Below, in pieces: positions 1 to 64,000 of a DNA stretch of 64,000 nucleotides. The stretch is from Planctomycetota bacterium (GTDB lineage: Bacteria; Planctomycetota; UBA1135; UBA2386). How positions within the stretch are numbered: the first letter of the stretch is position 1; each line of letters begins with the position of its first letter. Under the pieces are notes generated by a model. The model worked only from the letters and a program-made list of their open reading frames with translations. It did not search any database and was not told the origin of the DNA. Location of the stretch: the NCBI GenBank assembly GCA_947501605.1, contig CANMWZ010000001.1, positions 288,001 to 352,000 on the forward strand. Direction: 5' to 3'. The translations under genes and the position numbers were made by a program.

Positions 1-811
1 GGGCGTGCAGTGGTTGTTGGCGCAACAGGAGGACGGCGGGCGCCTTGGCTCAGCGGTCGCGAACGACTCTGTCTACGACCACGCGATCGCGACGTATGCA
101 CTGGCCGAAGCCTGCGGTCTGTCGGAGTCGACGATCCTGCGGAAGCCGCTCGAGCGCGCGCTCGGCCACCTCGCCGCACATCGCAATCCCTACGGTGCTT
201 GGCGCTATCAGCCACGGGACGGGGATTCGGACACGTCGGTCACGGGATGGTGCGTGCTTGCACTCGGCTCCGCCAAGAGCTTTGGCGTACCGGTCGACGA
301 GAACGCCCTGAAGGCCGCGCTCGCGCATTTCGACTCGTGCACGGATGCCGCAGGACGCACCGGCTACACCAAAGCTGGCGAACGCAGCGCCCGACGGCCC
401 GGCGATCACGCGGTTCGCTTTCCCCCGGAGCGCGGCGAAGCCATGACGGCGGTCTCGCTGTTCTGCCGCTACTTCCTCGGCCAAAACCGCGAGGAGCATC
501 CGACCATGAAGCAGCAAGAGGCACTGCTGGTGGCCAACCCGCCGGTGTGGGACCTGAAGGCCGGCACCATCGATGCCTACTACTGGTACTACGGCAGCTA
601 TGCGATGTTCCAGGCCGGTGGCAAGGCCTGGGCCGAGTGGCAGAAGCACCTGGGCACCGCGGTCCTCGCCACGCAGCGAACCGACGGCAACGCTCGCGGT
701 TCGTGGGACCCGGCGTGCGCCTGGGGCGAGGATGGCGGCCGCGTGTATGCCACAGCGATCCTGTGCCTCACCCTTCAGGTCTACTATCGCTACGGCAAGC
801 TGGCGCGCTGA
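1..811 (+). CDS. Prenyltransferase/squalene-oxidase repeat protein (terpene cyclase-like alpha/alpha toroid), 5'-truncated
   Basis: QW-like repeats (WLLAQQEDGG, LATQRTDG..GSW), DTSVTGW, YYWYYG and C-terminal LQVYYRY; the frame is open from the window edge. Confidence 0.8.
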   Translation, partial: GVQWLLAQQEDGGRLGSAVANDSVYDHAIATYALAEACGLSESTILRKPLERALGHLAAHRNPYGAWRYQPRDGDSDTSVTGWCVLALGSAKSFGVPVDENALKAALAHFDSCTDAAGRTGYTKAGERSARRPGDHAVRFPPERGEAMTAVSLFCRYFLGQNREEHPTMKQQEALLVANPPVWDLKAGTIDAYYWYYGSYAMFQAGGKAWAEWQKHLGTAVLATQRTDGNARGSWDPACAWGEDGGRVYATAILCLTLQVYYRYGKLAR

Positions 812-974
812 GGCACTGACGCACGTTGCCGGTGTCGAGAATCGCACTCCGAGAGCTGGTGACTGCCGCGCCCCTCGGCACTTTGCCGCGGCTCAGGACC
901 CACCGCCCGGATCGCCCGCTTCACCCGCCGTTGCCAACGACGCCACCAGCGCGTTGTCCAAAGACAGGATTTCC

Positions 975-1003
975 TGAAGTCGGACTCAAGTCGCAGCCGA
1001 TGA
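975..1003 (+). promoter_or_regulatory. Possible sigma-28 (FliA) promoter of flagellin
   Basis: GCCGATGA at 996-1003 is a 7/8 match to the -10 consensus GCCGATAA. The -35-like TGAAG at 975-979 is about 2 nt further upstream than canonical spacing. Confidence 0.4.
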
Positions 1004-1066
1004 AGGGAGCACGGTGCAGCGGGCCCTCAGCTCGCATGCGCCAAGGCAAAGGAATCGAGGTTACAG

Positions 1067-1897
1067 ATGGGCCTTCGCGTCAACTCCAACATCGCATCGA
1101 TCAACGCGCAGCGCTCGCTGTCGCAGACCACAGACCGGTTGCAGGCGAACTACCGCCGCCTCTCTACGGGTCTGCGAATCTCGACGGCCGCCGACGATGC
1201 CGCTGGTCTTGCGATCTCCGAGCGCTTCCGCGCCCAGATCCGCTCGACCAACCAAGCGATTCGCAACGCGCAGGACGGCATCTCCCTGACGCAGACGGGT
1301 GAAGGTGCGCTGAACGAAGTCAGCAACATCCTGATCCGCATGCGCGAACTCGCGATCCAGGCCAGCAACGGCACGGTCAGCTCGCAAGACCGCGACACGC
1401 TCAACCAGGAGTTCGCCGATCTGATCGACGAGGTCGACCGCATCGCGCAGTCGACGACGTTCAACGGCGTCCGTCTGCTCGACGGCACCGGCTCGACACT
1501 GACCTTCCAGGTTGGAACGGGCACGACCAGTGGTGTCGACACCATCCAACTGAACACGTCCGACACGCTCTCCTCGACGCTCGGTCTGTCGTCCCTGGAC
1601 ATCGGCAGCACCGGGGTCACCTCGACGGCCGTCGACATGGTCGACAGCGCAATCAACTCGGTGAGCCAGGTGCGCGGCCAGTTTGGCGCCGTGCAGAACC
1701 GCTTGACGGCGACGATCGCAAACCTGCAGATCCAGGTCGAAAACACCAGCGCAGCCGAGAGCCGCATCCGCGACGTCGACGTCGCGATCGAAACCGCGCA
1801 GCTGACTAGAAACTCCATCCTCCAGCAGTCGGCGATTGCGATTCTGAGTCAGGCGAACACGCAGCCCCAAGCCGCCTTGCAGCTGCTACAAGGCTGA
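1067..1897 (+). CDS. fliC: Flagellin (short, essentially D0/D1 only)
   Basis: N-terminal MGLRVNSNIASINAQRSL...RLSTGLRISTAADDAAGLAISE; C-terminal SRIRDVDVA...QANTQPQAALQLL. Confidence 0.97.
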   Translation: MGLRVNSNIASINAQRSLSQTTDRLQANYRRLSTGLRISTAADDAAGLAISERFRAQIRSTNQAIRNAQDGISLTQTGEGALNEVSNILIRMRELAIQASNGTVSSQDRDTLNQEFADLIDEVDRIAQSTTFNGVRLLDGTGSTLTFQVGTGTTSGVDTIQLNTSDTLSSTLGLSSLDIGSTGVTSTAVDMVDSAINSVSQVRGQFGAVQNRLTATIANLQIQVENTSAAESRIRDVDVAIETAQLTRNSILQQSAIAILSQANTQPQAALQLLQG

Positions 1898-1973
1898 GCC
1901 CGTACATGGCGGCGCGCCGCAGCACGGCGCGTCGTCTCGGTCGCCTACCCGCAGAGCGGGCGGCGCGCGCAGG

Positions 1974-2027
1974 CACCACAGCGTCCGCTTGGACGCCGAG
2001 CACCACAGCGTCCGCTTGGACGCCGAG
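1974..2027. repeat. 2 x 27-bp perfect tandem repeat, each unit carrying a GCGTCC-GCTT-GGACGC hairpin
   Basis: CACCACAGCGTCCGCTTGGACGCCGAG at 1974-2000 and 2001-2027, between the convergent fliC and rpsT genes. Confidence 0.9.
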
Positions 2028-2297
2028 TCAGGTCGACTTCATCGCGCCGACGGCGCTCATGACCTGGCTCTTGTGGCGCGAGGCCTTGTTGCTGTGAATC
2101 GTGTGCGACTTCGCGGCCTTGTCGATGATCTTGTAGGCCCTGAGCGCGATCGCGTCGGCCTTCGTCTTGTCGCCGGACGTCACGGCCGCGTGCAGCGTCC
2201 GGATGATCGACTTCAGGGTGGAGATCTTCGCCTTGTTGTAGACGCGGGCCTTTTCGGACTGACGGGCGCGCTTCAGCGCTTGCTTGCTGTGAGCCAT
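2028..2297 (-). CDS. rpsT: 30S ribosomal protein S20
   Basis: MAHSKQALKRARQSEKARVYNKAKIS...IDKAAKSHTIHSNKASRHKS matches the S20 pattern. Confidence 0.95.
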   Translation of the reverse strand: MAHSKQALKRARQSEKARVYNKAKISTLKSIIRTLHAAVTSGDKTKADAIALRAYKIIDKAAKSHTIHSNKASRHKSQVMSAVGAMKST

Positions 2298-2358
2298 GTG
2301 CGGTTGGTCTGGGATCGTACGGTTCTGGTTCGGAAAGTAACGCGGCCGGGCCGCCTTC

Positions 2359-3696
2359 TCAGCCCGCCTTCAAGCGGTCGACGCGTTGTGCCACGTCGCG
2401 GTAGCCGATGTCTTGTTCGAGGATGCGAGTGTAGTGCTGCAGCGCAGTCTCGCGCCTACCCTGCTCTTCGCACAGCCCCCCCATCTCATAAAGGACGTCC
2501 TTGGCGAGGGGACCGTTGCCGGCCGCCTGCAGCGCCTTCTCATACTGGCCGAGCGCAAGATCGGGGAGATTCTTGCCGCGGAACGCGCGCCCGAGCAGGA
2601 ACTGGGAGTCAGCCTTCTTGCGCGGGTCCTTGACCGACTGCTGCAACTCCGCAATCGAAGTCTCGAACTCGCGGAGTTCGAGCAGCGCCGAGCCGAGCTG
2701 GAAGCGCAGGGCCAAGTCAGCCGGATTGCGCTCGATGCGACGGCGATACTCTTGGGCGCGGGCTTCGTTGAGTGCCCGCTCCGCTCGCTCCGCGGCGGCG
2801 CCATCGCCACGCGCCAGCGCCTTCTGCACGTACTGCTCCTGCAGGCGAAGGCGAAGATCGCCGGCAAGATCCTGCAGTTCCGCGTCGCCAGGAGCCTTCT
2901 GAGCCGCCGACTCGATGCAGTCGAGAGCGCCGCGGAGGTCCTTGTTTTGCTCGCGCAGCTTGCCGACACGACGGAGCAACGCCACGTCATCGGGCTTCTC
3001 CTGCAGCGCCTCTTCAGACTGCTCGAGCTGTTTCGCCAGCTCTTCGGGGCTGAGCTGCAAGCGACCCGCCTGTTCGAGCTTCTGCTGCAGCGACTTGTCC
3101 TTGATCAGGTCGCGCGAACTCTGCGCCGTCTCGATGCCCGAACTCTTGAGTGCGCCCTCGGCAGCGAGGTCCTTGCGGGCCTTCAGAGCCTCCTGGTCGC
3201 GCGGGTCGACTTTGAGCGCCATCTCGTAGAATTGCAGCGCATCCTGCAACTTGCCCTGCTCGTAGAGCAAGGCGCCCGCCGAACGAGCCGCCAGTAGACA
3301 GCGCGGCTGTTGCTGCGCGAAGGCGGCGAACACCGCGAGCGCCGACCGGCGGTGGCCAGCGCGCTTCAGGGCCATGCCCAGTGCCAAGTTGGATCCCTCG
3401 CTCAGCGGATCGAAGGCAAGGTAGCGTTCGAACGCGTTGGCGGCCCCGCCATGCTGGCCGCAGAGCCGCAGCACGTGGCCGGTGAGCCAGTGGACGCCGC
3501 CGAAGAGCATCGCCGCCAGCTTTGCTGGCTTCTTGAGCGTGGCCTTGGCAAACAGCGCCTTGCGCAGCCCGTCGCGGGCCTCACCGTAGTCCGGCTGGAT
3601 CGCCAACACCTGCGAGTAGATCTTGATCGCCAACGGATGGTTCCGCCGTTTGACGGCGTCCGCTGCGTTCTCGAGGTGTTTGCTGAGGTCGACCAT
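2359..3696 (-). CDS. Tetratricopeptide repeat protein
   Basis: Multiple TPR-like helix pairs and C-terminal YTRILEQDIGYRDVAQRV; start taken at MVDLSKHLE. Confidence 0.85.
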   Translation of the reverse strand: MVDLSKHLENAADAVKRRNHPLAIKIYSQVLAIQPDYGEARDGLRKALFAKATLKKPAKLAAMLFGGVHWLTGHVLRLCGQHGGAANAFERYLAFDPLSEGSNLALGMALKRAGHRRSALAVFAAFAQQQPRCLLAARSAGALLYEQGKLQDALQFYEMALKVDPRDQEALKARKDLAAEGALKSSGIETAQSSRDLIKDKSLQQKLEQAGRLQLSPEELAKQLEQSEEALQEKPDDVALLRRVGKLREQNKDLRGALDCIESAAQKAPGDAELQDLAGDLRLRLQEQYVQKALARGDGAAAERAERALNEARAQEYRRRIERNPADLALRFQLGSALLELREFETSIAELQQSVKDPRKKADSQFLLGRAFRGKNLPDLALGQYEKALQAAGNGPLAKDVLYEMGGLCEEQGRRETALQHYTRILEQDIGYRDVAQRVDRLKAG

Positions 3697-3852
3697 GCGC
3701 TCCAGTCTTTCGCGTGACTTGACGCCAGGGAAAGGGGCGAAGAATCTACCGCCGTCCTCCCGCCCCCGCAACGATCACCCTCACCCGCGTCGGGGACCTC
3801 TGGATCCCACGCCCCACTGCGCCCCGCGGCGCAACCTACCCCCCGCCACCGG

Positions 3853-4371
3853 ATGGAACCCCTGGAAGTCCGCGTTTACCCCGATCCCGTGCTGCGCCGC
3901 GGCGGCAAGCCTGTGACGTCTTTTGACTCGGAGCTGCGCGCAACGGCGGCCCGGATGATGACCGCAATGTACGACGAGGTCGGCGTCGGCCTCGCCGCGC
4001 CTCAGGTCGGCATCGAGCAGAAGCTCCTGGTGCTGAACCCCACCGGCAGCAAACAGGACCGGGACCAAGAGCTGGCGCTGATCAACCCCAAGATCACCCG
4101 CAAGAAGGGCCGCGAATTCGATGAGGAAGGGTGCTTGTCGTTCCCTGGCATCCAGGCGGACGTCGAACGCTGGATCGAGATCACAGTGACCTACCAGGAC
4201 TTGGACGGCAAGGAACAGACGCTGAAGGCTACCGACCTGCTCGCCCGCATCATCCAGCACGAACTCGACCACCTCGAAGGCGTGTTATTCGTCGACCGGC
4301 TATCGGCCGCTGACAAGTTGCGGGTGCGGAGCAAGCTCGACGAACTCGAAGAGCGCTACGCGCGCCGCTGA
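3853..4371 (+). CDS. def: Peptide deformylase
   Basis: Motifs GVGLAAPQVG, EGCLS and QHELDHL. Confidence 0.97.
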   Translation: MEPLEVRVYPDPVLRRGGKPVTSFDSELRATAARMMTAMYDEVGVGLAAPQVGIEQKLLVLNPTGSKQDRDQELALINPKITRKKGREFDEEGCLSFPGIQADVERWIEITVTYQDLDGKEQTLKATDLLARIIQHELDHLEGVLFVDRLSAADKLRVRSKLDELEERYARR

Positions 4372-4378
4372 TTTCGGC

Positions 4379-5335
4379 ATGCGCCTGATCGAAGGAATCG
4401 ATGCCCTCCAAGCGCTCGACTTGGTCGCGGCGGTCGGGCAGGGCCCGGCGAGCCACTCCGTCGTCGCCGTCGGGGTGTTCGACGGTGTGCATCTCGGCCA
4501 CCAGCGATTGCTGCACGAGTTGCTGGAGATGAACTCGCGACTGCCGGGCGCACCCACGGTCATCACCTTTCGCAATCACCCAGACCAAGTGCTGCGCGGC
4601 GCCGCGCCGCCGCTGTTGGTGTCGGTGCCCCACCGCATCCGGTTGCTGCGACGCGCTGGAGTTCAACGGCTCGTGCTGCTCGATTTCGAACCGCGACTGC
4701 AGCAGATGACTGCGCGCCAGTTCGCCCAGGATCTTCTGGTGTCGCGACTGCGAGCATCGGGCTTGCTGCTCGGCTACGACAGCGCTCTGGGCAAGGACCG
4801 TGAAGGCACCCCCGCCCGCTTCGTCGAACTCGGCGGCGAGCTCGGCTTCGAAGTGCGCATCGGCCGGCCCTTCGAAGTCGACGGTGAGACCGTCTCCTCG
4901 ACGCGGATCCGGCAGGCCATCGGCAGCGGCGACCTCGAACTGGGCAAACGCCTGCTCGGGCGCCACCCCAGCACCCTTGGCGTCGTCGAACACGGCTTCG
5001 GCCGCGGTCGCGACCTCGGCTTCCCCACCGCCAACCTTCGGCCGCAAACCCCGGCGCTGCCGCCGCACGGGGTCTATGCGGTCGAGGTCATTGTGGACGG
5101 CGGGGTCCTCCCCGGCATTGCCAACTTGGGTGTGCGCCCGACTTTTGGCGATGAGGCCAAAGCAGCGATGCTCGAAGTGCACCTCCTCGACTTCGCCGGC
5201 GACCTCTACGGACGCGAGCTAGAGGTCGCGTTTGTCGCCCTGATTCGGGCCGAGCGCAAGTTCGCCAACGCTGCCGAACTGAGCGCCCAGATCGCCCGCG
5301 ACATCGCGGCGGCGCGAACGCGTCTTCGCGCCTGA
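4379..5335 (+). CDS. ribF: Bifunctional riboflavin kinase / FMN adenylyltransferase
   Basis: GVFDGVHLGH, VSSTRIR, GRDLGFPTAN, EVHLLDF and IRAERKF. Confidence 0.96.
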   Translation: MRLIEGIDALQALDLVAAVGQGPASHSVVAVGVFDGVHLGHQRLLHELLEMNSRLPGAPTVITFRNHPDQVLRGAAPPLLVSVPHRIRLLRRAGVQRLVLLDFEPRLQQMTARQFAQDLLVSRLRASGLLLGYDSALGKDREGTPARFVELGGELGFEVRIGRPFEVDGETVSSTRIRQAIGSGDLELGKRLLGRHPSTLGVVEHGFGRGRDLGFPTANLRPQTPALPPHGVYAVEVIVDGGVLPGIANLGVRPTFGDEAKAAMLEVHLLDFAGDLYGRELEVAFVALIRAERKFANAAELSAQIARDIAAARTRLRA

Positions 5336-5515
5336 CCCCGCAAGCCGAAGGTTGGATCCAATTCGCACTTCGCGTGATTGCAGCTAGCCCGCCGGACGCC
5401 TAGCCTCCCGCACTCGGTGGCACCACCCCCTGGTCGCGCGCGGCCGTCCTCCCGGGGGTCACCGACGGCAGCTTGACTGCACGTTTTATCTACGGCACCG
5501 ATCCTCACCCGATCC

Positions 5516-6847
5516 ATGCGCGCCAGACTCAGGAACCTCCACGTAGTGGCGGCGGCAGCAGCCGCTCTGTTCACATCGGCCGTACTCTCGGCCCAAACAC
5601 CCACGTTGCTCCAGCAGGCTGGCAACACGGCGAAAACCCAATCCCAACTCCCGGTCACGCTCAACCAGCGCACCACTCCGGGCAGCCTGCTCGTCGTCTG
5701 CTACACCACCACGGCCAGTGGAACAGCCACGGTTTCCGGCGGCGGTGTGTCGCAATGGACTCTCTGCCAAGCAGCGCTCCCCGGCGCCACCAACGTGCAG
5801 ATCTTCGCGGGAGTCGTAAATGGCAGCCCCAGTCGCGCGGTGAACGTAACGTTGGCCAGTAGCTCGGCACTGGCGTCCGTCAGCGTCAGCGAATGGCGCG
5901 GGTTCGTTGGCATGCCTCTCGTCGCCGCCGCCTCAGGCACGGGCAGCAGCCTCGACCTGAACCCAACCGCCACGACCTCGCCACTGCAGATCCAAGATGG
6001 CGACCTCGTCGTCTCCATGTGCGCGATGACCGATGGCACAGAAGTCGTGCCGGAACCCATCCACAGCTGGAAGCCGCTGCCGCAGGGCCGCAAGAACGAC
6101 CACTTGCTGATGGCCGCGGGTTGGTTCGTTGCGTCGAGCCCGGAGCTGGTGTCGATGCGTTGGCCATTCACGCGAGCCCAGGACTACTCCTCGGCGCTCG
6201 TCGCTTTCCGTATGCCGGCCCCGCCGCCACAAACGCCGATGTTGGTGCAACACACCAGCGACGCACTGTGGAACGTGTCGAGCCTCACTCTGCAGTTGGG
6301 GCAACAGCCCGCACCCGGGGATCTGCTCGTGGTCTGCCACGAGAGCAACAGCAGCAGCAATTCGCGAATCTCCGGTGGCGGGGTGACGCAATGGACTCTC
6401 TGCATGTCCTCAGCGCCGACGATCGTCAACTCGGAGATCTGGGCCGGGATCGTCGGCCCAAGCCCGAGCAGTACGATCACGATCACCCTCGGCAGTGCCC
6501 CGAACGGAGCGATCGCTTCGGTCTCGCAGTGGTCGGACCTGCCCGTACCGCTGGCCTTCGAAGCGATGCTCAGCTCGGGCCCGACCGGTGGAACCGGTGT
6601 GCAAACGCCGAGTGTGCCGGCTGACGCCAACGAACTCGTCGTCGCCATGGTCGGCATACACCAGGGCGCGAACACCGTGAGCCTGCCAACGAACGGCTTC
6701 ACCCAGTTCACACAGGCCTACCTGCCGAGCACCGCCATGTCGGCGGCCTGGTTCGTGCCGACGACCGCCGGCTACTACTCAACCTCGTGGTCGCTGCAGA
6801 ACTCGACTCGCTGGGCCGCGCCCATCGTCGTTTTCGGCGGCCGCTGA
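5516..6847 (+). CDS. Secreted beta-rich protein with two tandem ~200-aa homologous domains
   Basis: Signal peptide ending ...VLSA/QT. Duplicated motifs: PGxLLVVC...SGGGVxQWTLC...vSxWxx...MxAxWFV. Confidence 0.8.
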   Translation: MRARLRNLHVVAAAAAALFTSAVLSAQTPTLLQQAGNTAKTQSQLPVTLNQRTTPGSLLVVCYTTTASGTATVSGGGVSQWTLCQAALPGATNVQIFAGVVNGSPSRAVNVTLASSSALASVSVSEWRGFVGMPLVAAASGTGSSLDLNPTATTSPLQIQDGDLVVSMCAMTDGTEVVPEPIHSWKPLPQGRKNDHLLMAAGWFVASSPELVSMRWPFTRAQDYSSALVAFRMPAPPPQTPMLVQHTSDALWNVSSLTLQLGQQPAPGDLLVVCHESNSSSNSRISGGGVTQWTLCMSSAPTIVNSEIWAGIVGPSPSSTITITLGSAPNGAIASVSQWSDLPVPLAFEAMLSSGPTGGTGVQTPSVPADANELVVAMVGIHQGANTVSLPTNGFTQFTQAYLPSTAMSAAWFVPTTAGYYSTSWSLQNSTRWAAPIVVFGGR

Positions 6848-6863
6848 TCCGCGCGCGCCGCGC

Positions 6864-8249
6864 TCAGCGTGGCGCCGCCGGCCGGAGCGCCCGCTGGTAA
6901 CAGCCCAGGCGCTCGCGGTAGATCGGTCCGTCGCCACCTCGGGCGATGGCCAGTTGTTGCAACTCGATCGCCTCGCGAACGCGACCGGCCCGAAACAGGG
7001 CCATCGCCGCGGTGTCACACTCGAAGAACTCGAGCGCCGGCTTCTGCTCGAGCATCCGCAATACGAGCACCAGGGCGAACGCGTCGAACCGGCCCGTCGT
7101 GTCGAGGTCCGTCAGCCATCGCCAGGCCTCGTTGTTGATACTGACGCGCCCCGGTTCGCGCTCCAGTGCATCGACTCCGATCTCACGCGCACGCGGCGCG
7201 GATCCCTCGCAGCGCAGCCAGTACAGGAACTGGACGGCCGACAGCGTGCGGGGGTCCGCACCGCGATCCTCGGCACTCCGCAGCGCGCGCGCCGCCAGTT
7301 CCCTGTGCACCTCGGGCAGTTCGTCACCGGTCAGGATCTCGACGTACTCGAGTGCGAGCATCGGGACGCGCTCGACACGACGAGCCAACTGGTGCGCGAG
7401 TCGCCCGACGTCGCGACCTTCACCGGCCTTCACGAGCGCCCGCAGACGCGTCAGTTGCACGTGGAGGTCATCGGGGTGCGCGGCGGCGGCAACGGCCAGC
7501 GACTTGACGAGAGTCTGGGCATACTCCGTGTCGCGGCCGGTGCTGCGCAGCGCCAGACTCGCAAAGGCCGCCAGCGCCCGCGGCTCATTGGCAAGCGCGA
7601 CGACCGCGGCCGCACTCGTCGCCACAGATCCCGCGGGATCCGCCAGCTTCTGCTGCTGGACGGCGAACAGGGCTCCGCGCGCAAGACCGCAGCCCGGGCG
7701 CCGAGCAACGCACCGTTGCAAAGCCTCGAGTGCACGTTCACCGGGCAAGTCCGTGAGATCGCGCCGTAGCAGCAGCCACTCCTCATCGTCGCGTTCGCTT
7801 GCCGCCGCATCCAGCTTGCCGGCAACCAGTGCAGCCGCTTCGGCGAGCAAACCTCGCCTCGGATCGACCGCGGCCACCAGCCTGTCGCGACGGAAGAACG
7901 CAAGGTTGCCCCGCTCGCCCGTCCCGATCGAGTCCGCTGCCAGCGCCGCGCGTGCATCCGCGACTACCGTCAGTTCGAGCAGCGCCTTCGACTCGGACCC
8001 CGGCAGCAACTGCGTCACCACCACCGCGCAGCGCAGCCCGGCATCGCCGTGACGGTGCTTCAGGTCGAGCAGCAACGGCGCGTCGAGCGCAGCCTCGGCA
8101 AGGTCGCGGTAGAAGCCGACGACGGAGGACGCCGGGATGTCGCTGCCGAACACCAGGGCCAATCCTGGCTCCTGCGCCGACCCCGGTAGCGCCATCGCCA
8201 CAACTGCTGCAACGGCCTGGAGCGCCACTTCGCGAATGCCTGCGCGCAT
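6864..8249 (-). CDS. Secreted TPR-containing protein, paralog of the adjacent gene
   Basis: Signal-like N-terminus (MRAGIREVAL...PGSA/Q). C-terminal INNEAW...DTAAMALFRAG TPR. Start is uncertain; the ORF extends to 8333. Confidence 0.7.
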   Translation of the reverse strand: MRAGIREVALQAVAAVVAMALPGSAQEPGLALVFGSDIPASSVVGFYRDLAEAALDAPLLLDLKHRHGDAGLRCAVVVTQLLPGSESKALLELTVVADARAALAADSIGTGERGNLAFFRRDRLVAAVDPRRGLLAEAAALVAGKLDAAASERDDEEWLLLRRDLTDLPGERALEALQRCVARRPGCGLARGALFAVQQQKLADPAGSVATSAAAVVALANEPRALAAFASLALRSTGRDTEYAQTLVKSLAVAAAAHPDDLHVQLTRLRALVKAGEGRDVGRLAHQLARRVERVPMLALEYVEILTGDELPEVHRELAARALRSAEDRGADPRTLSAVQFLYWLRCEGSAPRAREIGVDALEREPGRVSINNEAWRWLTDLDTTGRFDAFALVLVLRMLEQKPALEFFECDTAAMALFRAGRVREAIELQQLAIARGGDGPIYRERLGCYQRALRPAAPR

Positions 8250-8295
8250 GCTGCCTCGGAGATCGGCACGATCGCTCCGCCGGCCGAAGCTCGGT

Positions 8296-9735
8296 TCAGC
8301 GCTTGTTCTCGCCCGCGCGGACCCCGGCCTCACGCGTCGATGCCAACGCCGATTCGTAGCGCTTCAGCCTCGCGGCATAGCGCGGATCGCTGCCACTCCC
8401 CTCGTTTGCCGCAGTCTGCAACTCGGCGGCGCGCTCGAACTGGCCGTTGCAGAACACCACGAGTGCCACGGTGTCCTTGTTGCCGTGATCCATCGCCAAG
8501 CCCTCGAGCCTGCACATCTCATCGACCTGCGCCAGCGCGAAGGGATCGAATCGCCCCATCGTGTCGACCTGGGTCGCGAGGTACCAAGCGTCGTTGTTCA
8601 AGGACCCCGCGTACGAGCTATCCCCACGGTAGTCGCTCAACAGCTTTGTGATCGCCTCTGCATCGGCGCCACAGCGGACCAAGACCTTGTGCTTCCCGAT
8701 CGCGATGAGACGCGGCTCCACCGCCGACGCCGCAGCCAGCGAAAGGGCCCGGTCGGCGAGATCGCGGAAGGCCGGCGGGGAACGCGCTTCCATCAGCGTC
8801 TCCGCAAACCAGAGTTGGAGCATGCCCGAATCTCCGAGGAGCTGCGGCAACTGGGCCGCCACCCGCCCGGCGAGCCGGTCCTGACCGGCAAGCAGCAGAG
8901 CTCGCAGGTAGACGAGCTGTGTGACGGCGCCGCGTGGAGCGGTCGCCGCCGCCGGAGCCAGAGCCACCACCAGGGTCTTCGCCATCGACCTGTTCGTGTG
9001 ATCGCCGCGCAGCGTCAGGTCGGCGAAGGGCACCAGTGCAATCGGGTCGCTGCCGATCACAGTCATGGCCGCATCGAACAGCCGTTGCGCTTCGTGGTAG
9101 TCACCCTTGCACCACCACTGCTCTAGGACCTGAAGCGCCCGCGCGCGCCCACTGTGGGGCAACGACTTCACGCAATGAGCGATGGCCTCCGCAAAGTCCC
9201 CGCCATCGCCGACGCGGTACATCAGCGAATCGAGGAGGCTGTCGACCTCGGAAGGCGCCGTGCGCGCCAGATCAAGAGCCAACGCCGCCTCGATGCGATC
9301 CGTACAGTTGTCCGGTGCGGTCCACGTCACCGCGTCACCCGCGTTGCCGGAGTACAACTGGAAGAGAACCGCACCCGCTACTGGCGGCAGTTGCAGCTCC
9401 GCCTCAGCGACGCCGAAGCCAGGATGCGATGCCGCGATCCTGGCGGCAACGTCAGGGCGCGCACCAACAACCACCGCAAGTCCACGGTCGCCATAGCGAG
9501 CTTGGATATCCGAGAGCCAGGAGGCCTGATCGAGATAGTCGAACCTGTCGTCGCCGTAGCCGACACAGAGCGTCCACTGCACGCGCTTTGGCGCATTGTC
9601 TGGAGCGTGCAACTGCTTGCCGAGGTGCACGTGTGGATCAGACGCGCTCTCCTGCCCGCGCGCACCGACGCAGAGGCAGAAGCAGACCGTCAACGAGCGG
9701 ATCGTCGCGTGCAGCATGGCGGACATTGTGGCCAC
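8296..9735 (-). CDS. Secreted TPR-containing protein with a possible degenerate thioredoxin-like N-terminus
   Basis: LNNDAWYLAT...DTVALVVFCNG TPR. WLSDIQARYGDRGLAVV resembles the redoxin helix-strand segment but there is no CxxC. Confidence 0.7.
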   Translation of the reverse strand: MATMSAMLHATIRSLTVCFCLCVGARGQESASDPHVHLGKQLHAPDNAPKRVQWTLCVGYGDDRFDYLDQASWLSDIQARYGDRGLAVVVGARPDVAARIAASHPGFGVAEAELQLPPVAGAVLFQLYSGNAGDAVTWTAPDNCTDRIEAALALDLARTAPSEVDSLLDSLMYRVGDGGDFAEAIAHCVKSLPHSGRARALQVLEQWWCKGDYHEAQRLFDAAMTVIGSDPIALVPFADLTLRGDHTNRSMAKTLVVALAPAAATAPRGAVTQLVYLRALLLAGQDRLAGRVAAQLPQLLGDSGMLQLWFAETLMEARSPPAFRDLADRALSLAAASAVEPRLIAIGKHKVLVRCGADAEAITKLLSDYRGDSSYAGSLNNDAWYLATQVDTMGRFDPFALAQVDEMCRLEGLAMDHGNKDTVALVVFCNGQFERAAELQTAANEGSGSDPRYAARLKRYESALASTREAGVRAGENKR

Positions 9736-9750
9736 CGCGGCCGATTGTCG

Positions 9751-10371
9751 CTACCGCCCCGCCGGCGGTTCGGCATTCACCGACGACTGCATCGTCGTCT
9801 CGGTGCGCATGCGGCCCGACAGTTCGTCGACGACTTGCTGCACGGCTTGCGACAATGCTCGCACTGCACCTTCTGGCCCGGATTCGTGAATGGCGACCAC
9901 AGTGCGGAACTCGTCGGCGAAGACGAGGCCGGAACGGTTCTCGATCCAGAAGGAGAACGATGCACGCGCGCTGCGCGGCGAGGTCGCTGAAGCTCGCTGT
10001 TCGGAGAAATCGAGGATGCGCCCGTTCAGCGTGTAGTCCTCGCCACCGCCGTCGCCGGAGCTCTTGACCAACGCCCACAACCGCGTCCGCGAGAGTCCGA
10101 GGACGAACGCGTCGGTGACGAGCCGATCGAGCGGCGCCACCCAATGGTCGTAATCGCAGGTCTCGAGCTTCGACGGGCCGCTGGCCACTACTAGGCAATC
10201 GCCTGACAGCGAGTTGCCCAACTGCAGATCCCCGACGCGTAGGACGCCGCGCTGCGGCAGATCGCTCGCAGCTGTCGCCGGAAGATCGAGTCGCCAGAAC
10301 TGCTCGCGCGGCAACTCAACGCTGCCGCAGGCTGCAAGTGACCCAATGACCACGAACGGGGCATATCTCAT
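9751..10371 (-). CDS. PqiC-like ABC transport auxiliary lipoprotein
   Basis: Lipobox LAAC; YDHWVAPLD motif; last gene of the mla-type operon. Confidence 0.8.
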   Translation of the reverse strand: MRYAPFVVIGSLAACGSVELPREQFWRLDLPATAASDLPQRGVLRVGDLQLGNSLSGDCLVVASGPSKLETCDYDHWVAPLDRLVTDAFVLGLSRTRLWALVKSSGDGGGEDYTLNGRILDFSEQRASATSPRSARASFSFWIENRSGLVFADEFRTVVAIHESGPEGAVRALSQAVQQVVDELSGRMRTETTMQSSVNAEPPAGR

Positions 10372-11207
10372 CGCTCGCTCCCTGCCGGTGCGGCCGGCCT
10401 GTTGACTCCGAACAGCAGGCTGTCGGGCGCAAGCCGCAACTGCCGCATGAAACCACGCAACTCGTCGAGGGAGCCCCGTGCGTTGGCGATCGCCGACTGC
10501 AGTGGCGCGCGCACCGCCGCGATCATTGCCCGGCTCTCGCCGCCGACGGCCGTCACCTCAGTGCGGATCGCGAACGAGGTCGCCTCCAGTTCGGTCAGCA
10601 CCGCATCCGCGCGCGACATCAGCGACCGCCCCTGCTCGATAGCCGCCGGCAGGGCTGCCAACGTCGCATCGGTGCTCTTCAGGATCGCTGCGACATGGCC
10701 GCGGTTGTCCTCGTCGAGGAACGCGTTGCACTGGTTGAGCATCGAGTCGATGCGCTCGAGCACGCTGCCGATCTGCGGCACGAGCTCTGGCAAGGTCTTC
10801 GTCAACTGGTTGATCGGGTCGGTCTTGGTCTGGATGTACTCACCAGGCACCAAGGAACGACCCTCGCCCCAGCCCTCGAGCTCGACCGTCACCTGGCCGG
10901 TGACCAACAAGCGATCAAGACGCGCCAGGGTCACATCTTGGATGTCGGCGCGCCGTGGGTCGACAGTCACTTCGACCAGCGTCTTGCCGCCTTGGAAGCG
11001 GATGTCCTGCACCATGCCGATCGGCACGCCTTGGAAGTTGACCTTGCTGCCGATCACCATGCCCTTCACGTTCTCCTCGAACACTATGAAGTAGGAGACG
11101 CGAGCATTGCCGAGAGCGCCCTGCAGCACGAAGGCCAGCAGGCCGAAGAACGCAACCCCGGCGACGAGCGCCAGAAGGCCGAGACGAAAACGCCTGCCGC
11201 CGTGCAT
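10368..11207 (-). CDS. MlaD/MCE-domain substrate-binding protein
   Basis: N-terminal TM, VKGMVIGSKVNFQGVPIGMV MCE motif, helical C-terminus ending PDSLLFG. Confidence 0.9.
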   Translation of the reverse strand: MHGGRRFRLGLLALVAGVAFFGLLAFVLQGALGNARVSYFIVFEENVKGMVIGSKVNFQGVPIGMVQDIRFQGGKTLVEVTVDPRRADIQDVTLARLDRLLVTGQVTVELEGWGEGRSLVPGEYIQTKTDPINQLTKTLPELVPQIGSVLERIDSMLNQCNAFLDEDNRGHVAAILKSTDATLAALPAAIEQGRSLMSRADAVLTELEATSFAIRTEVTAVGGESRAMIAAVRAPLQSAIANARGSLDELRGFMRQLRLAPDSLLFGVNRPAAPAGSER

Positions 11208-11210
11208 CGG

Positions 11211-12074
11211 TCAGATCTCCATCAACGTTGCCACGTCCATACCACGACCCGACGCCTCGCTCATGCGACGCTCGATGAAGTCGCGGATGCGCGGATCGGG
11301 ACTGTTCCATACGTCGTCGCGCGGGCCGAGCGCCGCGACCTTGCCGTCCAGCAGTACGACGATGCGATCGGCGATCTCGTACGCCGACGGCAGGTCATGC
11401 GTCACCACGACCATGGTGATGCCGAACACCTTGTTGAGTTTGCAGATGAGGTTGTCGACCTCTGCGGCGGTGATCGGGTCGAGGCCCGCCGACGGCTCGT
11501 CGAAGAACACGATCTCCGGATCGAGAGCGATGGCGCGCGCGATCGCCGCCCGCTTCTTCATGCCGCCCGACAGCGAGCTGGGCAGCAGATGCGCTGCGTG
11601 CAACAGGCCGACCATCTCGAGCTTCATGCGCGCCGTCGCCTCGATGACACGCGCCGGCAAGTCGGTGTTCTCACGCAGCGGCAACATCACGTTTTCGATG
11701 ACCGTGAGACTGCCGAGCAGAGCCCCACCCTGGAACGACAGTCCCGTGCGGCGGCGCAGCGCCTGCAGTTGGTCTGGTGACGCTCGGTAGACATCCTGGC
11801 CGTCGATCGTCACCGCACCCAACGATGGTGCGAGCAGGCCGCACAGATGCCGCAGCAACGTAGTCTTGCCGCAGCCCGACGGCCCCATCACCACGAACAC
11901 TTCGCCGCGGCGGATCGCGAGGTCGATGCCCTGCAGCACCGTGCGCTCGCCGAAAATGCTGGTCAGCGCGACCGCGCGCATCAGATCGTCGGTCTGACGA
12001 CGCACAGGCAAGCCGAACGCCTTCGGTGCGGGCGGCTGCGGGAGGGTGAACGCGAACGGTTCCGCAGTGGTCAT
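11211..12074 (-). CDS. MlaF/Mkl-type ABC ATPase
   Basis: Walker A GPSGCGKT, LSGGMKKR, DEPSAGLDP and VTHD; ATGA overlap with the permease stop. Confidence 0.92.
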   Translation of the reverse strand: MTTAEPFAFTLPQPPAPKAFGLPVRRQTDDLMRAVALTSIFGERTVLQGIDLAIRRGEVFVVMGPSGCGKTTLLRHLCGLLAPSLGAVTIDGQDVYRASPDQLQALRRRTGLSFQGGALLGSLTVIENVMLPLRENTDLPARVIEATARMKLEMVGLLHAAHLLPSSLSGGMKKRAAIARAIALDPEIVFFDEPSAGLDPITAAEVDNLICKLNKVFGITMVVVTHDLPSAYEIADRIVVLLDGKVAALGPRDDVWNSPDPRIRDFIERRMSEASGRGMDVATLMEI

Positions 12075-13174
12075 GCGAGCACCAGCCTCTGCACGGTGAC
12101 GAACACCGCGTCGACAACGATGATCAGGAAAATGCCCACTACGACGGCGTTGGTCGTCGCACGGCCGACGCCTTCGCTCCCGCCTTGAACCCGGAGGCCG
12201 AGCGAACAGCCGACGACCCCGATGATGAAGCCAAAGCTCAGGCTCTTGAAGGTCGCGAACGCGAAGTCCGAGAGATGCAGCGCCTGCTTGAGCTGGGCGC
12301 TGAACGCGAGGAACTCGATGTCGGCGACGCCCCAAGCGAACAACGCGCCGCCACAGATGCCGACGACGTCGAAGATCACGGTCAGCATGATTGCCGACAC
12401 CGCGCAGGCGAGGACCTTGGGCACCACGAGGAAGCCAGTCGGCCGGATGCCCATCTGCTTCAGCGCGTCGATTTCCTCGCCCACGACCATGGAGCCGAGT
12501 TGCGCGGCGTTGCTGGAGCCTGAGCGCGCCGCCAGCGCGATCGCGGTCATCAGCGGACCGATCTCGGACATCACCGAGACGCCGACCATGTCGGCGACGT
12601 AGATCTCGCAGCCGAAGATGCGCAGCTGCACCCACGCTTGCATCGCGAGGATCAGCCCGAGCAAGAAGGCAATGAGCAGGATGATCGGCAGCGCTCCGCC
12701 GGCGCATTGATCAATCTCCATCGCAGTGCGATCGAGCCGCAGTCTCTGGCCGCGGAACGGCCCTACGGTCACAGCTTCGATCACTTCGCCCGCGGTACGC
12801 AGCACGCCGAGCAAGCCATCGATCTTGGGCTCGACCAGGGCGCCGAGACGCTCTACCGGGTTCGGCTTCTCCGCCGCAGGCGGTGGCTTGCCGGCCAACC
12901 GATCGATCGAGACCAGGGAGAAGAAGTCGAGCATCGGCTGGCTCAGCCCACGCAATCGCACTTCGACGCCGTGTTCGCGCGCCCGGCGCATGCCCTCGAC
13001 GACCGTCGACAGGCCCGCCGAGTCGAACGTTCCGACCTCCCCCAGGTCGAGCACCAGACGCGTCGGCTTGCTCCGGATCTCGCGATCGAGATCCGCCAGC
13101 AAAGCGGCCGCAGTAGTGCGATCCAGGCACTTGCCGAGGGCAATCGTCGCCGGCGAGGCGATCGTCGCGGTCAC
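12071..13174 (-). CDS. MlaE-type permease with fused N-terminal STAS (MlaB-like) domain
   Basis: LDLGEVGTFDSAGL STAS motif, EIGPLMTAI, EEIDAL and VGRATTNAVV; GTG start preceded by AGGA. Confidence 0.9.
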   Translation of the reverse strand: MTATIASPATIALGKCLDRTTAAALLADLDREIRSKPTRLVLDLGEVGTFDSAGLSTVVEGMRRAREHGVEVRLRGLSQPMLDFFSLVSIDRLAGKPPPAAEKPNPVERLGALVEPKIDGLLGVLRTAGEVIEAVTVGPFRGQRLRLDRTAMEIDQCAGGALPIILLIAFLLGLILAMQAWVQLRIFGCEIYVADMVGVSVMSEIGPLMTAIALAARSGSSNAAQLGSMVVGEEIDALKQMGIRPTGFLVVPKVLACAVSAIMLTVIFDVVGICGGALFAWGVADIEFLAFSAQLKQALHLSDFAFATFKSLSFGFIIGVVGCSLGLRVQGGSEGVGRATTNAVVVGIFLIIVVDAVFVTVQRLVLA

Positions 13175-13389
13175 AGCGCAGGTCCTTTGGGAGGGAGGTT
13201 CACGGCGGTCGGTGTCGCTGTATCGGACACCAGAGCGCGCGACTTGACCCTTGCCATGGGCGTTCTGGAGGCCCCCTGCCCTTGCTCGTCGCACCGTTCG
13301 CGGCTGGAATGACGAGGTGCTGCCCTTCAAGGCGCACAGACCCCTGTTGTCTCGGCTCCGGTCCACCGGCCAAGGCTCCTTCTGCCAAC

Positions 13390-16300
13390 ATGAAAGCCAC
13401 CTTCTTCCTGGGCTTGCTCCAGCTGTTGTTCGCGACCTGCGCCGGAGCTCCGTCGCTGACCCCCGAGGCCTCGACCCAACTGGCGGTCGCCCGCCGCCAC
13501 CTTGCGGAGAAGGACCCGGATTCGGCACTCGCCATCACCGACAAGCTGCGCAAAGACTGGCCGCAGTGGGCCGAAATGTGGCTGGTTGCTGGCGACGGCA
13601 ATCTGCAACTCGTCGGCCTCGATCGTCGCGGCCTGAACGCGCAAGCAGTTCTCGGCGATGCCGAGACCAGCTATCTGCGCGCCACTGAACTCGAGCCGCT
13701 GAGTGCAGCAGCGTGGCACGGCCTCGCCCAGACTCGCTACCAACTCGGCGACTTTGAGAATGCGCGCCTCGCCGCAGCCGCAGCGATCGATCGCTTCGAT
13801 CGCCCGAAGTCCGCGCCGGGTGCAGCGGCCCCCAGCGCTCTCATTGCGGCGCGCTGCTGCCAGCAGCAACTCGTGGCGCTGCGGCAGGAGGAACTGAACT
13901 CCGGCAAGCCAGACGACCGCGGCGAGATCCCGGTTGAGCAGGAGACCTACCAAAAGGCACAGCAGGCTCTCGCCTACTTCACGCTGTGCCAGCAGGCGCT
14001 GCCTGGAGATGCCTACCGTGGTGCGGCGACGGTCTACCAGTGGATCGACCAGAAGGACGAGGCCATGCGTGAGCTGGAGCGCGGCATCGCAGCGGCTCCC
14101 GAAGTTGCCGATGTGCACATCGCCTACCAAGACCTGCACATGCAGATGGGCCAGCAGCGCGCACTGGCAGGCGCCTACGCGCGGCTGGTTCGCGAACAGC
14201 AGGGGCAGGCGATCCTGTTGTGGTTCAAGGGCCGCGCCGAAGTGATCGTCGCCGACGATCTGCGCACGCGACAGAACTTCCAGGCTGCCATCGAGGCCTA
14301 CCGCAAGGCTGCCTCCAGCTACCGGGACTACGCGCAAAAGGTGCCAGGTCACCGCGACGCTGCGAACCAGTGGATCGCCATCTGCGAGCTATCGATCGCG
14401 CGATCGGCCACCGAGATGGGCGATGTCGCTTCCGCCCGCGAACACCTGTTCCAAAGCGCTGAGGCCTCACCGTTGGCGGTCGACTACGACGGCATGGAAC
14501 CAAAGCTGCGCGACAGCTTCGGCAGTCACTTCGCGGGCGTGGTCTTTGCCATCGGCCGCGTGCTCAGCGCCAATGTCGACCAGCAGGCGTTGGAGCAGAC
14601 GGTTGCGTTCTATGACGAGGTCATCGAGAAGTACCCCGGCCGCTGGGGCTTCGTCTACAACAACGCGGCGCTGCCGTGTCGCGACCTCGGCGTCTTGCTC
14701 GTGCGCGATGTCGAGAAGCTCGCGACTGAGCAGCGCGAAGTGGCGATGACCAAGGCCATGCAGCTGTGGGAGAAGAGCTATCGCTACTACGAAGACGCCG
14801 TGAAGCTCTCGCCCGAGGACGCGCGCATCGTCAATGACTGCGGGCTGATGCTCATCTACCATCTCAACCGCGACTTCGACCGCGCTCGCGAGCTGTTTGA
14901 TCGCGCAATCACCGTGGGCCAACCGCAACTGGACGCGCTGCCGCAGGAAACGCCGCAGGAGGACCGCAGGCTGCTCGAAGAAGCGATCGGCGATGCGTGG
15001 CAGAACATCGGCGTTCTCATGACTGGTCACTTGCAGCGTCCCTTCGCGGAAGCAAAGCCGTTCCTCGAACAGGCCGTGAAGTTCTACCCCTACCAACAAC
15101 GCGAGGCCGCGCACATGCTGCAGAACGGCGGCAAGACCTCGAACGCCGCGCGCCTCAACCCACGTAGCCTGCAAGGCTCCAGCGGCACCAACGCTGTCGT
15201 GGCATCGCTCAGCCAAGGCAATGAAGCCGAAGTGCTCGCGAAGGCCAAGGCCAAGGCAGACGAAGCCGCCAAGGACAGCGATCTCGACACCGCTCTGGCC
15301 GAGCTCGACAAGGTGAAGAAGGAGCTGAAGGAATACGCCCCGTACCAAGCGCTACGCGGCGACTTCTCATTGCGTTACGCCCGGCAAGCACTCGCTGAGA
15401 ACCGCAAGGGCGCGGATCTGCTCTTTGCCGACGCGGTGACGGTGCTGCAGCGCGCCGTGCAACTCGACAGCGAGCCGATTGCGCCTCGCCAGATGCTGGC
15501 CGAGGCGCAGTACGAGGCCGGGCAGCTGCCCGAAGCCGTCGCGACCATTTCGGCGATGTTGCTGCACATGCAATCCCAGGGTAGCGGTGAGGAAGCCGCC
15601 GTGATCGCCGCTCACCGTGTGCGCAGCAATGCAGCTTCCCGCGTCTACATGGGCGCGAAGGCTGCTGCGAACGCCAAGGCCGTACTGGACGAAGCGCGCA
15701 TCTCCTTTCGCTATCTCGAGCAGAAGCAGGCCGTCGATGCCGAGACCCGCCGCACGTGGGCAACGATGGAGACCTGGGCCGAGGCAGCTCCCGAGGCCGT
15801 CGGAGTCTACGTCCGAGCACTCGCGCAGACGCCCCTGGACCAGACGCTACTGACCGCGGTTGTGGACACCGCCCAGTCGGTCGGCGAACCGGCACTCGCG
15901 GTCGATGCACTCAAGGCGCGCACCGACGCCTCGGGTCTCTGGTACCTGGGCCGCGCACGGTTTCTCGCTGGTTCGATGCTGCGCACAACCGGCAAGTTCG
16001 ACGAAGCGATGGCCGAACTCGATCTGGCCAAGACCGCATTCGAACAGTCCATGAAGGCGAACCCGAGCTTTGCCGACAGTTGCCAACAGTGGATCGCGAT
16101 CTGTACTGGCAAGCAGGGCAACGCCGCGCTCGCCAAGAAGGACTGGGCGACAGCCGAGAAACTGCTGCTCGAGGCCGTACGCCAGCGCCCCGACCGCATC
16201 AACGACGACCTCGGGCTGCAAGAGACCACGAAGATCGGAGTGATGACGCTCGCCGATCACTACGCGCGCGCGGGCGACCTCGGCAAGACCGAGGCGATCT

Positions 16301-16809
16301 ATCGCGCCGCCGTTTCTCTGGCCGACAGCGATCTCGACCTACTCAACAACGAGGGCCTGTTTGCCCGCGATCATGGCAACGCGCTGGCGCGCGATGGCAA
16401 GCAGAAGAAGGCGATGGAGCTCTACGAGCAGAGCTACAAGGCCTACACCCGCGCCGCCGAACTCGATGCCCAGAACGTGCGCCTGCAGAACGACCGCGCC
16501 CTCATCGCGATCCACTACCTGGAGCGCGACTGGGACGAGAACAAGGTCATCCTCGACCGCGCGATCGCGGCTGGCGAGCAGCAACTGACGGCCTTCCCTA
16601 CGGACAATCCGCAGGGGCGTCAAACGCTCGACGAGGCCCTCGGCGACTGCTACGAGAACCTCGCTCTGTGGCACCTCAAGCACAGCGGTGACGCAGCTGC
16701 GGCGAAGCATGCGGCGGAGAACAGCCTGCTGCACCATCCAGGCAAAAGCCGCCCCGGCGCCAAGCGACATCTGCTCGAAGCCGAGAAGACGCTCAAGGAG
16801 TCAAAGTGA
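13390..16809 (+). CDS. Large secreted TPR protein with an internal two-fold duplication
   Basis: Signal-like MKATFFLGLLQLL; the module NN..xxRD.G...ND..L...hL.RD...DRAI..G..QL occurs twice. Confidence 0.85.
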   Translation: MKATFFLGLLQLLFATCAGAPSLTPEASTQLAVARRHLAEKDPDSALAITDKLRKDWPQWAEMWLVAGDGNLQLVGLDRRGLNAQAVLGDAETSYLRATELEPLSAAAWHGLAQTRYQLGDFENARLAAAAAIDRFDRPKSAPGAAAPSALIAARCCQQQLVALRQEELNSGKPDDRGEIPVEQETYQKAQQALAYFTLCQQALPGDAYRGAATVYQWIDQKDEAMRELERGIAAAPEVADVHIAYQDLHMQMGQQRALAGAYARLVREQQGQAILLWFKGRAEVIVADDLRTRQNFQAAIEAYRKAASSYRDYAQKVPGHRDAANQWIAICELSIARSATEMGDVASAREHLFQSAEASPLAVDYDGMEPKLRDSFGSHFAGVVFAIGRVLSANVDQQALEQTVAFYDEVIEKYPGRWGFVYNNAALPCRDLGVLLVRDVEKLATEQREVAMTKAMQLWEKSYRYYEDAVKLSPEDARIVNDCGLMLIYHLNRDFDRARELFDRAITVGQPQLDALPQETPQEDRRLLEEAIGDAWQNIGVLMTGHLQRPFAEAKPFLEQAVKFYPYQQREAAHMLQNGGKTSNAARLNPRSLQGSSGTNAVVASLSQGNEAEVLAKAKAKADEAAKDSDLDTALAELDKVKKELKEYAPYQALRGDFSLRYARQALAENRKGADLLFADAVTVLQRAVQLDSEPIAPRQMLAEAQYEAGQLPEAVATISAMLLHMQSQGSGEEAAVIAAHRVRSNAASRVYMGAKAAANAKAVLDEARISFRYLEQKQAVDAETRRTWATMETWAEAAPEAVGVYVRALAQTPLDQTLLTAVVDTAQSVGEPALAVDALKARTDASGLWYLGRARFLAGSMLRTTGKFDEAMAELDLAKTAFEQSMKANPSFADSCQQWIAICTGKQGNAALAKKDWATAEKLLLEAVRQRPDRINDDLGLQETTKIGVMTLADHYARAGDLGKTEAIYRAAVSLADSDLDLLNNEGLFARDHGNALARDGKQKKAMELYEQSYKAYTRAAELDAQNVRLQNDRALIAIHYLERDWDENKVILDRAIAAGEQQLTAFPTDNPQGRQTLDEALGDCYENLALWHLKHSGDAAAAKHAAENSLLHHPGKSRPGAKRHLLEAEKTLKESK

Positions 16810-18446
16810 ACGCTCCCTTCGCGCGGGCGCGCAGCACCGCCGCTTGGTTCGCAGCGATCACGCTGGCCTTGGCGCTGCCAGCCCAAGATGCCGTCAAGGA
16901 CGCCCCGCAGAATCCGCCAGGCAAGCTCGATGTCACGACCCTGCGCGAGCAGGCGGCCGGAGCCGAAAACCGCGGCGAGTTCGCTCAGGCGGCCGACCTG
17001 TGGCTGCAACTCGTCGCCGCCGACCCTTCGCGCGCCGACTTTGTTCTCGCCGCGGGGCGCTGCCTTGGCAGCAGCGGTCGCTTTCGCGATGCCATCGATC
17101 TGCTGGAGAAGAAACGCGCCGCGTTTGTTCCGTTGACAGACCTGCCCGCGCTCCTCGCCCGCACGTATCTGTTGCGCGTCGAGCGCGATCGAAACACGTT
17201 GCAGCCAGAACTCGACTTCCAAGAGGCTGCGCGACTCGCCGAGGAAGTGTTGGTGGCCAACCCCGACCACCTCGACGCACGAATGATCCTGGCACAGGCC
17301 CGCTACTCGTTGTTTGACGCCAAGGGCGCATTGGCCGCCGCCGAGGAAGCGATTCGCCGCCACCCGCAGCATCCAGGTGGTCACGTGCTCGTCGGCCGCA
17401 TCGCCTTCGACGACTACCGCCTGTTGAAGGATCAGTTCGACGCCGAAAAGCCGGTGGAGCCCCGCCACGGCGAGCTGGTCACCGCCATCGACGCGGCGCG
17501 CAAGCGGGCGCAGACAGCCTTCACTCGCGCGGCAGAGATCGACTCCGTCCGCACCTACCCTCTGGTCATGCTGGGCGACATCGCCGCCCGCGATCGCGAC
17601 GTGGCGAGCGCGCTGAAGCACTGGAATGCGGCGCTCGGCATCGACCCGACTGCGCGCGTCGACCACGGCTGGATTCAAGAGCACACCACGCCAGCGCAAC
17701 GGCGCGAGTTCTACCACAGCGCGCTCGCGCACTACGAGGCCGTGGCGAACGCTGCGCCCGCGCGCGCCGCCGCGCTGCGGTTCTACTCAGGACTCGCGCT
17801 CTACGCCGCGCAGCAGTGGCTGGAGGCGAAGACTGAGTTCGCCGCAACGCGAACAGACAACGCCAGCTTCATCAACGCCGACTACTACGGTGCGATGTGC
17901 GCGTGGCGACTCGGCGACGAGGACGGGGCCGAGACGCTCGCCGCCGCATTCGCCGCCGCCTCGGCGCCCGGCTTCGCCGACGTGTTGCGCGCTCTCGAGC
18001 CCGAGCCGCGCGCCGAGGTCGCAGGCATCGTGCGCCACCTCGGCGATCGCGCATGGGACCAGGGGCGACGCGACCAGAGCCGAGACCTGAACCACGTAAT
18101 CGCCTGCTTGCAGGACTCGGCCGACGCCTGGAACAACTACGCGTTCCTCTGCCGCGAAACCAAACGGTTCGATGCCGCGTTCGTCGGCTACCAACACGCC
18201 ATCGAACGCGAGCCGGATTCGCCGCAACTGTGGAACGACGCCGCCGTCGTCCTGCATTACCACCTCGCCAGCGAAGCCAACCGAACGCGCGCGCGGCAGA
18301 TGTACGGCAGAGCCATCGAACTCGCTGACCAGCAACTGGCTGACGCCACGACGAGCGCAATCCTGCGGCAGCGGGCCGAGCGCGCGAAGGCCGATGCCTT
18401 GGCAAACCTGAAAGATCTGGAGAGCCTCGACAAGCCCAACAAGTAA
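16806..18446 (+). CDS. Secreted TPR protein, paralog of each half of the upstream gene
   Basis: GTGA overlap with the upstream stop; signal peptide (LPA/QD); WNNYAFLCRE...WNDAAVVLHYHL module. Confidence 0.85.
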   Translation: MNAPFARARSTAAWFAAITLALALPAQDAVKDAPQNPPGKLDVTTLREQAAGAENRGEFAQAADLWLQLVAADPSRADFVLAAGRCLGSSGRFRDAIDLLEKKRAAFVPLTDLPALLARTYLLRVERDRNTLQPELDFQEAARLAEEVLVANPDHLDARMILAQARYSLFDAKGALAAAEEAIRRHPQHPGGHVLVGRIAFDDYRLLKDQFDAEKPVEPRHGELVTAIDAARKRAQTAFTRAAEIDSVRTYPLVMLGDIAARDRDVASALKHWNAALGIDPTARVDHGWIQEHTTPAQRREFYHSALAHYEAVANAAPARAAALRFYSGLALYAAQQWLEAKTEFAATRTDNASFINADYYGAMCAWRLGDEDGAETLAAAFAAASAPGFADVLRALEPEPRAEVAGIVRHLGDRAWDQGRRDQSRDLNHVIACLQDSADAWNNYAFLCRETKRFDAAFVGYQHAIEREPDSPQLWNDAAVVLHYHLASEANRTRARQMYGRAIELADQQLADATTSAILRQRAERAKADALANLKDLESLDKPNK

Positions 18447-18488
18447 CGCGCACGGCCGTCGCCTAGCGGCCCGGGCGACATCCGCAGA

Positions 18489-19124
18489 TCACGGCCAGAG
18501 CACGACGGACTGCGCGTTGAGGAACAGCACCGGATTGTCGACCGTGTGCACGGCCGCCTGCAGATGCAGTTCGAGACCTGCGAACACCGGGTCCATCGGA
18601 ACCTCGAGCGCAACTCCCCAGGCGTCGACCATTGCGCCACCGTCCAAAGTAAGGATGTAGCTCGGGTCGAGCCAGAAGGTCCCCTCGACGTCCGGAGCGT
18701 AGGCAAGGAGCGGCACCACGCCGCGGTCGAACGACGCGAAGACGAAGAAGTTGGCCTCGCCAAGCACCTCGACCCCCAGCTCCAGGATGCCGACTGGCGG
18801 CACACCCAGTTCATCATCGACCTCGACGGCGAACTCAGCTTCGAACAGCGCCTGGGCCTCTGCTGCCGATGCGACCTCGAATCGCAGCGAACCATCGATC
18901 GGGCTGGTGTAGAACGACCCCGTCAGATCGGCGGGCTCGAGGATGAGGTCGGTCAAGTCCAGCAGAGAGTCCGTAGCAATGCCGCGATCTTCGAGTTCGC
19001 GCAAGACGAAGCCGCTGGGGAGAAGCTCGACAGTGCCGAGCACGCGCGCTGGGCCCTGGGCCGCAGCACCAGCACCGAGCAGGAAGGCCGCAGTGGCGGC
19101 AAGGAACAACTTGGAGGTCTTCAT
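18489..19124 (-). CDS. Secreted protein, paralog 1 of a tandem triplet
   Basis: Signal peptide; FFVFASFD...YAPDVEGTFWLDP...LQAA. Confidence 0.8.
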   Translation of the reverse strand: MKTSKLFLAATAAFLLGAGAAAQGPARVLGTVELLPSGFVLRELEDRGIATDSLLDLTDLILEPADLTGSFYTSPIDGSLRFEVASAAEAQALFEAEFAVEVDDELGVPPVGILELGVEVLGEANFFVFASFDRGVVPLLAYAPDVEGTFWLDPSYILTLDGGAMVDAWGVALEVPMDPVFAGLELHLQAAVHTVDNPVLFLNAQSVVLWP

Positions 19125-19269
19125 AGGTGAGGGTTTTGAGTGTCTGGTCGAGACTACCCCACGACGAAGAGCTTGGCGCCGCGCATGGCCATGGCACCCA
19201 AGCCAGCGCGGCAATCAGACGTTCCGCGGCGCGCAGCTGCATGGTTGCCGCGCGCGCTCGAAGCTGCGC

Positions 19270-19866
19270 TCAGTTCGTGATGCGCGTGACTTCGCGGTTC
19301 AGGAAGACCAGCGGCCCGCCCGTCGGCTGGATCGCAGCCTGGAAGAAGATGTCGACACCGACGAACTTGCAGGCAGCCGGCATCCGCAGGCAAGTGCTCC
19401 ACAGGCAGTTGATGTTGCCACCAGTCACCGTTACCAGATTCGTCGGATCGACCCACAGGTAACCCGCGACATCCGGAGCGTACGGCGACAGCGACATGAC
19501 ACCGGCGTCGAAGCCGGCGAAGACCAGGAAGAACCCTGGGGTGTCAGTTCGCAGTGACATCGACATCGAGCGACCGCGACGCACCCAGTCCGAGGTGCTG
19601 AAACGAGCGAACGACCGGCCGATCGTGCTGGCCACGAACGAGGTGGCGCTGGCGATGCCACCAGTGACATCGACAATCCGTCCGACCAGGCCTTCCAAGG
19701 ATGAAGTGCTGCTGACGAGCAGGGTCGGATTGTCGAACTCGCGAAGAGTGTAGTTCGAGCCCGAGCGCACCAGGGTGCCGATCATGCGGTCCGACTGCGC
19801 AGAGGCGTCCGAGGTCGAGAAGAAGAAGGCGGTGGTGGCGAGGATGCTGCTGAGGATCTTGTTCAT
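19270..19866 (-). CDS. Secreted protein, paralog 2 of a tandem triplet
   Basis: Signal peptide (ASA/Q); FLVFAGFD...YAPDVAGYLWVDP...FQAA. Confidence 0.8.
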   Translation of the reverse strand: MNKILSSILATTAFFFSTSDASAQSDRMIGTLVRSGSNYTLREFDNPTLLVSSTSSLEGLVGRIVDVTGGIASATSFVASTIGRSFARFSTSDWVRRGRSMSMSLRTDTPGFFLVFAGFDAGVMSLSPYAPDVAGYLWVDPTNLVTVTGGNINCLWSTCLRMPAACKFVGVDIFFQAAIQPTGGPLVFLNREVTRITN

Positions 19867-19986
19867 AGTGTTCGTGAGGTTGGTTCCCGTGCAGAACGGC
19901 AGCCCCACATTCCCTCGCGTGCGGCGCAGCGCATTCGAACGGCCGACGGCATGGCCGATTAAATCCGCTCAACCGTTTTGCCTGAC

Positions 19987-20039
19987 CAGATGTGGTCTCC
20001 CCATTGGCCTGCGCACGAGGCCGAGCATCGCAGGTCGAG
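19987..20039 (+). repeat. Truncated, diverged left arm of the 21706-21868 element
   Basis: 41/53 ungapped identity (hand count) to 21706-21758, including TGGCCTGCGnnCGAGGCCGAGCA. Confidence 0.75.
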
Positions 20040-20202
20040 CAGCTTATGGAAGAACGGCGCCGTCGCCGAGGACTCGGGCGCTGGTTTCCGATCAAGGAGC
20101 GCGAACGAAGTCGAATCAGCAGATTCGACGCAGTTCGTGCGACGCAGAGATGGGACCAGCTACCGCGCGCGCAGACAGGATGCGCGCTGCAACAGGCTGC
20201 TA
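20037..20202. mobile_element. MITE/palindromic element, copy B (degenerate TIRs)
   Basis: Core CAAGGAGC-stem-GTCGAATC(AGCA)GATTCGAC-stem-GCGACGCAG at 20093-20147. Ends GAGCAGCTTATGGAAG / CTGCAACAGGCTGCTA are imperfectly inverted. The right end coincides with the TAG stop of the 20200-20805 gene. Confidence 0.6.
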
Positions 20203-20805
20203 GGACCCGATCGTGATCTTCTTGCCGTTCTGAAACAGCAGCGGCGCCATCGGCGAGTGCGCCGCAGCCTGCAAGTAACACGTGAGACCGATCAGACTCG
20301 GGTCGTTGGGGATCGCCAAGTCACCATCCCACCGATCGAACATCAGACCCCCGGCGATGGTCTGCAGGCCAATGGGATCGACCCATAGCGTGCCGCTGGC
20401 AATCGGCGCATACGACTCGAGCGGCGTGTGGGCGGGAGCCAACGATAGAAAGACAAAGAACTGCGACGGGCCATCGTGCTTGACGCGCATCGACATCATC
20501 CGGCCGATACGCGCGGAACCCGTCGTGAAGACGGACGAGGAGTTCTTGATCGAAGTCACATCAAAGACCGCCGTCGGGCTGTTCGGGTCGTCGCGCAACG
20601 AGCCAGTGACATCGACGGTCCTGTTGACGAACGTGAGCAGCTCGACGTCGGCAGCGAGCAACACGGTCGTGCCCTCGATCTCCACGATGGAGTAGCCACC
20701 GGGGACCGCTGCGAGACCGCCGATCATCCGGATCGGGCCTTGGGCTTGGAGGATGCCGGAGAACGTCGAGGCCGCGAACGCGGCGGCGAGAAGAGCTTTG
20801 CGCAT
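20200..20805 (-). CDS. Secreted protein, paralog 3 of a tandem triplet
   Basis: Signal peptide (LQA/Q); FFVFLSLA...YAPIASGTLWVDP...IPNDPSLIGLTCYLQAA. Confidence 0.8.
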   Translation of the reverse strand: MRKALLAAAFAASTFSGILQAQGPIRMIGGLAAVPGGYSIVEIEGTTVLLAADVELLTFVNRTVDVTGSLRDDPNSPTAVFDVTSIKNSSSVFTTGSARIGRMMSMRVKHDGPSQFFVFLSLAPAHTPLESYAPIASGTLWVDPIGLQTIAGGLMFDRWDGDLAIPNDPSLIGLTCYLQAAAHSPMAPLLFQNGKKITIGS

Positions 20806-20940
20806 GGGAGAGTAGGGGACAGGTTCCAACTCAGGATATCTCCATTTGCGCAACCGGGCGGTTGGATGCGATCGTGCTATCAGTGGCAGCGCCGATCCTG
20901 ACGGCGCCGCCTGCTTGCGCGACGGCGCGTGCCGGCCGAC

Positions 20941-21672
20941 TCAATCGACCAGGCGGCGCGCGAGATTGCCGTACTCGCGATACTCCGCGACATCTGGCGG
21001 GCCGGCAGTGAACAACCACTGCAAGTGCAACGGGTCGGCGGCTGGCACCGCGAGCAGCGACGACGAAACTGTGCCGTAGCCATCCATTCGCTTCAGCACG
21101 GGATGCCGCCCGTCGCCACCGCGATCGAGCAGCAAGGGTCGCAGCGCCTGCAACTGGGCCGCTGGCGTCGAGACGGCGGCGACCGCGGCGCGCAAGCCGG
21201 GTAGCTCCAGTTCGCCGGGCGCGTGCTCGTTCGTCACCACGAGTAACTCCTGGCTCCATTCGATCGTCGCCAGACCCTCGGCGCCGTGCCGCAGAACGAC
21301 GATGCGATGCGCGTCCGCGAGCACCAGTTGGAAGCCACCGAAGGGTCTCTGGTCGAAGATCTCGCGCACTGCGGCGATCGCGGGCTCGAGTTCGCCGCGC
21401 TCCAGCGCGACATGCGGTAGCACCCCGCGCGTCTCAGCATCTACAGGCACGGGCACATCCTTGACGTTGGTCAAGCCGGCAAACAGCCCGCGGGCATTCA
21501 CTCCAAGCCACGTGCCACCCCTCTCGCGGTCGCGCGGCGACAACACACGAGCGCGATCGCCGACCCAGAGTCCGGGCGGTGAGGCCTTGCGGTCCGTGCG
21601 CTCATCGCGATTGCTCGCGACCAGCACCGGGTGCGTCGCAAACCTCCCGCGCAAGACGATCAGCAGGCACAT
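20941..21672 (-). CDS. NRDE / TANGO2 family protein
   Basis: MCLL N-terminus, NRDE, GGTWLGVN, RG and YGTVSS motifs. Confidence 0.92.
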   Translation of the reverse strand: MCLLIVLRGRFATHPVLVASNRDERTDRKASPPGLWVGDRARVLSPRDRERGGTWLGVNARGLFAGLTNVKDVPVPVDAETRGVLPHVALERGELEPAIAAVREIFDQRPFGGFQLVLADAHRIVVLRHGAEGLATIEWSQELLVVTNEHAPGELELPGLRAAVAAVSTPAAQLQALRPLLLDRGGDGRHPVLKRMDGYGTVSSSLLAVPAADPLHLQWLFTAGPPDVAEYREYGNLARRLVD

Positions 21673-21705
21673 CGCGCAGCACGATAGCCGCGCCGCGCCG
21701 CGCGC

Positions 21706-21868
21706 TAGAAGTGGTTTCACAAATGGCCTGCGAGCGAGGCCGAGCAACGAAGTCCGAGGCAAGGAGCGGGTTCGTAGCGGCATCTATGGATGCCGCGGAG
21801 AACTCGCGACGCAGCCATCGAACTTCGGGGCTGGCCGCAGCCGCTGGTGCTTTGTGAAACCGCTTCTA
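21706..21868. mobile_element. MITE/palindromic element, copy A (163 bp, 18-bp TIRs starting TAG)
   Basis: TAGAAGTGGTTTCACAAA (21706-21723) and TTTGTGAAACCGCTTCTA (21851-21868) are 17/18 inverted. Central hairpin GCGGCATC(TATG)GATGCCGC. The right end overlaps the TAG stop of the MFS gene. Confidence 0.8.
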
Positions 21869-23155
21869 CAGACCTTCGACGGGTGGCGCCCCCACGCCAG
21901 GCGTCGGCCGCCCGGTAGATACCCGCCGTAGCGCCAGCATTCCGACTGCACTGGCGACGCACAGCGAGCCGGCGACGACGAACGGCAGCCGCAGGTTGGC
22001 GTGCTCCGAGGTCGCATCGATGCGCGCCAAATGACTGCCGAACCAGGGGCCGAGGGCAAACCCGAACTGCATGCAACTCTGCACCAACGAGAATGCGAAC
22101 GTGCGCCGTTCGGGCTGCACGCGCCGGCTGGCCGCGGCGTAGGCCAAGGTCATCGATCCCGCCATGAAGCAGGCCGATACGCTGCGCAAGGACAGGAAGC
22201 CGCCGATGCCCTCGACCGTCGCCGTCGCGATCTGGGTAGCGCCGAGCACGAGCGCCAGCCACGACAAGCACCGGAGCGGACCAAGGCGATCGGACGCACG
22301 GCCCCAGACCGGCGTGAACACCACCTGGGCCACCGCCAGGATGGTGAAGGCCATTCCGATCGTGCGTTCGAGCGCCACCGATTCGGAACCGCAAACGTTG
22401 AGCATGAACGACGGTGGACCGAGCTCGCGCACGAACAGCGCCACGAACGGCTCGAGCATGTTCTGCCCCAGACGCAGCAACAGGATCAGCAGCAGCAACG
22501 TCGCGAACACGCGATTGCCGAGCAGAGACCTGCACGCTTGGCGGAACTCGCTGAAGAATGACACTCCTGCCATTCGCTTCGGCGGCTGCGTCTCACGGGC
22601 GTAGCGCAGCAGGACGCAGCCGGCGATGCCCGTGAGTGCCGAGGTGCACCACAAGACCGCGTGGCGGCCGTAGAGCAGCGTGACCTCGCTGCCGAGGAGC
22701 GGCCCGAGCCCGGCTCCCAGCGCCATCGCTGCCTGCAGCGAGCCGATCGTTCGTCCCTGCCGCCCCGCTGGAGCGTCTTGCGCAACGAGGGACATCGCCG
22801 GAGCGACATAGCCCGCAAGCGCTCCTTGGACCATGCGAAGCACCAGCAACACCGCGATCGACGGCGCGAACGGCATGAACGCGGTCGTGATGCAGATGGC
22901 GAAGTTGGCGCGCACCGCCATGACCTTCTTGCCCCAGCGATCGCCGAGTGCACCCCAGACGGGCCCCACGATCGCAGCACTCAACGGCGCCGCGCCGTAG
23001 ACAAGGCTCCCCCAGAACGTCAACTCGACCGGGTCCGTGATGCCGTAGCGCTCGCCGACATAGATCGCCAGCACGGGCAGGAACGCCATCAAACCCATCG
23101 ACGTCGTGAACAGAGCAGTCCAGACGGCCAGGTAGTTCTTACGCCAGGGTTCCAC
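21866..23155 (-). CDS. MFS transporter (DHA1/MdtG-like)
   Basis: MEPWRKNYLAVW N-terminus, motif A (WGALGDRWGKK; WGRASDRLG) and about 12 hydrophobic segments. Confidence 0.92.
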   Translation of the reverse strand: MEPWRKNYLAVWTALFTTSMGLMAFLPVLAIYVGERYGITDPVELTFWGSLVYGAAPLSAAIVGPVWGALGDRWGKKVMAVRANFAICITTAFMPFAPSIAVLLVLRMVQGALAGYVAPAMSLVAQDAPAGRQGRTIGSLQAAMALGAGLGPLLGSEVTLLYGRHAVLWCTSALTGIAGCVLLRYARETQPPKRMAGVSFFSEFRQACRSLLGNRVFATLLLLILLLRLGQNMLEPFVALFVRELGPPSFMLNVCGSESVALERTIGMAFTILAVAQVVFTPVWGRASDRLGPLRCLSWLALVLGATQIATATVEGIGGFLSLRSVSACFMAGSMTLAYAAASRRVQPERRTFAFSLVQSCMQFGFALGPWFGSHLARIDATSEHANLRLPFVVAGSLCVASAVGMLALRRVSTGRPTPGVGAPPVEGL

Positions 23156-23230
23156 GCGGAGTTCGAGCGGTCCCTTCTACCTTGCTCAGTGCAGCAGGGC
23201 TCGCGGGATTCTCGGGAGGGTCGTGCCGGA

Positions 23231-24484
23231 ATGCAGGCCGTCGCTCCCCCTGTGGATATGCGCACCGTGATGTTGGCAGTGCTCGCCGTCTTGCAACCGC
23301 TGTGGCTCGCTCTCCCCTCGTTCCTTGCCATCGCCATGGCCACGTCCACCCGTTCCCAAGAATTGTCGCTGTCGCGACTCGAGCTCGAGCCGACATCGCT
23401 CGCCGCATTTGTGCGTCGAAAGGCCGCAGTGCTGCATCGCCATCGCGATCAGGCCAGGACCTCGCGAGAGCGCATGGGCCCGCTGCTGGCATGGCTCTGG
23501 CTCGGTCGGCACGACCTTGCACGCGCCGAACTCAACGCCGCCACTCGGGCAAGTGCGGTGCCGACCAGTGACGACGATGCCTGGCTGTTGATCCAACACT
23601 ACTGGACCTTGCGCGCGACCCGCGACCATGACGCTCTGGCCACAGCTTGGCCGCAACTGGCAGCCGCGGCAGGGCGAGTTGCAGGGGGGAGCACGGAGGG
23701 CACCAAAGGGCCATCCTACGACGGCGCCGTGTTGCGGCTTCAGGGGTTGGCATGCGCCGGCCTGCTCGCGGCAGCGAGCGGCGACGAACGCCTGCAGACG
23801 ACCTTCGACCTGAGAGCACGCGCTCTGCTCGACCAACTCGAAGCGAGCTACTGGTCGCCGACAGACGGTTGCTTTGCGGACGCAGCGACCGGTGGGACTC
23901 CCGTGAGTTTGTTCGCGTGCTCGATCGGCATGCTGACGACGACCGCGGATCGCACAGAACGTCACGCGCGACTTGGCTTGCGCCAGCGTGGCGGTGGCAG
24001 CAGCGGCACCAGCGACGTCGAGGCCACACTCGTCGCCCTGGCGCAGTTTGATGGTGCGCGCGCGACGGCGCTCGAGGCCTTGTTGGCAGACCCGAGTGAG
24101 TCTCCCACTCGAGCCGGCCTGGCCATCGACGCAGTCCTGTTTGCCACGACGGGACTGCGCATGGCGACCGGCCCAGGCATCGACGAAGCATGGGTGCGGT
24201 TGCGGCCATTCGTACCGAGTGCCAGCGATCGCCTCGTGGTCCGCGGACTCATGCACGACGGGTGGACCTGCGACCTGTCCTGCGACCGCAGCGGCGAAGA
24301 GACTGTTGGGCGCTACACCCTGCACAGCCAGCGGCCGGGCTGCTCGTGGCGACAGTTGGTGGTGCACCAGGACCGCCGCACGTTTGTCGCCGCGGCGATC
24401 GACGGCGAGGCCATCGAGCTCAGGTCGATGGCCGTCGCGCGCGAAGATCTGCTCGCGCCGCCTACTTCGAGCCGGAGTCGATGA
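23231..24484 (+). CDS. Hypothetical protein, possibly a degenerate six-hairpin glycosidase-like fold
   Basis: Y..ATRD..L...WP and LEASYWSPTDGCFAD segments recall (alpha/alpha)6 glycosidases; start uncertain (23231 or 23258). Confidence 0.5.
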   Translation: MQAVAPPVDMRTVMLAVLAVLQPLWLALPSFLAIAMATSTRSQELSLSRLELEPTSLAAFVRRKAAVLHRHRDQARTSRERMGPLLAWLWLGRHDLARAELNAATRASAVPTSDDDAWLLIQHYWTLRATRDHDALATAWPQLAAAAGRVAGGSTEGTKGPSYDGAVLRLQGLACAGLLAAASGDERLQTTFDLRARALLDQLEASYWSPTDGCFADAATGGTPVSLFACSIGMLTTTADRTERHARLGLRQRGGGSSGTSDVEATLVALAQFDGARATALEALLADPSESPTRAGLAIDAVLFATTGLRMATGPGIDEAWVRLRPFVPSASDRLVVRGLMHDGWTCDLSCDRSGEETVGRYTLHSQRPGCSWRQLVVHQDRRTFVAAAIDGEAIELRSMAVAREDLLAPPTSSRSR

Positions 24485-25841
24485 CGATCACCAGCCGCAT
24501 CGTGGCTGACATTGGATTGGCCATCGATCCGGCACCGCCCCCCTGAGTTGCCCCGATCGGGCTAGGCGAAGTCGGACCTGTGGAAGGACGACCAGCGGAA
24601 CCAACGGGTGCGGCTTCGCCGACAGCAGTTTCGCCGACGGCAGCTTCGCGATCCGCTGCCGCCACCCGGCCAACCGACTTGGCTCGGGCACCGTCCACCT
24701 CGGCCACCGGCTCTTGCTCCAGCTTCGACGCCGGCTTGAATGCCAGCACCTCGGCCATCGCGATTTCGCCGTTGGTGACTTCGTAGCCATGGCTGCGGCC
24801 TGTGTCGGAGAGTCGACCGAGAAAGGCATAGACGTCGGCACTGCGGCCTTCGATCAACCACGCCTGAATCGTCGGGCTCGCGCCGCGGGACTCGCCGCCA
24901 ATGCGACCGAGGTCGCCCGGCACCGCGGGCAGGCGCTGCACCTGCAGGCTACCGAGCGTCTTGTCGAGTTCCGCCAACCCGGCGAGCAGGCCGGCGACGG
25001 GGCCGTCGGGTGGAGCCGAGCCCGCAGCAGGAGCCGCACCGCGCGGCATTGTCTTCTCTCTGGCCTCAGCACTCTTGCTCGCGACGCTATCGGGCAGGCG
25101 GCGCAGCACGACGCGAGGCACCATCGTCTTCGGCGCGTCGACTGGAGGGGCAGGCGCGCCAAAGAGACCAGCCGAGCCCGCGGGCGATGCGGAACCTCCA
25201 TCGGCCTCCAGCACATGGAGATCTGCGATGGCCGCATCCTTCTTCAGTCGCAGCGCTTCAGGGGCATTCTGCTCCTGCCCCACGGCGGCAGCGTCTCGAT
25301 CGGCCCTGCCGGCCTTGGTGTTCGTCGCACTGCCGTAGGCCCTGAGCTTGACATCCATGGGTTCCGCGTTCGCTGGCTCCCCCAGCCCGCCATTCCGATC
25401 CTCACTCTTCGACTCAGACTCCTGTCTCTTGTCCTTCGTCGCCAACGACGTGTCATCCAGAGTGGCGGTCTGCAACGTTGCACTCGGCTGCCAACGATCG
25501 AGTGCCACCATCAGCAGGAGCATCGCCGCGGCCACGAGACCACTGCGCCACCAAGCACTCGGCAGCGACCGCGGGATCGGCATCGGCGAGACTCGCGAGG
25601 GATCACTCGAGGGGTTCTGGATGCGGGCAAGGACGGCGTCGGCGACATCGATCTTGACCATCGGCTGCGAAAACGCTTGGCCAACACTCTGTGCCGTGCG
25701 GCGATAGGCTTCGGCGCGCTCGCGAAGCGGCTTGCTGACACGCATCTCGGCCTCGAAGCGCTCACGCTCCCGCGGCGTCATCTGGCCGTCAATCCAGTCG
25801 GCGAAGCGTTCGTCCCCATCTCCTTGCATTGGCTTGGTCAC
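24462..25841 (-). CDS. Putative transmembrane anti-sigma factor
   Basis: DWIDGQMTPRERERFE anti-sigma-like N-terminus, a single TM segment, and GTGA coupling to the ECF sigma stop. Confidence 0.75.
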   Translation of the reverse strand: MTKPMQGDGDERFADWIDGQMTPRERERFEAEMRVSKPLRERAEAYRRTAQSVGQAFSQPMVKIDVADAVLARIQNPSSDPSRVSPMPIPRSLPSAWWRSGLVAAAMLLLMVALDRWQPSATLQTATLDDTSLATKDKRQESESKSEDRNGGLGEPANAEPMDVKLRAYGSATNTKAGRADRDAAAVGQEQNAPEALRLKKDAAIADLHVLEADGGSASPAGSAGLFGAPAPPVDAPKTMVPRVVLRRLPDSVASKSAEAREKTMPRGAAPAAGSAPPDGPVAGLLAGLAELDKTLGSLQVQRLPAVPGDLGRIGGESRGASPTIQAWLIEGRSADVYAFLGRLSDTGRSHGYEVTNGEIAMAEVLAFKPASKLEQEPVAEVDGARAKSVGRVAAADREAAVGETAVGEAAPVGSAGRPSTGPTSPSPIGATQGGGAGSMANPMSATMRLVIVIDSGSK

Positions 25842-26530
25842 GGCTGGAACCCCTGCAACATCTGCTGCAACAGCACGCGACCGCGATGGATGCGCGACCG
25901 CACCGTGCCGGCGGCGATACCCAGTGCGGTACCGATCTCCTCGTACGACAGACCTTCGAGGTCGCGCAGCACCACGGCCGCGCGGAACTCCTCGGGGAGG
26001 TCGTGCACGCAGGCTCGGACGCGAGCGAGGAACTCCCTCTGGTGCGACAGCTCGCCCGGGTCGCGTTCGCGTCCGGCCGGATCGAGGAACAGATCGTCGG
26101 TCCCGCCGATCGGCGCATCGATGGACAAGGGTCGCGGGCCTCGCTTCTGGGCTCGCCGCGCGCGGTACTCGGTGATCGACACGTTGGTCGCGATGGTGTG
26201 GATCCAGGCAAACAGATTCTGGCCGTCGAAAGACGGCAGGCCCTTCCATACGCGCACGAAGACCTCCTGGCAGATGTCTTCGGCGGCGCTTCGATCACAA
26301 CGCAGTACAGCGATCACGACACGGGTCACTCGGTCTTGGAAGGTCTCGATCAGCCGTCGAAACGCGTCCATGTCACCCTTGCCTGCCAGCCTTGCCAGCG
26401 TGTGGGCCTGTTCGCGCAACTCGGGCGCGGCGGCGACCACCAGCGGCGGGCGTCCTCCGGGCGAGGGGGGCGACGAACGCAACTCACTAGGAGCGGTTCC
26501 AGACAGCTCAGGTTCTCGTTCGGCGGTCAC
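25838..26530 (-). CDS. ECF RNA polymerase sigma factor (RpoE-like)
   Basis: Region 2 AEDICQEVFVRVW...WIHTIATN; region 4 LRDLEGLSYEEIG...GTVRSRIHRGR. Confidence 0.93.
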   Translation of the reverse strand: MTAEREPELSGTAPSELRSSPPSPGGRPPLVVAAAPELREQAHTLARLAGKGDMDAFRRLIETFQDRVTRVVIAVLRCDRSAAEDICQEVFVRVWKGLPSFDGQNLFAWIHTIATNVSITEYRARRAQKRGPRPLSIDAPIGGTDDLFLDPAGRERDPGELSHQREFLARVRACVHDLPEEFRAAVVLRDLEGLSYEEIGTALGIAAGTVRSRIHRGRVLLQQMLQGFQP

Positions 26531-26640
26531 AAAAGGTCCGAGGCGATGGCAAGTCGGGCAGCGCGGGCCGCGGAGTACCCGGTGCGAGGCGGAGAGGATA
26601 TCGTGCGCCGCTCCGGACGCCCCTACTCGAAGCGAACTTC

Positions 26641-26937
26641 ATGCCGAAGGACCTCTACCAGTTTCCGTGCCCCTGCTGCAGCAAGCAGATCGAAATCGAC
26701 ATCCGCTCAGGCCGCACGCGTGCGGTAAAGCCGAGCGAACAGAAAGGTGGCCAAGACCTCGACGGGCTGCTGCAGAAACACCAGCGCGAGTCGGAGCGGC
26801 TCGGCCAGTTGTTCGACCAAGCAAAACAAGGGCAAGGCAACCAGAAGAAAGCACTCGAGGACCTTCTCGATCGGGCCAAGGAAGACGCCAAGAAGAACAA
26901 GGACGAGAAGCTGAATCGACCGTGGGACCTCGAGTGA
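26641..26937 (+). CDS. Small protein with CPCC knuckle and charged coiled-coil
   Basis: MPKDLYQFPCPCCSKQIEID followed by a K/E/Q-rich helix; divergent from the ECF sigma. Confidence 0.75.
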   Translation: MPKDLYQFPCPCCSKQIEIDIRSGRTRAVKPSEQKGGQDLDGLLQKHQRESERLGQLFDQAKQGQGNQKKALEDLLDRAKEDAKKNKDEKLNRPWDLE

Positions 26938-26976
26938 CTTCGGCACCGCGAACGCGCCACTGAGTGCCGCAGACCT

Positions 26977-28467
26977 TCACTGATCGCGCAAGCGCTGAAC
27001 GACCCTATCCCCCTCGGCCGTCCACTGCGGCCGCGCCGCGCGATCGGCGAATGCCCGGACGACGTGCTCCATGCCCTGGATGACAGCCGTCATGTGCGGG
27101 ACGTCGATGCGCGAGACCTCGTCAGACGGGCGGTGGTAGTCGGCATGAAGGGAACCGGCGCTGATCGAATGCGCGACGATCCCTTTGCGCACGAACGACA
27201 GGTTGTCGCTCTGCGCAAACAGCGCCTTGGCCTGTTGGAACTCGATCACCTCGATGCCGCCTTGTTGCAGCGCCTCGGTCGCGATCGCCGCGAAGTCCGA
27301 GTAGTCCGCGCCGGTGATCCACGCACTCTTCCGTTTCCCCTCCTGAGGACGACCGAGCATCTCGATGTTGATGTTGGCGACGATCGACTCGAGCGGGAAC
27401 GGCGGCGAGTCAGCAAAGGCAGCCGAACCTCGCAGCCCCTTCTCCTCGGCAGAGAAACAGACGAACGCAATCGATCGCTCGGACCGCGGATCCTGCGCCA
27501 TCTTTTCGGCCAGCAGCACTACGGCGGTCGTGCCCGTAGCGTCGTCGTCGGCGCCGTTGCAGATCGCATCGCCATCGACGGGAATCGTCGTGCCAATGTG
27601 GTCGTAGTGCGCCGAAACAACGACGTACTCGTCGGGCTTCACCGCGCCACGAAGCACGCCAACCACGTTGCTGAGCGGGATGTCGACGGGAGTCGAGGCC
27701 GCGCCGATCCACTCGATCGACCACGACGGCGGTTGCGCATCCGTGCCACGAGGGGCGTTCGTCGCGCCCTCCTGGGCCTTCAGCACGGATTCGGGGAGAG
27801 CCTTGTCGCGCACCAAGAAGACGGGGGCCGAGTTGCGCAACCGGCGGGACAGCAAGTCGCGCGACCCGGCGCATGCGACCCACATCGGATGGTCCTCGGC
27901 AACCACGACGACCGTTGGCTTGCGGCTACCGCCCCTCTGCAGAACATTTGGCAGGCGCGGATCGGACGGTAGCACCACGGTCGCGTCGACGGCAGCGCCG
28001 TCGGCCTCGGCGCTGCCCGCCAGCAATCGGACATCGACGTCCCCCTTCCACTCGATCTCCTTGCCGACGCCGTCGACCGACAACTTGGCCTTCAACACCA
28101 GCATCGTCGAGTCGAGTCGCTGGCCCGGCAGCGTGTAGGTGTGGCGGAATGCGGTCCCAGTGCCCGGCGCGAGCCCAGCCTTCTTGAAGCGCTCTACGAG
28201 CCATTCGGCCGACGCCTCGAGGCCGGGGCTCGGGCAATCGCGCCCGTTCCGCTCGTCGCTCGCAAGCCACGTGAGACTCTCGCGGACTCGCGCCTCGGTG
28301 ATCGGCGCCGGCTCGCGCTTCAACTCGGCGGCTTCGTCGGGAGACTGCACTTCGAGTGGCCGTGGCGCCACCGACGGCGAAGCCGGCGCAGTGCTCTGGG
28401 CCAAGGCAGCCGCAGCGACGAACAGCGGCGACAACAGGCGGGACCAAATCGTGGGATCGTGCTTCAT
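26977..28467 (-). CDS. Secreted M28 family metallopeptidase
   Basis: SAHYDHIG, NGADDDATG, AEEKGLRGS, SDN and YHRPSDE. Confidence 0.92.
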   Translation of the reverse strand: MKHDPTIWSRLLSPLFVAAAALAQSTAPASPSVAPRPLEVQSPDEAAELKREPAPITEARVRESLTWLASDERNGRDCPSPGLEASAEWLVERFKKAGLAPGTGTAFRHTYTLPGQRLDSTMLVLKAKLSVDGVGKEIEWKGDVDVRLLAGSAEADGAAVDATVVLPSDPRLPNVLQRGGSRKPTVVVVAEDHPMWVACAGSRDLLSRRLRNSAPVFLVRDKALPESVLKAQEGATNAPRGTDAQPPSWSIEWIGAASTPVDIPLSNVVGVLRGAVKPDEYVVVSAHYDHIGTTIPVDGDAICNGADDDATGTTAVVLLAEKMAQDPRSERSIAFVCFSAEEKGLRGSAAFADSPPFPLESIVANINIEMLGRPQEGKRKSAWITGADYSDFAAIATEALQQGGIEVIEFQQAKALFAQSDNLSFVRKGIVAHSISAGSLHADYHRPSDEVSRIDVPHMTAVIQGMEHVVRAFADRAARPQWTAEGDRVVQRLRDQ

Positions 28468-29303
28468 GCGGGTCCGGGTAGGTCAGCTTCGTGCCAGGAA
28501 CCCTGGCGATAGCCGAGCAGATCGAGGGTGACATGCGCATAGCCGACGCTGCGAATGCCGCGCGCGAGGTCGACGCGCCGAGCGATGGCGTGGGCCAACT
28601 CGTCCGGACCGAGTTCGAGCCGCGCAAGGTCCCCATGGTGACGCACACGGAACTGGCGGAAGCCGAGTTCGCGCAGCACGTGCTCGGCCTGTTCGATGCG
28701 CAGCAGCAGCGCGCGATCGATCGCGGTACCGTGCGGCACGCGGGACGAAAGGCAGGCAAAGCTCGGCTTGTCGGCCGTGCGCAGCAAGGCGTCCCGGCTG
28801 TAGCGACGCACGTCCGTCTTGTAGAAGCCGGCGTCGATCAATGGCGCGAGCACTCCGTGCTCCTGCGCCGCCTTCTGTCCTGGTCGATGATCCCCAAGGT
28901 CGTCCATGATCGCGCCATAGACGACGGGCCAATCGGCGGGCGCAACCTCGGCGCGTCGCCGCGCGACGGTGACAAACAGCTCCTTCTTGCAATGGTAGCA
29001 GCGGTCGCCGTCGTTCTTGCGGTAGTCGGCCTGCTCGAGCTCGTGGGTTGCCAGGACCACGTGGCGCGAGCCGAGTTCGCGGGCAATCGCTCTTGCCTCG
29101 TCGAGTTCGGCCCGCGGCAACGACGGCGAATCTGCGGTCACCGCGACGGCACGATCGCCGAGCGCCGCGATGCAGGCGTGCAGCAACATCGTGCTATCGA
29201 CGCCAGCCGAGAAGGCGACGATGGCGCCCGGCAAGGCGGCAAGGCGCTGCTGCAGGGCCAGGAGCCTCGGCGCGTAGTCAGGGTCGATGGCGGTATCGGT
29301 CAC
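28464..29303 (-). CDS. larE: ATP-dependent sulfur transferase LarE
   Basis: PP-loop AFSAGVDS, RCYHCK, DHRPG, DKPSFACLSSR, RVRHHG and GYRQGS. Confidence 0.9.
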   Translation of the reverse strand: MTDTAIDPDYAPRLLALQQRLAALPGAIVAFSAGVDSTMLLHACIAALGDRAVAVTADSPSLPRAELDEARAIARELGSRHVVLATHELEQADYRKNDGDRCYHCKKELFVTVARRRAEVAPADWPVVYGAIMDDLGDHRPGQKAAQEHGVLAPLIDAGFYKTDVRRYSRDALLRTADKPSFACLSSRVPHGTAIDRALLLRIEQAEHVLRELGFRQFRVRHHGDLARLELGPDELAHAIARRVDLARGIRSVGYAHVTLDLLGYRQGSWHEADLPGPA

Positions 29304-29328
29304 GTGGTTCTCGCAGCAGCCAGCAAAC

Positions 29329-31494
29329 TCAGCGGCCCAGACCAGGGTGGCCCAGACCAGGGTGGCCCAAACCCGAAGAACCCGAACCCGAGGCACCCGG
29401 CCCAGATGCTGGCGGGGACAACGGCCCCTCGAGTCGCGTCACCCACGCCCGCAACACCTCGCCGCCGCCCGCGAGAATCTCGTCGCGACGCTGCTGCCAC
29501 AGAGGCTCGAGTCCGAGCACTCGCAGCACCGGGAGCGCCGTGCGCGCAAAGGGACTATTGGCCGGTTCGACGCGGAACAACTCGGCGAACGGGGCGGCGA
29601 GCTCGCGGTGGACCTTGGAACCAATCGTCGCATCGGCGGCGAGCGCTGCCGACAACAGCATGCGCGCCTGCACACTGCGACGTTCGTCGAGCGCTAGCGC
29701 GAGGATCCACTCGAGGATCGCGCGGTGCCCATAGACGCGATTCTTGGGCATGGCTCCTTGCGCGGCAATCACCAGTGCTGCGAGTTGCGCCTGGGCGGTC
29801 GCGTAGCGGTCCCAGAACACCGCGTCGCCGACCTGCGGTGCAAGCTCGCGAGGACCACCGACAAGCGGCGATAGTTCGGCCAGCAACTGCAGGAAGACCG
29901 GCCCGAGCTTGCCATCATCGCCGGTCGCGGTGGCGTGGCCGATGCGTTGCTTGGTGGCGGTGTCGTAGACCCACAGATCGACCCGCCGTTGGCTGCCGTC
30001 CGGCCGCACGCTACCCGTGACGATGCGCGTGCACTGACGTTCGCGATCGGTCAGCAGTTCGGCGAGCTTGTCCTCGGCCCACGGCACGCCGGACACCACC
30101 CAACCGCCACCTTCGACAACTGGCAGCGCCACCGCGGATGGAATGCCGGCCAGCAACCAAAGTTGCTCGGTCAAGAACAGCGGCACGCTCCGCGACAGGC
30201 GGCCGAGTTCATCCTCGCGCGTGATCTGCGCAGTCTTCAGCCCGTCGCCCAGCACCGCCAGACCCGCGAACAACACCTGCTTGTCGCTCTGCGGAGGCGG
30301 CAGCAGGAACTCGGGTTTGGCCAGCACCGGAAACCACAACGGCCGGTCCATCCGATAGAGCGTGACCTTGGGCGTGCCCTGAATCGGTTCGGCCGCCGGG
30401 ACCGTCATCCGCGTGAACTCGGCATCGAACGGACCGAGCTGCGCGTCGAGGGCGCGCTGAAACCGCACGCGCAGCTGGTGCAACAACTCCATGCCAAGCA
30501 CGGGTTGCTTCGTTTGCACGTAGTAGGACAGCAGGGCCACACCGATGCCGGGATGATGCTGCTCGAGCCGATAGCGCGGCAGCACGAGCTCGGCGATGGC
30601 CTCCATTTGGCCGGCGCGGCCAAGGTCGTTGACCATCATGAACAGCACGTCGCTCTCGGTGCCGGCAGCGGCGGCGACGGCACGGTACTCCGCGAGTGCC
30701 GGCGCGATGTTCTGCTGCAGCAGGGCCTGCCGAGCCCGCCACAACTGCGGTCGCCAGGTCTTGGGCAGGGCGCACACTTCTTCGAGCGCCGCTCCATACC
30801 CGTCTTGACCGCGGCGCTGGTGCTCGAACTGGAGCCAGCCGTGCAGCGCATCCGGGTGGTTGCCGTCCTTCTGCAGCGCTTGCCACAACAGCGCGGTCGC
30901 AGCGGATCGATTGCCTTCCTTCTCGCGGACCATCGCCAGCCCGACCAGCGGCGACACCGACTGCGGCACCTTCTGCTGCAGTTCTTCGAGCGTTCGGGCG
31001 CACGCTTCGAGCTCGCCAACTTCACGCTGCACCGCGGCGAGGATCGACAGCCCACGCTCGTGGTCGGGGTCAAGCGCCGCGAGGCGCAGGGCCGCCGGCA
31101 GCAGATCGCTGGCGAAGCCGTCGCGCAGATACTGCAGGACCATCGCCGCGAGCCGGTCGGGCGCGTGCGCGTAGGATTCGACCAGCTTGGGCAGCACCTC
31201 CTTGCGCCACTGCTCGCGCGGCAGCGACTGCGGTCGCCCGAAGGCATCGAACATCGTCACCTGAGTCGGCCCTACCGTCGCGGTCGCGGCCGTCGCCGGC
31301 TTGCCTGCAGCCGCGGCCGGCGCACTCGAGTGGTTTCCACTTGGTTGGTTGCCCGCGGACTGCGCCCCAGTTGGACCGCCGGCACTGGCCGAAGGGCTGG
31401 CCGCCCCATGCGTAGCAGTCGGCGGTGGCGTCGGCTGCGGCGTCGGCTGCGGCGTCGGCTGCGGATCGGGCTTCTTGCGGCGAAACAGTCCCAT
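29329..31494 (-). CDS. TPR-containing protein with low-complexity termini
   Basis: MGLFRRKK start, (PQPT)n tract, FDAFGR...W...VLP domain, TPR-like helices and (GLGHP)n tail. Confidence 0.8.
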   Translation of the reverse strand: MGLFRRKKPDPQPTPQPTPQPTPPPTATHGAASPSASAGGPTGAQSAGNQPSGNHSSAPAAAAGKPATAATATVGPTQVTMFDAFGRPQSLPREQWRKEVLPKLVESYAHAPDRLAAMVLQYLRDGFASDLLPAALRLAALDPDHERGLSILAAVQREVGELEACARTLEELQQKVPQSVSPLVGLAMVREKEGNRSAATALLWQALQKDGNHPDALHGWLQFEHQRRGQDGYGAALEEVCALPKTWRPQLWRARQALLQQNIAPALAEYRAVAAAAGTESDVLFMMVNDLGRAGQMEAIAELVLPRYRLEQHHPGIGVALLSYYVQTKQPVLGMELLHQLRVRFQRALDAQLGPFDAEFTRMTVPAAEPIQGTPKVTLYRMDRPLWFPVLAKPEFLLPPPQSDKQVLFAGLAVLGDGLKTAQITREDELGRLSRSVPLFLTEQLWLLAGIPSAVALPVVEGGGWVVSGVPWAEDKLAELLTDRERQCTRIVTGSVRPDGSQRRVDLWVYDTATKQRIGHATATGDDGKLGPVFLQLLAELSPLVGGPRELAPQVGDAVFWDRYATAQAQLAALVIAAQGAMPKNRVYGHRAILEWILALALDERRSVQARMLLSAALAADATIGSKVHRELAAPFAELFRVEPANSPFARTALPVLRVLGLEPLWQQRRDEILAGGGEVLRAWVTRLEGPLSPPASGPGASGSGSSGLGHPGLGHPGLGR

Positions 31495-31572
31495 GGCGGA
31501 TGGTGCGGAGTCGACGGAGCGCTCCGAGGCTGCCGTTGGCGACGGCAGGGCGGGCACAGTAGCGTCGGGGCG

Positions 31573-32838
31573 ATGCTGCGGCCACTCGACACGCAATCCG
31601 TCCGCCGACACTTCCCAGGCTTGTCCCGCAAGATCGCGGGTGCAGAGGCGGTCTTCTTCGACGGCCCAGCGGGCAGCCAGGTGCCAACGCGCGTCGCCGC
31701 GGCCGTGAGCGATTACCTGCTCCACCACAATGCGAACCACGGCGGCCCGTTCGCCACCTCGGTGGAAACCGACGCGATGGTCGACGCCGCGCGGGCCGCG
31801 TTCGCCGACTTCTTCGGGGCGAGCACGCCGGACGAGATCGTCTTCGGGGCCAACATGACGACGCTCACGTTCCATCTCGCGCGCGCGCTGGCGCGCACCT
31901 GGAAGCCAGGCGATGTCCTGGTCGTCACGGACAGCGACCACGACGCGAATGTCACGCCGTGGGTTCTGGCTGCGCGCGACGTCGGCGCCAGCGTTCGTCG
32001 CGTGCCGGTGCGAAGCGATACCACGCTCGACCTCGACGCGCTCGACGCCCTCCTCGATGACCGCACGCGCCTTGTCGCCGTCGGCGCGGCCTCGAACCTC
32101 AGTGGCACCATCCACGACGTGCGCACGATCGCCGATCGGGCCCACCGGCACGGCGCGCTGGTGTTCGTGGATGCAGTGCACTTCGCGGCGCACTGCCGGA
32201 TCGACGTTGGTGCCTGGAACTGCGATTTCGTCGCCTGCTCCGCCTACAAGTTCTTCGGCCCCCACCTCGGGGTGCTCTGGGGTCGACAGGAGCTGCTGCT
32301 GAACCTCGAGGCCTACAAGGTGCGCCCGGCGCCGGCGCACGGCCCGGAGAAGTGGCAGACGGGCACCGCCGCCTTCGAGACCATCGCCGGCGCCCTTGCC
32401 GCGGTTGACTATCTCGCCGACCTCGGCAGCGCGGTCGGCAGCCACGGCAACCGGCGCACCAGACTCGACGCCGCGTTTGCCGCCATCGCGCAGCACGAGC
32501 AGTTGCTGACGACGCGGCTACTGCTCGGGTTGCGTTCGCTCGGTGCCGGCGAAGTTATCGGCCTCGCCGACCCGACCCAGGTCGCGCGCCGCTGCGCCAC
32601 GGTGGCGCTCGTGCCGCGCGGCATAGAACCGCTTCGCCTGCAACGGGCACTGGCCGAACGCGGCATCTTTGCCTGGGCCGGTCACAGTTACGCCCTCGCT
32701 CTCTGCGAATCGCTCGGCCTGCTACCGCACGGTGTCCTGCGAGTGGGCCTGCTGCACTACGCCACTGCCGGCGAAGTAGACCGGCTGCTCGAAGCCCTTG
32801 CCCAGTTGGTCGCTTGCGCGGGGACCCGAGGGGCCTAA
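31573..32838 (+). CDS. Cysteine desulfurase-like PLP enzyme (aminotransferase class V, VC1184-like subfamily)
   Basis: FFDGPAGSQVP, DHDANVTPW, VDAVH, SAYKFFGPH (PLP lysine) and RVGLLHY. Confidence 0.9.
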   Translation: MLRPLDTQSVRRHFPGLSRKIAGAEAVFFDGPAGSQVPTRVAAAVSDYLLHHNANHGGPFATSVETDAMVDAARAAFADFFGASTPDEIVFGANMTTLTFHLARALARTWKPGDVLVVTDSDHDANVTPWVLAARDVGASVRRVPVRSDTTLDLDALDALLDDRTRLVAVGAASNLSGTIHDVRTIADRAHRHGALVFVDAVHFAAHCRIDVGAWNCDFVACSAYKFFGPHLGVLWGRQELLLNLEAYKVRPAPAHGPEKWQTGTAAFETIAGALAAVDYLADLGSAVGSHGNRRTRLDAAFAAIAQHEQLLTTRLLLGLRSLGAGEVIGLADPTQVARRCATVALVPRGIEPLRLQRALAERGIFAWAGHSYALALCESLGLLPHGVLRVGLLHYATAGEVDRLLEALAQLVACAGTRGA

Positions 32839-32898
32839 CCTGCTCGCCCTCGAAACCGCGGCCGCAATGTTGCGACCCTTTTGACTCCGGAGACTGTC

Positions 32899-33591
32899 AT
32901 GAACTTTTCCAGCCTGATCCGCGCGGCCCTCGCCGCCTCGTTCTTCCTCGCTCCCGCCATCGCCCAGATCCAGACCCTGGGTGGCCCCGACGCCGACCGC
33001 AAGGCGAGCATGTTGATCTTCGCCGAGATGACCAACGGCTTCACGCCGCACGGCGCCGTCGCCATCAACTACAGCCAGCCGGAGTGGAAGGCGGACTACG
33101 ACAAGGTCCTCGCTTCGGGCAAGTTCAACGGCACCACGCAGCGACTGGGCAAGAACTGGTGGACCAGCCTCGACACGACGATCGCCCTGGAGATCGGCGG
33201 CACGAAGGTCGAAGCCGGCAGCTACTTCCTCGGCCTGCAAATCGGCAAGGACGGCGCTCCGAGCCTGCTCCTCATCGATGCCAAGTCGGCGATGCAGCAC
33301 GGTTGGCTGCCGTTCGTGACGGCCGACTGGAAGACGGACACCGTCGCCAAGCTCGAACTGCACAAGGACGCACTCGCCGAGTCCCAAGCAAAGATGACGA
33401 TCGCCATCACGGCCGACAAGGATGACACCAGCAAGGGCAAGCTCTCGATCCAATGGGGCAAGCATGAGCTGTCGGCGGCGGTCGCCTTCCACATGCACGG
33501 CAAGGGTGACGCCAAGGCTGCGCCCAAGGGTGAGGCCAAGGGCCACGGCGACACGAAGGGCGCCGAGAAGGCGCACGGCGAGAAGAACTGA
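32899..33591 (+). CDS. Secreted DUF2911-like protein
   Basis: Signal peptide; INYSQP, RLGKNWWT, IGG..VEAGSY and IQWG. Confidence 0.75.
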   Translation: MNFSSLIRAALAASFFLAPAIAQIQTLGGPDADRKASMLIFAEMTNGFTPHGAVAINYSQPEWKADYDKVLASGKFNGTTQRLGKNWWTSLDTTIALEIGGTKVEAGSYFLGLQIGKDGAPSLLLIDAKSAMQHGWLPFVTADWKTDTVAKLELHKDALAESQAKMTIAITADKDDTSKGKLSIQWGKHELSAAVAFHMHGKGDAKAAPKGEAKGHGDTKGAEKAHGEKN

Positions 33592-33677
33592 TCCGCAACT
33601 CGGCGTGGTGCGCCGGCACGCCGCCGCGCCACGCCGCAACACCGCGTTCGGCACATCTGCCAGCCAGCACTCCGACC

Positions 33678-34421
33678 ATGTGGAAGCGTGCACTTGAAGC
33701 GGCCGCGACCCCGCCGGGGTTGTGCATCCTCTTGCTGCTGGCATTCGTGCTGCTCGTGCGTCGGCGGCCGCGAACCGCTTGGATCTTGTTCGCGGGCGGC
33801 TTCTCGACCCTGTGGTTCGCCTCGACGCCGATTGCCGCCGGCGCGCTGTTGCGCACGTTGCAGACCGCGCCGCCGCTGTTGGCCACCGGACCGCTGCCGG
33901 CAGCGCAGGCCATCGTGGTGCTGAGCGCCGAGGCCGACCGCGAAGCCCCCGAGTACGGTGCCGCCTCGGTGGGCATGATGACCCTGGTGCGCATCCGCTA
34001 TGCGGCAGCGCTGTACAAGCGCACACATCTGCCCGTGCTCACCAGTGGCGGGCGCCCGGGCAGCGACGTCGAACCGCTCGGATCGATGATGGCGCGAGTG
34101 CTCGAACAGGAGTTCGACACCCCGGTGCGCTGGCGCGAGGATCGCTCGGCCGACACTTGGGAGAACGCCGCCTTCAGCGCGGAGCTACTGAAGAAGGAGG
34201 GCGTGACCCGCGTGCTGCTGGTCACCCACGCGTGGCATCTGCCGCGGTCCGTCCGCGCGTTTGCCGCACACGGGATCGAGGCCATTGGCGCTGGGACGGC
34301 ATATCGGAGTCCGGCGATCGTCGATTGGACCAGCTTCGTTCCCAGCACGACGGCGCTGCGGGACACCACCTTCGCGCTGCACGAGTGGTACGGCCGACTC
34401 GCCTACGCGTTCCGCGGGTGA
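33678..34421 (+). CDS. YdcF/ElyC (DUF218) family protein
   Basis: N-terminal TMs; SGG, EDRSADTWENA, LVTHAWHLPRS and LHEWYG. Confidence 0.9.
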   Translation: MWKRALEAAATPPGLCILLLLAFVLLVRRRPRTAWILFAGGFSTLWFASTPIAAGALLRTLQTAPPLLATGPLPAAQAIVVLSAEADREAPEYGAASVGMMTLVRIRYAAALYKRTHLPVLTSGGRPGSDVEPLGSMMARVLEQEFDTPVRWREDRSADTWENAAFSAELLKKEGVTRVLLVTHAWHLPRSVRAFAAHGIEAIGAGTAYRSPAIVDWTSFVPSTTALRDTTFALHEWYGRLAYAFRG

Positions 34422-34429
34422 CCCGGCCC

Positions 34430-34480
34430 TCCGCAACCTGAAGGCCTCCGATACCTGATGGGATCCGCAACCTGATGGGG
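34430..34480. repeat. 3 x 17-bp imperfect tandem repeat upstream of the arg promoter
   Basis: TCCGCAACCTGAAGGCC / TCCGATACCTGATGGGA / TCCGCAACCTGATGGGG. Confidence 0.85.
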
Positions 34481-34504
34481 CCCGAGAAATCCCCGGGGAG
34501 GGGC

Positions 34505-34559
34505 TTGCACCTCGGCGGGGTCCGCATAAATATGCGCGCTCGAAGCATACTTATGCAGA
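34505..34559 (+). promoter_or_regulatory. arg operon promoter with tandem ARG boxes
   Basis: TTGCAC (34505-10), 17 nt, AAATAT (34528-33). 18-bp boxes TCCGCATAAATATGCGCG (34521-38) and GAAGCATACTTATGCAGA (34542-59) are separated by the canonical 3 bp. Confidence 0.85.
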
Positions 34560-35047
34560 TTCGCACCACCCCAACCGAGACGCGCGACCAGCGCCGCCAA
34601 CGGATCCTGGAGCTCATCCAGCACCACACGATCCGGAACCAGGCAGGCCTGCAGCAGCGGCTCGAAGAGGCCGGACTGGCCGTGAACCAGGCCACCCTCT
34701 CGCGCGACCTGCGCGATCTCGGGGTACACAAAGGGCCCGAAGGCTACGAGCTGCCCGCCGCCGCCTCGCTGACCCAAGCCGTGTCGGGTGGCAGCCTGTG
34801 GCACGCGCTGCAAGCATGGCTTCTGAACGCAACGGCGGCCCAGAATCTCGTCGTGCTCAAGACGCCGCCTAGTTGCGCGCAACCGCTGGCACTGGCACTC
34901 GATCGCGCCGTCCGTGACGCCCGCGCATTGCCCGGGCTCGTCGGCACCATCGCCGGCGACGACACCGTGCTGGCGATCTGCCAGGACGCCAACAAGGCGC
35001 GCTCCCTCGTCCGCCGCTTGCTGACACAAAAGGACGGCACCGCATGA
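34553..35047 (+). CDS. argR: Arginine repressor
   Basis: QATLSRDLRDLG winged-helix motif and GTIAGDDT. Confidence 0.95.
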   Translation: MQIRTTPTETRDQRRQRILELIQHHTIRNQAGLQQRLEEAGLAVNQATLSRDLRDLGVHKGPEGYELPAAASLTQAVSGGSLWHALQAWLLNATAAQNLVVLKTPPSCAQPLALALDRAVRDARALPGLVGTIAGDDTVLAICQDANKARSLVRRLLTQKDGTA

Positions 35048-36030
35048 CCAAGAACGTGGCCATCGTCGGCGCGTCGGGCTACACCGGCCGCGAACTGCTC
35101 ACGCTGATCTCCCGTCACCGCGGCATGGTGGCGACCGAGATCATGACCGCACGCGCCGGCACCACCCCGGACGCACCGCAGTTCCCAACGGATCCGGTCA
35201 TCGCGCCGCTCGATTTGTCTCGGCTCTCCGCCTGCGACGGGGTGTTTCTCTGCACGCCGCACGGTGCCGCCGCCCCGATTGCAAAGGCCGCGCTCGACGC
35301 CGGCTGCAAGGTTGTTGACCTGTCGGCCGACTTCCGACTGCGTGACGAAGCGCTCTACCAGTCGACCTACGGCTCCGCCCACCCCGCACCTCTCTTGCTA
35401 CGCGAGGCGGTCTATGGCCTCACCGAGCATGCGCGTACGGCCCTGCAGCATGCGCGTCTGTGCGCCAACCCGGGCTGCTACCCGACGTCGGTGCTGATGC
35501 CGCTGCTGCCACTGCTGCAGAACGGCATGCTCGACGACCAGGCGCCGATCATCGCCGACAGCAAGAGCGGCACGTCGGGTGCAGGCAAGGCGCCGGGCGA
35601 GCGCACCCACTTTGGCAATGTGCACGAGAACTTCTGCGCCTACGGCGTCGGCAACCATCGCCACGCTCCTGAGATCCGCCAGGAAGCTGGCACCCAGCGC
35701 ATCGTGTTCACGCCGCACCTGCTGCCGACGTTTCGCGGCATCCTGTCGACGATCTATCTGTCGCCGAAGGCCGGCTCCACGGTTGCGGCGATGCGCAGCT
35801 GCCTCGCCGAACGCTACGCCAAGGAGGCCTTCGTCAAGGTCTACGACAACGGCTGGCCCGAGCTGAAGTGCGTGCAACACAGCAACCAGTGCCATATCGC
35901 GATCGGCCAGTCAGGTCCGCTCGTCGTTGTGGTTTCGGTGATCGACAACTTGGTCAAGGGAGCGTCAGGTCAGGCGCTCCAGAACATGAACGTGATGCTC
36001 GGCCTGCCCGAGTCGGAGGGACTGCAATGA
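35044..36030 (+). CDS. argC: N-acetyl-gamma-glutamyl-phosphate reductase
   Basis: GASGYTG, DLSADFR, ANPGCYPT and DNLVKGASGQA. Confidence 0.97.
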   Translation: MTKNVAIVGASGYTGRELLTLISRHRGMVATEIMTARAGTTPDAPQFPTDPVIAPLDLSRLSACDGVFLCTPHGAAAPIAKAALDAGCKVVDLSADFRLRDEALYQSTYGSAHPAPLLLREAVYGLTEHARTALQHARLCANPGCYPTSVLMPLLPLLQNGMLDDQAPIIADSKSGTSGAGKAPGERTHFGNVHENFCAYGVGNHRHAPEIRQEAGTQRIVFTPHLLPTFRGILSTIYLSPKAGSTVAAMRSCLAERYAKEAFVKVYDNGWPELKCVQHSNQCHIAIGQSGPLVVVVSVIDNLVKGASGQALQNMNVMLGLPESEGLQ

Positions 36031-36842
36031 GGATTCTCGTCAAGATCGGCGGTGCACAGCTCGAAGAAACGGGCCCCCGCGCGCAACTCTGCCAGGCAAT
36101 CGCCGCGGCCCGCAAAGCCGGACATGAAGTCATCGTCGTTCACGGCGGCGGCAACCAGATCCGTCAACTGGGCAAGGACCTCGGCATCGAGGAGCGCTAC
36201 CACGAGGGCCTCCGGATCACCGATGCGCGCACCGCGGATGTCGTCCTGATGGTGCTTGGTGGTCAGGTCAACCGCACGCTGGTGGCCGCGCTGCAACGCG
36301 CCGGAGTGCCTTCGGTAGGCATCAGCGGTGCCGACGGCGGCAGCTTCGCGGTGCGGCCGCTGGTCAAGCCAGGCGTCGACCTCGGGTTCGTCGGCAAGAT
36401 CGACATCGTGCGACCGCAACTGGTGTTGACCCTGCTCCAGGGCGACTTCGTCCCGGTCATCGCGACGGTTGCGCCCGGCGTGCACGGCGACGCCAGCCAA
36501 CCGTTCTTCAACATCAATGCCGATCACGCGGCTGCACCGCTGTGCAAAGCGTTCGCGTGCGAAGCGATGATCTTCTTGACCGATGTCGACGGCGTGCGCG
36601 GCAAGGACGGCACCATGATGCACGACCTGACGCCCACCGACTGCGACGCGCTCATCAAGTCCGGCATCGCGACCGGCGGCATGATTCCGAAGCTCGAGGC
36701 CGCGCTGCTGGCGCTGAAAGAGAACCCGAACGCGATGGTCAAGATCGCCCCCGCTGGCCAGTCCGATGCCGTGTTGGCGGCGCTCAGGAGCGACGTCGGC
36801 ACCACCTTTCATCAAAACGCCTGCGCGACCACGGAGGACTGA
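36027..36842 (+). CDS. argB: Acetylglutamate kinase
   Basis: VKIGG, VHGGG, GLRIT, NINAD and GGMIPK; ATGA overlap with argC. Confidence 0.96.
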   Translation: MRILVKIGGAQLEETGPRAQLCQAIAAARKAGHEVIVVHGGGNQIRQLGKDLGIEERYHEGLRITDARTADVVLMVLGGQVNRTLVAALQRAGVPSVGISGADGGSFAVRPLVKPGVDLGFVGKIDIVRPQLVLTLLQGDFVPVIATVAPGVHGDASQPFFNINADHAAAPLCKAFACEAMIFLTDVDGVRGKDGTMMHDLTPTDCDALIKSGIATGGMIPKLEAALLALKENPNAMVKIAPAGQSDAVLAALRSDVGTTFHQNACATTED

Positions 36843-36843
36843 G

Positions 36844-38046
36844 ATGGACGAAGGCGTGATGAAGACCTATGCCCGCGCCGACGAGGTGTTCGTCGACGGT
36901 CATGGCGCGCGGTTGATCGACAGCACCGGTCGCGAATTCCTCGACTTCCTGGCCGGCATCGCCGTCAGCGCCCTGGGCCACGGACACCAAGGCCTGGCGA
37001 GCAGCCTGCGCGACCAGGTCGGCAAAGTCGTGCACCTGTCCAACCTGTTCCGCCACCCGTACACCGAACAGGTCGCGACGCGACTTTGCGCGCACGCCGG
37101 CATGGCGGCGGCCTTCTTCACCAACTCGGGCACCGAGGCCATGGAATGCGCACTGAAGCTGGCGCGCAAAGCGATGCACGTGCGCGGCGAGAAGCACAGG
37201 ACGTCGTTCGTCGCAGTCGAGGGCGGCTTCCACGGCCGTACGATGGGCGCGCTGTCGCTGACCTGGAGCGAGAAGTACCGCAAGCCCTTTGCGCCGTTGA
37301 TGGATGTCACCTGGGTGCCGCCCGACGACGTGCAAGCCCTCGAACGCGCCGTCGCAGAGAAACAGCCGTGTGCGGTCGTCTACGAGCCGATCCAGGGCGA
37401 AGGCGGCATCCGAGCGCTGGCGCCGGCCTTCCTCCGCGCGGCGCGCGACCTCTGCACGCGCACCGGCACCGTGCTCGTGCACGACGAGGTGCAGTGCGGC
37501 TGCGGCCGCACTGGTACCTTCCTCGCAGCGCAGCAAGTCGGCGTCCAGCCTGATGTCGTCGTGCTGGCGAAACCGATCGCGGCCGGCCTGCCGATGGGAG
37601 CCTGCCTCGCAAACGCAGCGTTTGCTGACACCTTCGAGAAGGGCGAGCACGGCTCCACTTTCGCTGGCGGCCCCTTGGTATGCCGCGCGGCCTTGGTGTT
37701 TCTCGACGAACTCGATCGCGGCCTACTCGCCAATGTACAGGCACGCGGAGAAGAGCTGCGCGCCGGCCTCGTGGCGATCGGCCGCGAACTGCCGATCGTA
37801 CGCGAAGTGCGGGGCACCGGCCTGATGCTCGGCCTGCGCCTCTGGCACTCGGCCACCGAGTTTCAGAAGGCGCTCTACAAGGCTGGCGTCATCACCAACT
37901 GCACGGCCGGCGACGTCATCCGCATCGTGCCACCCTTCGTCATCACCAGCGCCGAGATCGCGCAGGGCCTGCGGATCATGCAGCAGACACTGGCGACCTT
38001 TCCCCAGACCCGCGAACTCGGCGCGGCGGTGAGCCCAAAGTCATGA
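36844..38046 (+). CDS. argD: Acetylornithine aminotransferase
   Basis: NSGTEA, FHGRT, EPIQGEGG, DEVQCGCGRTG, LAKP and HGSTF. Confidence 0.95.
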   Translation: MDEGVMKTYARADEVFVDGHGARLIDSTGREFLDFLAGIAVSALGHGHQGLASSLRDQVGKVVHLSNLFRHPYTEQVATRLCAHAGMAAAFFTNSGTEAMECALKLARKAMHVRGEKHRTSFVAVEGGFHGRTMGALSLTWSEKYRKPFAPLMDVTWVPPDDVQALERAVAEKQPCAVVYEPIQGEGGIRALAPAFLRAARDLCTRTGTVLVHDEVQCGCGRTGTFLAAQQVGVQPDVVVLAKPIAAGLPMGACLANAAFADTFEKGEHGSTFAGGPLVCRAALVFLDELDRGLLANVQARGEELRAGLVAIGRELPIVREVRGTGLMLGLRLWHSATEFQKALYKAGVITNCTAGDVIRIVPPFVITSAEIAQGLRIMQQTLATFPQTRELGAAVSPKS

Positions 38047-38987
38047 GCGATTCTCTCGATCTCTCGCCACTGTCGCAGAAGGACCTGATCTGCACGTCGC
38101 TCCTCCCAGTGGCGGACATCGAGCGCATCTATGCCGTCGCGCGCCAACTCAAGGCCGGCCGCGACGTGCATACGCGCGTACTGGCCAACAAGCGCCTCGC
38201 GATGATCTTCGAGAAGGACTCGTTGCGCACGCGCTTCACCTTCGACATCGGCATGAACGACCTCGGCGGCAGCGTGTCGTTCATGGACCATCGCGATGCG
38301 CGCATCGGTTCGCGCGAGTCGGTCAAGGACATCGCCAAGAACCTCGAACGCTGGGTTCACGGCATCGTCGCCCGCACGTTCAAGCACAAGGTGCTCGAGG
38401 ATCTGGCCGCGGCAGCCGGCATCCCGGTCATCAACGGGTTGTCCGACCACGTGCACCCGTGCCAGGCACTCGCGGATTTCTTCACGCTGGTGGAGAAGTG
38501 GGACACGCTTCGCGGCAGGACCGTGACCTTCGTCGGTGACGGCAACAACACGTGCCACGCGTTGATCCACACCGCGGTGAAGCTCGGAGTGCACATCCGC
38601 GTGTGTTCCCCAGAGGGCTATGAGCCCAACTCGCGAGTCGTGAATGAAGCGATGCGCGCGGCCCAGGAGACCGGGGCCGAGGTGCAGATTCTCAACGACC
38701 CGAAGCAGGCCGCCGATGGGGCCGACGCGATCTACACCGATGTCTGGGCCTCGATGGGCCAAGAAGATGAGATCGAGGAGCGCAACGGCATCTTCGCGGC
38801 CTATCAGGTCGACGAAGAACTGATGTCGCTGGCCAAGCCCGGGGCACTGTTCATGCACTGCTTGCCGGCGCACCGCGGCAAGGAGGTGTCGCAGCAGGTC
38901 ATGGATGGCCCCCGCAGCATTGTCTACGACATCGCTGAGAACCGGCTCCACGTCCAGAAGGCAATCCTCGCACTCTTGATCCGCTGA
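38043..38987 (+). CDS. argF: Ornithine carbamoyltransferase
   Basis: FEKDSLRTR, HPCQ, DVWASMG and MHCLPAHRG. Confidence 0.95.
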   Translation: MSDSLDLSPLSQKDLICTSLLPVADIERIYAVARQLKAGRDVHTRVLANKRLAMIFEKDSLRTRFTFDIGMNDLGGSVSFMDHRDARIGSRESVKDIAKNLERWVHGIVARTFKHKVLEDLAAAAGIPVINGLSDHVHPCQALADFFTLVEKWDTLRGRTVTFVGDGNNTCHALIHTAVKLGVHIRVCSPEGYEPNSRVVNEAMRAAQETGAEVQILNDPKQAADGADAIYTDVWASMGQEDEIEERNGIFAAYQVDEELMSLAKPGALFMHCLPAHRGKEVSQQVMDGPRSIVYDIAENRLHVQKAILALLIR

Positions 38988-38998
38988 CCTCGCCCCCC

Positions 38999-40228
38999 AT
39001 GCCGAAGCTCAAGATCGTCCTCGCCTATTCTGGTGGCCTCGACACCTCGATCATCATCCCGTGGCTCAAGGAGAACCATCCGGGCTGCGAAGTTCACTGC
39101 TACTGCGGCGACATCGGCCAGGGCGACGAAGAGCTGCAAGGCCTCGAAGAGAAGGCCAAGAGGACCGGCGCCGTAACCTGCCGCGTCGAGGACCAGCGCC
39201 GGGCATTCCTCACCGACTACGTGTGGCCATGCGTTCGGGCGATGACGGTCTACGAGGGTCGCTACTTGCTCGGCACCAGCATGGCGCGCCCCATTCTTGC
39301 CAAGGGTCAAGTCGACTACGCTCGCGCGATCGGGGCCAACGCAGTGGCGCACGGTTGCACAGGCAAGGGCAATGACCAAGTGCGTTTCGAGCTCGCCTAC
39401 CAAGCCCTCGCACCCGATCTGCAGATCCTCGCGCCATGGCGCCACTGGGACATCCGCAGCCGCGAAGACGCGATCGACTACGCCGAGAAGCGCCAGATCC
39501 CCATCACCGCGTCGAAAACGAAGATCTACTCACGCGACCGCAATCTGTGGCACATCAGCCACGAAGGCGGCGCCCTCGAATCGCCACGCAACGCCCCGCC
39601 CGACGACGTCTGGATGCTCACTGCCGATCCGCGCAAGGCGCCGGACACGCCGCTCCAGATCACACTGTCGTTCGAGCACGGCGTGCCGGTGAAACTCAAC
39701 AACGAGCTGCTGCCACCCGAACAGCTGTTGGCGAAGCTCAATGAGCTCGGCGGCCAGCACGGAGTCGGCCGTGTCGACATCTGTGAGAATCGACTCGTCG
39801 GCATGAAGTCTCGCGGGGTCTACGAGACGCCGGGCGGCACCATCGTGCTCGAAGCCGCGCGTACGCTGCGCGCACTCACGATGGAGCGCGACACACTGCG
39901 GCTGTGCGAGCGGTTGATGCCCGACTACGCCGACCTCGTCTACACCGGCCGTTGGTTCCATCCGGCGCGGCGAGCGATGGACGCGTTGTTTGCCGAGGCG
40001 ACGAGGTTCGTCACCGGCGACGTGCGCGTGCGGCTCTGGAAGGGTGTCGCCACTTCGATCGGGTCCGAGAGCAAGTACAGCCTCTACTCAGAAGACCTCG
40101 CAACGTTCGGACAGAGCGCGTCGTTCGACCACGCCGACAGCTATGGCTTCGTCAAGCTCTATGGCCTGCCCGGCGCCGTCGCCTCCCGAGTGCAGGGCAG
40201 CGGCACCACCGAGGGCCACGTCCGGTGA
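38999..40228 (+). CDS. argG: Argininosuccinate synthase
   Basis: LAYSGGLDTS, HGCTGKGNDQVRF and KSRGVYETPG. Confidence 0.98.
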   Translation: MPKLKIVLAYSGGLDTSIIIPWLKENHPGCEVHCYCGDIGQGDEELQGLEEKAKRTGAVTCRVEDQRRAFLTDYVWPCVRAMTVYEGRYLLGTSMARPILAKGQVDYARAIGANAVAHGCTGKGNDQVRFELAYQALAPDLQILAPWRHWDIRSREDAIDYAEKRQIPITASKTKIYSRDRNLWHISHEGGALESPRNAPPDDVWMLTADPRKAPDTPLQITLSFEHGVPVKLNNELLPPEQLLAKLNELGGQHGVGRVDICENRLVGMKSRGVYETPGGTIVLEAARTLRALTMERDTLRLCERLMPDYADLVYTGRWFHPARRAMDALFAEATRFVTGDVRVRLWKGVATSIGSESKYSLYSEDLATFGQSASFDHADSYGFVKLYGLPGAVASRVQGSGTTEGHVR

Positions 40229-41643
40229 GCGAAGCGGGCAAAATGTGGGGTGGACGATTCGCCGGCGAGCTCGACCCGTTCTTCGCCAAGTTCCAGAAGA
40301 GCCTGCCCATCGATCGCGTGCTCGTGTTCGCCGACCTCGAGACCAATCGAGCCTGGGCCAGCGCGCTCGGCCGCGCGTCCGTGCTGCAGCCACACGACGT
40401 GACCAAAGTGCACGCCGCGATCGACGACTTGGCGACGCACGTCCGCGCGCACGGGGTCCCGGACGACGACGACGCCGAAGATGTTCATAGCTACGTCGAG
40501 CGCGAACTCGGCAAACGGTGCGGCGACCTTGCCAAGCGCATCCACACCGGCCGTTCGCGCAACGACCAAGTCGCGACGGACCTCCGCATCCACTTGCGCG
40601 ACGTGGGCAGTGAACTGCTCGCCGCGACCGTTGCCGTGCTCGCCAACCTCGTGCACCAGGCGGATCAGCACGCCGCTGCACCCATGCCGGGCTACACGCA
40701 CATGCAGCGCGCCCAGCCCATCACGATCGGGCACTGGGCGCTGGCACACGTCGAAGCCCTGGCGCGCGATCATGCACGGATCAAGGACGCACTGGCACGC
40801 ATGGATGTGTGCCCGCTCGGCAGCGGGGCGCTTGCCGGCACGCCGCTAGCTGTCGACCGCGAGCAACTTGCCACCGCGCTGGGCTTTCGCAGCGCCTCGC
40901 AAAACAGTCTCGACGCCACCGCCGCGCGCGATCATGCCTGCGAGCTGTTGTTCGCCGCGACGATGGCCATGACCAACCTGTCACGCATGTGCGAGGACCT
41001 CGTGTTCTTCGCCTCGACCGAGGCGCGCTTCGGCCGATTCGGCGACCGCGTCTCGACCGGATCGAGCCTGATGCCGCAAAAGCGCAACCCAGACGCCGCC
41101 GAGCTGGTGCGCGGCAACTGCGGCCTCGTTCTCGGCGGCCTCGTGGCACTGCTGACGACGATGAAGGGCCTCCCGCTCGCGTACAACCGCGACCTTCAGG
41201 AAGACAAGAGCGCCCTGCTGCCCGCGCTGCAGCGCACGATCGACTGCCTTCGAGTCGCCGCACTCGCCGTCGATGACTTTGCGTTCGACACGGACCGCTG
41301 CGCCAAAGAAGCGGATCGGGGTTTCCAGAATGCCACCGACCTCGCCGACTTGCTGGTCAGCCACGGCGTCGCCTTCCGCGATGCCCATGAACTCGTCGGC
41401 AAGGCCGTGGACCGTGCCCAGGTCCTCGGCTGCGAACTGCAAGACCTGCCAGCAGCCGAGCAGCGCCGTCTGCTGCCGCAACTGCACCTCGACCTGTCGC
41501 AAGCACTGGCCGCCAATGTGATTCTCGCCCGCCGCGACGTACTCGGCGGCACCGCCCCTCGCCGCGTGCGTGAGCAAGTCGCACGCTGGCAACAACTCGT
41601 CCTCGCCGCCAACCGTCCCGCTACCGAAACGCACCGCCGATGA
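40225..41643 (+). CDS. argH: Argininosuccinate lyase
   Basis: MWGGRF, HTGRSRNDQ, GYTHMQRAQP and TGSSLMPQKRNPD. Confidence 0.97.
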   Translation: MSEAGKMWGGRFAGELDPFFAKFQKSLPIDRVLVFADLETNRAWASALGRASVLQPHDVTKVHAAIDDLATHVRAHGVPDDDDAEDVHSYVERELGKRCGDLAKRIHTGRSRNDQVATDLRIHLRDVGSELLAATVAVLANLVHQADQHAAAPMPGYTHMQRAQPITIGHWALAHVEALARDHARIKDALARMDVCPLGSGALAGTPLAVDREQLATALGFRSASQNSLDATAARDHACELLFAATMAMTNLSRMCEDLVFFASTEARFGRFGDRVSTGSSLMPQKRNPDAAELVRGNCGLVLGGLVALLTTMKGLPLAYNRDLQEDKSALLPALQRTIDCLRVAALAVDDFAFDTDRCAKEADRGFQNATDLADLLVSHGVAFRDAHELVGKAVDRAQVLGCELQDLPAAEQRRLLPQLHLDLSQALAANVILARRDVLGGTAPRRVREQVARWQQLVLAANRPATETHRR

Positions 41644-42233
41644 CCAAGGCTACTTCTGACAAGCAAAGGAAACGTCCCGCCAAACCCAAGGTCGTGATCC
41701 GTCCCGCGTTGGTCGCGGATGCGAAGCCGATCATGTCTCTCGTCAACGAACTCGCGATGCGACAGGTGATGCTGCCGCGGTCGCCGGCGTCGGTGATCGA
41801 GAACATCCGCGACTTCGTCGTGGCCGAAGTCGACGGCAAGTTCGCCGGCACCGGCGCCCTCGCGATCACCTGGACCGACATCGCGGAGATCCGCTCTCTC
41901 GCGGTGTCGCCGGAACTCCACAAGCTGGGGATCGGTCGCAAGATCGTCGAAGCGCTGGTCGTCGACGCCCGCCGACTCGGTTTGGCCCGCTTGTTTGCGT
42001 TCACCTATGTGCCTGGCTTCTTCGAGAAGATGGGCTTCTCGATCTGCGCGCACGACGAGCTCCCGCACAAGGTGTTCAACGACTGCATGCACTGTCCGAA
42101 GTTTCAGGCCTGCGACGAGATCGCCATGGAACGCGTGCTCGATGAGTCCGCGCCCGCACGCCTGTTCGGCAAGCCGGTGCGCGCCATCCCGATGCCGATC
42201 CGCAAGGTGCCAAACGAGCTGAAGCCCGGCTGA
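41640..42233 (+). CDS. Short GNAT N-acetyltransferase (ArgA-type amino-acid acetyltransferase)
   Basis: MLPRS, AEIRSLAV, LGIG and LPHKVFNDCMHCPKF..CDE; coupled to argH. Confidence 0.85.
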   Translation: MTKATSDKQRKRPAKPKVVIRPALVADAKPIMSLVNELAMRQVMLPRSPASVIENIRDFVVAEVDGKFAGTGALAITWTDIAEIRSLAVSPELHKLGIGRKIVEALVVDARRLGLARLFAFTYVPGFFEKMGFSICAHDELPHKVFNDCMHCPKFQACDEIAMERVLDESAPARLFGKPVRAIPMPIRKVPNELKPG

Positions 42234-42258
42234 TCGCCACGCCGCGATCGCCGATACC

Positions 42259-42850
42259 TCAGTTCCGCGCCATCGCCTTGGCCGCGGGCTCGTAACCCAG
42301 GACCAGCAAGCGCTCGTCCGCGGCGGCATCGTCGGTCACCACGACCAGGCACTCGCGGTTGTGCAGATGCGAGTCGAGTCGACGCGGGCCGCGGCTGCCA
42401 ACCGCGACCTCAGCATCCCCATTTCCCATCACGCCGGCAGCTCGCGGCGCGCCAGCTGCGCGCGAACCGCTTCGCTGCGCGCGCCATGGTGCGGTGGCAG
42501 GTAGCGCCCTCGCTGACAGTAGGTCTGCGTGACCCACAGCGGCACTCCGCGCAACTTCGACAACTCGTCGAGCAACCCTTGCACCTTTGGCCTGAGGTCC
42601 GCGTTGGCCGTCACGCAGGACTGCGCGCCCGCCGTCGCATCGTGGCCGCGGTCGACGGCGATGGTGTGGTGCTCGCTCCCTTGCACGCGTGTGCAACCTG
42701 CGCCGCAGCGCTGACGAGGTCGAGCTCTGCGCCCACCTCGGGCCATGCGGCAATGGCGGCGAGAATCCGCGGCGGGAGGCGCCGCTGGCGGCCGAAGTAC
42801 GTGACCATCCGGCGAGCGGGGAAGCGTAGGCAACGAGAACAGGGGGTCAT
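42259..42850 (-). pseudogene. Possible frameshifted gene remnant, weakly phospholipase-D-like
   Basis: Protein-like text switches between three minus-strand frames. VAVGS....DSHLHNRECLVVVTD resembles the PLD GSxN-D-RS-N-E tail; no HKD motif is present. Confidence 0.25.
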
Positions 42851-43023
42851 GGTGCGGTGTTCGCATTCCGCGCAGGCGCATCGAAGTCGCCCACCGGCCC
42901 CCGCCGCGCCGAATCCCAGTCAGCGCCACCGGTTTCCAAGGAACGGCTCGCGCACCCCGCGTGCATTCGTTACCCGTGGAGCATGCGGCACAGAAGTCGC
43001 ATGACCCCGCGCAGGACCCCTTG

Positions 43024-45300
43024 ATGAATCTGCAATCGGCCCGTCGTTCCTTCTCACTCCCTTTTCTCTCGACCCTCGTCTTGCTGACCGCGTGCGGTGG
43101 CGGCGGTGGCGGTGGTGGCGGCGGCAGCGGCGGCGGCGGCGGCCCAGTCCCCACGACTCCCGTCAGTGCCAATCACAGCGGCTTGCTGTCGGCAGCAGCT
43201 GGAAACGCCGCAGTACGGGTGCACTGGCGACTCCCCGGTGCAGGCTTCGAGGCGGCACTGTTTCACAGCGCGACGAGTGCCAACATCGTCAGTGGCGCAC
43301 CAGCCCAGTCGGGGCTCACGGGCACCGCGGCGACGGTCAGTAGCCTGACCAACGGCACCGAGCGGTTCTTTGCCCTCGGAATCCGGCCGACCGGCGGCTC
43401 GACCTGGACCCAAGCCGGGCAGGTTCTGCGCGCGCGTCCCTCGGCCACCACGATCCACGTCGACGCCAGCGCCGCCCCAGGCGGCAACGGCTCGCTGGCG
43501 ACGCCTTTCCGCACGCTGCAGGAAGGCCTGACCGCCGCGGGCTCCAACCCGGCGGCCAACGTCTGGGTGCGTGACGGCAGCTACTCGAGCGGTGTGCTCG
43601 CGTCCGGCGCCAACGTCTACGGCGGCTTCGCCACCTTCTCGATCACCGATCGAGACCCGGGCGCTGGCAACACGATCGTGACCGCCGGCTCGTTCCAGGC
43701 CGCGCTCGCAGCGAACACGGTTGGCACCCGCATCATCCTCGACGGCTTCGCACTCGCCGGCAACAGCGTCGGCTTCTACGGCATCGACCAGCAGAACATC
43801 GATCTCGATGTGCGTTCGGTCTCGATCCGCAGCTTCGTCGACCGCGGCGTGCGCCTGCGCAACACCAGCGCCAATGAAAACGTGAAGGCGCAGTTCGTTG
43901 CGTGCACCGTGCAATCGAATGGCGCTGACGGCATCAACGTGCTCGGCCCGTTCGATCTCACGATCGACGCCTGCGCCTTCGACGCCAACACCCAAGAAGG
44001 CATCGACTGCGGCTCCTTGATCGCGCTGACCGGCCTGTCGTCGACGCTGGCGATCACGCACAGTCGCTTCGCCAACAACGGTGCCGAAGGCCTCGACGCG
44101 AGCCTTGACCGACCGCTCGGAGTGACGTCTGGCAGCGCCAGCTTCGATGTCGCGATCAGCGCCTGCACCTTCTCGGGCAACGCGCTCGATGGCCTGCTGA
44201 TCGACCAGGAGCACGAAGCCGCGGCCGGGTGGACGATGCGGGCCGTGGTCCGCGACTGTGTAGCCTCCAACAATGCGCTCGCCGGAGTCCACGTCGACTT
44301 CGACGCGCAGGGGCAAGTGCTGCTGCACGGCATCCGCTCGACGGCCAACGGCACCGACGGCATCCTCATCACCTCCGAGGTGAATCCAGGCCACGCGGTC
44401 GTCTCGGCCTCGCACCTCGCCGGCAATCTGGGCGCCGGTATCCGCACCTCGCTGGGCAACAAGATCGTGCTGGCCTCGCACTGCGTCTTCGCCGGCAATC
44501 AGGCCGGTGGCTTCCTCAGCGCCAGTGCCGCGCGCGAGTCAGCCGCCACCAACTGCATCTTCGACCTGCAGTCGAACCCGACGAGCCTAGTGCGCCAATT
44601 CAGCAACGTGACGGCCAGCAGTGCGACCGCCGCGATCTTCGTCAACGCGCCAAACGCTTACGGCCGCGCGACCGCGCACGCCAACGGCGTGCTGACCATG
44701 TCCGCGGCTCCGACGTTCACGGCGGGCGCGCAAGTCGAACTCGGCGACAACTCGACGGCGCTGAGCGTCTCGCAAGTCGTCGGCAACAGCGTCGTCCTCG
44801 GCTCGACGCCGACGCTCTTGCGGCTGCCCGTGGGTGTCGCGGCGTTCCCGTCAACCTCGGTCGTGGACAACCTCGCGCTGACCGGCGGCTCCGCTGCGAT
44901 CGCTCAGGGTATGCAGGAAGCTGGCGGGGCCAACGTCGACGCCGGTCCGGTCGGTTCGCCACTGGTGGTCACGCCAGGCGTCGCCCTCGACATCCCGGAC
45001 CCGTTCTTCTGGCTCGACCAAGTCACCCCTGCTCCCAACGTGGCGCTAGGCCAGAGCCAGGCCGTGACCTTGCGGTTCTCCGATGCGGTGACCAGCGGCT
45101 CGGTGACCAACACGAGCGTGCGCGCGGTCAACACCTCGAATGCAACCATCGCCGCGGGCATCAGCGTCGTCGGATCGACGATCACGCTGACTCCCCCAGG
45201 GGGCGGCTGGCCATCGGGTGCGATTCGTCTCGAACTGCACCGCGGCGTCGCGTCGGGCGGAATCTCTCTGACCCATCCGACGATCTACCCGCTGCGCTGA
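43024..45300 (+). CDS. Surface lipoprotein with right-handed beta-helix repeats and a C-terminal Ig-like domain
   Basis: Lipobox LTAC plus poly-Gly linker; IHVDASA..GNGSLATPFRTLQEG; repeated xxNxxDGI turns; VTLRFSDAV...ITLTP. Confidence 0.85.
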   Translation: MNLQSARRSFSLPFLSTLVLLTACGGGGGGGGGGSGGGGGPVPTTPVSANHSGLLSAAAGNAAVRVHWRLPGAGFEAALFHSATSANIVSGAPAQSGLTGTAATVSSLTNGTERFFALGIRPTGGSTWTQAGQVLRARPSATTIHVDASAAPGGNGSLATPFRTLQEGLTAAGSNPAANVWVRDGSYSSGVLASGANVYGGFATFSITDRDPGAGNTIVTAGSFQAALAANTVGTRIILDGFALAGNSVGFYGIDQQNIDLDVRSVSIRSFVDRGVRLRNTSANENVKAQFVACTVQSNGADGINVLGPFDLTIDACAFDANTQEGIDCGSLIALTGLSSTLAITHSRFANNGAEGLDASLDRPLGVTSGSASFDVAISACTFSGNALDGLLIDQEHEAAAGWTMRAVVRDCVASNNALAGVHVDFDAQGQVLLHGIRSTANGTDGILITSEVNPGHAVVSASHLAGNLGAGIRTSLGNKIVLASHCVFAGNQAGGFLSASAARESAATNCIFDLQSNPTSLVRQFSNVTASSATAAIFVNAPNAYGRATAHANGVLTMSAAPTFTAGAQVELGDNSTALSVSQVVGNSVVLGSTPTLLRLPVGVAAFPSTSVVDNLALTGGSAAIAQGMQEAGGANVDAGPVGSPLVVTPGVALDIPDPFFWLDQVTPAPNVALGQSQAVTLRFSDAVTSGSVTNTSVRAVNTSNATIAAGISVVGSTITLTPPGGGWPSGAIRLELHRGVASGGISLTHPTIYPLR

Positions 45301-45434
45301 TGGCCGAAGCCACGACGCAGCGCGGCGGACTCACTGCCCGGTGCGCTGGCACCTCGCCCAATCGGATCGCCTGCCGCTAGTAGGCGGGCAGAGGCAATGG
45401 CGACGGACCTGCCGCTCGCTATCCTGCGCGGCCC

Positions 45435-46628
45435 ATGGCCGACCACGTCGCGACGATCGCCCCCATCGCCCTCCCCGAGGGCTTCTCGGCCAACGCTCTC
45501 CACTGCGGCCTTCGCAAGGACCCGACGCACGCGGATCTCGGTCTCTTGCTGTGCGACACGGCACGTCCGGCTGCCGCCATCTACACGCAGAACCGCCTCG
45601 TCGGCGCCCACGTGCAGGTTTGCCGCGAGCATCTCGCCAAGAGCGGCGGCCTTGTTCGCGCCATCCTGGTCAACGCCCGCAACGCCAACTGTGCGACCGG
45701 CGAACAGGGTGTGCTCGACGCCCGCGAATGCTGCGCCGCCTTGGCCCAGCGCCTTGGTTGCCCGACGGAGCACGTGCTGATGGCGAGCACCGGACCAATT
45801 GGCGCGCCACTGCAGAAGGACAAGATCCTCGCCAAACTCGACGCTCTGGTCTTGGGTGCGAGCACCGGCAAGGCGCACGAGTTCGCCCGCGCGATCATGA
45901 CGACGGACACGTTTCCGAAGGCGCGCACGACGACGTTCGCGGGCAACGGCAGTCAGCGACGTGCAACCGGCTTCAGCAAGGGCGCGGGCATGATTCATCC
46001 AAACATGGCGACGATGCTGGCCTTCACTGTCGCCGATGCGGTTCCGCACGGTGGCCTGCAAGCGATGGTGAAGCGCATCGCCGATCGCAGCTACCACCGC
46101 GTCACGATCGATGGCGACACATCGCCGAACGACACCTTTGTCGTCTGGGGCGGAGGCACCGAGGTGCCGGCAGCGGTGTTCGAGGACGCGGTCACGTCGC
46201 TGAGTCAGCAGTTGGCCCGCTTGATTGCAGCCGACGGCGAAGGTCTCACGCGCCTGATCACCGTGCAGGTGCGCGGCGCAGCGACGGAGGACGAAGCCAA
46301 CCACGTCGGCCGCACGATCGGCACGAGCCCGCTGGTCAAGACGGCTGTGGCGGGCCTCGATCCGAACTGGGGCCGCATCCTGTCGGCAGCCGGCCGTGCC
46401 GGCGTTCCGTTCGACGCGGCCAAGGCCCGGGTTTGGGTCGGCGAGGCGGAGGTCTACCACCTCGGTGTGCCGCACCCCGAACGCGAAGGCGTCGCGCACG
46501 CGCACTTGAAGAACAACAAAGAAGTCGTGCTCGGCGTCGACCTCGGCCGCGGCACCGCAAGCGCTGATATCTGGACCTGCGACCTGACCAAGGACTACGT
46601 GCAGATCAACGCCGACTACCGCTCGTGA
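45435..46628 (+). CDS. argJ: Ornithine acetyltransferase
   Basis: NANCATG, IMTTDT, KGAGMIHPNMAT (autocleavage site), DGEG, DPNWGRI and YVQINADYRS. Confidence 0.97.
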   Translation: MADHVATIAPIALPEGFSANALHCGLRKDPTHADLGLLLCDTARPAAAIYTQNRLVGAHVQVCREHLAKSGGLVRAILVNARNANCATGEQGVLDARECCAALAQRLGCPTEHVLMASTGPIGAPLQKDKILAKLDALVLGASTGKAHEFARAIMTTDTFPKARTTTFAGNGSQRRATGFSKGAGMIHPNMATMLAFTVADAVPHGGLQAMVKRIADRSYHRVTIDGDTSPNDTFVVWGGGTEVPAAVFEDAVTSLSQQLARLIAADGEGLTRLITVQVRGAATEDEANHVGRTIGTSPLVKTAVAGLDPNWGRILSAAGRAGVPFDAAKARVWVGEAEVYHLGVPHPEREGVAHAHLKNNKEVVLGVDLGRGTASADIWTCDLTKDYVQINADYRS

Positions 46629-46635
46629 TCGGCGC

Positions 46636-47244
46636 TCACTCCGGCGTGCGCTTCTTCTGCTGTCGAGCGCGATAGACCGCCGGCGGCGCAACGTCCTTCT
46701 GCTGCCACCAATCGCGGTGGTCGCGCGCGTCGCCAGCCAACGTCGCGACCCAACCGATCGACGCCTCGGGCACGCTGTCGCAGTACGGCAGATAGGGCTT
46801 CACGTCGAGGATCGGCGTGCCATCCAGGATGTCGTGGTCACCGACCTGAAGCACGCGCTTGTCGACGGACAGCAACTGCAGGCATGAGAGCCCAATCGGA
46901 TTGGGCCGTGCCGGAGCGCGCGTTGCAAACACTCCCCGCTTCTGGGTGTCGCGCGGCGGCATGACCTTGCTGTTCCAACCGCGCGTGTGGTGGCAAACGA
47001 ACAGCACCCACACGTGACTGAAACCACCGAGGTCGTGAAGGCAGTTCTGCAGTCCTTCGGCGATGTGGATCTCGCCTCGTACGACCGCCGCCGGTGCCTT
47101 GGGGTCACGACCAACCTCGGTCGCCACGGCTTGCGCCCGCGGCTGGCGCGGCGCCTCGTGATGCAGCACGAGTGGCGAACGCATCACGCCAATCGGCCGC
47201 AGCACGATCGCGAGCGGCTCAGCCCACGCGCGTGGCTTGCTCAC
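46636..47244 (-). CDS. tsaA: tRNA (t6A37) N6-methyltransferase TrmO/TsaA
   Basis: GVFATRAPARPNPIGLS and DGTPILDVKPYLP. Confidence 0.92.
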   Translation of the reverse strand: MSKPRAWAEPLAIVLRPIGVMRSPLVLHHEAPRQPRAQAVATEVGRDPKAPAAVVRGEIHIAEGLQNCLHDLGGFSHVWVLFVCHHTRGWNSKVMPPRDTQKRGVFATRAPARPNPIGLSCLQLLSVDKRVLQVGDHDILDGTPILDVKPYLPYCDSVPEASIGWVATLAGDARDHRDWWQQKDVAPPAVYRARQQKKRTPE

Positions 47245-47735
47245 CGCGGCGCTGCGGCTCGCGGCGCCTTTGGCACCTTGATCTTCTGGCCTTGCTTCAG
47301 CCGCCGCGTGTCGCGCTCGGTCAGGCCGTTCAACGTCATCAGTTCTTTGAAGCGCTTCGCCGTTCCGAGGTGCTTGGAGGCGACGTCCATCAACGTCTCG
47401 TTGGCACCGAGCGCAACCTCGAAGGTCGCCATGTCCGTCGCCAGCGAGGGATCTGGCTTCGCTGGCACTCTGGGGTCTGCGATCGGTTCCGTTTGCGGCT
47501 CCTGCTGCGGCGCATCCGTGTTGGGTTTCGGCTCGGATTGCGGTGCCGGCGCTGGTAGCGGCTCAGGTGTCGGCAACAGCTCGACACCGAGTTTTTGCAA
47601 CGACCCCGCGAGCGAGCGAGCGGCGCCGCCGAGCTCGAGCACGAGCTCTCCATCCCCCGCGACACGAGCCGACGATCCCGGCGCGCACGCAGCTGCAAAC
47701 ACGAACACGACGCCGCCTAGAAGCCACCACCGCAT
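47241..47735 (-). CDS. LysM-domain lipoprotein
   Basis: FAAAC lipobox, Pro-rich linker, ETLMDVASKHLG...LNGL...LKQGQKIKVP. Confidence 0.8.
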   Translation of the reverse strand: MRWWLLGGVVFVFAAACAPGSSARVAGDGELVLELGGAARSLAGSLQKLGVELLPTPEPLPAPAPQSEPKPNTDAPQQEPQTEPIADPRVPAKPDPSLATDMATFEVALGANETLMDVASKHLGTAKRFKELMTLNGLTERDTRRLKQGQKIKVPKAPRAAAPR

Positions 47736-47816
47736 CCGCGCATCATCGGGGCATCCGGGCCGCGCAGCAACGATCGAGCTTGCGCGGCCCGACGCGATCT
47801 TGGAGAACTCTCCGTC

Positions 47817-48602
47817 GTGTCGCTGCGCGCCCTGCTGCTCAACCTGCTGCCCAAGGTTCTGGTATCGCGAGCGACCGGCTGTGCGGCGTCGCTGCCGCTG
47901 CCCCGATCCGTTCGCGCGCCGTTCTACCGCTGGTTCGCCCGCCGCTACGGCGCAGACCTCGATCAGCTACTGGCGCCGCTCGACTCGTTCCGCAGCCTGC
48001 AGGCCTTCTTCCAACGCGAACTTCGCTCGGAGGCACGGCCGATCGCGACGACACCGTTGGTCTGGCCGTGTGATGGGCGCATCGTCACGACCGGGCCGGT
48101 GCGTGCAGGACGCATCGAGCAGGTGAAGGGGCATGACTACGCGCTGGCGGACCTGCTTGCCGATGGCGATGCCGCAGCGGCGTTTGCCAACGGCACCCAA
48201 GCCACGGTCTACCTAGCCCCCGGCGACTACCACCGCGTGCATGCCCCCTTCGATCTCCTGGTCGAACGGGTCGTGGCCGTGCCCGGCACGCTGTTTCCGG
48301 TCAACCCGCCGGCGGTTGCCTGCATCCGTGACCTGTTCGCACGCAACAGCCGCCACGTGTTCCACTGTCGATTGCAGGACGGGCGCCGGGCCGCAGTCGT
48401 GATGGTCGGCGCCTTCAACGTGGGCGGCACCAGCGTCACGGCGGGAGCAGGCCAACATCTGGGTCGCGGCGGTGAGCTAGGCCGCTTCGGCTTCGGCTCG
48501 ACGGCGATCGCGGTCGTAGCTGGAGGCGGCCCAGGCTTTGAGACCCTGTTGCCGTCGACGCGCGTATGGATGGGCGCTGCCGCGCAATCTCGCCCGAGCT
48601 GA
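47817..48602 (+). CDS. psd: Phosphatidylserine decarboxylase
   Basis: FFQREL, PCDG, QVKG..Y, YLAPGDYHRVH, VGAFNVG and FGST cleavage motif. Confidence 0.93.
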   Translation: MSLRALLLNLLPKVLVSRATGCAASLPLPRSVRAPFYRWFARRYGADLDQLLAPLDSFRSLQAFFQRELRSEARPIATTPLVWPCDGRIVTTGPVRAGRIEQVKGHDYALADLLADGDAAAAFANGTQATVYLAPGDYHRVHAPFDLLVERVVAVPGTLFPVNPPAVACIRDLFARNSRHVFHCRLQDGRRAAVVMVGAFNVGGTSVTAGAGQHLGRGGELGRFGFGSTAIAVVAGGGPGFETLLPSTRVWMGAAAQSRPS

Positions 48603-48780
48603 AGCGGCAGGTAGCTGGAGGGCAGGTAGCTGGAAGAGCAGGGCACCGGAAAGCGCCACGGGAGGATCGCGCACCCCACCGAGCATGGCTCACCGGCATC
48701 ACGGCGCGCCACCGGGAGGCCGTCCTCGGCGGTGGGACCACGACGAGTCGCCGCCGTTGCGGCCAAGACTCGGGACGGGC

Positions 48781-50373
48781 TCAGGATCCGGCGATGCGGA
48801 GTGCGAGCTTGGCCTCTTCGCCCATGCGGCCCTTGTGGCGCTGGGCAATGTGCAGCAGCAAGTCCTGACCGAAACGACGTTCGGCACCCACGGTCTGTGA
48901 GAAGTAGCTCGCTAGCTTGAGTTGCTGCTCGGGTGGCAGAGTCGTGTCCTTCTTGACGCGCTCGAACAGCGGAAACCCATCGCGGAGCAGCACCGTGAAG
49001 AAGCCCATCGCGGCGTTGCCTGGCGCGGCACCGTCGCCCCCGGGCCGGACCGTGTCCTGCATCAGCCTCGTGACGGCGAGTTGGTAGTGACCTTCGACGT
49101 CCAGCATGTCCTTGGCCGCAAGGCGCGCAAGCACATGGAGAGCCTCAGGGAATCGACGCGCCTTGCGCCAACGGAGGGCGCGATCCAGCAGGAATGGCAC
49201 CAGCTTCTGGCCACCCGCTGCGAGTGCGACGTCTTGCAGATGGTCGGCGACCAGCGCCTTCTGCGACAGCAGCTTGGTCGCTCGTTCGGCAATCGACTTG
49301 GCGAGCTTCGGTTGGATGTGCGCGGCCAGTCGGACCAGCAGACCGCTCAGGGCCGAGGCCTCGACCGGATCCCTTGCGAGTTGCAACTGACGCAGCAGCG
49401 GCTCGACCGCCAGCTTGCTCGACGACAGCAACTCCTCCGCCGCGGCGCGGAACCGCGAATCCTCATGGTCGCGCAGCTTGAGCGCCACCTTGACGGTCTC
49501 TGCCGACGCGTGGCCGCGCAACGCGCGCAGGGCAAACAGTCGCTGCTCGACGTTGCGCGAGGCGAGCATCTTCTCGAGCGGCGCATCGAGGCCATCGGGC
49601 CAGACCGACATCGATGCCAGCACGTCGCGAACGGCATCGTGTACTGGCTGCTGCGCTGTGTCCTCCAACTGGGCAAGGAACGCCTTCACTTGAACGACGG
49701 TGAGCTCTTGGCCTCGAAGTGCCGCGAGCGCCGCGAGGCGGATCGGCAACGCCGACTTGTCGCCCACGTGGTGCAGCAACATCGTCTTGGCGCCGCCAGC
49801 ATCGATCACCGCCAACACGCCGATGACACTCGCTACGGCGGCGTCCGGCATCGGCTCCTTCATTGCCGCGAGGAGCCCCTCGCGCAAGGACTTGCGCACC
49901 GGCTCGGTCATCGTTGGAGCCGCATCCAGCACGAGTTTCGCGACCTGGGCGCTGAGCTCCGGCGCCGCCATCGCCCGAACAAAGGCCTGCACCGTGTCCT
50001 TGGTCAACAGGCGGGCCAGCACCTGCAACAGCCGAAGGCGCCGATCTGCCGGAGCCGCGTCGACCGCTTCGACGATCGCTGGATGCGACGCGACGCCGGA
50101 TTCGCCAAGGAGGTGCGATGCCTGATCGACCAACCCCTCGTGTTCCACCAGCGAGCGGACCACCACGCGCAGTGCTTCGGCGGTGCCGATGCGGGCCAAG
50201 GCCTCAATCGCAAAGCGCGCCAACACATGCGAGCGCGCGGTCGCAGCGCTCAAGGACTTCACCGCCGCAGGCTCCTTGATGCCGAGTTCGCCGAGAATCT
50301 GAGCTGCAGCGACCTGCAACTCCGGGCGACCCGTATCCAAGATGCTGACGATTGCCTTTACGGTATCGTTCAT
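48781..50373 (-). CDS. HEAT-repeat protein
   Basis: LQVAAAQILGEL and FAIEALARIG-type HEAT repeats; all-helical sequence. Confidence 0.8.
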   Translation of the reverse strand: MNDTVKAIVSILDTGRPELQVAAAQILGELGIKEPAAVKSLSAATARSHVLARFAIEALARIGTAEALRVVVRSLVEHEGLVDQASHLLGESGVASHPAIVEAVDAAPADRRLRLLQVLARLLTKDTVQAFVRAMAAPELSAQVAKLVLDAAPTMTEPVRKSLREGLLAAMKEPMPDAAVASVIGVLAVIDAGGAKTMLLHHVGDKSALPIRLAALAALRGQELTVVQVKAFLAQLEDTAQQPVHDAVRDVLASMSVWPDGLDAPLEKMLASRNVEQRLFALRALRGHASAETVKVALKLRDHEDSRFRAAAEELLSSSKLAVEPLLRQLQLARDPVEASALSGLLVRLAAHIQPKLAKSIAERATKLLSQKALVADHLQDVALAAGGQKLVPFLLDRALRWRKARRFPEALHVLARLAAKDMLDVEGHYQLAVTRLMQDTVRPGGDGAAPGNAAMGFFTVLLRDGFPLFERVKKDTTLPPEQQLKLASYFSQTVGAERRFGQDLLLHIAQRHKGRMGEEAKLALRIAGS

Positions 50374-50445
50374 ATGCAGTGACCTCAGCTCATTGCACTC
50401 TCCCCACCCACCCGGGCACGGACGGAGGAGGTCGAGGGCGGGGGG

Positions 50446-50474
50446 ATTATGACAAAGGCCAGCGACCACGCCAA
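50446..50474 (-). promoter_or_regulatory. Putative sigma-70 promoter of the HEAT-repeat gene
   Basis: Minus strand TTGGCG-17 nt-CATAAT. Confidence 0.5.
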
Positions 50475-50646
50475 GGACGTGTCCACGGTCCGCGAAGAAA
50501 GCCTGATCCGGCGATGTAGCCTCGTGGTCGCCGAACGGAAAACCAGATACGAGCTTGGGTAACCGTCAGCGAAGCCAGTGTGGAGCGATTGCGAAGGGCG
50601 GCCGCGGCATTGCGGGGAAAGCCCGCCCGCCTACGCTCTCCGGCCC

Positions 50647-51834
50647 TTGCGCCTGCTGATCGTCGCCCCCTTCCTCCCTGACCCGAGCGCCGCGCACGGC
50701 GGTGGGAGCTACGTCGGGACGCTGTGCGAAGCGCTGCAGCACCACGCCGAGCTGGGCTTGGTCGCGCACGTTCGGCCGGACGAAATGGTCCATCTCCGCA
50801 CCAGAACCTGGCCCTACCGCTACGTGGCGCCGGTCGAGGCCGGAGAGCGCCCGCGCGGCGCGCAGCGACTCGCACACCAGGCGCACATGCTGCTCCGGTG
50901 GGGCCTCCTTCGGCAACCGCTAGTCGCAGCGAAGAGCAACTCGCCCGGGATGCACTTTGCGGTGCGCAAGGCCGTAGCCGAGTTCGCACCCGATGCAGCC
51001 TTGTTGGAACTGGCGCAGTCGGCGCAGTTCCTGCCCGACCTCGGCAACCTGCCGACGATTCTGACTGACCACGAGGCCGGTGTGCCCGCCAACACCCGCA
51101 CCGACCTCGGGGCATGGGCCGATCAACGCGACCGCCGACTCTGGCGCGGCTACGTGCAGCGCTACTACCCCCGCGCCAGCCTGCTCCAGGCGGTCACCGA
51201 AGAGGACGCTCGCGAACTCGCCGCCATGCTCGGCCGCGCCGTCGAAGTCCGCCCGCCGGTGGTCCAGGTGCCCGAGCACCCGGTAGCCCGACTCGGCACT
51301 CCACCGCGAGTGCTGTTTTTTGGTAGCTACCGCCACGACCCCAATCCGGAAGCTGCAGCCATCGTGGCACGCAAGATTCTGCCGCGCATCCGCGCCGTCC
51401 TGCCGACGGCGGAGCTCTGGTTGGCTGGTCCAGACAGCGATCGCATTGCCGTGCTCGCGGACTTGCCCGGCGTGTGCGTGGTCGGCTTCCAACCCGACCT
51501 CAAGGCGATGCTCGCGCAGGTGCGACTGGTGCTGACACCGATGTACTCAGGCGGCGGCTTTCGCATGAAGTCGCTGTCGGCCCTCGCCCACGGAGTCCCC
51601 GTGGTGACGAACGCGCTCGGCGCACGGGGGTTGCGCGTGCCGATGCCGGCGCGCGTGGTCGCCGAGAGCTACGACGACCTCGCGGCGGCAGCCGTGGCGC
51701 TGCTGCGCGACGAGAACGCCGCGGCAGTCGCCGGCCGCGCCGCGCACGCCTTTGCGCAGCAGCACTTGGCGCCGGCCGCCGTCGCCAAGCTCCAGATCGA
51801 GCGCGTGCAAGCACTGCTCGCCGCGCGTCAGTGA
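50647..51834 (+). CDS. Glycosyltransferase family 4
   Basis: LFFGSYRHDPN and GGGFRMK...ALAHGVPVVT; start uncertain (TTG 50647 or GTG 50578). Confidence 0.88.
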   Translation: MRLLIVAPFLPDPSAAHGGGSYVGTLCEALQHHAELGLVAHVRPDEMVHLRTRTWPYRYVAPVEAGERPRGAQRLAHQAHMLLRWGLLRQPLVAAKSNSPGMHFAVRKAVAEFAPDAALLELAQSAQFLPDLGNLPTILTDHEAGVPANTRTDLGAWADQRDRRLWRGYVQRYYPRASLLQAVTEEDARELAAMLGRAVEVRPPVVQVPEHPVARLGTPPRVLFFGSYRHDPNPEAAAIVARKILPRIRAVLPTAELWLAGPDSDRIAVLADLPGVCVVGFQPDLKAMLAQVRLVLTPMYSGGGFRMKSLSALAHGVPVVTNALGARGLRVPMPARVVAESYDDLAAAAVALLRDENAAAVAGRAAHAFAQQHLAPAAVAKLQIERVQALLAARQ

Positions 51835-51865
51835 CTCCGGGGGAGATCGGTGCGCGCGGGCTTCG

Positions 51866-53704
51866 TCAGTTGCCGCCGCTACGGCCGGACGCGGGCTTGC
51901 TCGGTGCGGCGCCGCCGGCTCCACCGCTCGCGTCGCGCCGTGCACGACGTTCGCGCATGGCCTCGAGGTCGAGCAGCAGTTTGACCATCGTGTCGCCGCG
52001 TTGGACTTCGAGCTCCATGGTCTTGGCCTCGTCGCCGAGTTCGCGAGCGGCAGAGAACACCTCGTGCATGGCTTCGAGTTTCTGGCCGTTGGCCTTGGTC
52101 AACACGTCACCGACCTGGAGTCCCATTTTCGCGCCGCGGCCATCAGCCGTGATCTTGGTGAACTTGAAGCCGTCCATCTCGGCGTCGAAGAGCGCTTCGG
52201 CGTAGCTCCCGGCCTGACGACCGCTGCCACCGCGGATGATGCCGCTCCGGTCCAGCATTTCGGGCAGGTTTGCGGTGCCCAGAGCCGCGAGAGCGATCAC
52301 CGTCGCCGTGTGGCGCTGGTACTCCGGCACCGCCACCTCAAAGGTGTCCCACTGCGTGTGCCAACTGTAGGCAAAGTAGTTGGCGCGACCCTTCAAACCC
52401 CAGTTGAGGCCGGGGACGCCGGCAGAGAGGAAGGAGGCGTGATCACTGCCACCGCCACCGCTGATCGTCGGACTCTTGTTGAGCTCGAACACCGAACCAA
52501 CGTGACTCGGATCCGGCGAGGTGAGCGCGAACACCGGCTGGAACACGCGCAACATCGGCTCGTACATGGTCTCGGCCACCGTCATCGCCCCGGCCCAGTT
52601 GGTGCCACTGTCGTGATTGAACACGGCCGAGACGTGCTCCATCTCGACGCGGTGCATCTTGACGTAGCCGGCACTGCCGAGCAGGCCCTGCTCTTCGCCG
52701 CCCCAGAGGCAGAAGCGAATCGTGCGCACAGGCTTGGCCTTGACGGCCATCAGAATGCGCGCCGACTCCATCGTCGTCGCCGAGCCGGTGCCATTGTCGG
52801 TGCAACCTTGCGCCTGGTGCCAACTGTCGAGGTGCGAGCTGACGACGACCACCTCATCCGGCTTGTCGCTACCAGGAATCTCGGCGATCACGTTGTAGAG
52901 CGGGATGGGCCCCTCGCGGAACGTGTTCTCGATGTCGAAGTTGGCATGCACAGCCTGGGGCTGCTCGAGCAACTTCGCCAACTCGTCGGCTTGGTCTGGA
53001 CGAACCGCGATCTGCGGGATCGTCGGCACGCCGGCAAGTGGCAGCATGGCAGTGCGCGAATTGCCGAACACGCGCACCCGCGTCGGGAACTTCTCGTCCG
53101 CATCGCCAGCGCGGTAGACCCAGCCGAGGATGCCGAGCTGCTCACACGCCTCGCGCACATCTGCCGGCGGACGCTTCTTGTAGTAGAGCCACTTGCTGCC
53201 GACGGCTTCGCGGGTTGCGGCCTCGAGACTGTCAGGCGCTTTGACGATCACGCCTTCGCGCGGCCCGTTGGTACCTGCGGTCCACGCCTCGGTGGCGACG
53301 TACAGCTCCATCGGCACAGGGCTGGTGATCCGACCCTTCCACGCGCCGCGGTTCCAGACGAGGTTCCACTCGCCCCACTTCTCCAACTTGACCACCGGCA
53401 CGCCCATCGCGTGGAACTCGGTAGCGGCCCACGCACAGGCCTTGGTGAAGTTGTCGCTGCCCGTGAGCCGGTGACCGATCTTGCCGGTCATGTCGCGCAG
53501 GATGCGCGTCGCCTGGGAGTTGTCGATGCCTTGGTGGCGGATCTCGGCGACCGTCGCTTCGTCGAGCACGGCTTCGCGGATCAGGGTCTCTGGTTTGGCG
53601 GTGGACTCTGCTACCGGTGCCTCTGCTACCGGTGCCTGGGCGCCGAGCAGACCATGGAGACAGAGGACGAACGGGAACACGGACGGCGGCAAAAGTCGGA
53701 GCAT
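51866..53704 (-). CDS. Secreted M28 peptidase (carboxypeptidase Q-like) with C-terminal PDZ-like domain
   Basis: HRLTGS, SHLDSW, DNGTG, GEEQGLLGS, SDHASF and HTQWDT; GLQVGDVLTKANG. Confidence 0.9.
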   Translation of the reverse strand: MLRLLPPSVFPFVLCLHGLLGAQAPVAEAPVAESTAKPETLIREAVLDEATVAEIRHQGIDNSQATRILRDMTGKIGHRLTGSDNFTKACAWAATEFHAMGVPVVKLEKWGEWNLVWNRGAWKGRITSPVPMELYVATEAWTAGTNGPREGVIVKAPDSLEAATREAVGSKWLYYKKRPPADVREACEQLGILGWVYRAGDADEKFPTRVRVFGNSRTAMLPLAGVPTIPQIAVRPDQADELAKLLEQPQAVHANFDIENTFREGPIPLYNVIAEIPGSDKPDEVVVVSSHLDSWHQAQGCTDNGTGSATTMESARILMAVKAKPVRTIRFCLWGGEEQGLLGSAGYVKMHRVEMEHVSAVFNHDSGTNWAGAMTVAETMYEPMLRVFQPVFALTSPDPSHVGSVFELNKSPTISGGGGSDHASFLSAGVPGLNWGLKGRANYFAYSWHTQWDTFEVAVPEYQRHTATVIALAALGTANLPEMLDRSGIIRGGSGRQAGSYAEALFDAEMDGFKFTKITADGRGAKMGLQVGDVLTKANGQKLEAMHEVFSAARELGDEAKTMELEVQRGDTMVKLLLDLEAMRERRARRDASGGAGGAAPSKPASGRSGGN

Positions 53705-53771
53705 GGGTACCCGGCGGTTCTTGGTGGAAACCGCACGAATACGGAACGGAGGCGCCGCGTGGTAGTACGGA

Positions 53772-55088
53772 CTAGAGGTACGGCTTCAGCGCCTCGTACA
53801 TCTCGAAGTCCGAGGGGCCCAGGTCGAAGCTGGTGAAGCCGCGCCGCAGGTATTCGGCAAAGTAGGCCTGCAACTCGCTCGCCGACCGCGCATTGCCATT
53901 GTCGCCAAACTTGGTCACGAACGGCGTGAAGTGTGGATAGAGCGCATCCGTCCCTTGTTTGCCCCACCAGTCGCCATGCAGCGTGGTGCGAACGAAGTTG
54001 CCGATCAGCAGGTCGTCGAATGCACTCCACTCGACGGCATTGCGCAACGAATTGCGCGGCACTGCGAACGTCACGCCGCGCCGAATGCCCGGTGCGATGT
54101 CGATGGTGTGATCCTGCCCACCGACCCGAAACGTGACGAAGCCAATGTGCGACTTGAGGTGCTCGAAGCGCCCAAAGTACTCACGCAACAACTCGAAGTC
54201 CCCCGCTTGCATCGGTGCGCTCCAATCGTCGCCGAACGCCTCGGGCGGCGCCGTGATCCCCGCATTGGACTTGGGCTCAATCCGCGTGAAGTCGTCTCGC
54301 GCGAGGTCGTAGCGAATGAAGGCTGGCAGGCATCGAGCAACGTTCGACTCGAACCCTCTGCCATACTCGTCCTCCGGCGTGGCGCACTCGTTGGCCCACA
54401 TGCTGTCGGTGCGTTGATAGCGATGTTGGCTCGACGAGGGCAGGTAGTTCTTGATGCCATAGGCGTGCAACACCTCGGCAACCTGTGGCCCGACTGGCAG
54501 ATGCTGCATCGCACGCGGCGGAATGCGATCTCCTTGCTCGTCGAAGAAGTTGATCATGTCGGCATCGCCATAGCCGAGCAAACAGGCGAGGAAGGTCTGC
54601 TTGTGGAAGCGCGGCATCTCGCGCATCAAGAAGTGGCGGGCGCCGCGATCACCGGCATCGTTGGCGTCGACGATCAGATTGCCGTCCAGCTCGACGAGCA
54701 GCACGGCGTCCTGGTTGTAGTTGGCGATGCATGCAACCCGCAGGCGTGGCGACAACTGCGTCCACTCGCCGTCCTTCAGCACACGAACGTTGAAGCCAAG
54801 CCCGCGAAGGTCGCTAGCAACGCGCCCGCCGTGGTGGTCAGCGAGCAGGATCTCCTTGTCGCGCAGCGTCTCCAACGACGGCAGGCTCAGGTGGTCAGGA
54901 TGACCGTGGCTGATCCACAGGAATTGGCAGTGCGCCACGTTTTGCCGCTGCTCGGCCGGAACTTCGTGCGACAGCATCCACGAACCGAAGTAGGCCGACC
55001 CGAACAACCACGGGTCCGTCGCCAGCACAGGGCCACCATCGTGGAAGATGAGGCAGGCGTTACCGATCGTCTCGAAGCCTAGGTCCAT
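53772..55088 (-). CDS. Metallo-beta-lactamase-fold hydrolase (UlaG/CMAH-like)
   Basis: TDPWL.GSAYFGSW and ISHGHPDHL (HxHxDH). Confidence 0.85.
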   Translation of the reverse strand: MDLGFETIGNACLIFHDGGPVLATDPWLFGSAYFGSWMLSHEVPAEQRQNVAHCQFLWISHGHPDHLSLPSLETLRDKEILLADHHGGRVASDLRGLGFNVRVLKDGEWTQLSPRLRVACIANYNQDAVLLVELDGNLIVDANDAGDRGARHFLMREMPRFHKQTFLACLLGYGDADMINFFDEQGDRIPPRAMQHLPVGPQVAEVLHAYGIKNYLPSSSQHRYQRTDSMWANECATPEDEYGRGFESNVARCLPAFIRYDLARDDFTRIEPKSNAGITAPPEAFGDDWSAPMQAGDFELLREYFGRFEHLKSHIGFVTFRVGGQDHTIDIAPGIRRGVTFAVPRNSLRNAVEWSAFDDLLIGNFVRTTLHGDWWGKQGTDALYPHFTPFVTKFGDNGNARSASELQAYFAEYLRRGFTSFDLGPSDFEMYEALKPYL

Positions 55089-55282
55089 GCAGGACGTGTG
55101 TATCGGCAGGATCCGGCCGCGGGAATGGTGCGGAGAGCGGGATTGCCAGGTGGCTTGATTCCCCAGCTTCGTGCTGCGCTGCGCCGCGAACGGCACGGAC
55201 CGATCGGACCGGCGACTGGCGCCTCGCGCCAGCAACCCCACGGCGGCGACCGGGCAACGCGCGCGTTCGCCGCCGCGCGGCG

Positions 55283-56377
55283 CTACTTCGCCTTCGCCAG
55301 CGCCAGGACCAACTGTTCGGCAACCGCCGTCGCCGCGTCACCGTCGTGGCCGCGATAGCGAACCTTGCCTTCGGCATCGAGGACCACGATCGTCGGCCAA
55401 CCACTGACCGCCCAGTCGGCGGAGATCTCCGGTTTGCCTTCGCGCTTGTTCTGGAAGCTCCGCCAGTTCAGCTGGTTTTCGGCAATCGCCTGCTTCGCCT
55501 TCGCTGGTGTGTCACTGTTGACCCCGATCAGAGCGAACGGCTTGTCCTTCATGCGTTCCACGAGCGACCGCTCGTGCGGGTACAGTTCCCGGCAAGGACC
55601 TCACCAATCGCCCCAGAAGTCGACGAACACGACCTTGCCGCGGTAGTCGCTGAGCTTGAACGCGACGCCGTCGAGATCGGAGCCTTCGATCTCGGGCGCC
55701 GTGACCCCGATCGCGAAGTGCTCCTTCTCCACCAGTGTGGCTTGGATCCTGCTCTGCAAGCGCGGGTCGCCACTCGACGCCGCGGCCTTGGTGAGCGCTG
55801 CCTTGGCGCTCTGGAACTCCGGCGACTTCGCGTCCGCGGTCTCGAGTGTCGGGCCATGCTTGGCGTAGACGACCCAGCCGAGCACCCCGGGATCGACCGC
55901 GTCGCGTTCGAGCGCGGTCAGAAACTCGGTGGCCTTCCTCGCGCCCGCCAGTTGTGGCAGGTAGGCGAGCGACGGGCTGAGTTCCGCGAGCACCGCACTC
56001 TTCACGTGGTACTGCCGCAGCAGATCGAGGATCTCGCCGTACTCCGCCTCGCCCTTGCTGGTCCGGAAGGCGAACACGAGCAGCGAACACTGCTCATCGC
56101 CCACGTAGTCCTTGGCGGCTGCGAGGGTCGTGCTGCGGAGTGCCCCGAAATCGGGCTCCATCGACATCGCCGGAATTGGCGTGCCGCTCGCTGCCGCCGT
56201 CTCGGCGGCCTTCTGGGCTGCGACCGCGGCCTGCCGCCACGCCGCAACGATGCGCTGCTGTTCCTTCTGCAGCTCGACGAGGCGAGTCTTGATGTCGGGT
56301 TTGCTCACGGGGGCGTCTTGCGCCGCAAGCGAACCGAGCAAGACCGCGGCGCCAAGCCATGCGGGGATTGGGTTCAT
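55283..56377 (-). CDS. Secreted TlpA/redoxin-family oxidoreductase, putative selenoprotein (UGA at 55601-55603, UxxC)
   Basis: APEIEGSDLDG..FKLSDYRGKVVFVDFWGDW-TGA-GPCRELYPHERSLV...WPTIVVLDAEGKVRY reads as one continuous frame; SECIS-like hairpin downstream. Confidence 0.88.
55559..55576 (-). promoter_or_regulatory. Bacterial SECIS-like hairpin
   Basis: CACGAGC-GGUC-GCUCGUG, a perfect 7-bp stem whose G-initiated loop begins 31 nt after the UGA. Confidence 0.7.
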
Positions 56378-56466
56378 GGTGCCCAGCATCTGGCATGCCG
56401 ACGGCGACAGCAAGCGGGCTGACGGACGGTCGCTATGCTCGACCGCTTCCCACTCGGCGGCGGATC

Positions 56467-59400
56467 GTGCCTCTCTCCAACTTCCACCCCACAATCCAGC
56501 GCTGGTTCGGGCTCGAGCTCGGCAAGCCCTCACCGCCGCAGCGAGAGGGGTGGCCGGCCATCGCCCGCGGCGACCACGTGCTCCTCGCTGCGCCCACGGG
56601 CTCGGGCAAGACGCTGGCGGCCTTCCTGTGCGCGCTCGACCAGCTGCTCAAGCTTGGCCCAGCGCTCACGACCGCGACACACGTCGTCTACGTCTCGCCT
56701 CTGAAGGCGCTGTCGAACGATGTGCAGAAGAACCTGCAAGCCCCACTCGCAGCCCTGCGGGCGCTCGACCCTTCGCTGCCCGAGCTCTCGGTGCAAGTGC
56801 GGACGGGCGACACTCCGGCACGAGAACGGGCAGCCATGCTGCGCACACCACCGCACATCCTTGTCACCACACCCGAGTCGCTCTACCTCCTGCTGACCAC
56901 GGCGCGCGGACGGCAGCAACTGGCAACCGTCCGCACCCTGATCGTTGACGAGATCCACGCGCTCGCGCGCGACAAGCGCGGCAGCCACTTCGCCCTGTCG
57001 GCCGAACGACTCGACCGGCTCGTGCAGCAGCACGGCGGTCGCCTGCAGCGCATCGGGCTGTCGGCGACGCAGCGCCCCATCGCCGCGACCGCGGCGTTGC
57101 TGTGCGGGACCGACCGAGCCTGCACGATCGTCGATGCCGGACACCGACGCGAGCTCGACTTGGCGCTCGAACTGCCCTCGGCGCCACTGGACACCGTTTG
57201 CTCCACCGAGACGTGGAACGAGATCTTCGCGCGCACCACCGAACTCATCCTGCAACACCGCACGACGCTGGTGTTTGCCAATACGCGCAAGATGACCGAG
57301 CGCATTGCCGCGCGCCTCGCGGAGCGCCTAGGCAAGGAGCACGTCACCAGTCACCACGGCTCGCTGTCCAAGCAGCGGCGCCTGGATGCGGAGCAACGGC
57401 TGAAGCGCGGCGAGCTCAAGGCTCTGGTCGCCACGGCTTCGCTCGAACTCGGCATCGACATCGGTGAGGTCGATTTGGTGATTCAGATCGGGCCAACGCC
57501 ATCGATCGCCACGTTCTTGCAGCGCGTCGGCCGGGCGGGTCACGGCCTGCACCGCACACCCAAGGGCCGCATCGTGCCCCTGACGCGCGACGAGCTCGCC
57601 GCGGCGAGTGCGCTGTTGCTCGCCGTGCGCCGTGGCGACCTCGACCGCACTGTGCAACCGGTCGCACCGCTCGACATCCTGGCACAGCAGATCGTCGCCG
57701 TGTGCTGCGACGAGGCGCTCCCTGAAGACGACCTGTTCGCGTTGGTCCGCGGCGCGCACCCGTTCCGCAACCTCGAGCGCGCCCGCTTCGATGCCGTCCT
57801 GGCAATGCACGCGGGTTCGCGCAGCGCCTTGCTGCATCGCGACCCGATCCATCGCATCGTGCGGGCGACCAAACGCGCACGCCTGTGCGCTGTGACCTGC
57901 GGCGGCGCGATCCCGGATGTCGCCGACTACCGCGTCGTGCTCGATCACGACGACAGCCTCGTGGGCACCGTCAACGAGGACTTCGCCATCGAGTCGTCGA
58001 TCGGTGACGTCTTCCAACTCGGCAACACCAGTTGGCAAGTCGTCCGCATCGGCCAAGGCATCTTGCGGGTTCGCGATGCCCACGGCGTACCGCCGAGCTT
58101 GCCGTTCTGGCTCGGCGAGGCCCCGTCGCGCAGCCACGAACTCGCCGCCGCACTCAGTGACGTTCGCACGCACGGCGAGGACTCATCGTGGCTGATGCAG
58201 CACTGCGGCATCGGCGGCGACGCCGCCGAACAACTGTCGACCTGGCTGCAAGATGGCAAGCGCGCGTTGTCGGCGATGCCCTCGCACGAGTGCCTTGTGC
58301 TCGAGCGGTTCTTCGACGAGTCCGGTGGCCAACAACTGGTGGTGCACTCGCCGTTTGGTGCGCGGCTGAATCGCGCCTTCGGCCTCGCACTGCGCAAGCG
58401 CTTCTGCGTCGGCTTCGGCTTCGAACTGCAGGCCGCCGCCAACGACGAGGCCATCGTTATCTCCCTCGGCCCGGTCCACAGTTTTCCGTTGGCCGATGTC
58501 TTCTCCTACCTGCATCCGAACTCGGCCCGCGACGTGCTCACGCAAGCACTGCTGCCGGCGCCGATGTTTCAGACCCGCTGGCGCTGGAATGTCACCCGGT
58601 CCTTGTTGGTCGAACGTTGCCGTTCAGGGCAGCGCGTGCCAGCGCCGCTGCTGCGCTTCCGCGCCGACGATGCGCTCGTCGCCGCATTCCCGGCTGCGCA
58701 GGCGTGCCCCGAGACTCTGCCCCCTGGGCCGATCGATGTCCCCCTCGAACATCCGCTGGTCCTGCAGACCATCTCGGACTGCCTTCACGAAGCAATGGAC
58801 GTAGATGGCCTTCTCGGTCTGCTCGAACGGATCCGCCGCGGTGCGATCGGTCTCGTCGCCGTCGACACCAACACGCCGTCGCCATTCGCTCAAGGCATCC
58901 TGCACGCGATGCCCTATGCGTTTCTCGACGACGCGCCGCTCGAAGAGCGCCGCACCCAAGCCGCCATCACTGCGCAGCGAGGCGCTCGGCCAGCGGCCGC
59001 AGCCGACCACGACCTCGACCCGCACGCTCTGGGGCTGGTCCAAGACGAAGCCTGGCCCGACCCTTGCTCGCCGGAGGAACTGCACGAAGCACTCGGCTGG
59101 ATGGGTTGGCTCGAGAACGACGAGCTACGCCCGGAGTGGCGCCCGTTCCTCGAGACGCTGATTGGTGACGGTCGCGCCGTTGCCGAAGGCATGCGCTGGT
59201 TTGCCGCCGGACAGTCGCGCGAAGCCAAGGTCCTCTGGGAGGGGCGCCTGCAAGCTGTGATCCCGGTGTTCGTCGATGAACTAGCCGACGATGACCGCAC
59301 GGCGTTGTTGCACCTGGAAAGCGCGGGCTCGGCGATGCGCGCGCGCGCGTTTGGCCGCGAGATCTTCTGCCATCGCCGGCTGCTCGCCCGAGTCCGGCGC

Positions 59401-60342
59401 TACATGCTCGAACGCCTGCGCGCGGCGATCCAGCCAGTCAGCAAAGCCGACTTCGCCGACTTTCTGCGCCGCTGGCAGGGCCAAGAGCAGGAGCCGGGCA
59501 GGCACGGTCCACACGGACTGCGGCTGACGCTGCAGCAACTCGCCGGGCACAGCGCGCCGGTCGAAGCGTGGGACGAGGAGATCCTGCCGCAACGGCTTTC
59601 TGGCTACACCCGCGAGGTGCTCGACCAACTGACGCTCGCCGGCGAGTTCGTCTGGCTCCGTCTGTGGGGCAGCTGGCGCGGTCCACTGAGCAAGGCGCCG
59701 CTGTCGATCGTACCGCGCGAGGATCTGCACCTCTGGCTCGAGCTCCCGCTCGAACCGCCCGACGCGACGGCGCTCGGCTCGCACGCGAGCGCGCTGCGCG
59801 ACTTGCTGCAGCAGCGCGGCGCATCGTTTCCAACGGATCTTCGGACCTGGAGTCGCATGCTGCCGAGCCAATTGGAAGACGGCCTCGCCGAGCTCCTTGG
59901 CTGCGGTTTCGCGACCTGCGACTCGTTCGCTGCCGCGCGCCAGTTGGCGGTGCCACCTAGTCGGCGTCGCCTACCGCTGCACACCGTCGGTCGCTTCCAG
60001 CTGATCGAGTGGCCGCCAGCAGCTCGCGCCAGCGACGCCGCCATCGAACATGCCGCGCGATCGATTCTGCGCCGGTTCGGAGTGGTCAGTCAAACTCTGC
60101 TGCAAGAAGAACGCGTGCCGCTGCCGTGGCGTCTCTTGTTGCGCTCCTTCCGTGCGCTCGAGTTGCAGGGCAAGGCGCGCGGCGGCAGGTTTGTGTCGGG
60201 ATGGACCGGCGAGCAGTTTGCGGACCTCGAAGCTGTGCCGGCCCTGCGGGAGCAGCGTCGAAGCTCGGAACGCGCCCGCGCGCTCGCCGACCTGCGACCA
60301 ACCGCGCGCCAGTCCACGGCATCATCTGCTGGGGACAGCTGA
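56467..60342 (+). CDS. lhr: Lhr-family DEAD/DEAH-box helicase with C-terminal winged-helix (HTH_42-like) region
   Basis: APTGSGKT, SPLKAL, TTPESL, DEIH, SAT, HHGS, LELGID, QRVGRAGH and C-terminal GRFV...GEQF. Confidence 0.9.
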   Translation: MPLSNFHPTIQRWFGLELGKPSPPQREGWPAIARGDHVLLAAPTGSGKTLAAFLCALDQLLKLGPALTTATHVVYVSPLKALSNDVQKNLQAPLAALRALDPSLPELSVQVRTGDTPARERAAMLRTPPHILVTTPESLYLLLTTARGRQQLATVRTLIVDEIHALARDKRGSHFALSAERLDRLVQQHGGRLQRIGLSATQRPIAATAALLCGTDRACTIVDAGHRRELDLALELPSAPLDTVCSTETWNEIFARTTELILQHRTTLVFANTRKMTERIAARLAERLGKEHVTSHHGSLSKQRRLDAEQRLKRGELKALVATASLELGIDIGEVDLVIQIGPTPSIATFLQRVGRAGHGLHRTPKGRIVPLTRDELAAASALLLAVRRGDLDRTVQPVAPLDILAQQIVAVCCDEALPEDDLFALVRGAHPFRNLERARFDAVLAMHAGSRSALLHRDPIHRIVRATKRARLCAVTCGGAIPDVADYRVVLDHDDSLVGTVNEDFAIESSIGDVFQLGNTSWQVVRIGQGILRVRDAHGVPPSLPFWLGEAPSRSHELAAALSDVRTHGEDSSWLMQHCGIGGDAAEQLSTWLQDGKRALSAMPSHECLVLERFFDESGGQQLVVHSPFGARLNRAFGLALRKRFCVGFGFELQAAANDEAIVISLGPVHSFPLADVFSYLHPNSARDVLTQALLPAPMFQTRWRWNVTRSLLVERCRSGQRVPAPLLRFRADDALVAAFPAAQACPETLPPGPIDVPLEHPLVLQTISDCLHEAMDVDGLLGLLERIRRGAIGLVAVDTNTPSPFAQGILHAMPYAFLDDAPLEERRTQAAITAQRGARPAAAADHDLDPHALGLVQDEAWPDPCSPEELHEALGWMGWLENDELRPEWRPFLETLIGDGRAVAEGMRWFAAGQSREAKVLWEGRLQAVIPVFVDELADDDRTALLHLESAGSAMRARAFGREIFCHRRLLARVRRYMLERLRAAIQPVSKADFADFLRRWQGQEQEPGRHGPHGLRLTLQQLAGHSAPVEAWDEEILPQRLSGYTREVLDQLTLAGEFVWLRLWGSWRGPLSKAPLSIVPREDLHLWLELPLEPPDATALGSHASALRDLLQQRGASFPTDLRTWSRMLPSQLEDGLAELLGCGFATCDSFAAARQLAVPPSRRRLPLHTVGRFQLIEWPPAARASDAAIEHAARSILRRFGVVSQTLLQEERVPLPWRLLLRSFRALELQGKARGGRFVSGWTGEQFADLEAVPALREQRRSSERARALADLRPTARQSTASSAGDS

Positions 60343-60870
60343 GACCACCTTTGCCCAGTCGATTGCGTCTCCGGCCGCGCGATCGACCTGTCGGTGCACC
60401 AGCAAGCCCTGCGCGTCGAGCACGACGACGCCCCCCTGTTGCCACGGGTCGCCTTGCACCTTGGTCTGACGGTGCCCGGCAAGCAGAGCCCGCAGCATGT
60501 TGAGGATCGCACCCAATCGCACAACCGTCCAAAGGCCGCGCCGCATCCCTGCCAACGCGAAGGCACGGCGCGTCGGATCACTCAGTACCGGCAAGCCGTT
60601 CGCGTGCTCGCGCGCAAACGACGCGGCCATCAGCGGTGCGCCCGTGCCGACGAAGACGATGCGCGCACCCTTGCCAAGGATGGACGCCGAATGCGAGCAG
60701 ACCTCGGCAGCACGTTCGCGACAGAACAGACAGCCGAAGTGACGCACGAACACCACCACCGCGGGACCAACGAACGAACGCAGACTCGTGGCCACGCCAA
60801 TGCTGTCGAGGAGTGGAGTGTCGAGCAACGACGCAGTGCCTGCGTCTCCAGCGAGAACCGAGCGAGTCAT
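60322..60870 (-). CDS. AhpC/TSA peroxiredoxin-like (PRXL2/FAM213-like) protein
   Basis: VFVRHFGCLFCRE, LSDP and GDPWQQGG. Confidence 0.88.
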   Translation of the reverse strand: MTRSVLAGDAGTASLLDTPLLDSIGVATSLRSFVGPAVVVFVRHFGCLFCRERAAEVCSHSASILGKGARIVFVGTGAPLMAASFAREHANGLPVLSDPTRRAFALAGMRRGLWTVVRLGAILNMLRALLAGHRQTKVQGDPWQQGGVVVLDAQGLLVHRQVDRAAGDAIDWAKVVSAVPSR

Positions 60871-60914
60871 CGCTCGACATCATCGCTGCCGCAAGCGGCC
60901 TCGATGCGATGGGC

Positions 60915-61500
60915 AAACAAAAAAACCGTGGCGAAGCACGTCCGTCACCTGCTTGACGCAGGCCACTTCTCCTCATAACCGCGACCTGCGCCTGACACCG
61001 TGAACACGTTCGCCGACCCGATGACTCCAGTAGCACCACCAACCAGAGGTCGAATCGACGGCGCGTTCCCGGCTTGCAGAGCCGACGGACGTGCTTCGAC
61101 TACACGGGGGGGGTCGCCCCCCTGGCCGATCCCAGGCTCGCCAGTCACTCGAACATGCGGATCCGATTACCGGACGCCTGCCCGAGCGACCTTCTGCCGA
61201 AGGCTCGCTCCCGATCACGAACATCGCCGGGTAGGCACAGGCGTTCGAGAGTACGCCTCTGCCCGGATAACCCGGACGACACTCCCGCTTGGCAACTGCC
61301 GCAAAGCAGCACCGCGCGGAGATACGAAGGTTGCCTGCCTCGAACTGCACGACCGCAACGCCAGATGGCGACGGCTCGACCGCGGCAAAGCGGGAGCTCG
61401 AACGACACCGAGGAAGTGCCGCGGACGATGAAGTGAGGGAGGACATATGAGAACAACAACTCCGGCCGATAGTGGCCGAGAGCGCAGGAAGAACTCTCCG
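60915..61500 (-). ncRNA. Candidate large structured non-coding RNA (family not recognised)
   Basis: Gene-free interval with nested stems, including a perfect 15-bp inverted repeat (60932-46/61084-98), TGn-TATGCT upstream on the minus strand, and a U-tract at 60915-25. Confidence 0.45.
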
Positions 61501-61509
61501 AGCATAGCA
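61501..61509 (-). promoter_or_regulatory. Extended -10 promoter-like motif
   Basis: Minus strand TGC-TATGCT pointing into the structured interval. Confidence 0.4.
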
Positions 61510-61710
61510 CGGGCCAAGTCCTTGCGAGCACACACGGGCGCAGCCGCTGCCAGCGCGGCACGCCGCAGAGGCGAACGTTCGACACGGCGCAACGCGCAAC
61601 TGCTGTGCGACACCCGATGACATGAGCGCAACCAAGTCAGAGTCTCGATCGCAGACTTCATGGTTGTACGTTCCAGCGCACCTGCCGAAAAAGCACCCAT
61701 ACCGCCGCCC

Positions 61711-63321
61711 ATGACCACCGCGCCATCCACCAGCACGCATGAAGCCTCCGTTCGTCTCCTCGGTGCGGTATCCCCCGCACAGAAACGGATCGTCGATGAC
61801 GGCGCGTTGGCGTTCGTCGTCGATCTCGAGCGCCGCTTCGGCAGCCGCCGCCGCGAACTCCTAGCGCTGCGCCAAGAGCGCCAGCGACGCCTCGATGCCG
61901 GCGACACGCCGGACTTCCTGCCGGGAACTGCAGGCATCCGCAGCGGTGAATGGCAGGTGGCCCCGGTGCCCACGGAGCTGCTCGATCGCCGTATCGAGAT
62001 CACCGGGCCCACCGACCGCAAGATGGTCATCAACGCGCTCAACAGTGGCGCGTCGGTGTTCATGGCGGACTTCGAAGATAGCCTCGCACCAACTTGGCAG
62101 AACGTCCTCGACGGCCAACAGAACCTGTTTGACGCCGTGCGCCGCACCATCGGCTTCACCGATGCGGCGACCGGCAAGCAATACGCGCTGTCGACGACGC
62201 CAGCCGTCTTGTTCGTCCGACCGCGCGGCTGGCACCTCGAAGAGAAGAACCTGGAGATCGATGGTCGCCGCGCCTCGGCGTCGCTGTTCGACTTCGGCCT
62301 GTTCTTCTTCCACAACAGCAAGGAGCAGGTCGCGCGCGGCACAGCGCCGTACTTCTACCTGCCGAAGATGGAGAGTCACCTCGAAGCTCGGCTGTGGAAC
62401 GACGTGTTCCGATACGCGCAAGAACGGCTGGGCCTCGCCCAAGGCACGATCAAGGCGACGGTGCTGATCGAGACGATTCTCGCTGCGTTCGAGATGGACG
62501 AAATCCTCTACGAACTGCGGCAGCACAGTGCCGGCCTCAACTGCGGCCGCTGGGATTACATCTTCTCGTTCATCAAGAAGTTCCGCGCCCACCAGGGGCG
62601 CGTGATCCCGGATCGGGCGAGCGTCACGATGACGCAGCACTTCCTCCGCAGCTACAGCCAGTTGCTGATCAAGACCTGCCACCGTCGCGCAGCGTTCGCG
62701 ATGGGTGGCATGGCCGCGCAGATCCCGATCAAGAGCAACGCCGCCAAGAACGAGCAGGCGCTCGCCAAAGTCCGCGCCGACAAGAGCCGCGAAGCCAACG
62801 ACGGTCACGACGGCACGTGGGTCGCTCACCCGGGTCTCGTCGCAATCGCCCGTGAGGAGTTCGATCGCGTTCTCGGAACGCGGAAGAACCAGCTCGACGT
62901 GCTGCGTCTCGACGTCGACGTCCGCGCCACCGACCTGCTGCAAGTCCCGGAGGGCAAACTCACCGAGGCTGGGCTGCGCCAGAATCTCGACGTCGGCATC
63001 CAGTACCTCGAGGCCTGGCTCTCCGGCAATGGCTGCGTTCCGCTACACGACCTGATGGAGGACGCGGCGACCGCCGAGATCAGTCGCGTACAGCTCTGGC
63101 AATGGCTGCACCACGGCGCGAGTCTCGACAACGGCCGCCGCGTTGACGCGGCGTTGATTCGGACCACCCTCGCTGAAGTGCTCGCGTCGCTGCAGAGCAC
63201 CCTTGGTCCCGCCACCTACGAGAAGCGCAGGTTCGACCTCGCCAGCACGCTCTTCCTCGACATGGTGTTGGGCAAGCAACTGCCCGACTTCCTCACGACC
63301 GTCGCCTACGAACACATCTGA
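61711..63321 (+). CDS. aceB: Malate synthase A
   Basis: [33 protein letters not shown] and [12 protein letters not shown]. Confidence 0.97.
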
Positions 63322-63359
63322 ACAACGGGACGTCACCTGTCCCCTACCGCACTGCAACC

Positions 63360-64000
63360 ATGACCAACAGCTACCTTCCGCACCTGCGCGATCTCCCACA
63401 GAACCGGTTCGCTGGCATCCAACGCGATTACACGCCACAGGAGGTCGATCGCTTGCGCGGGTCGATCCGCATCGAGCACACGCTTGCAGCGCATGGAGCC
63501 AATCGCCTGTGGGCGCAACTCCACGGCGAGTCGTACATCGCCGCGCTCGGCGCGCTGACCGGCAACCAAGCGGTTCAGATGGTCAAGGCTGGCCTGCAGG
63601 CCATCTACCTGAGCGGCTGGCAGGTCGCGGCCGACGCGAACCTCTCGGGCCAGATGTACCCGGACCAGAGCCTCTACCCAGCGAACTCGGTGCCGAACGT
63701 CGTGAAGCGCATCAACCAGGCATTCCAGCGTGCCGACCAGATCGCGCACATGGAGAACGACCACTCGACCAACTGGTTCGTACCGATCGTCGCCGACGCA
63801 GAAGCAGGCTTCGGCGGACCGCTCAACGCCTTCGAACTGATGAAGCAGATGATCGAGGCTGGCGCCGCCGGTGTGCACTTCGAGGATCAGCTCGCAAGCG
63901 AGAAGAAGTGCGGACACCTCGGGGGCAAAGTCCTGGTCCCGACGCAGTCGTTCGTACGAACGCTCAACGCCGCACGACTCGCGGCCGACGTCTCGGGAGT
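63360..64000 (+). CDS. aceA: Isocitrate lyase, 3'-truncated (absent from the ORF track)
   Basis: Hand translation gives [27 protein letters not shown] and [10 protein letters not shown]. Confidence 0.96.

Follow-up and report, generated by a model that had tools for sequence, protein, structure and literature searches.

A candidate large structured RNA with a long AUG-initiated frame in two genera of uncultured Planctomycetota

The intergenic region examined here, which lies in a window of 64,000 nucleotides from a Planctomycetota genome, very probably contains a real structured RNA gene. Its predicted product is a stand-alone RNA of about 580 nt that has four covarying domains and a pseudoknot, and the explanation we tentatively favor is that ribosomes load onto this RNA and unwind it, the peptide so produced being irrelevant. 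According to the accessible text of PMC5737381, bacterial RNAs of large size and high complexity are uncommon and in many cases show unusual biochemistry, and the present one would be a new RNA of ROOL size in a phylum for which we found no description of such an RNA. Its pseudoknot covaries, and probing and cryo-EM could begin at once on RNA transcribed in vitro. Should the frame signal discussed below prove real, the RNA would also represent a kind of RNA whose function depends on translation without a useful protein.

A structured RNA between the redox gene and aceB

The RNA interval (60915-61500, minus strand) sits between a peroxiredoxin-like gene on the same strand, called the redox gene below, and the divergent aceB on the plus strand, and it is single-copy in its genome.

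60322..60870, minus strand: AhpC/TSA_2 (peroxiredoxin-like) redox gene, Cys form here, with a -10-like box 8 nt before the ATG
61501..61509, minus strand: extended -10-like promoter element, with a transcript start predicted near 61494
61711..63321, plus strand: malate synthase gene aceB, divergent neighbor, start codon inferred from homolog alignments

A preliminary description, made from the sequence alone, had proposed for this interval an unclassified large non-coding RNA or a long leader of the redox gene, and the features it named are present where it had placed them: the promoter-like 9-mer at 61501-09, the U-tract at 60915-25, complementary stems, and a G6/C6 hairpin with 6/6 pairs. 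Comparison with shuffled sequences, one of the checks that it had suggested, gave a folding z of -5.0 for the minus strand with 0/100 shuffles as good, and of -3.7 for the plus strand; the strand asymmetry favors the minus strand, as seen from G-U pairs and from a GNRA loop that changes from GCGA to GCAA. Substitutions within the RNA accumulate at a rate of 0.105-0.12, about one third of the synonymous rate of the neighboring gene (0.336, G004/L116).

The absence of a tmRNA, RNase P, SRP, T-box, or cobalamin-riboswitch signature, which had been noted from the sequence, is borne out by Rfam 15: no family, including ROOL, GOLLD, OLE, raiA, group I/II introns, T-box, and riboswitches, matched the element at E values up to 10 or six homolog loci at E values up to 5. 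A housekeeping RNA in disguise was rejected, with the tmRNA of the genome lying on contig C2, its RNase P RNA on C5, and its SRP RNA elsewhere on C1. The probable 6S RNA, which is distinct from the 60915-61500 element, looks typical but is sub-threshold on C67 (L008 1501-1691, minus strand, the same as G000:C67:2020-2210); it scores 37.7 bits against an Rfam cut-off of 46.4, and default annotation would miss it.

T-box RNAs have a specifier loop upstream of a UGGN antiterminator bulge. When a T-box-like sensor was considered, a UGGU was found in a hairpin loop upstream of the loop that carries an invariant UGA, and Rfam was silent. A CsrB/RsmZ-type sponge was likewise not indicated, as CsrA occurs in 0/5 genomes and the RNA has one conserved GGA loop instead of repeated ones. 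In its predicted fold, the element combines what characterizes large structured bacterial ncRNAs, namely a length above 350 nt, several covarying domains, and a pseudoknot. Conservation, covariation, strand asymmetry, and the failure of Rfam to match it all speak for an unclassified large ncRNA.

The conserved 3' core

The 3' part of the RNA forms the best conserved domain.

61108..61127, minus strand: invariant GGCCAG, then a G-run/GNRA/C-run hairpin; C8 in this assembly, C7 in other sequences
60926..61107, minus strand: Domain 4 (conserved core), comprising a three-way junction and, as closing stem, P1 (61084-107 paired to 60926-46); covariance model R1
61032..61041, minus strand: tip loop of stem P2 (61002-70), 10 nt long, G/U-rich, and invariant in 8/8 sequences, with compensatory and wobble changes in the tip stem
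60955..60992, minus strand: stem P3 with 12/12 pairs, its loop containing invariant UGAGGAGA (60968-75), from homolog comparison and a pairing check
60915..60925, minus strand: U-tract, a possible 3' end in this genome only, with 2-3 U at the homolog positions

The core (61127-60926) folds with z values of -3.7 to -9.0 in 8/8 homologs, whereas the best of 40 equally sized control windows scored -2.8. The collection of homologous intergenic regions, also suggested beforehand, yielded compensatory changes in 19/75 pairs of the core and, among six homologs, in 30/76 pairs of the upstream domains, counts that 0/500 shuffles reached in either case, the structures having been derived from the same alignments that were used to score them. 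The stem formerly proposed to close a third domain (60932-46/61084-98) has 15/15 pairs and a pair probability of 1.0 in the full-length ensemble, and it falls within P1. The long U-tract noted beforehand is seen in this genome only.

No perfect Watson-Crick complement of either invariant loop was found among the best pairings in partial 16S rRNA (lacking its 3' end), SRP, RNase P, and 6S RNAs, nor did the genome offer a telling intergenic complement.

The C run at 61108-61115 is eight long in this assembly and seven long in the other homologs and the closest database proteins, for which an assembly slip, a strain variant, and phase variation are candidate causes. In G002 (L002 ~1483-1523, minus strand), P1 is followed by an inverted copy of its own 3' arm, which gives a competing 18-bp hairpin. 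The G-run/GNRA/C-run hairpin also turns up by itself at unrelated intergenic sites in L114, L115, and L120, where it is possibly a repeat hairpin of other bacteria.

Upstream domains and the pseudoknot

Upstream of the core, a 5' hairpin, three domains, and a pseudoknot are predicted.

61462..61479, minus strand: 5' hairpin with 6/6 pairs, also predicted in homologs, where the loop usually contains CCUCAC
61282..61396, minus strand: Domain 1, a variable, lineage-specific multi-stem domain that aligns poorly between lineages; closing stem 9/9, pair probability 0.95
61223..61280, minus strand: Domain 2, a long stem with interruptions and an 8-nt apical loop (61245-52); covarying helices 3-5, with 4/4, 6/6, and 5/5 pairs in this genome
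61207..61252, minus strand: pseudoknot between loop 61245-52 and strand 61207-14; 7-8/8 pairs in 9/9 sequences
61143..61191, minus strand: Domain 3, a long hairpin (61143-55/61179-91) with 13/13 pairs and a 4/4 cap; helices 7-9, 15/29 pairs compensatory

The six-homolog alignment of this part was made without the present genome and G018, and the present genome maps colinearly onto it. The pseudoknot is 100% paired in the six homologs, with two compensatory pairs, and its last two pairs switch together between lineages. Energy folding of single upstream segments is weak, with z values from -3.6 to +1.8, so that covariation carries the support for this part of the fold. Among the stems drawn previously, the closing stem of domain 1 (61282-90/61388-96, 9/9 pairs) and the 15-bp stem within P1 are the only ones that survive in the full-length ensemble; the inner stem of domain 1 (61291-96/61330-35) is complementary at 6/6 positions. 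Those of the former domain 2 (61148-54/61243-49, 7/7; 61176-84/61228-36, 8/9; 61184-94/61199-210, 9/11 in the register proposed) can pair by complementarity alone but have a pair probability of 0, and they clash with the covarying structure, in which 61245-52 pairs with 61207-14 and 61179-91 with 61143-55.

Transcript ends and the relation to the redox gene

A -10-like hexamer, picked by eye, lies 365-382 nt before the conserved core in 8/8 homologs, and from this constant distance a transcript of ~570-585 nt is predicted; the element at 61501-09 has no -35 box, and a scan for sigma-70 sites gave 0 full sites. The redox gene occurs in 50/91 family genomes and the RNA in 6, and among 30 redox-gene loci fetched from genomes, the RNA was found in the 5 carrier loci and was absent from 25. 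A loose -10 pattern, for which a chance rate of ~15% was estimated, stands 5-8 nt before the candidate start of the redox gene in 18/25 non-carriers and 7/8 carriers (hand count), which suggests that the redox gene may be transcribed leaderlessly from its own promoter, carriers included. Family-wide, the redox gene looks leaderless in 25/33 loci (L025-L054).

Neither the length nor the sequence of the spacer between the RNA and the redox gene is constant, and carriers share no conserved terminator or RBS switch ahead of the redox gene. Because the redox gene often occurs without the RNA and has a -10-like box of its own, and because the spacer is variable and the U-tract unique to this genome, we infer that the RNA is a stand-alone one, which appears likelier than a leader of the redox gene. 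Of the two roles first proposed, the unclassified large RNA thus stands, with a qualifier on the term "non-coding" as described below, and the leader becomes the weaker branch.

In its most concrete form, the leader would be a ribosome-coupled attenuator, in which translation melts the P1 5' arm and so decides between P1 and a local 3' hairpin. Such a device would fit the position of the RNA, which lies on the same strand directly upstream of the redox gene in every carrier with flanking DNA, as well as the alternative 3' hairpin that most carriers have (with 18 bp in G002) and the U-tract of this genome. The U-tract is, however, not conserved, the spacer is variable, the redox gene keeps a leaderless-type -10 box, and most family members have the redox gene without the RNA; we consider the attenuator improbable.

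The AUG frame

A long frame runs through most of the RNA.

61441..61446, minus strand: AUGUCC, where the long frame starts; in most homologs it also pairs with GGAC(A/G)U as the 5' arm of a helix
60973..61446, minus strand: open frame of 157 codons that ends at the loop UGA in this assembly, with no protein-level selection

The earlier statement that the interval holds no credible coding sequence remains valid as far as a protein gene is concerned. A protein gene on either strand was rejected, with a dN/dS of 0.64-0.96 for the frame (against 0.13-0.42 for the neighbor), no codon periodicity (substitutions even across codon positions, GC by codon position flat), and no Pfam match; the frame of G018 has no protein homolog. 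The invariant P2 loop is read in three different frames, one in this genome, one in G018, and one in the rest, and therefore the peptide is not conserved. A conserved AUG at 61446 does, however, open a long frame through the RNA; this frame and the pseudoknot were both absent from the preliminary description.

The conservation of AUGUCC was noted before any frame was computed. Its helix with GGAC(A/G)U is 85% paired in six homologs, the partner is absent in this genome, and the only change of the start codon is AUG to UUG in G001. The AUG is in frame with the loop UGA in 7/7 full-length DNA homologs, giving 153, 157, 158, 159, and 160 codons. Six database proteins, a set biased towards open frames, end at the same loop stop, and two of them, P0003/P0004, add the length 150 and start with MS; overall, frame lengths range over ~150-166 codons. 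The AUG-to-UGA distance is a multiple of three in 5/6 lineages (hand binomial ~0.02). Stop-triplet events fall in the AUG frame in 2/25 cases, with a binomial p of 0.0035 that is somewhat inflated, as the count treats related lineages as independent and includes one site three times, and the chance of a stop-free AUG frame is 0.02-0.11 per sequence. In every sequence that includes the start, the frame is open for at least 129 codons, crosses domains 1-3 and the P1 5' arm, and ends inside the core, at a stop whose position varies between sequences.

Counter-examples accompany this pattern. In three of nine sequences (G003, L117, and G001), a TAG interrupts the frame at about codon 130. P0008, which is 99% identical to the present frame over the aligned part, and P0009, which is 73% identical, have one C fewer in the hairpin; their frame reads past the loop UGA and continues a further 28 nt to the next UGA (~60945-47), so that the in-frame state of this assembly is a homopolymer variant. 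No Shine-Dalgarno sequence precedes the AUG, such a sequence being found in 230/1258 long genes of this genome, and start-context scores are middling in 6/8. On these comparisons, translation of the frame seems moderately supported, and the apparent translation signal is present at the level of the frame and not of the peptide, with the counter-examples named.

The frame may instead be accidental in a stop-poor sequence of 67% G+C, and the molecule a purely non-coding ornate RNA, that is, an RNA-only complex or an RNP scaffold comparable with ROOL, GOLLD, OLE, or raiA. Ranking close behind the explanation that we prefer, this one is possible, albeit somewhat doubtful. It agrees with the average size of ROOL, given as 581 nt in the accessible part of PMC5737381, with the multi-domain fold, the pseudoknot, and the invariant loops, and with the frame failures in P0008/P0009 and the three TAG homologs, and the helix of AUGUCC can explain the conservation of that motif. 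A 5' CCUCA could kiss the UGAGG loop in 7/8 sequences (by eye, with no covariation), and self-pairing of the palindromic GGCC is conceivable, a behavior reported for OLE (PMC12286853, in part). Against it stand the depletion of in-frame stops, the multiples of three, and the retention of the AUG in this genome despite the absence of its pairing partner.

The invariant UGA, which is often in frame, raises another possibility, namely that the RNA is a selenocysteine-sensing leader in which SelB recodes the loop UGA in the presence of selenium, the resulting read-through acting as a switch for the redox gene. SelB is encoded in 6/6 carrier genomes and tRNA-Sec in this one, the redox gene has an in-frame TGA in 44/50 family matches, that of the carrier G018 included, and several carriers have a hairpin with its apex at about +16 after the UGA. 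The best hairpin differs between carriers and has no fixed position, however; the redox gene is of the Cys form across the whole genus, read-through would end 28-238 codons further on with no fixed relation to the next start, and TGA is the commonest stop of this genome anyway. A SECIS consensus (PMC13188914, as far as its accessible text gives it) was passed by 8/8 carriers and 29/29 native sites and also by 167/200 ordinary TGA stops, and hence does not discriminate. Because P0008 and P0009, the closest relatives of this genome, are out of frame at the UGA and three homologs stop earlier, selenocysteine sensing by the RNA is unsupported, and we rate such a leader as even less probable than the attenuator.

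Distribution of the RNA

Syntenic homologs were found in five genomes and three further contigs. A DNA search of 60 relatives detected the RNA in 4/4 other genomes of the genus and in one genome (G018) of a second genus, plus one more match of 23 nt that is attributable to chance. A pattern scan of metagenomes gave nine loci, four of them true and three of these new sequences, the other five (5/9) being chance hairpins, and a scan of a genome collection (35/64 parts covered) gave 120 loci, of which three matched the covariance model with scores equal to those of known carriers; the two true matches with a visible title are Planctomycetota. The order aceB, RNA, redox gene, lhr is identical in every carrier as far as flanking DNA reaches, and G018 groups with the genus in the redox-protein tree as well as in the AceB tree.

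At the sensitivity of these searches, no homologs were found outside the two-genus clade. A covariance-model search of 91 family genomes scored 24 candidates per genome, and in five non-carrier family genomes, for which 150 candidates each were scored, the best E value was 0.029. The G018 RNA used as a DNA query against the 91 genomes gave only short chance matches outside the clade, and four matches of ~30 nt in 400 genomes of the phylum included none confirmed as the RNA. No homolog was found in viral contigs (0, 2, and 4 matches), phages, or plasmids. A tie of the RNA to aceB was rejected, since 24 non-carrier aceB loci contained the RNA in 0/24 cases. The RNA is thus known, from these sequence searches, from two genera of uncultured Planctomycetota, with only about six independent lineages among the homologs, and the narrow range limits its general importance.

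This narrow distribution, together with the appearance of the RNA along with the junction of aceB and the redox gene, might suggest a domesticated remnant of a mobile element such as an ORF-less intron, a MITE, or a retron-type RNA. The RNA is, however, single-copy and located at the same site in all carriers, it matches no intron family, the flanking genes include no reverse transcriptase or transposase, and phages, plasmids, and viral contigs gave no match; a mobile origin is the least probable of the explanations weighed here.

Possible mode of action

If the RNA is a stand-alone molecule translated for the sake of the frame, its action may be envisaged as follows. The -10 element at 61501-09 would drive a transcript that ends at the foot of P1, near 60920, and the RNA would rest in a fold in which the AUG is paired away. 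Once the AUG is freed, a ribosome would traverse domains 1-3, the pseudoknot, and the P1 5' arm; its release would always occur within the core closed by P1, at stops +60/63, +153/156, or +180 from the start of the core, and it would never pass the P1 3' arm. Translation would thus refold or gate the core, in which binding probably takes place at the two invariant G-rich loops. As a first guess, their partner might be a C/U-rich RNA, for example the 16S anti-Shine-Dalgarno sequence or a C-rich small RNA. A bolder version, which we regard as unlikely, is that this tertiary-folded RNA is translated almost end to end for its frame and not its peptide, and that the transit of ribosomes together with the fate of the UGA in its invariant loop, either release or read-through with selenocysteine, would switch the core.

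We found no description of such a hybrid of ornate RNA and mRNA in the literature. The search, which covered sources other than subscription journals and included a term search of the preprint 10.64898/2026.10.21.760802, returned no such RNA from the accessible texts; the supplementary motif tables of discovery papers could hold one.

Comparison with known RNAs

OLE RNA is about 600 nt long, and trpL, tnaC, secM, and vemP are examples of leader-peptide attenuators and long regulatory leader ORFs. Like the latter, the RNA described here has an upstream frame that might reshape RNA structure when translated, but it has no conserved peptide, sensing codons, arrest motif, terminator, or RBS switch, and its predicted tertiary structure extends across the whole frame. 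With tmRNA, it shares the combination of a pseudoknotted RNA and a reading frame, but it has no tRNA-like ends, its frame starts at an AUG and is ~15 times longer, and the tmRNA of this genome was located separately.

ROOL and GOLLD are, as far as the accessible text of PMC5737381 and PMC12286853 describes them, similarly large, multi-junction, pseudoknotted bacterial RNAs with variable linkers and a function that is unknown. The present RNA differs from them in lacking an Rfam match, in being chromosomal, vertically inherited, and clade-restricted, and in carrying a long open frame; a phage, prophage, or tRNA-island context is not seen, and the window contains no tRNA. With OLE it has the size class in common as well as a palindromic tetramer (GGCC) available for self-pairing (PMC12286853, in part), but again no Rfam match. 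The raiA RNA resembles it in a single locus, a conserved core closed by a bulged P1 whose sequence is highly conserved, a pseudoknot, and variable peripheral stems; its average length is ~200 nt, it is found chiefly in Bacillota and Actinomycetota, and its core contains two pseudoknots (PMC12968392, accessible part), whereas the present RNA has its pseudoknot upstream of the core and no Rfam match.

Selenoprotein candidates in the genome

In 44/50 family matches of the redox gene, a conserved hairpin lies ~26 nt downstream of the in-frame TGA, and the Cys form found throughout the present genus is a predicted Sec-to-Cys change. The genome encodes at least four UxxC proteins. At 55283-56533 on the minus strand of the window, an in-frame TGA within a W-U-G-P-C motif divides a thioredoxin-like protein, which is likely a selenoprotein cut in two by plain ORF calling, and three more UxxC thioredoxin-fold selenoprotein candidates lie on the minus strands of C15, C18, and C32.
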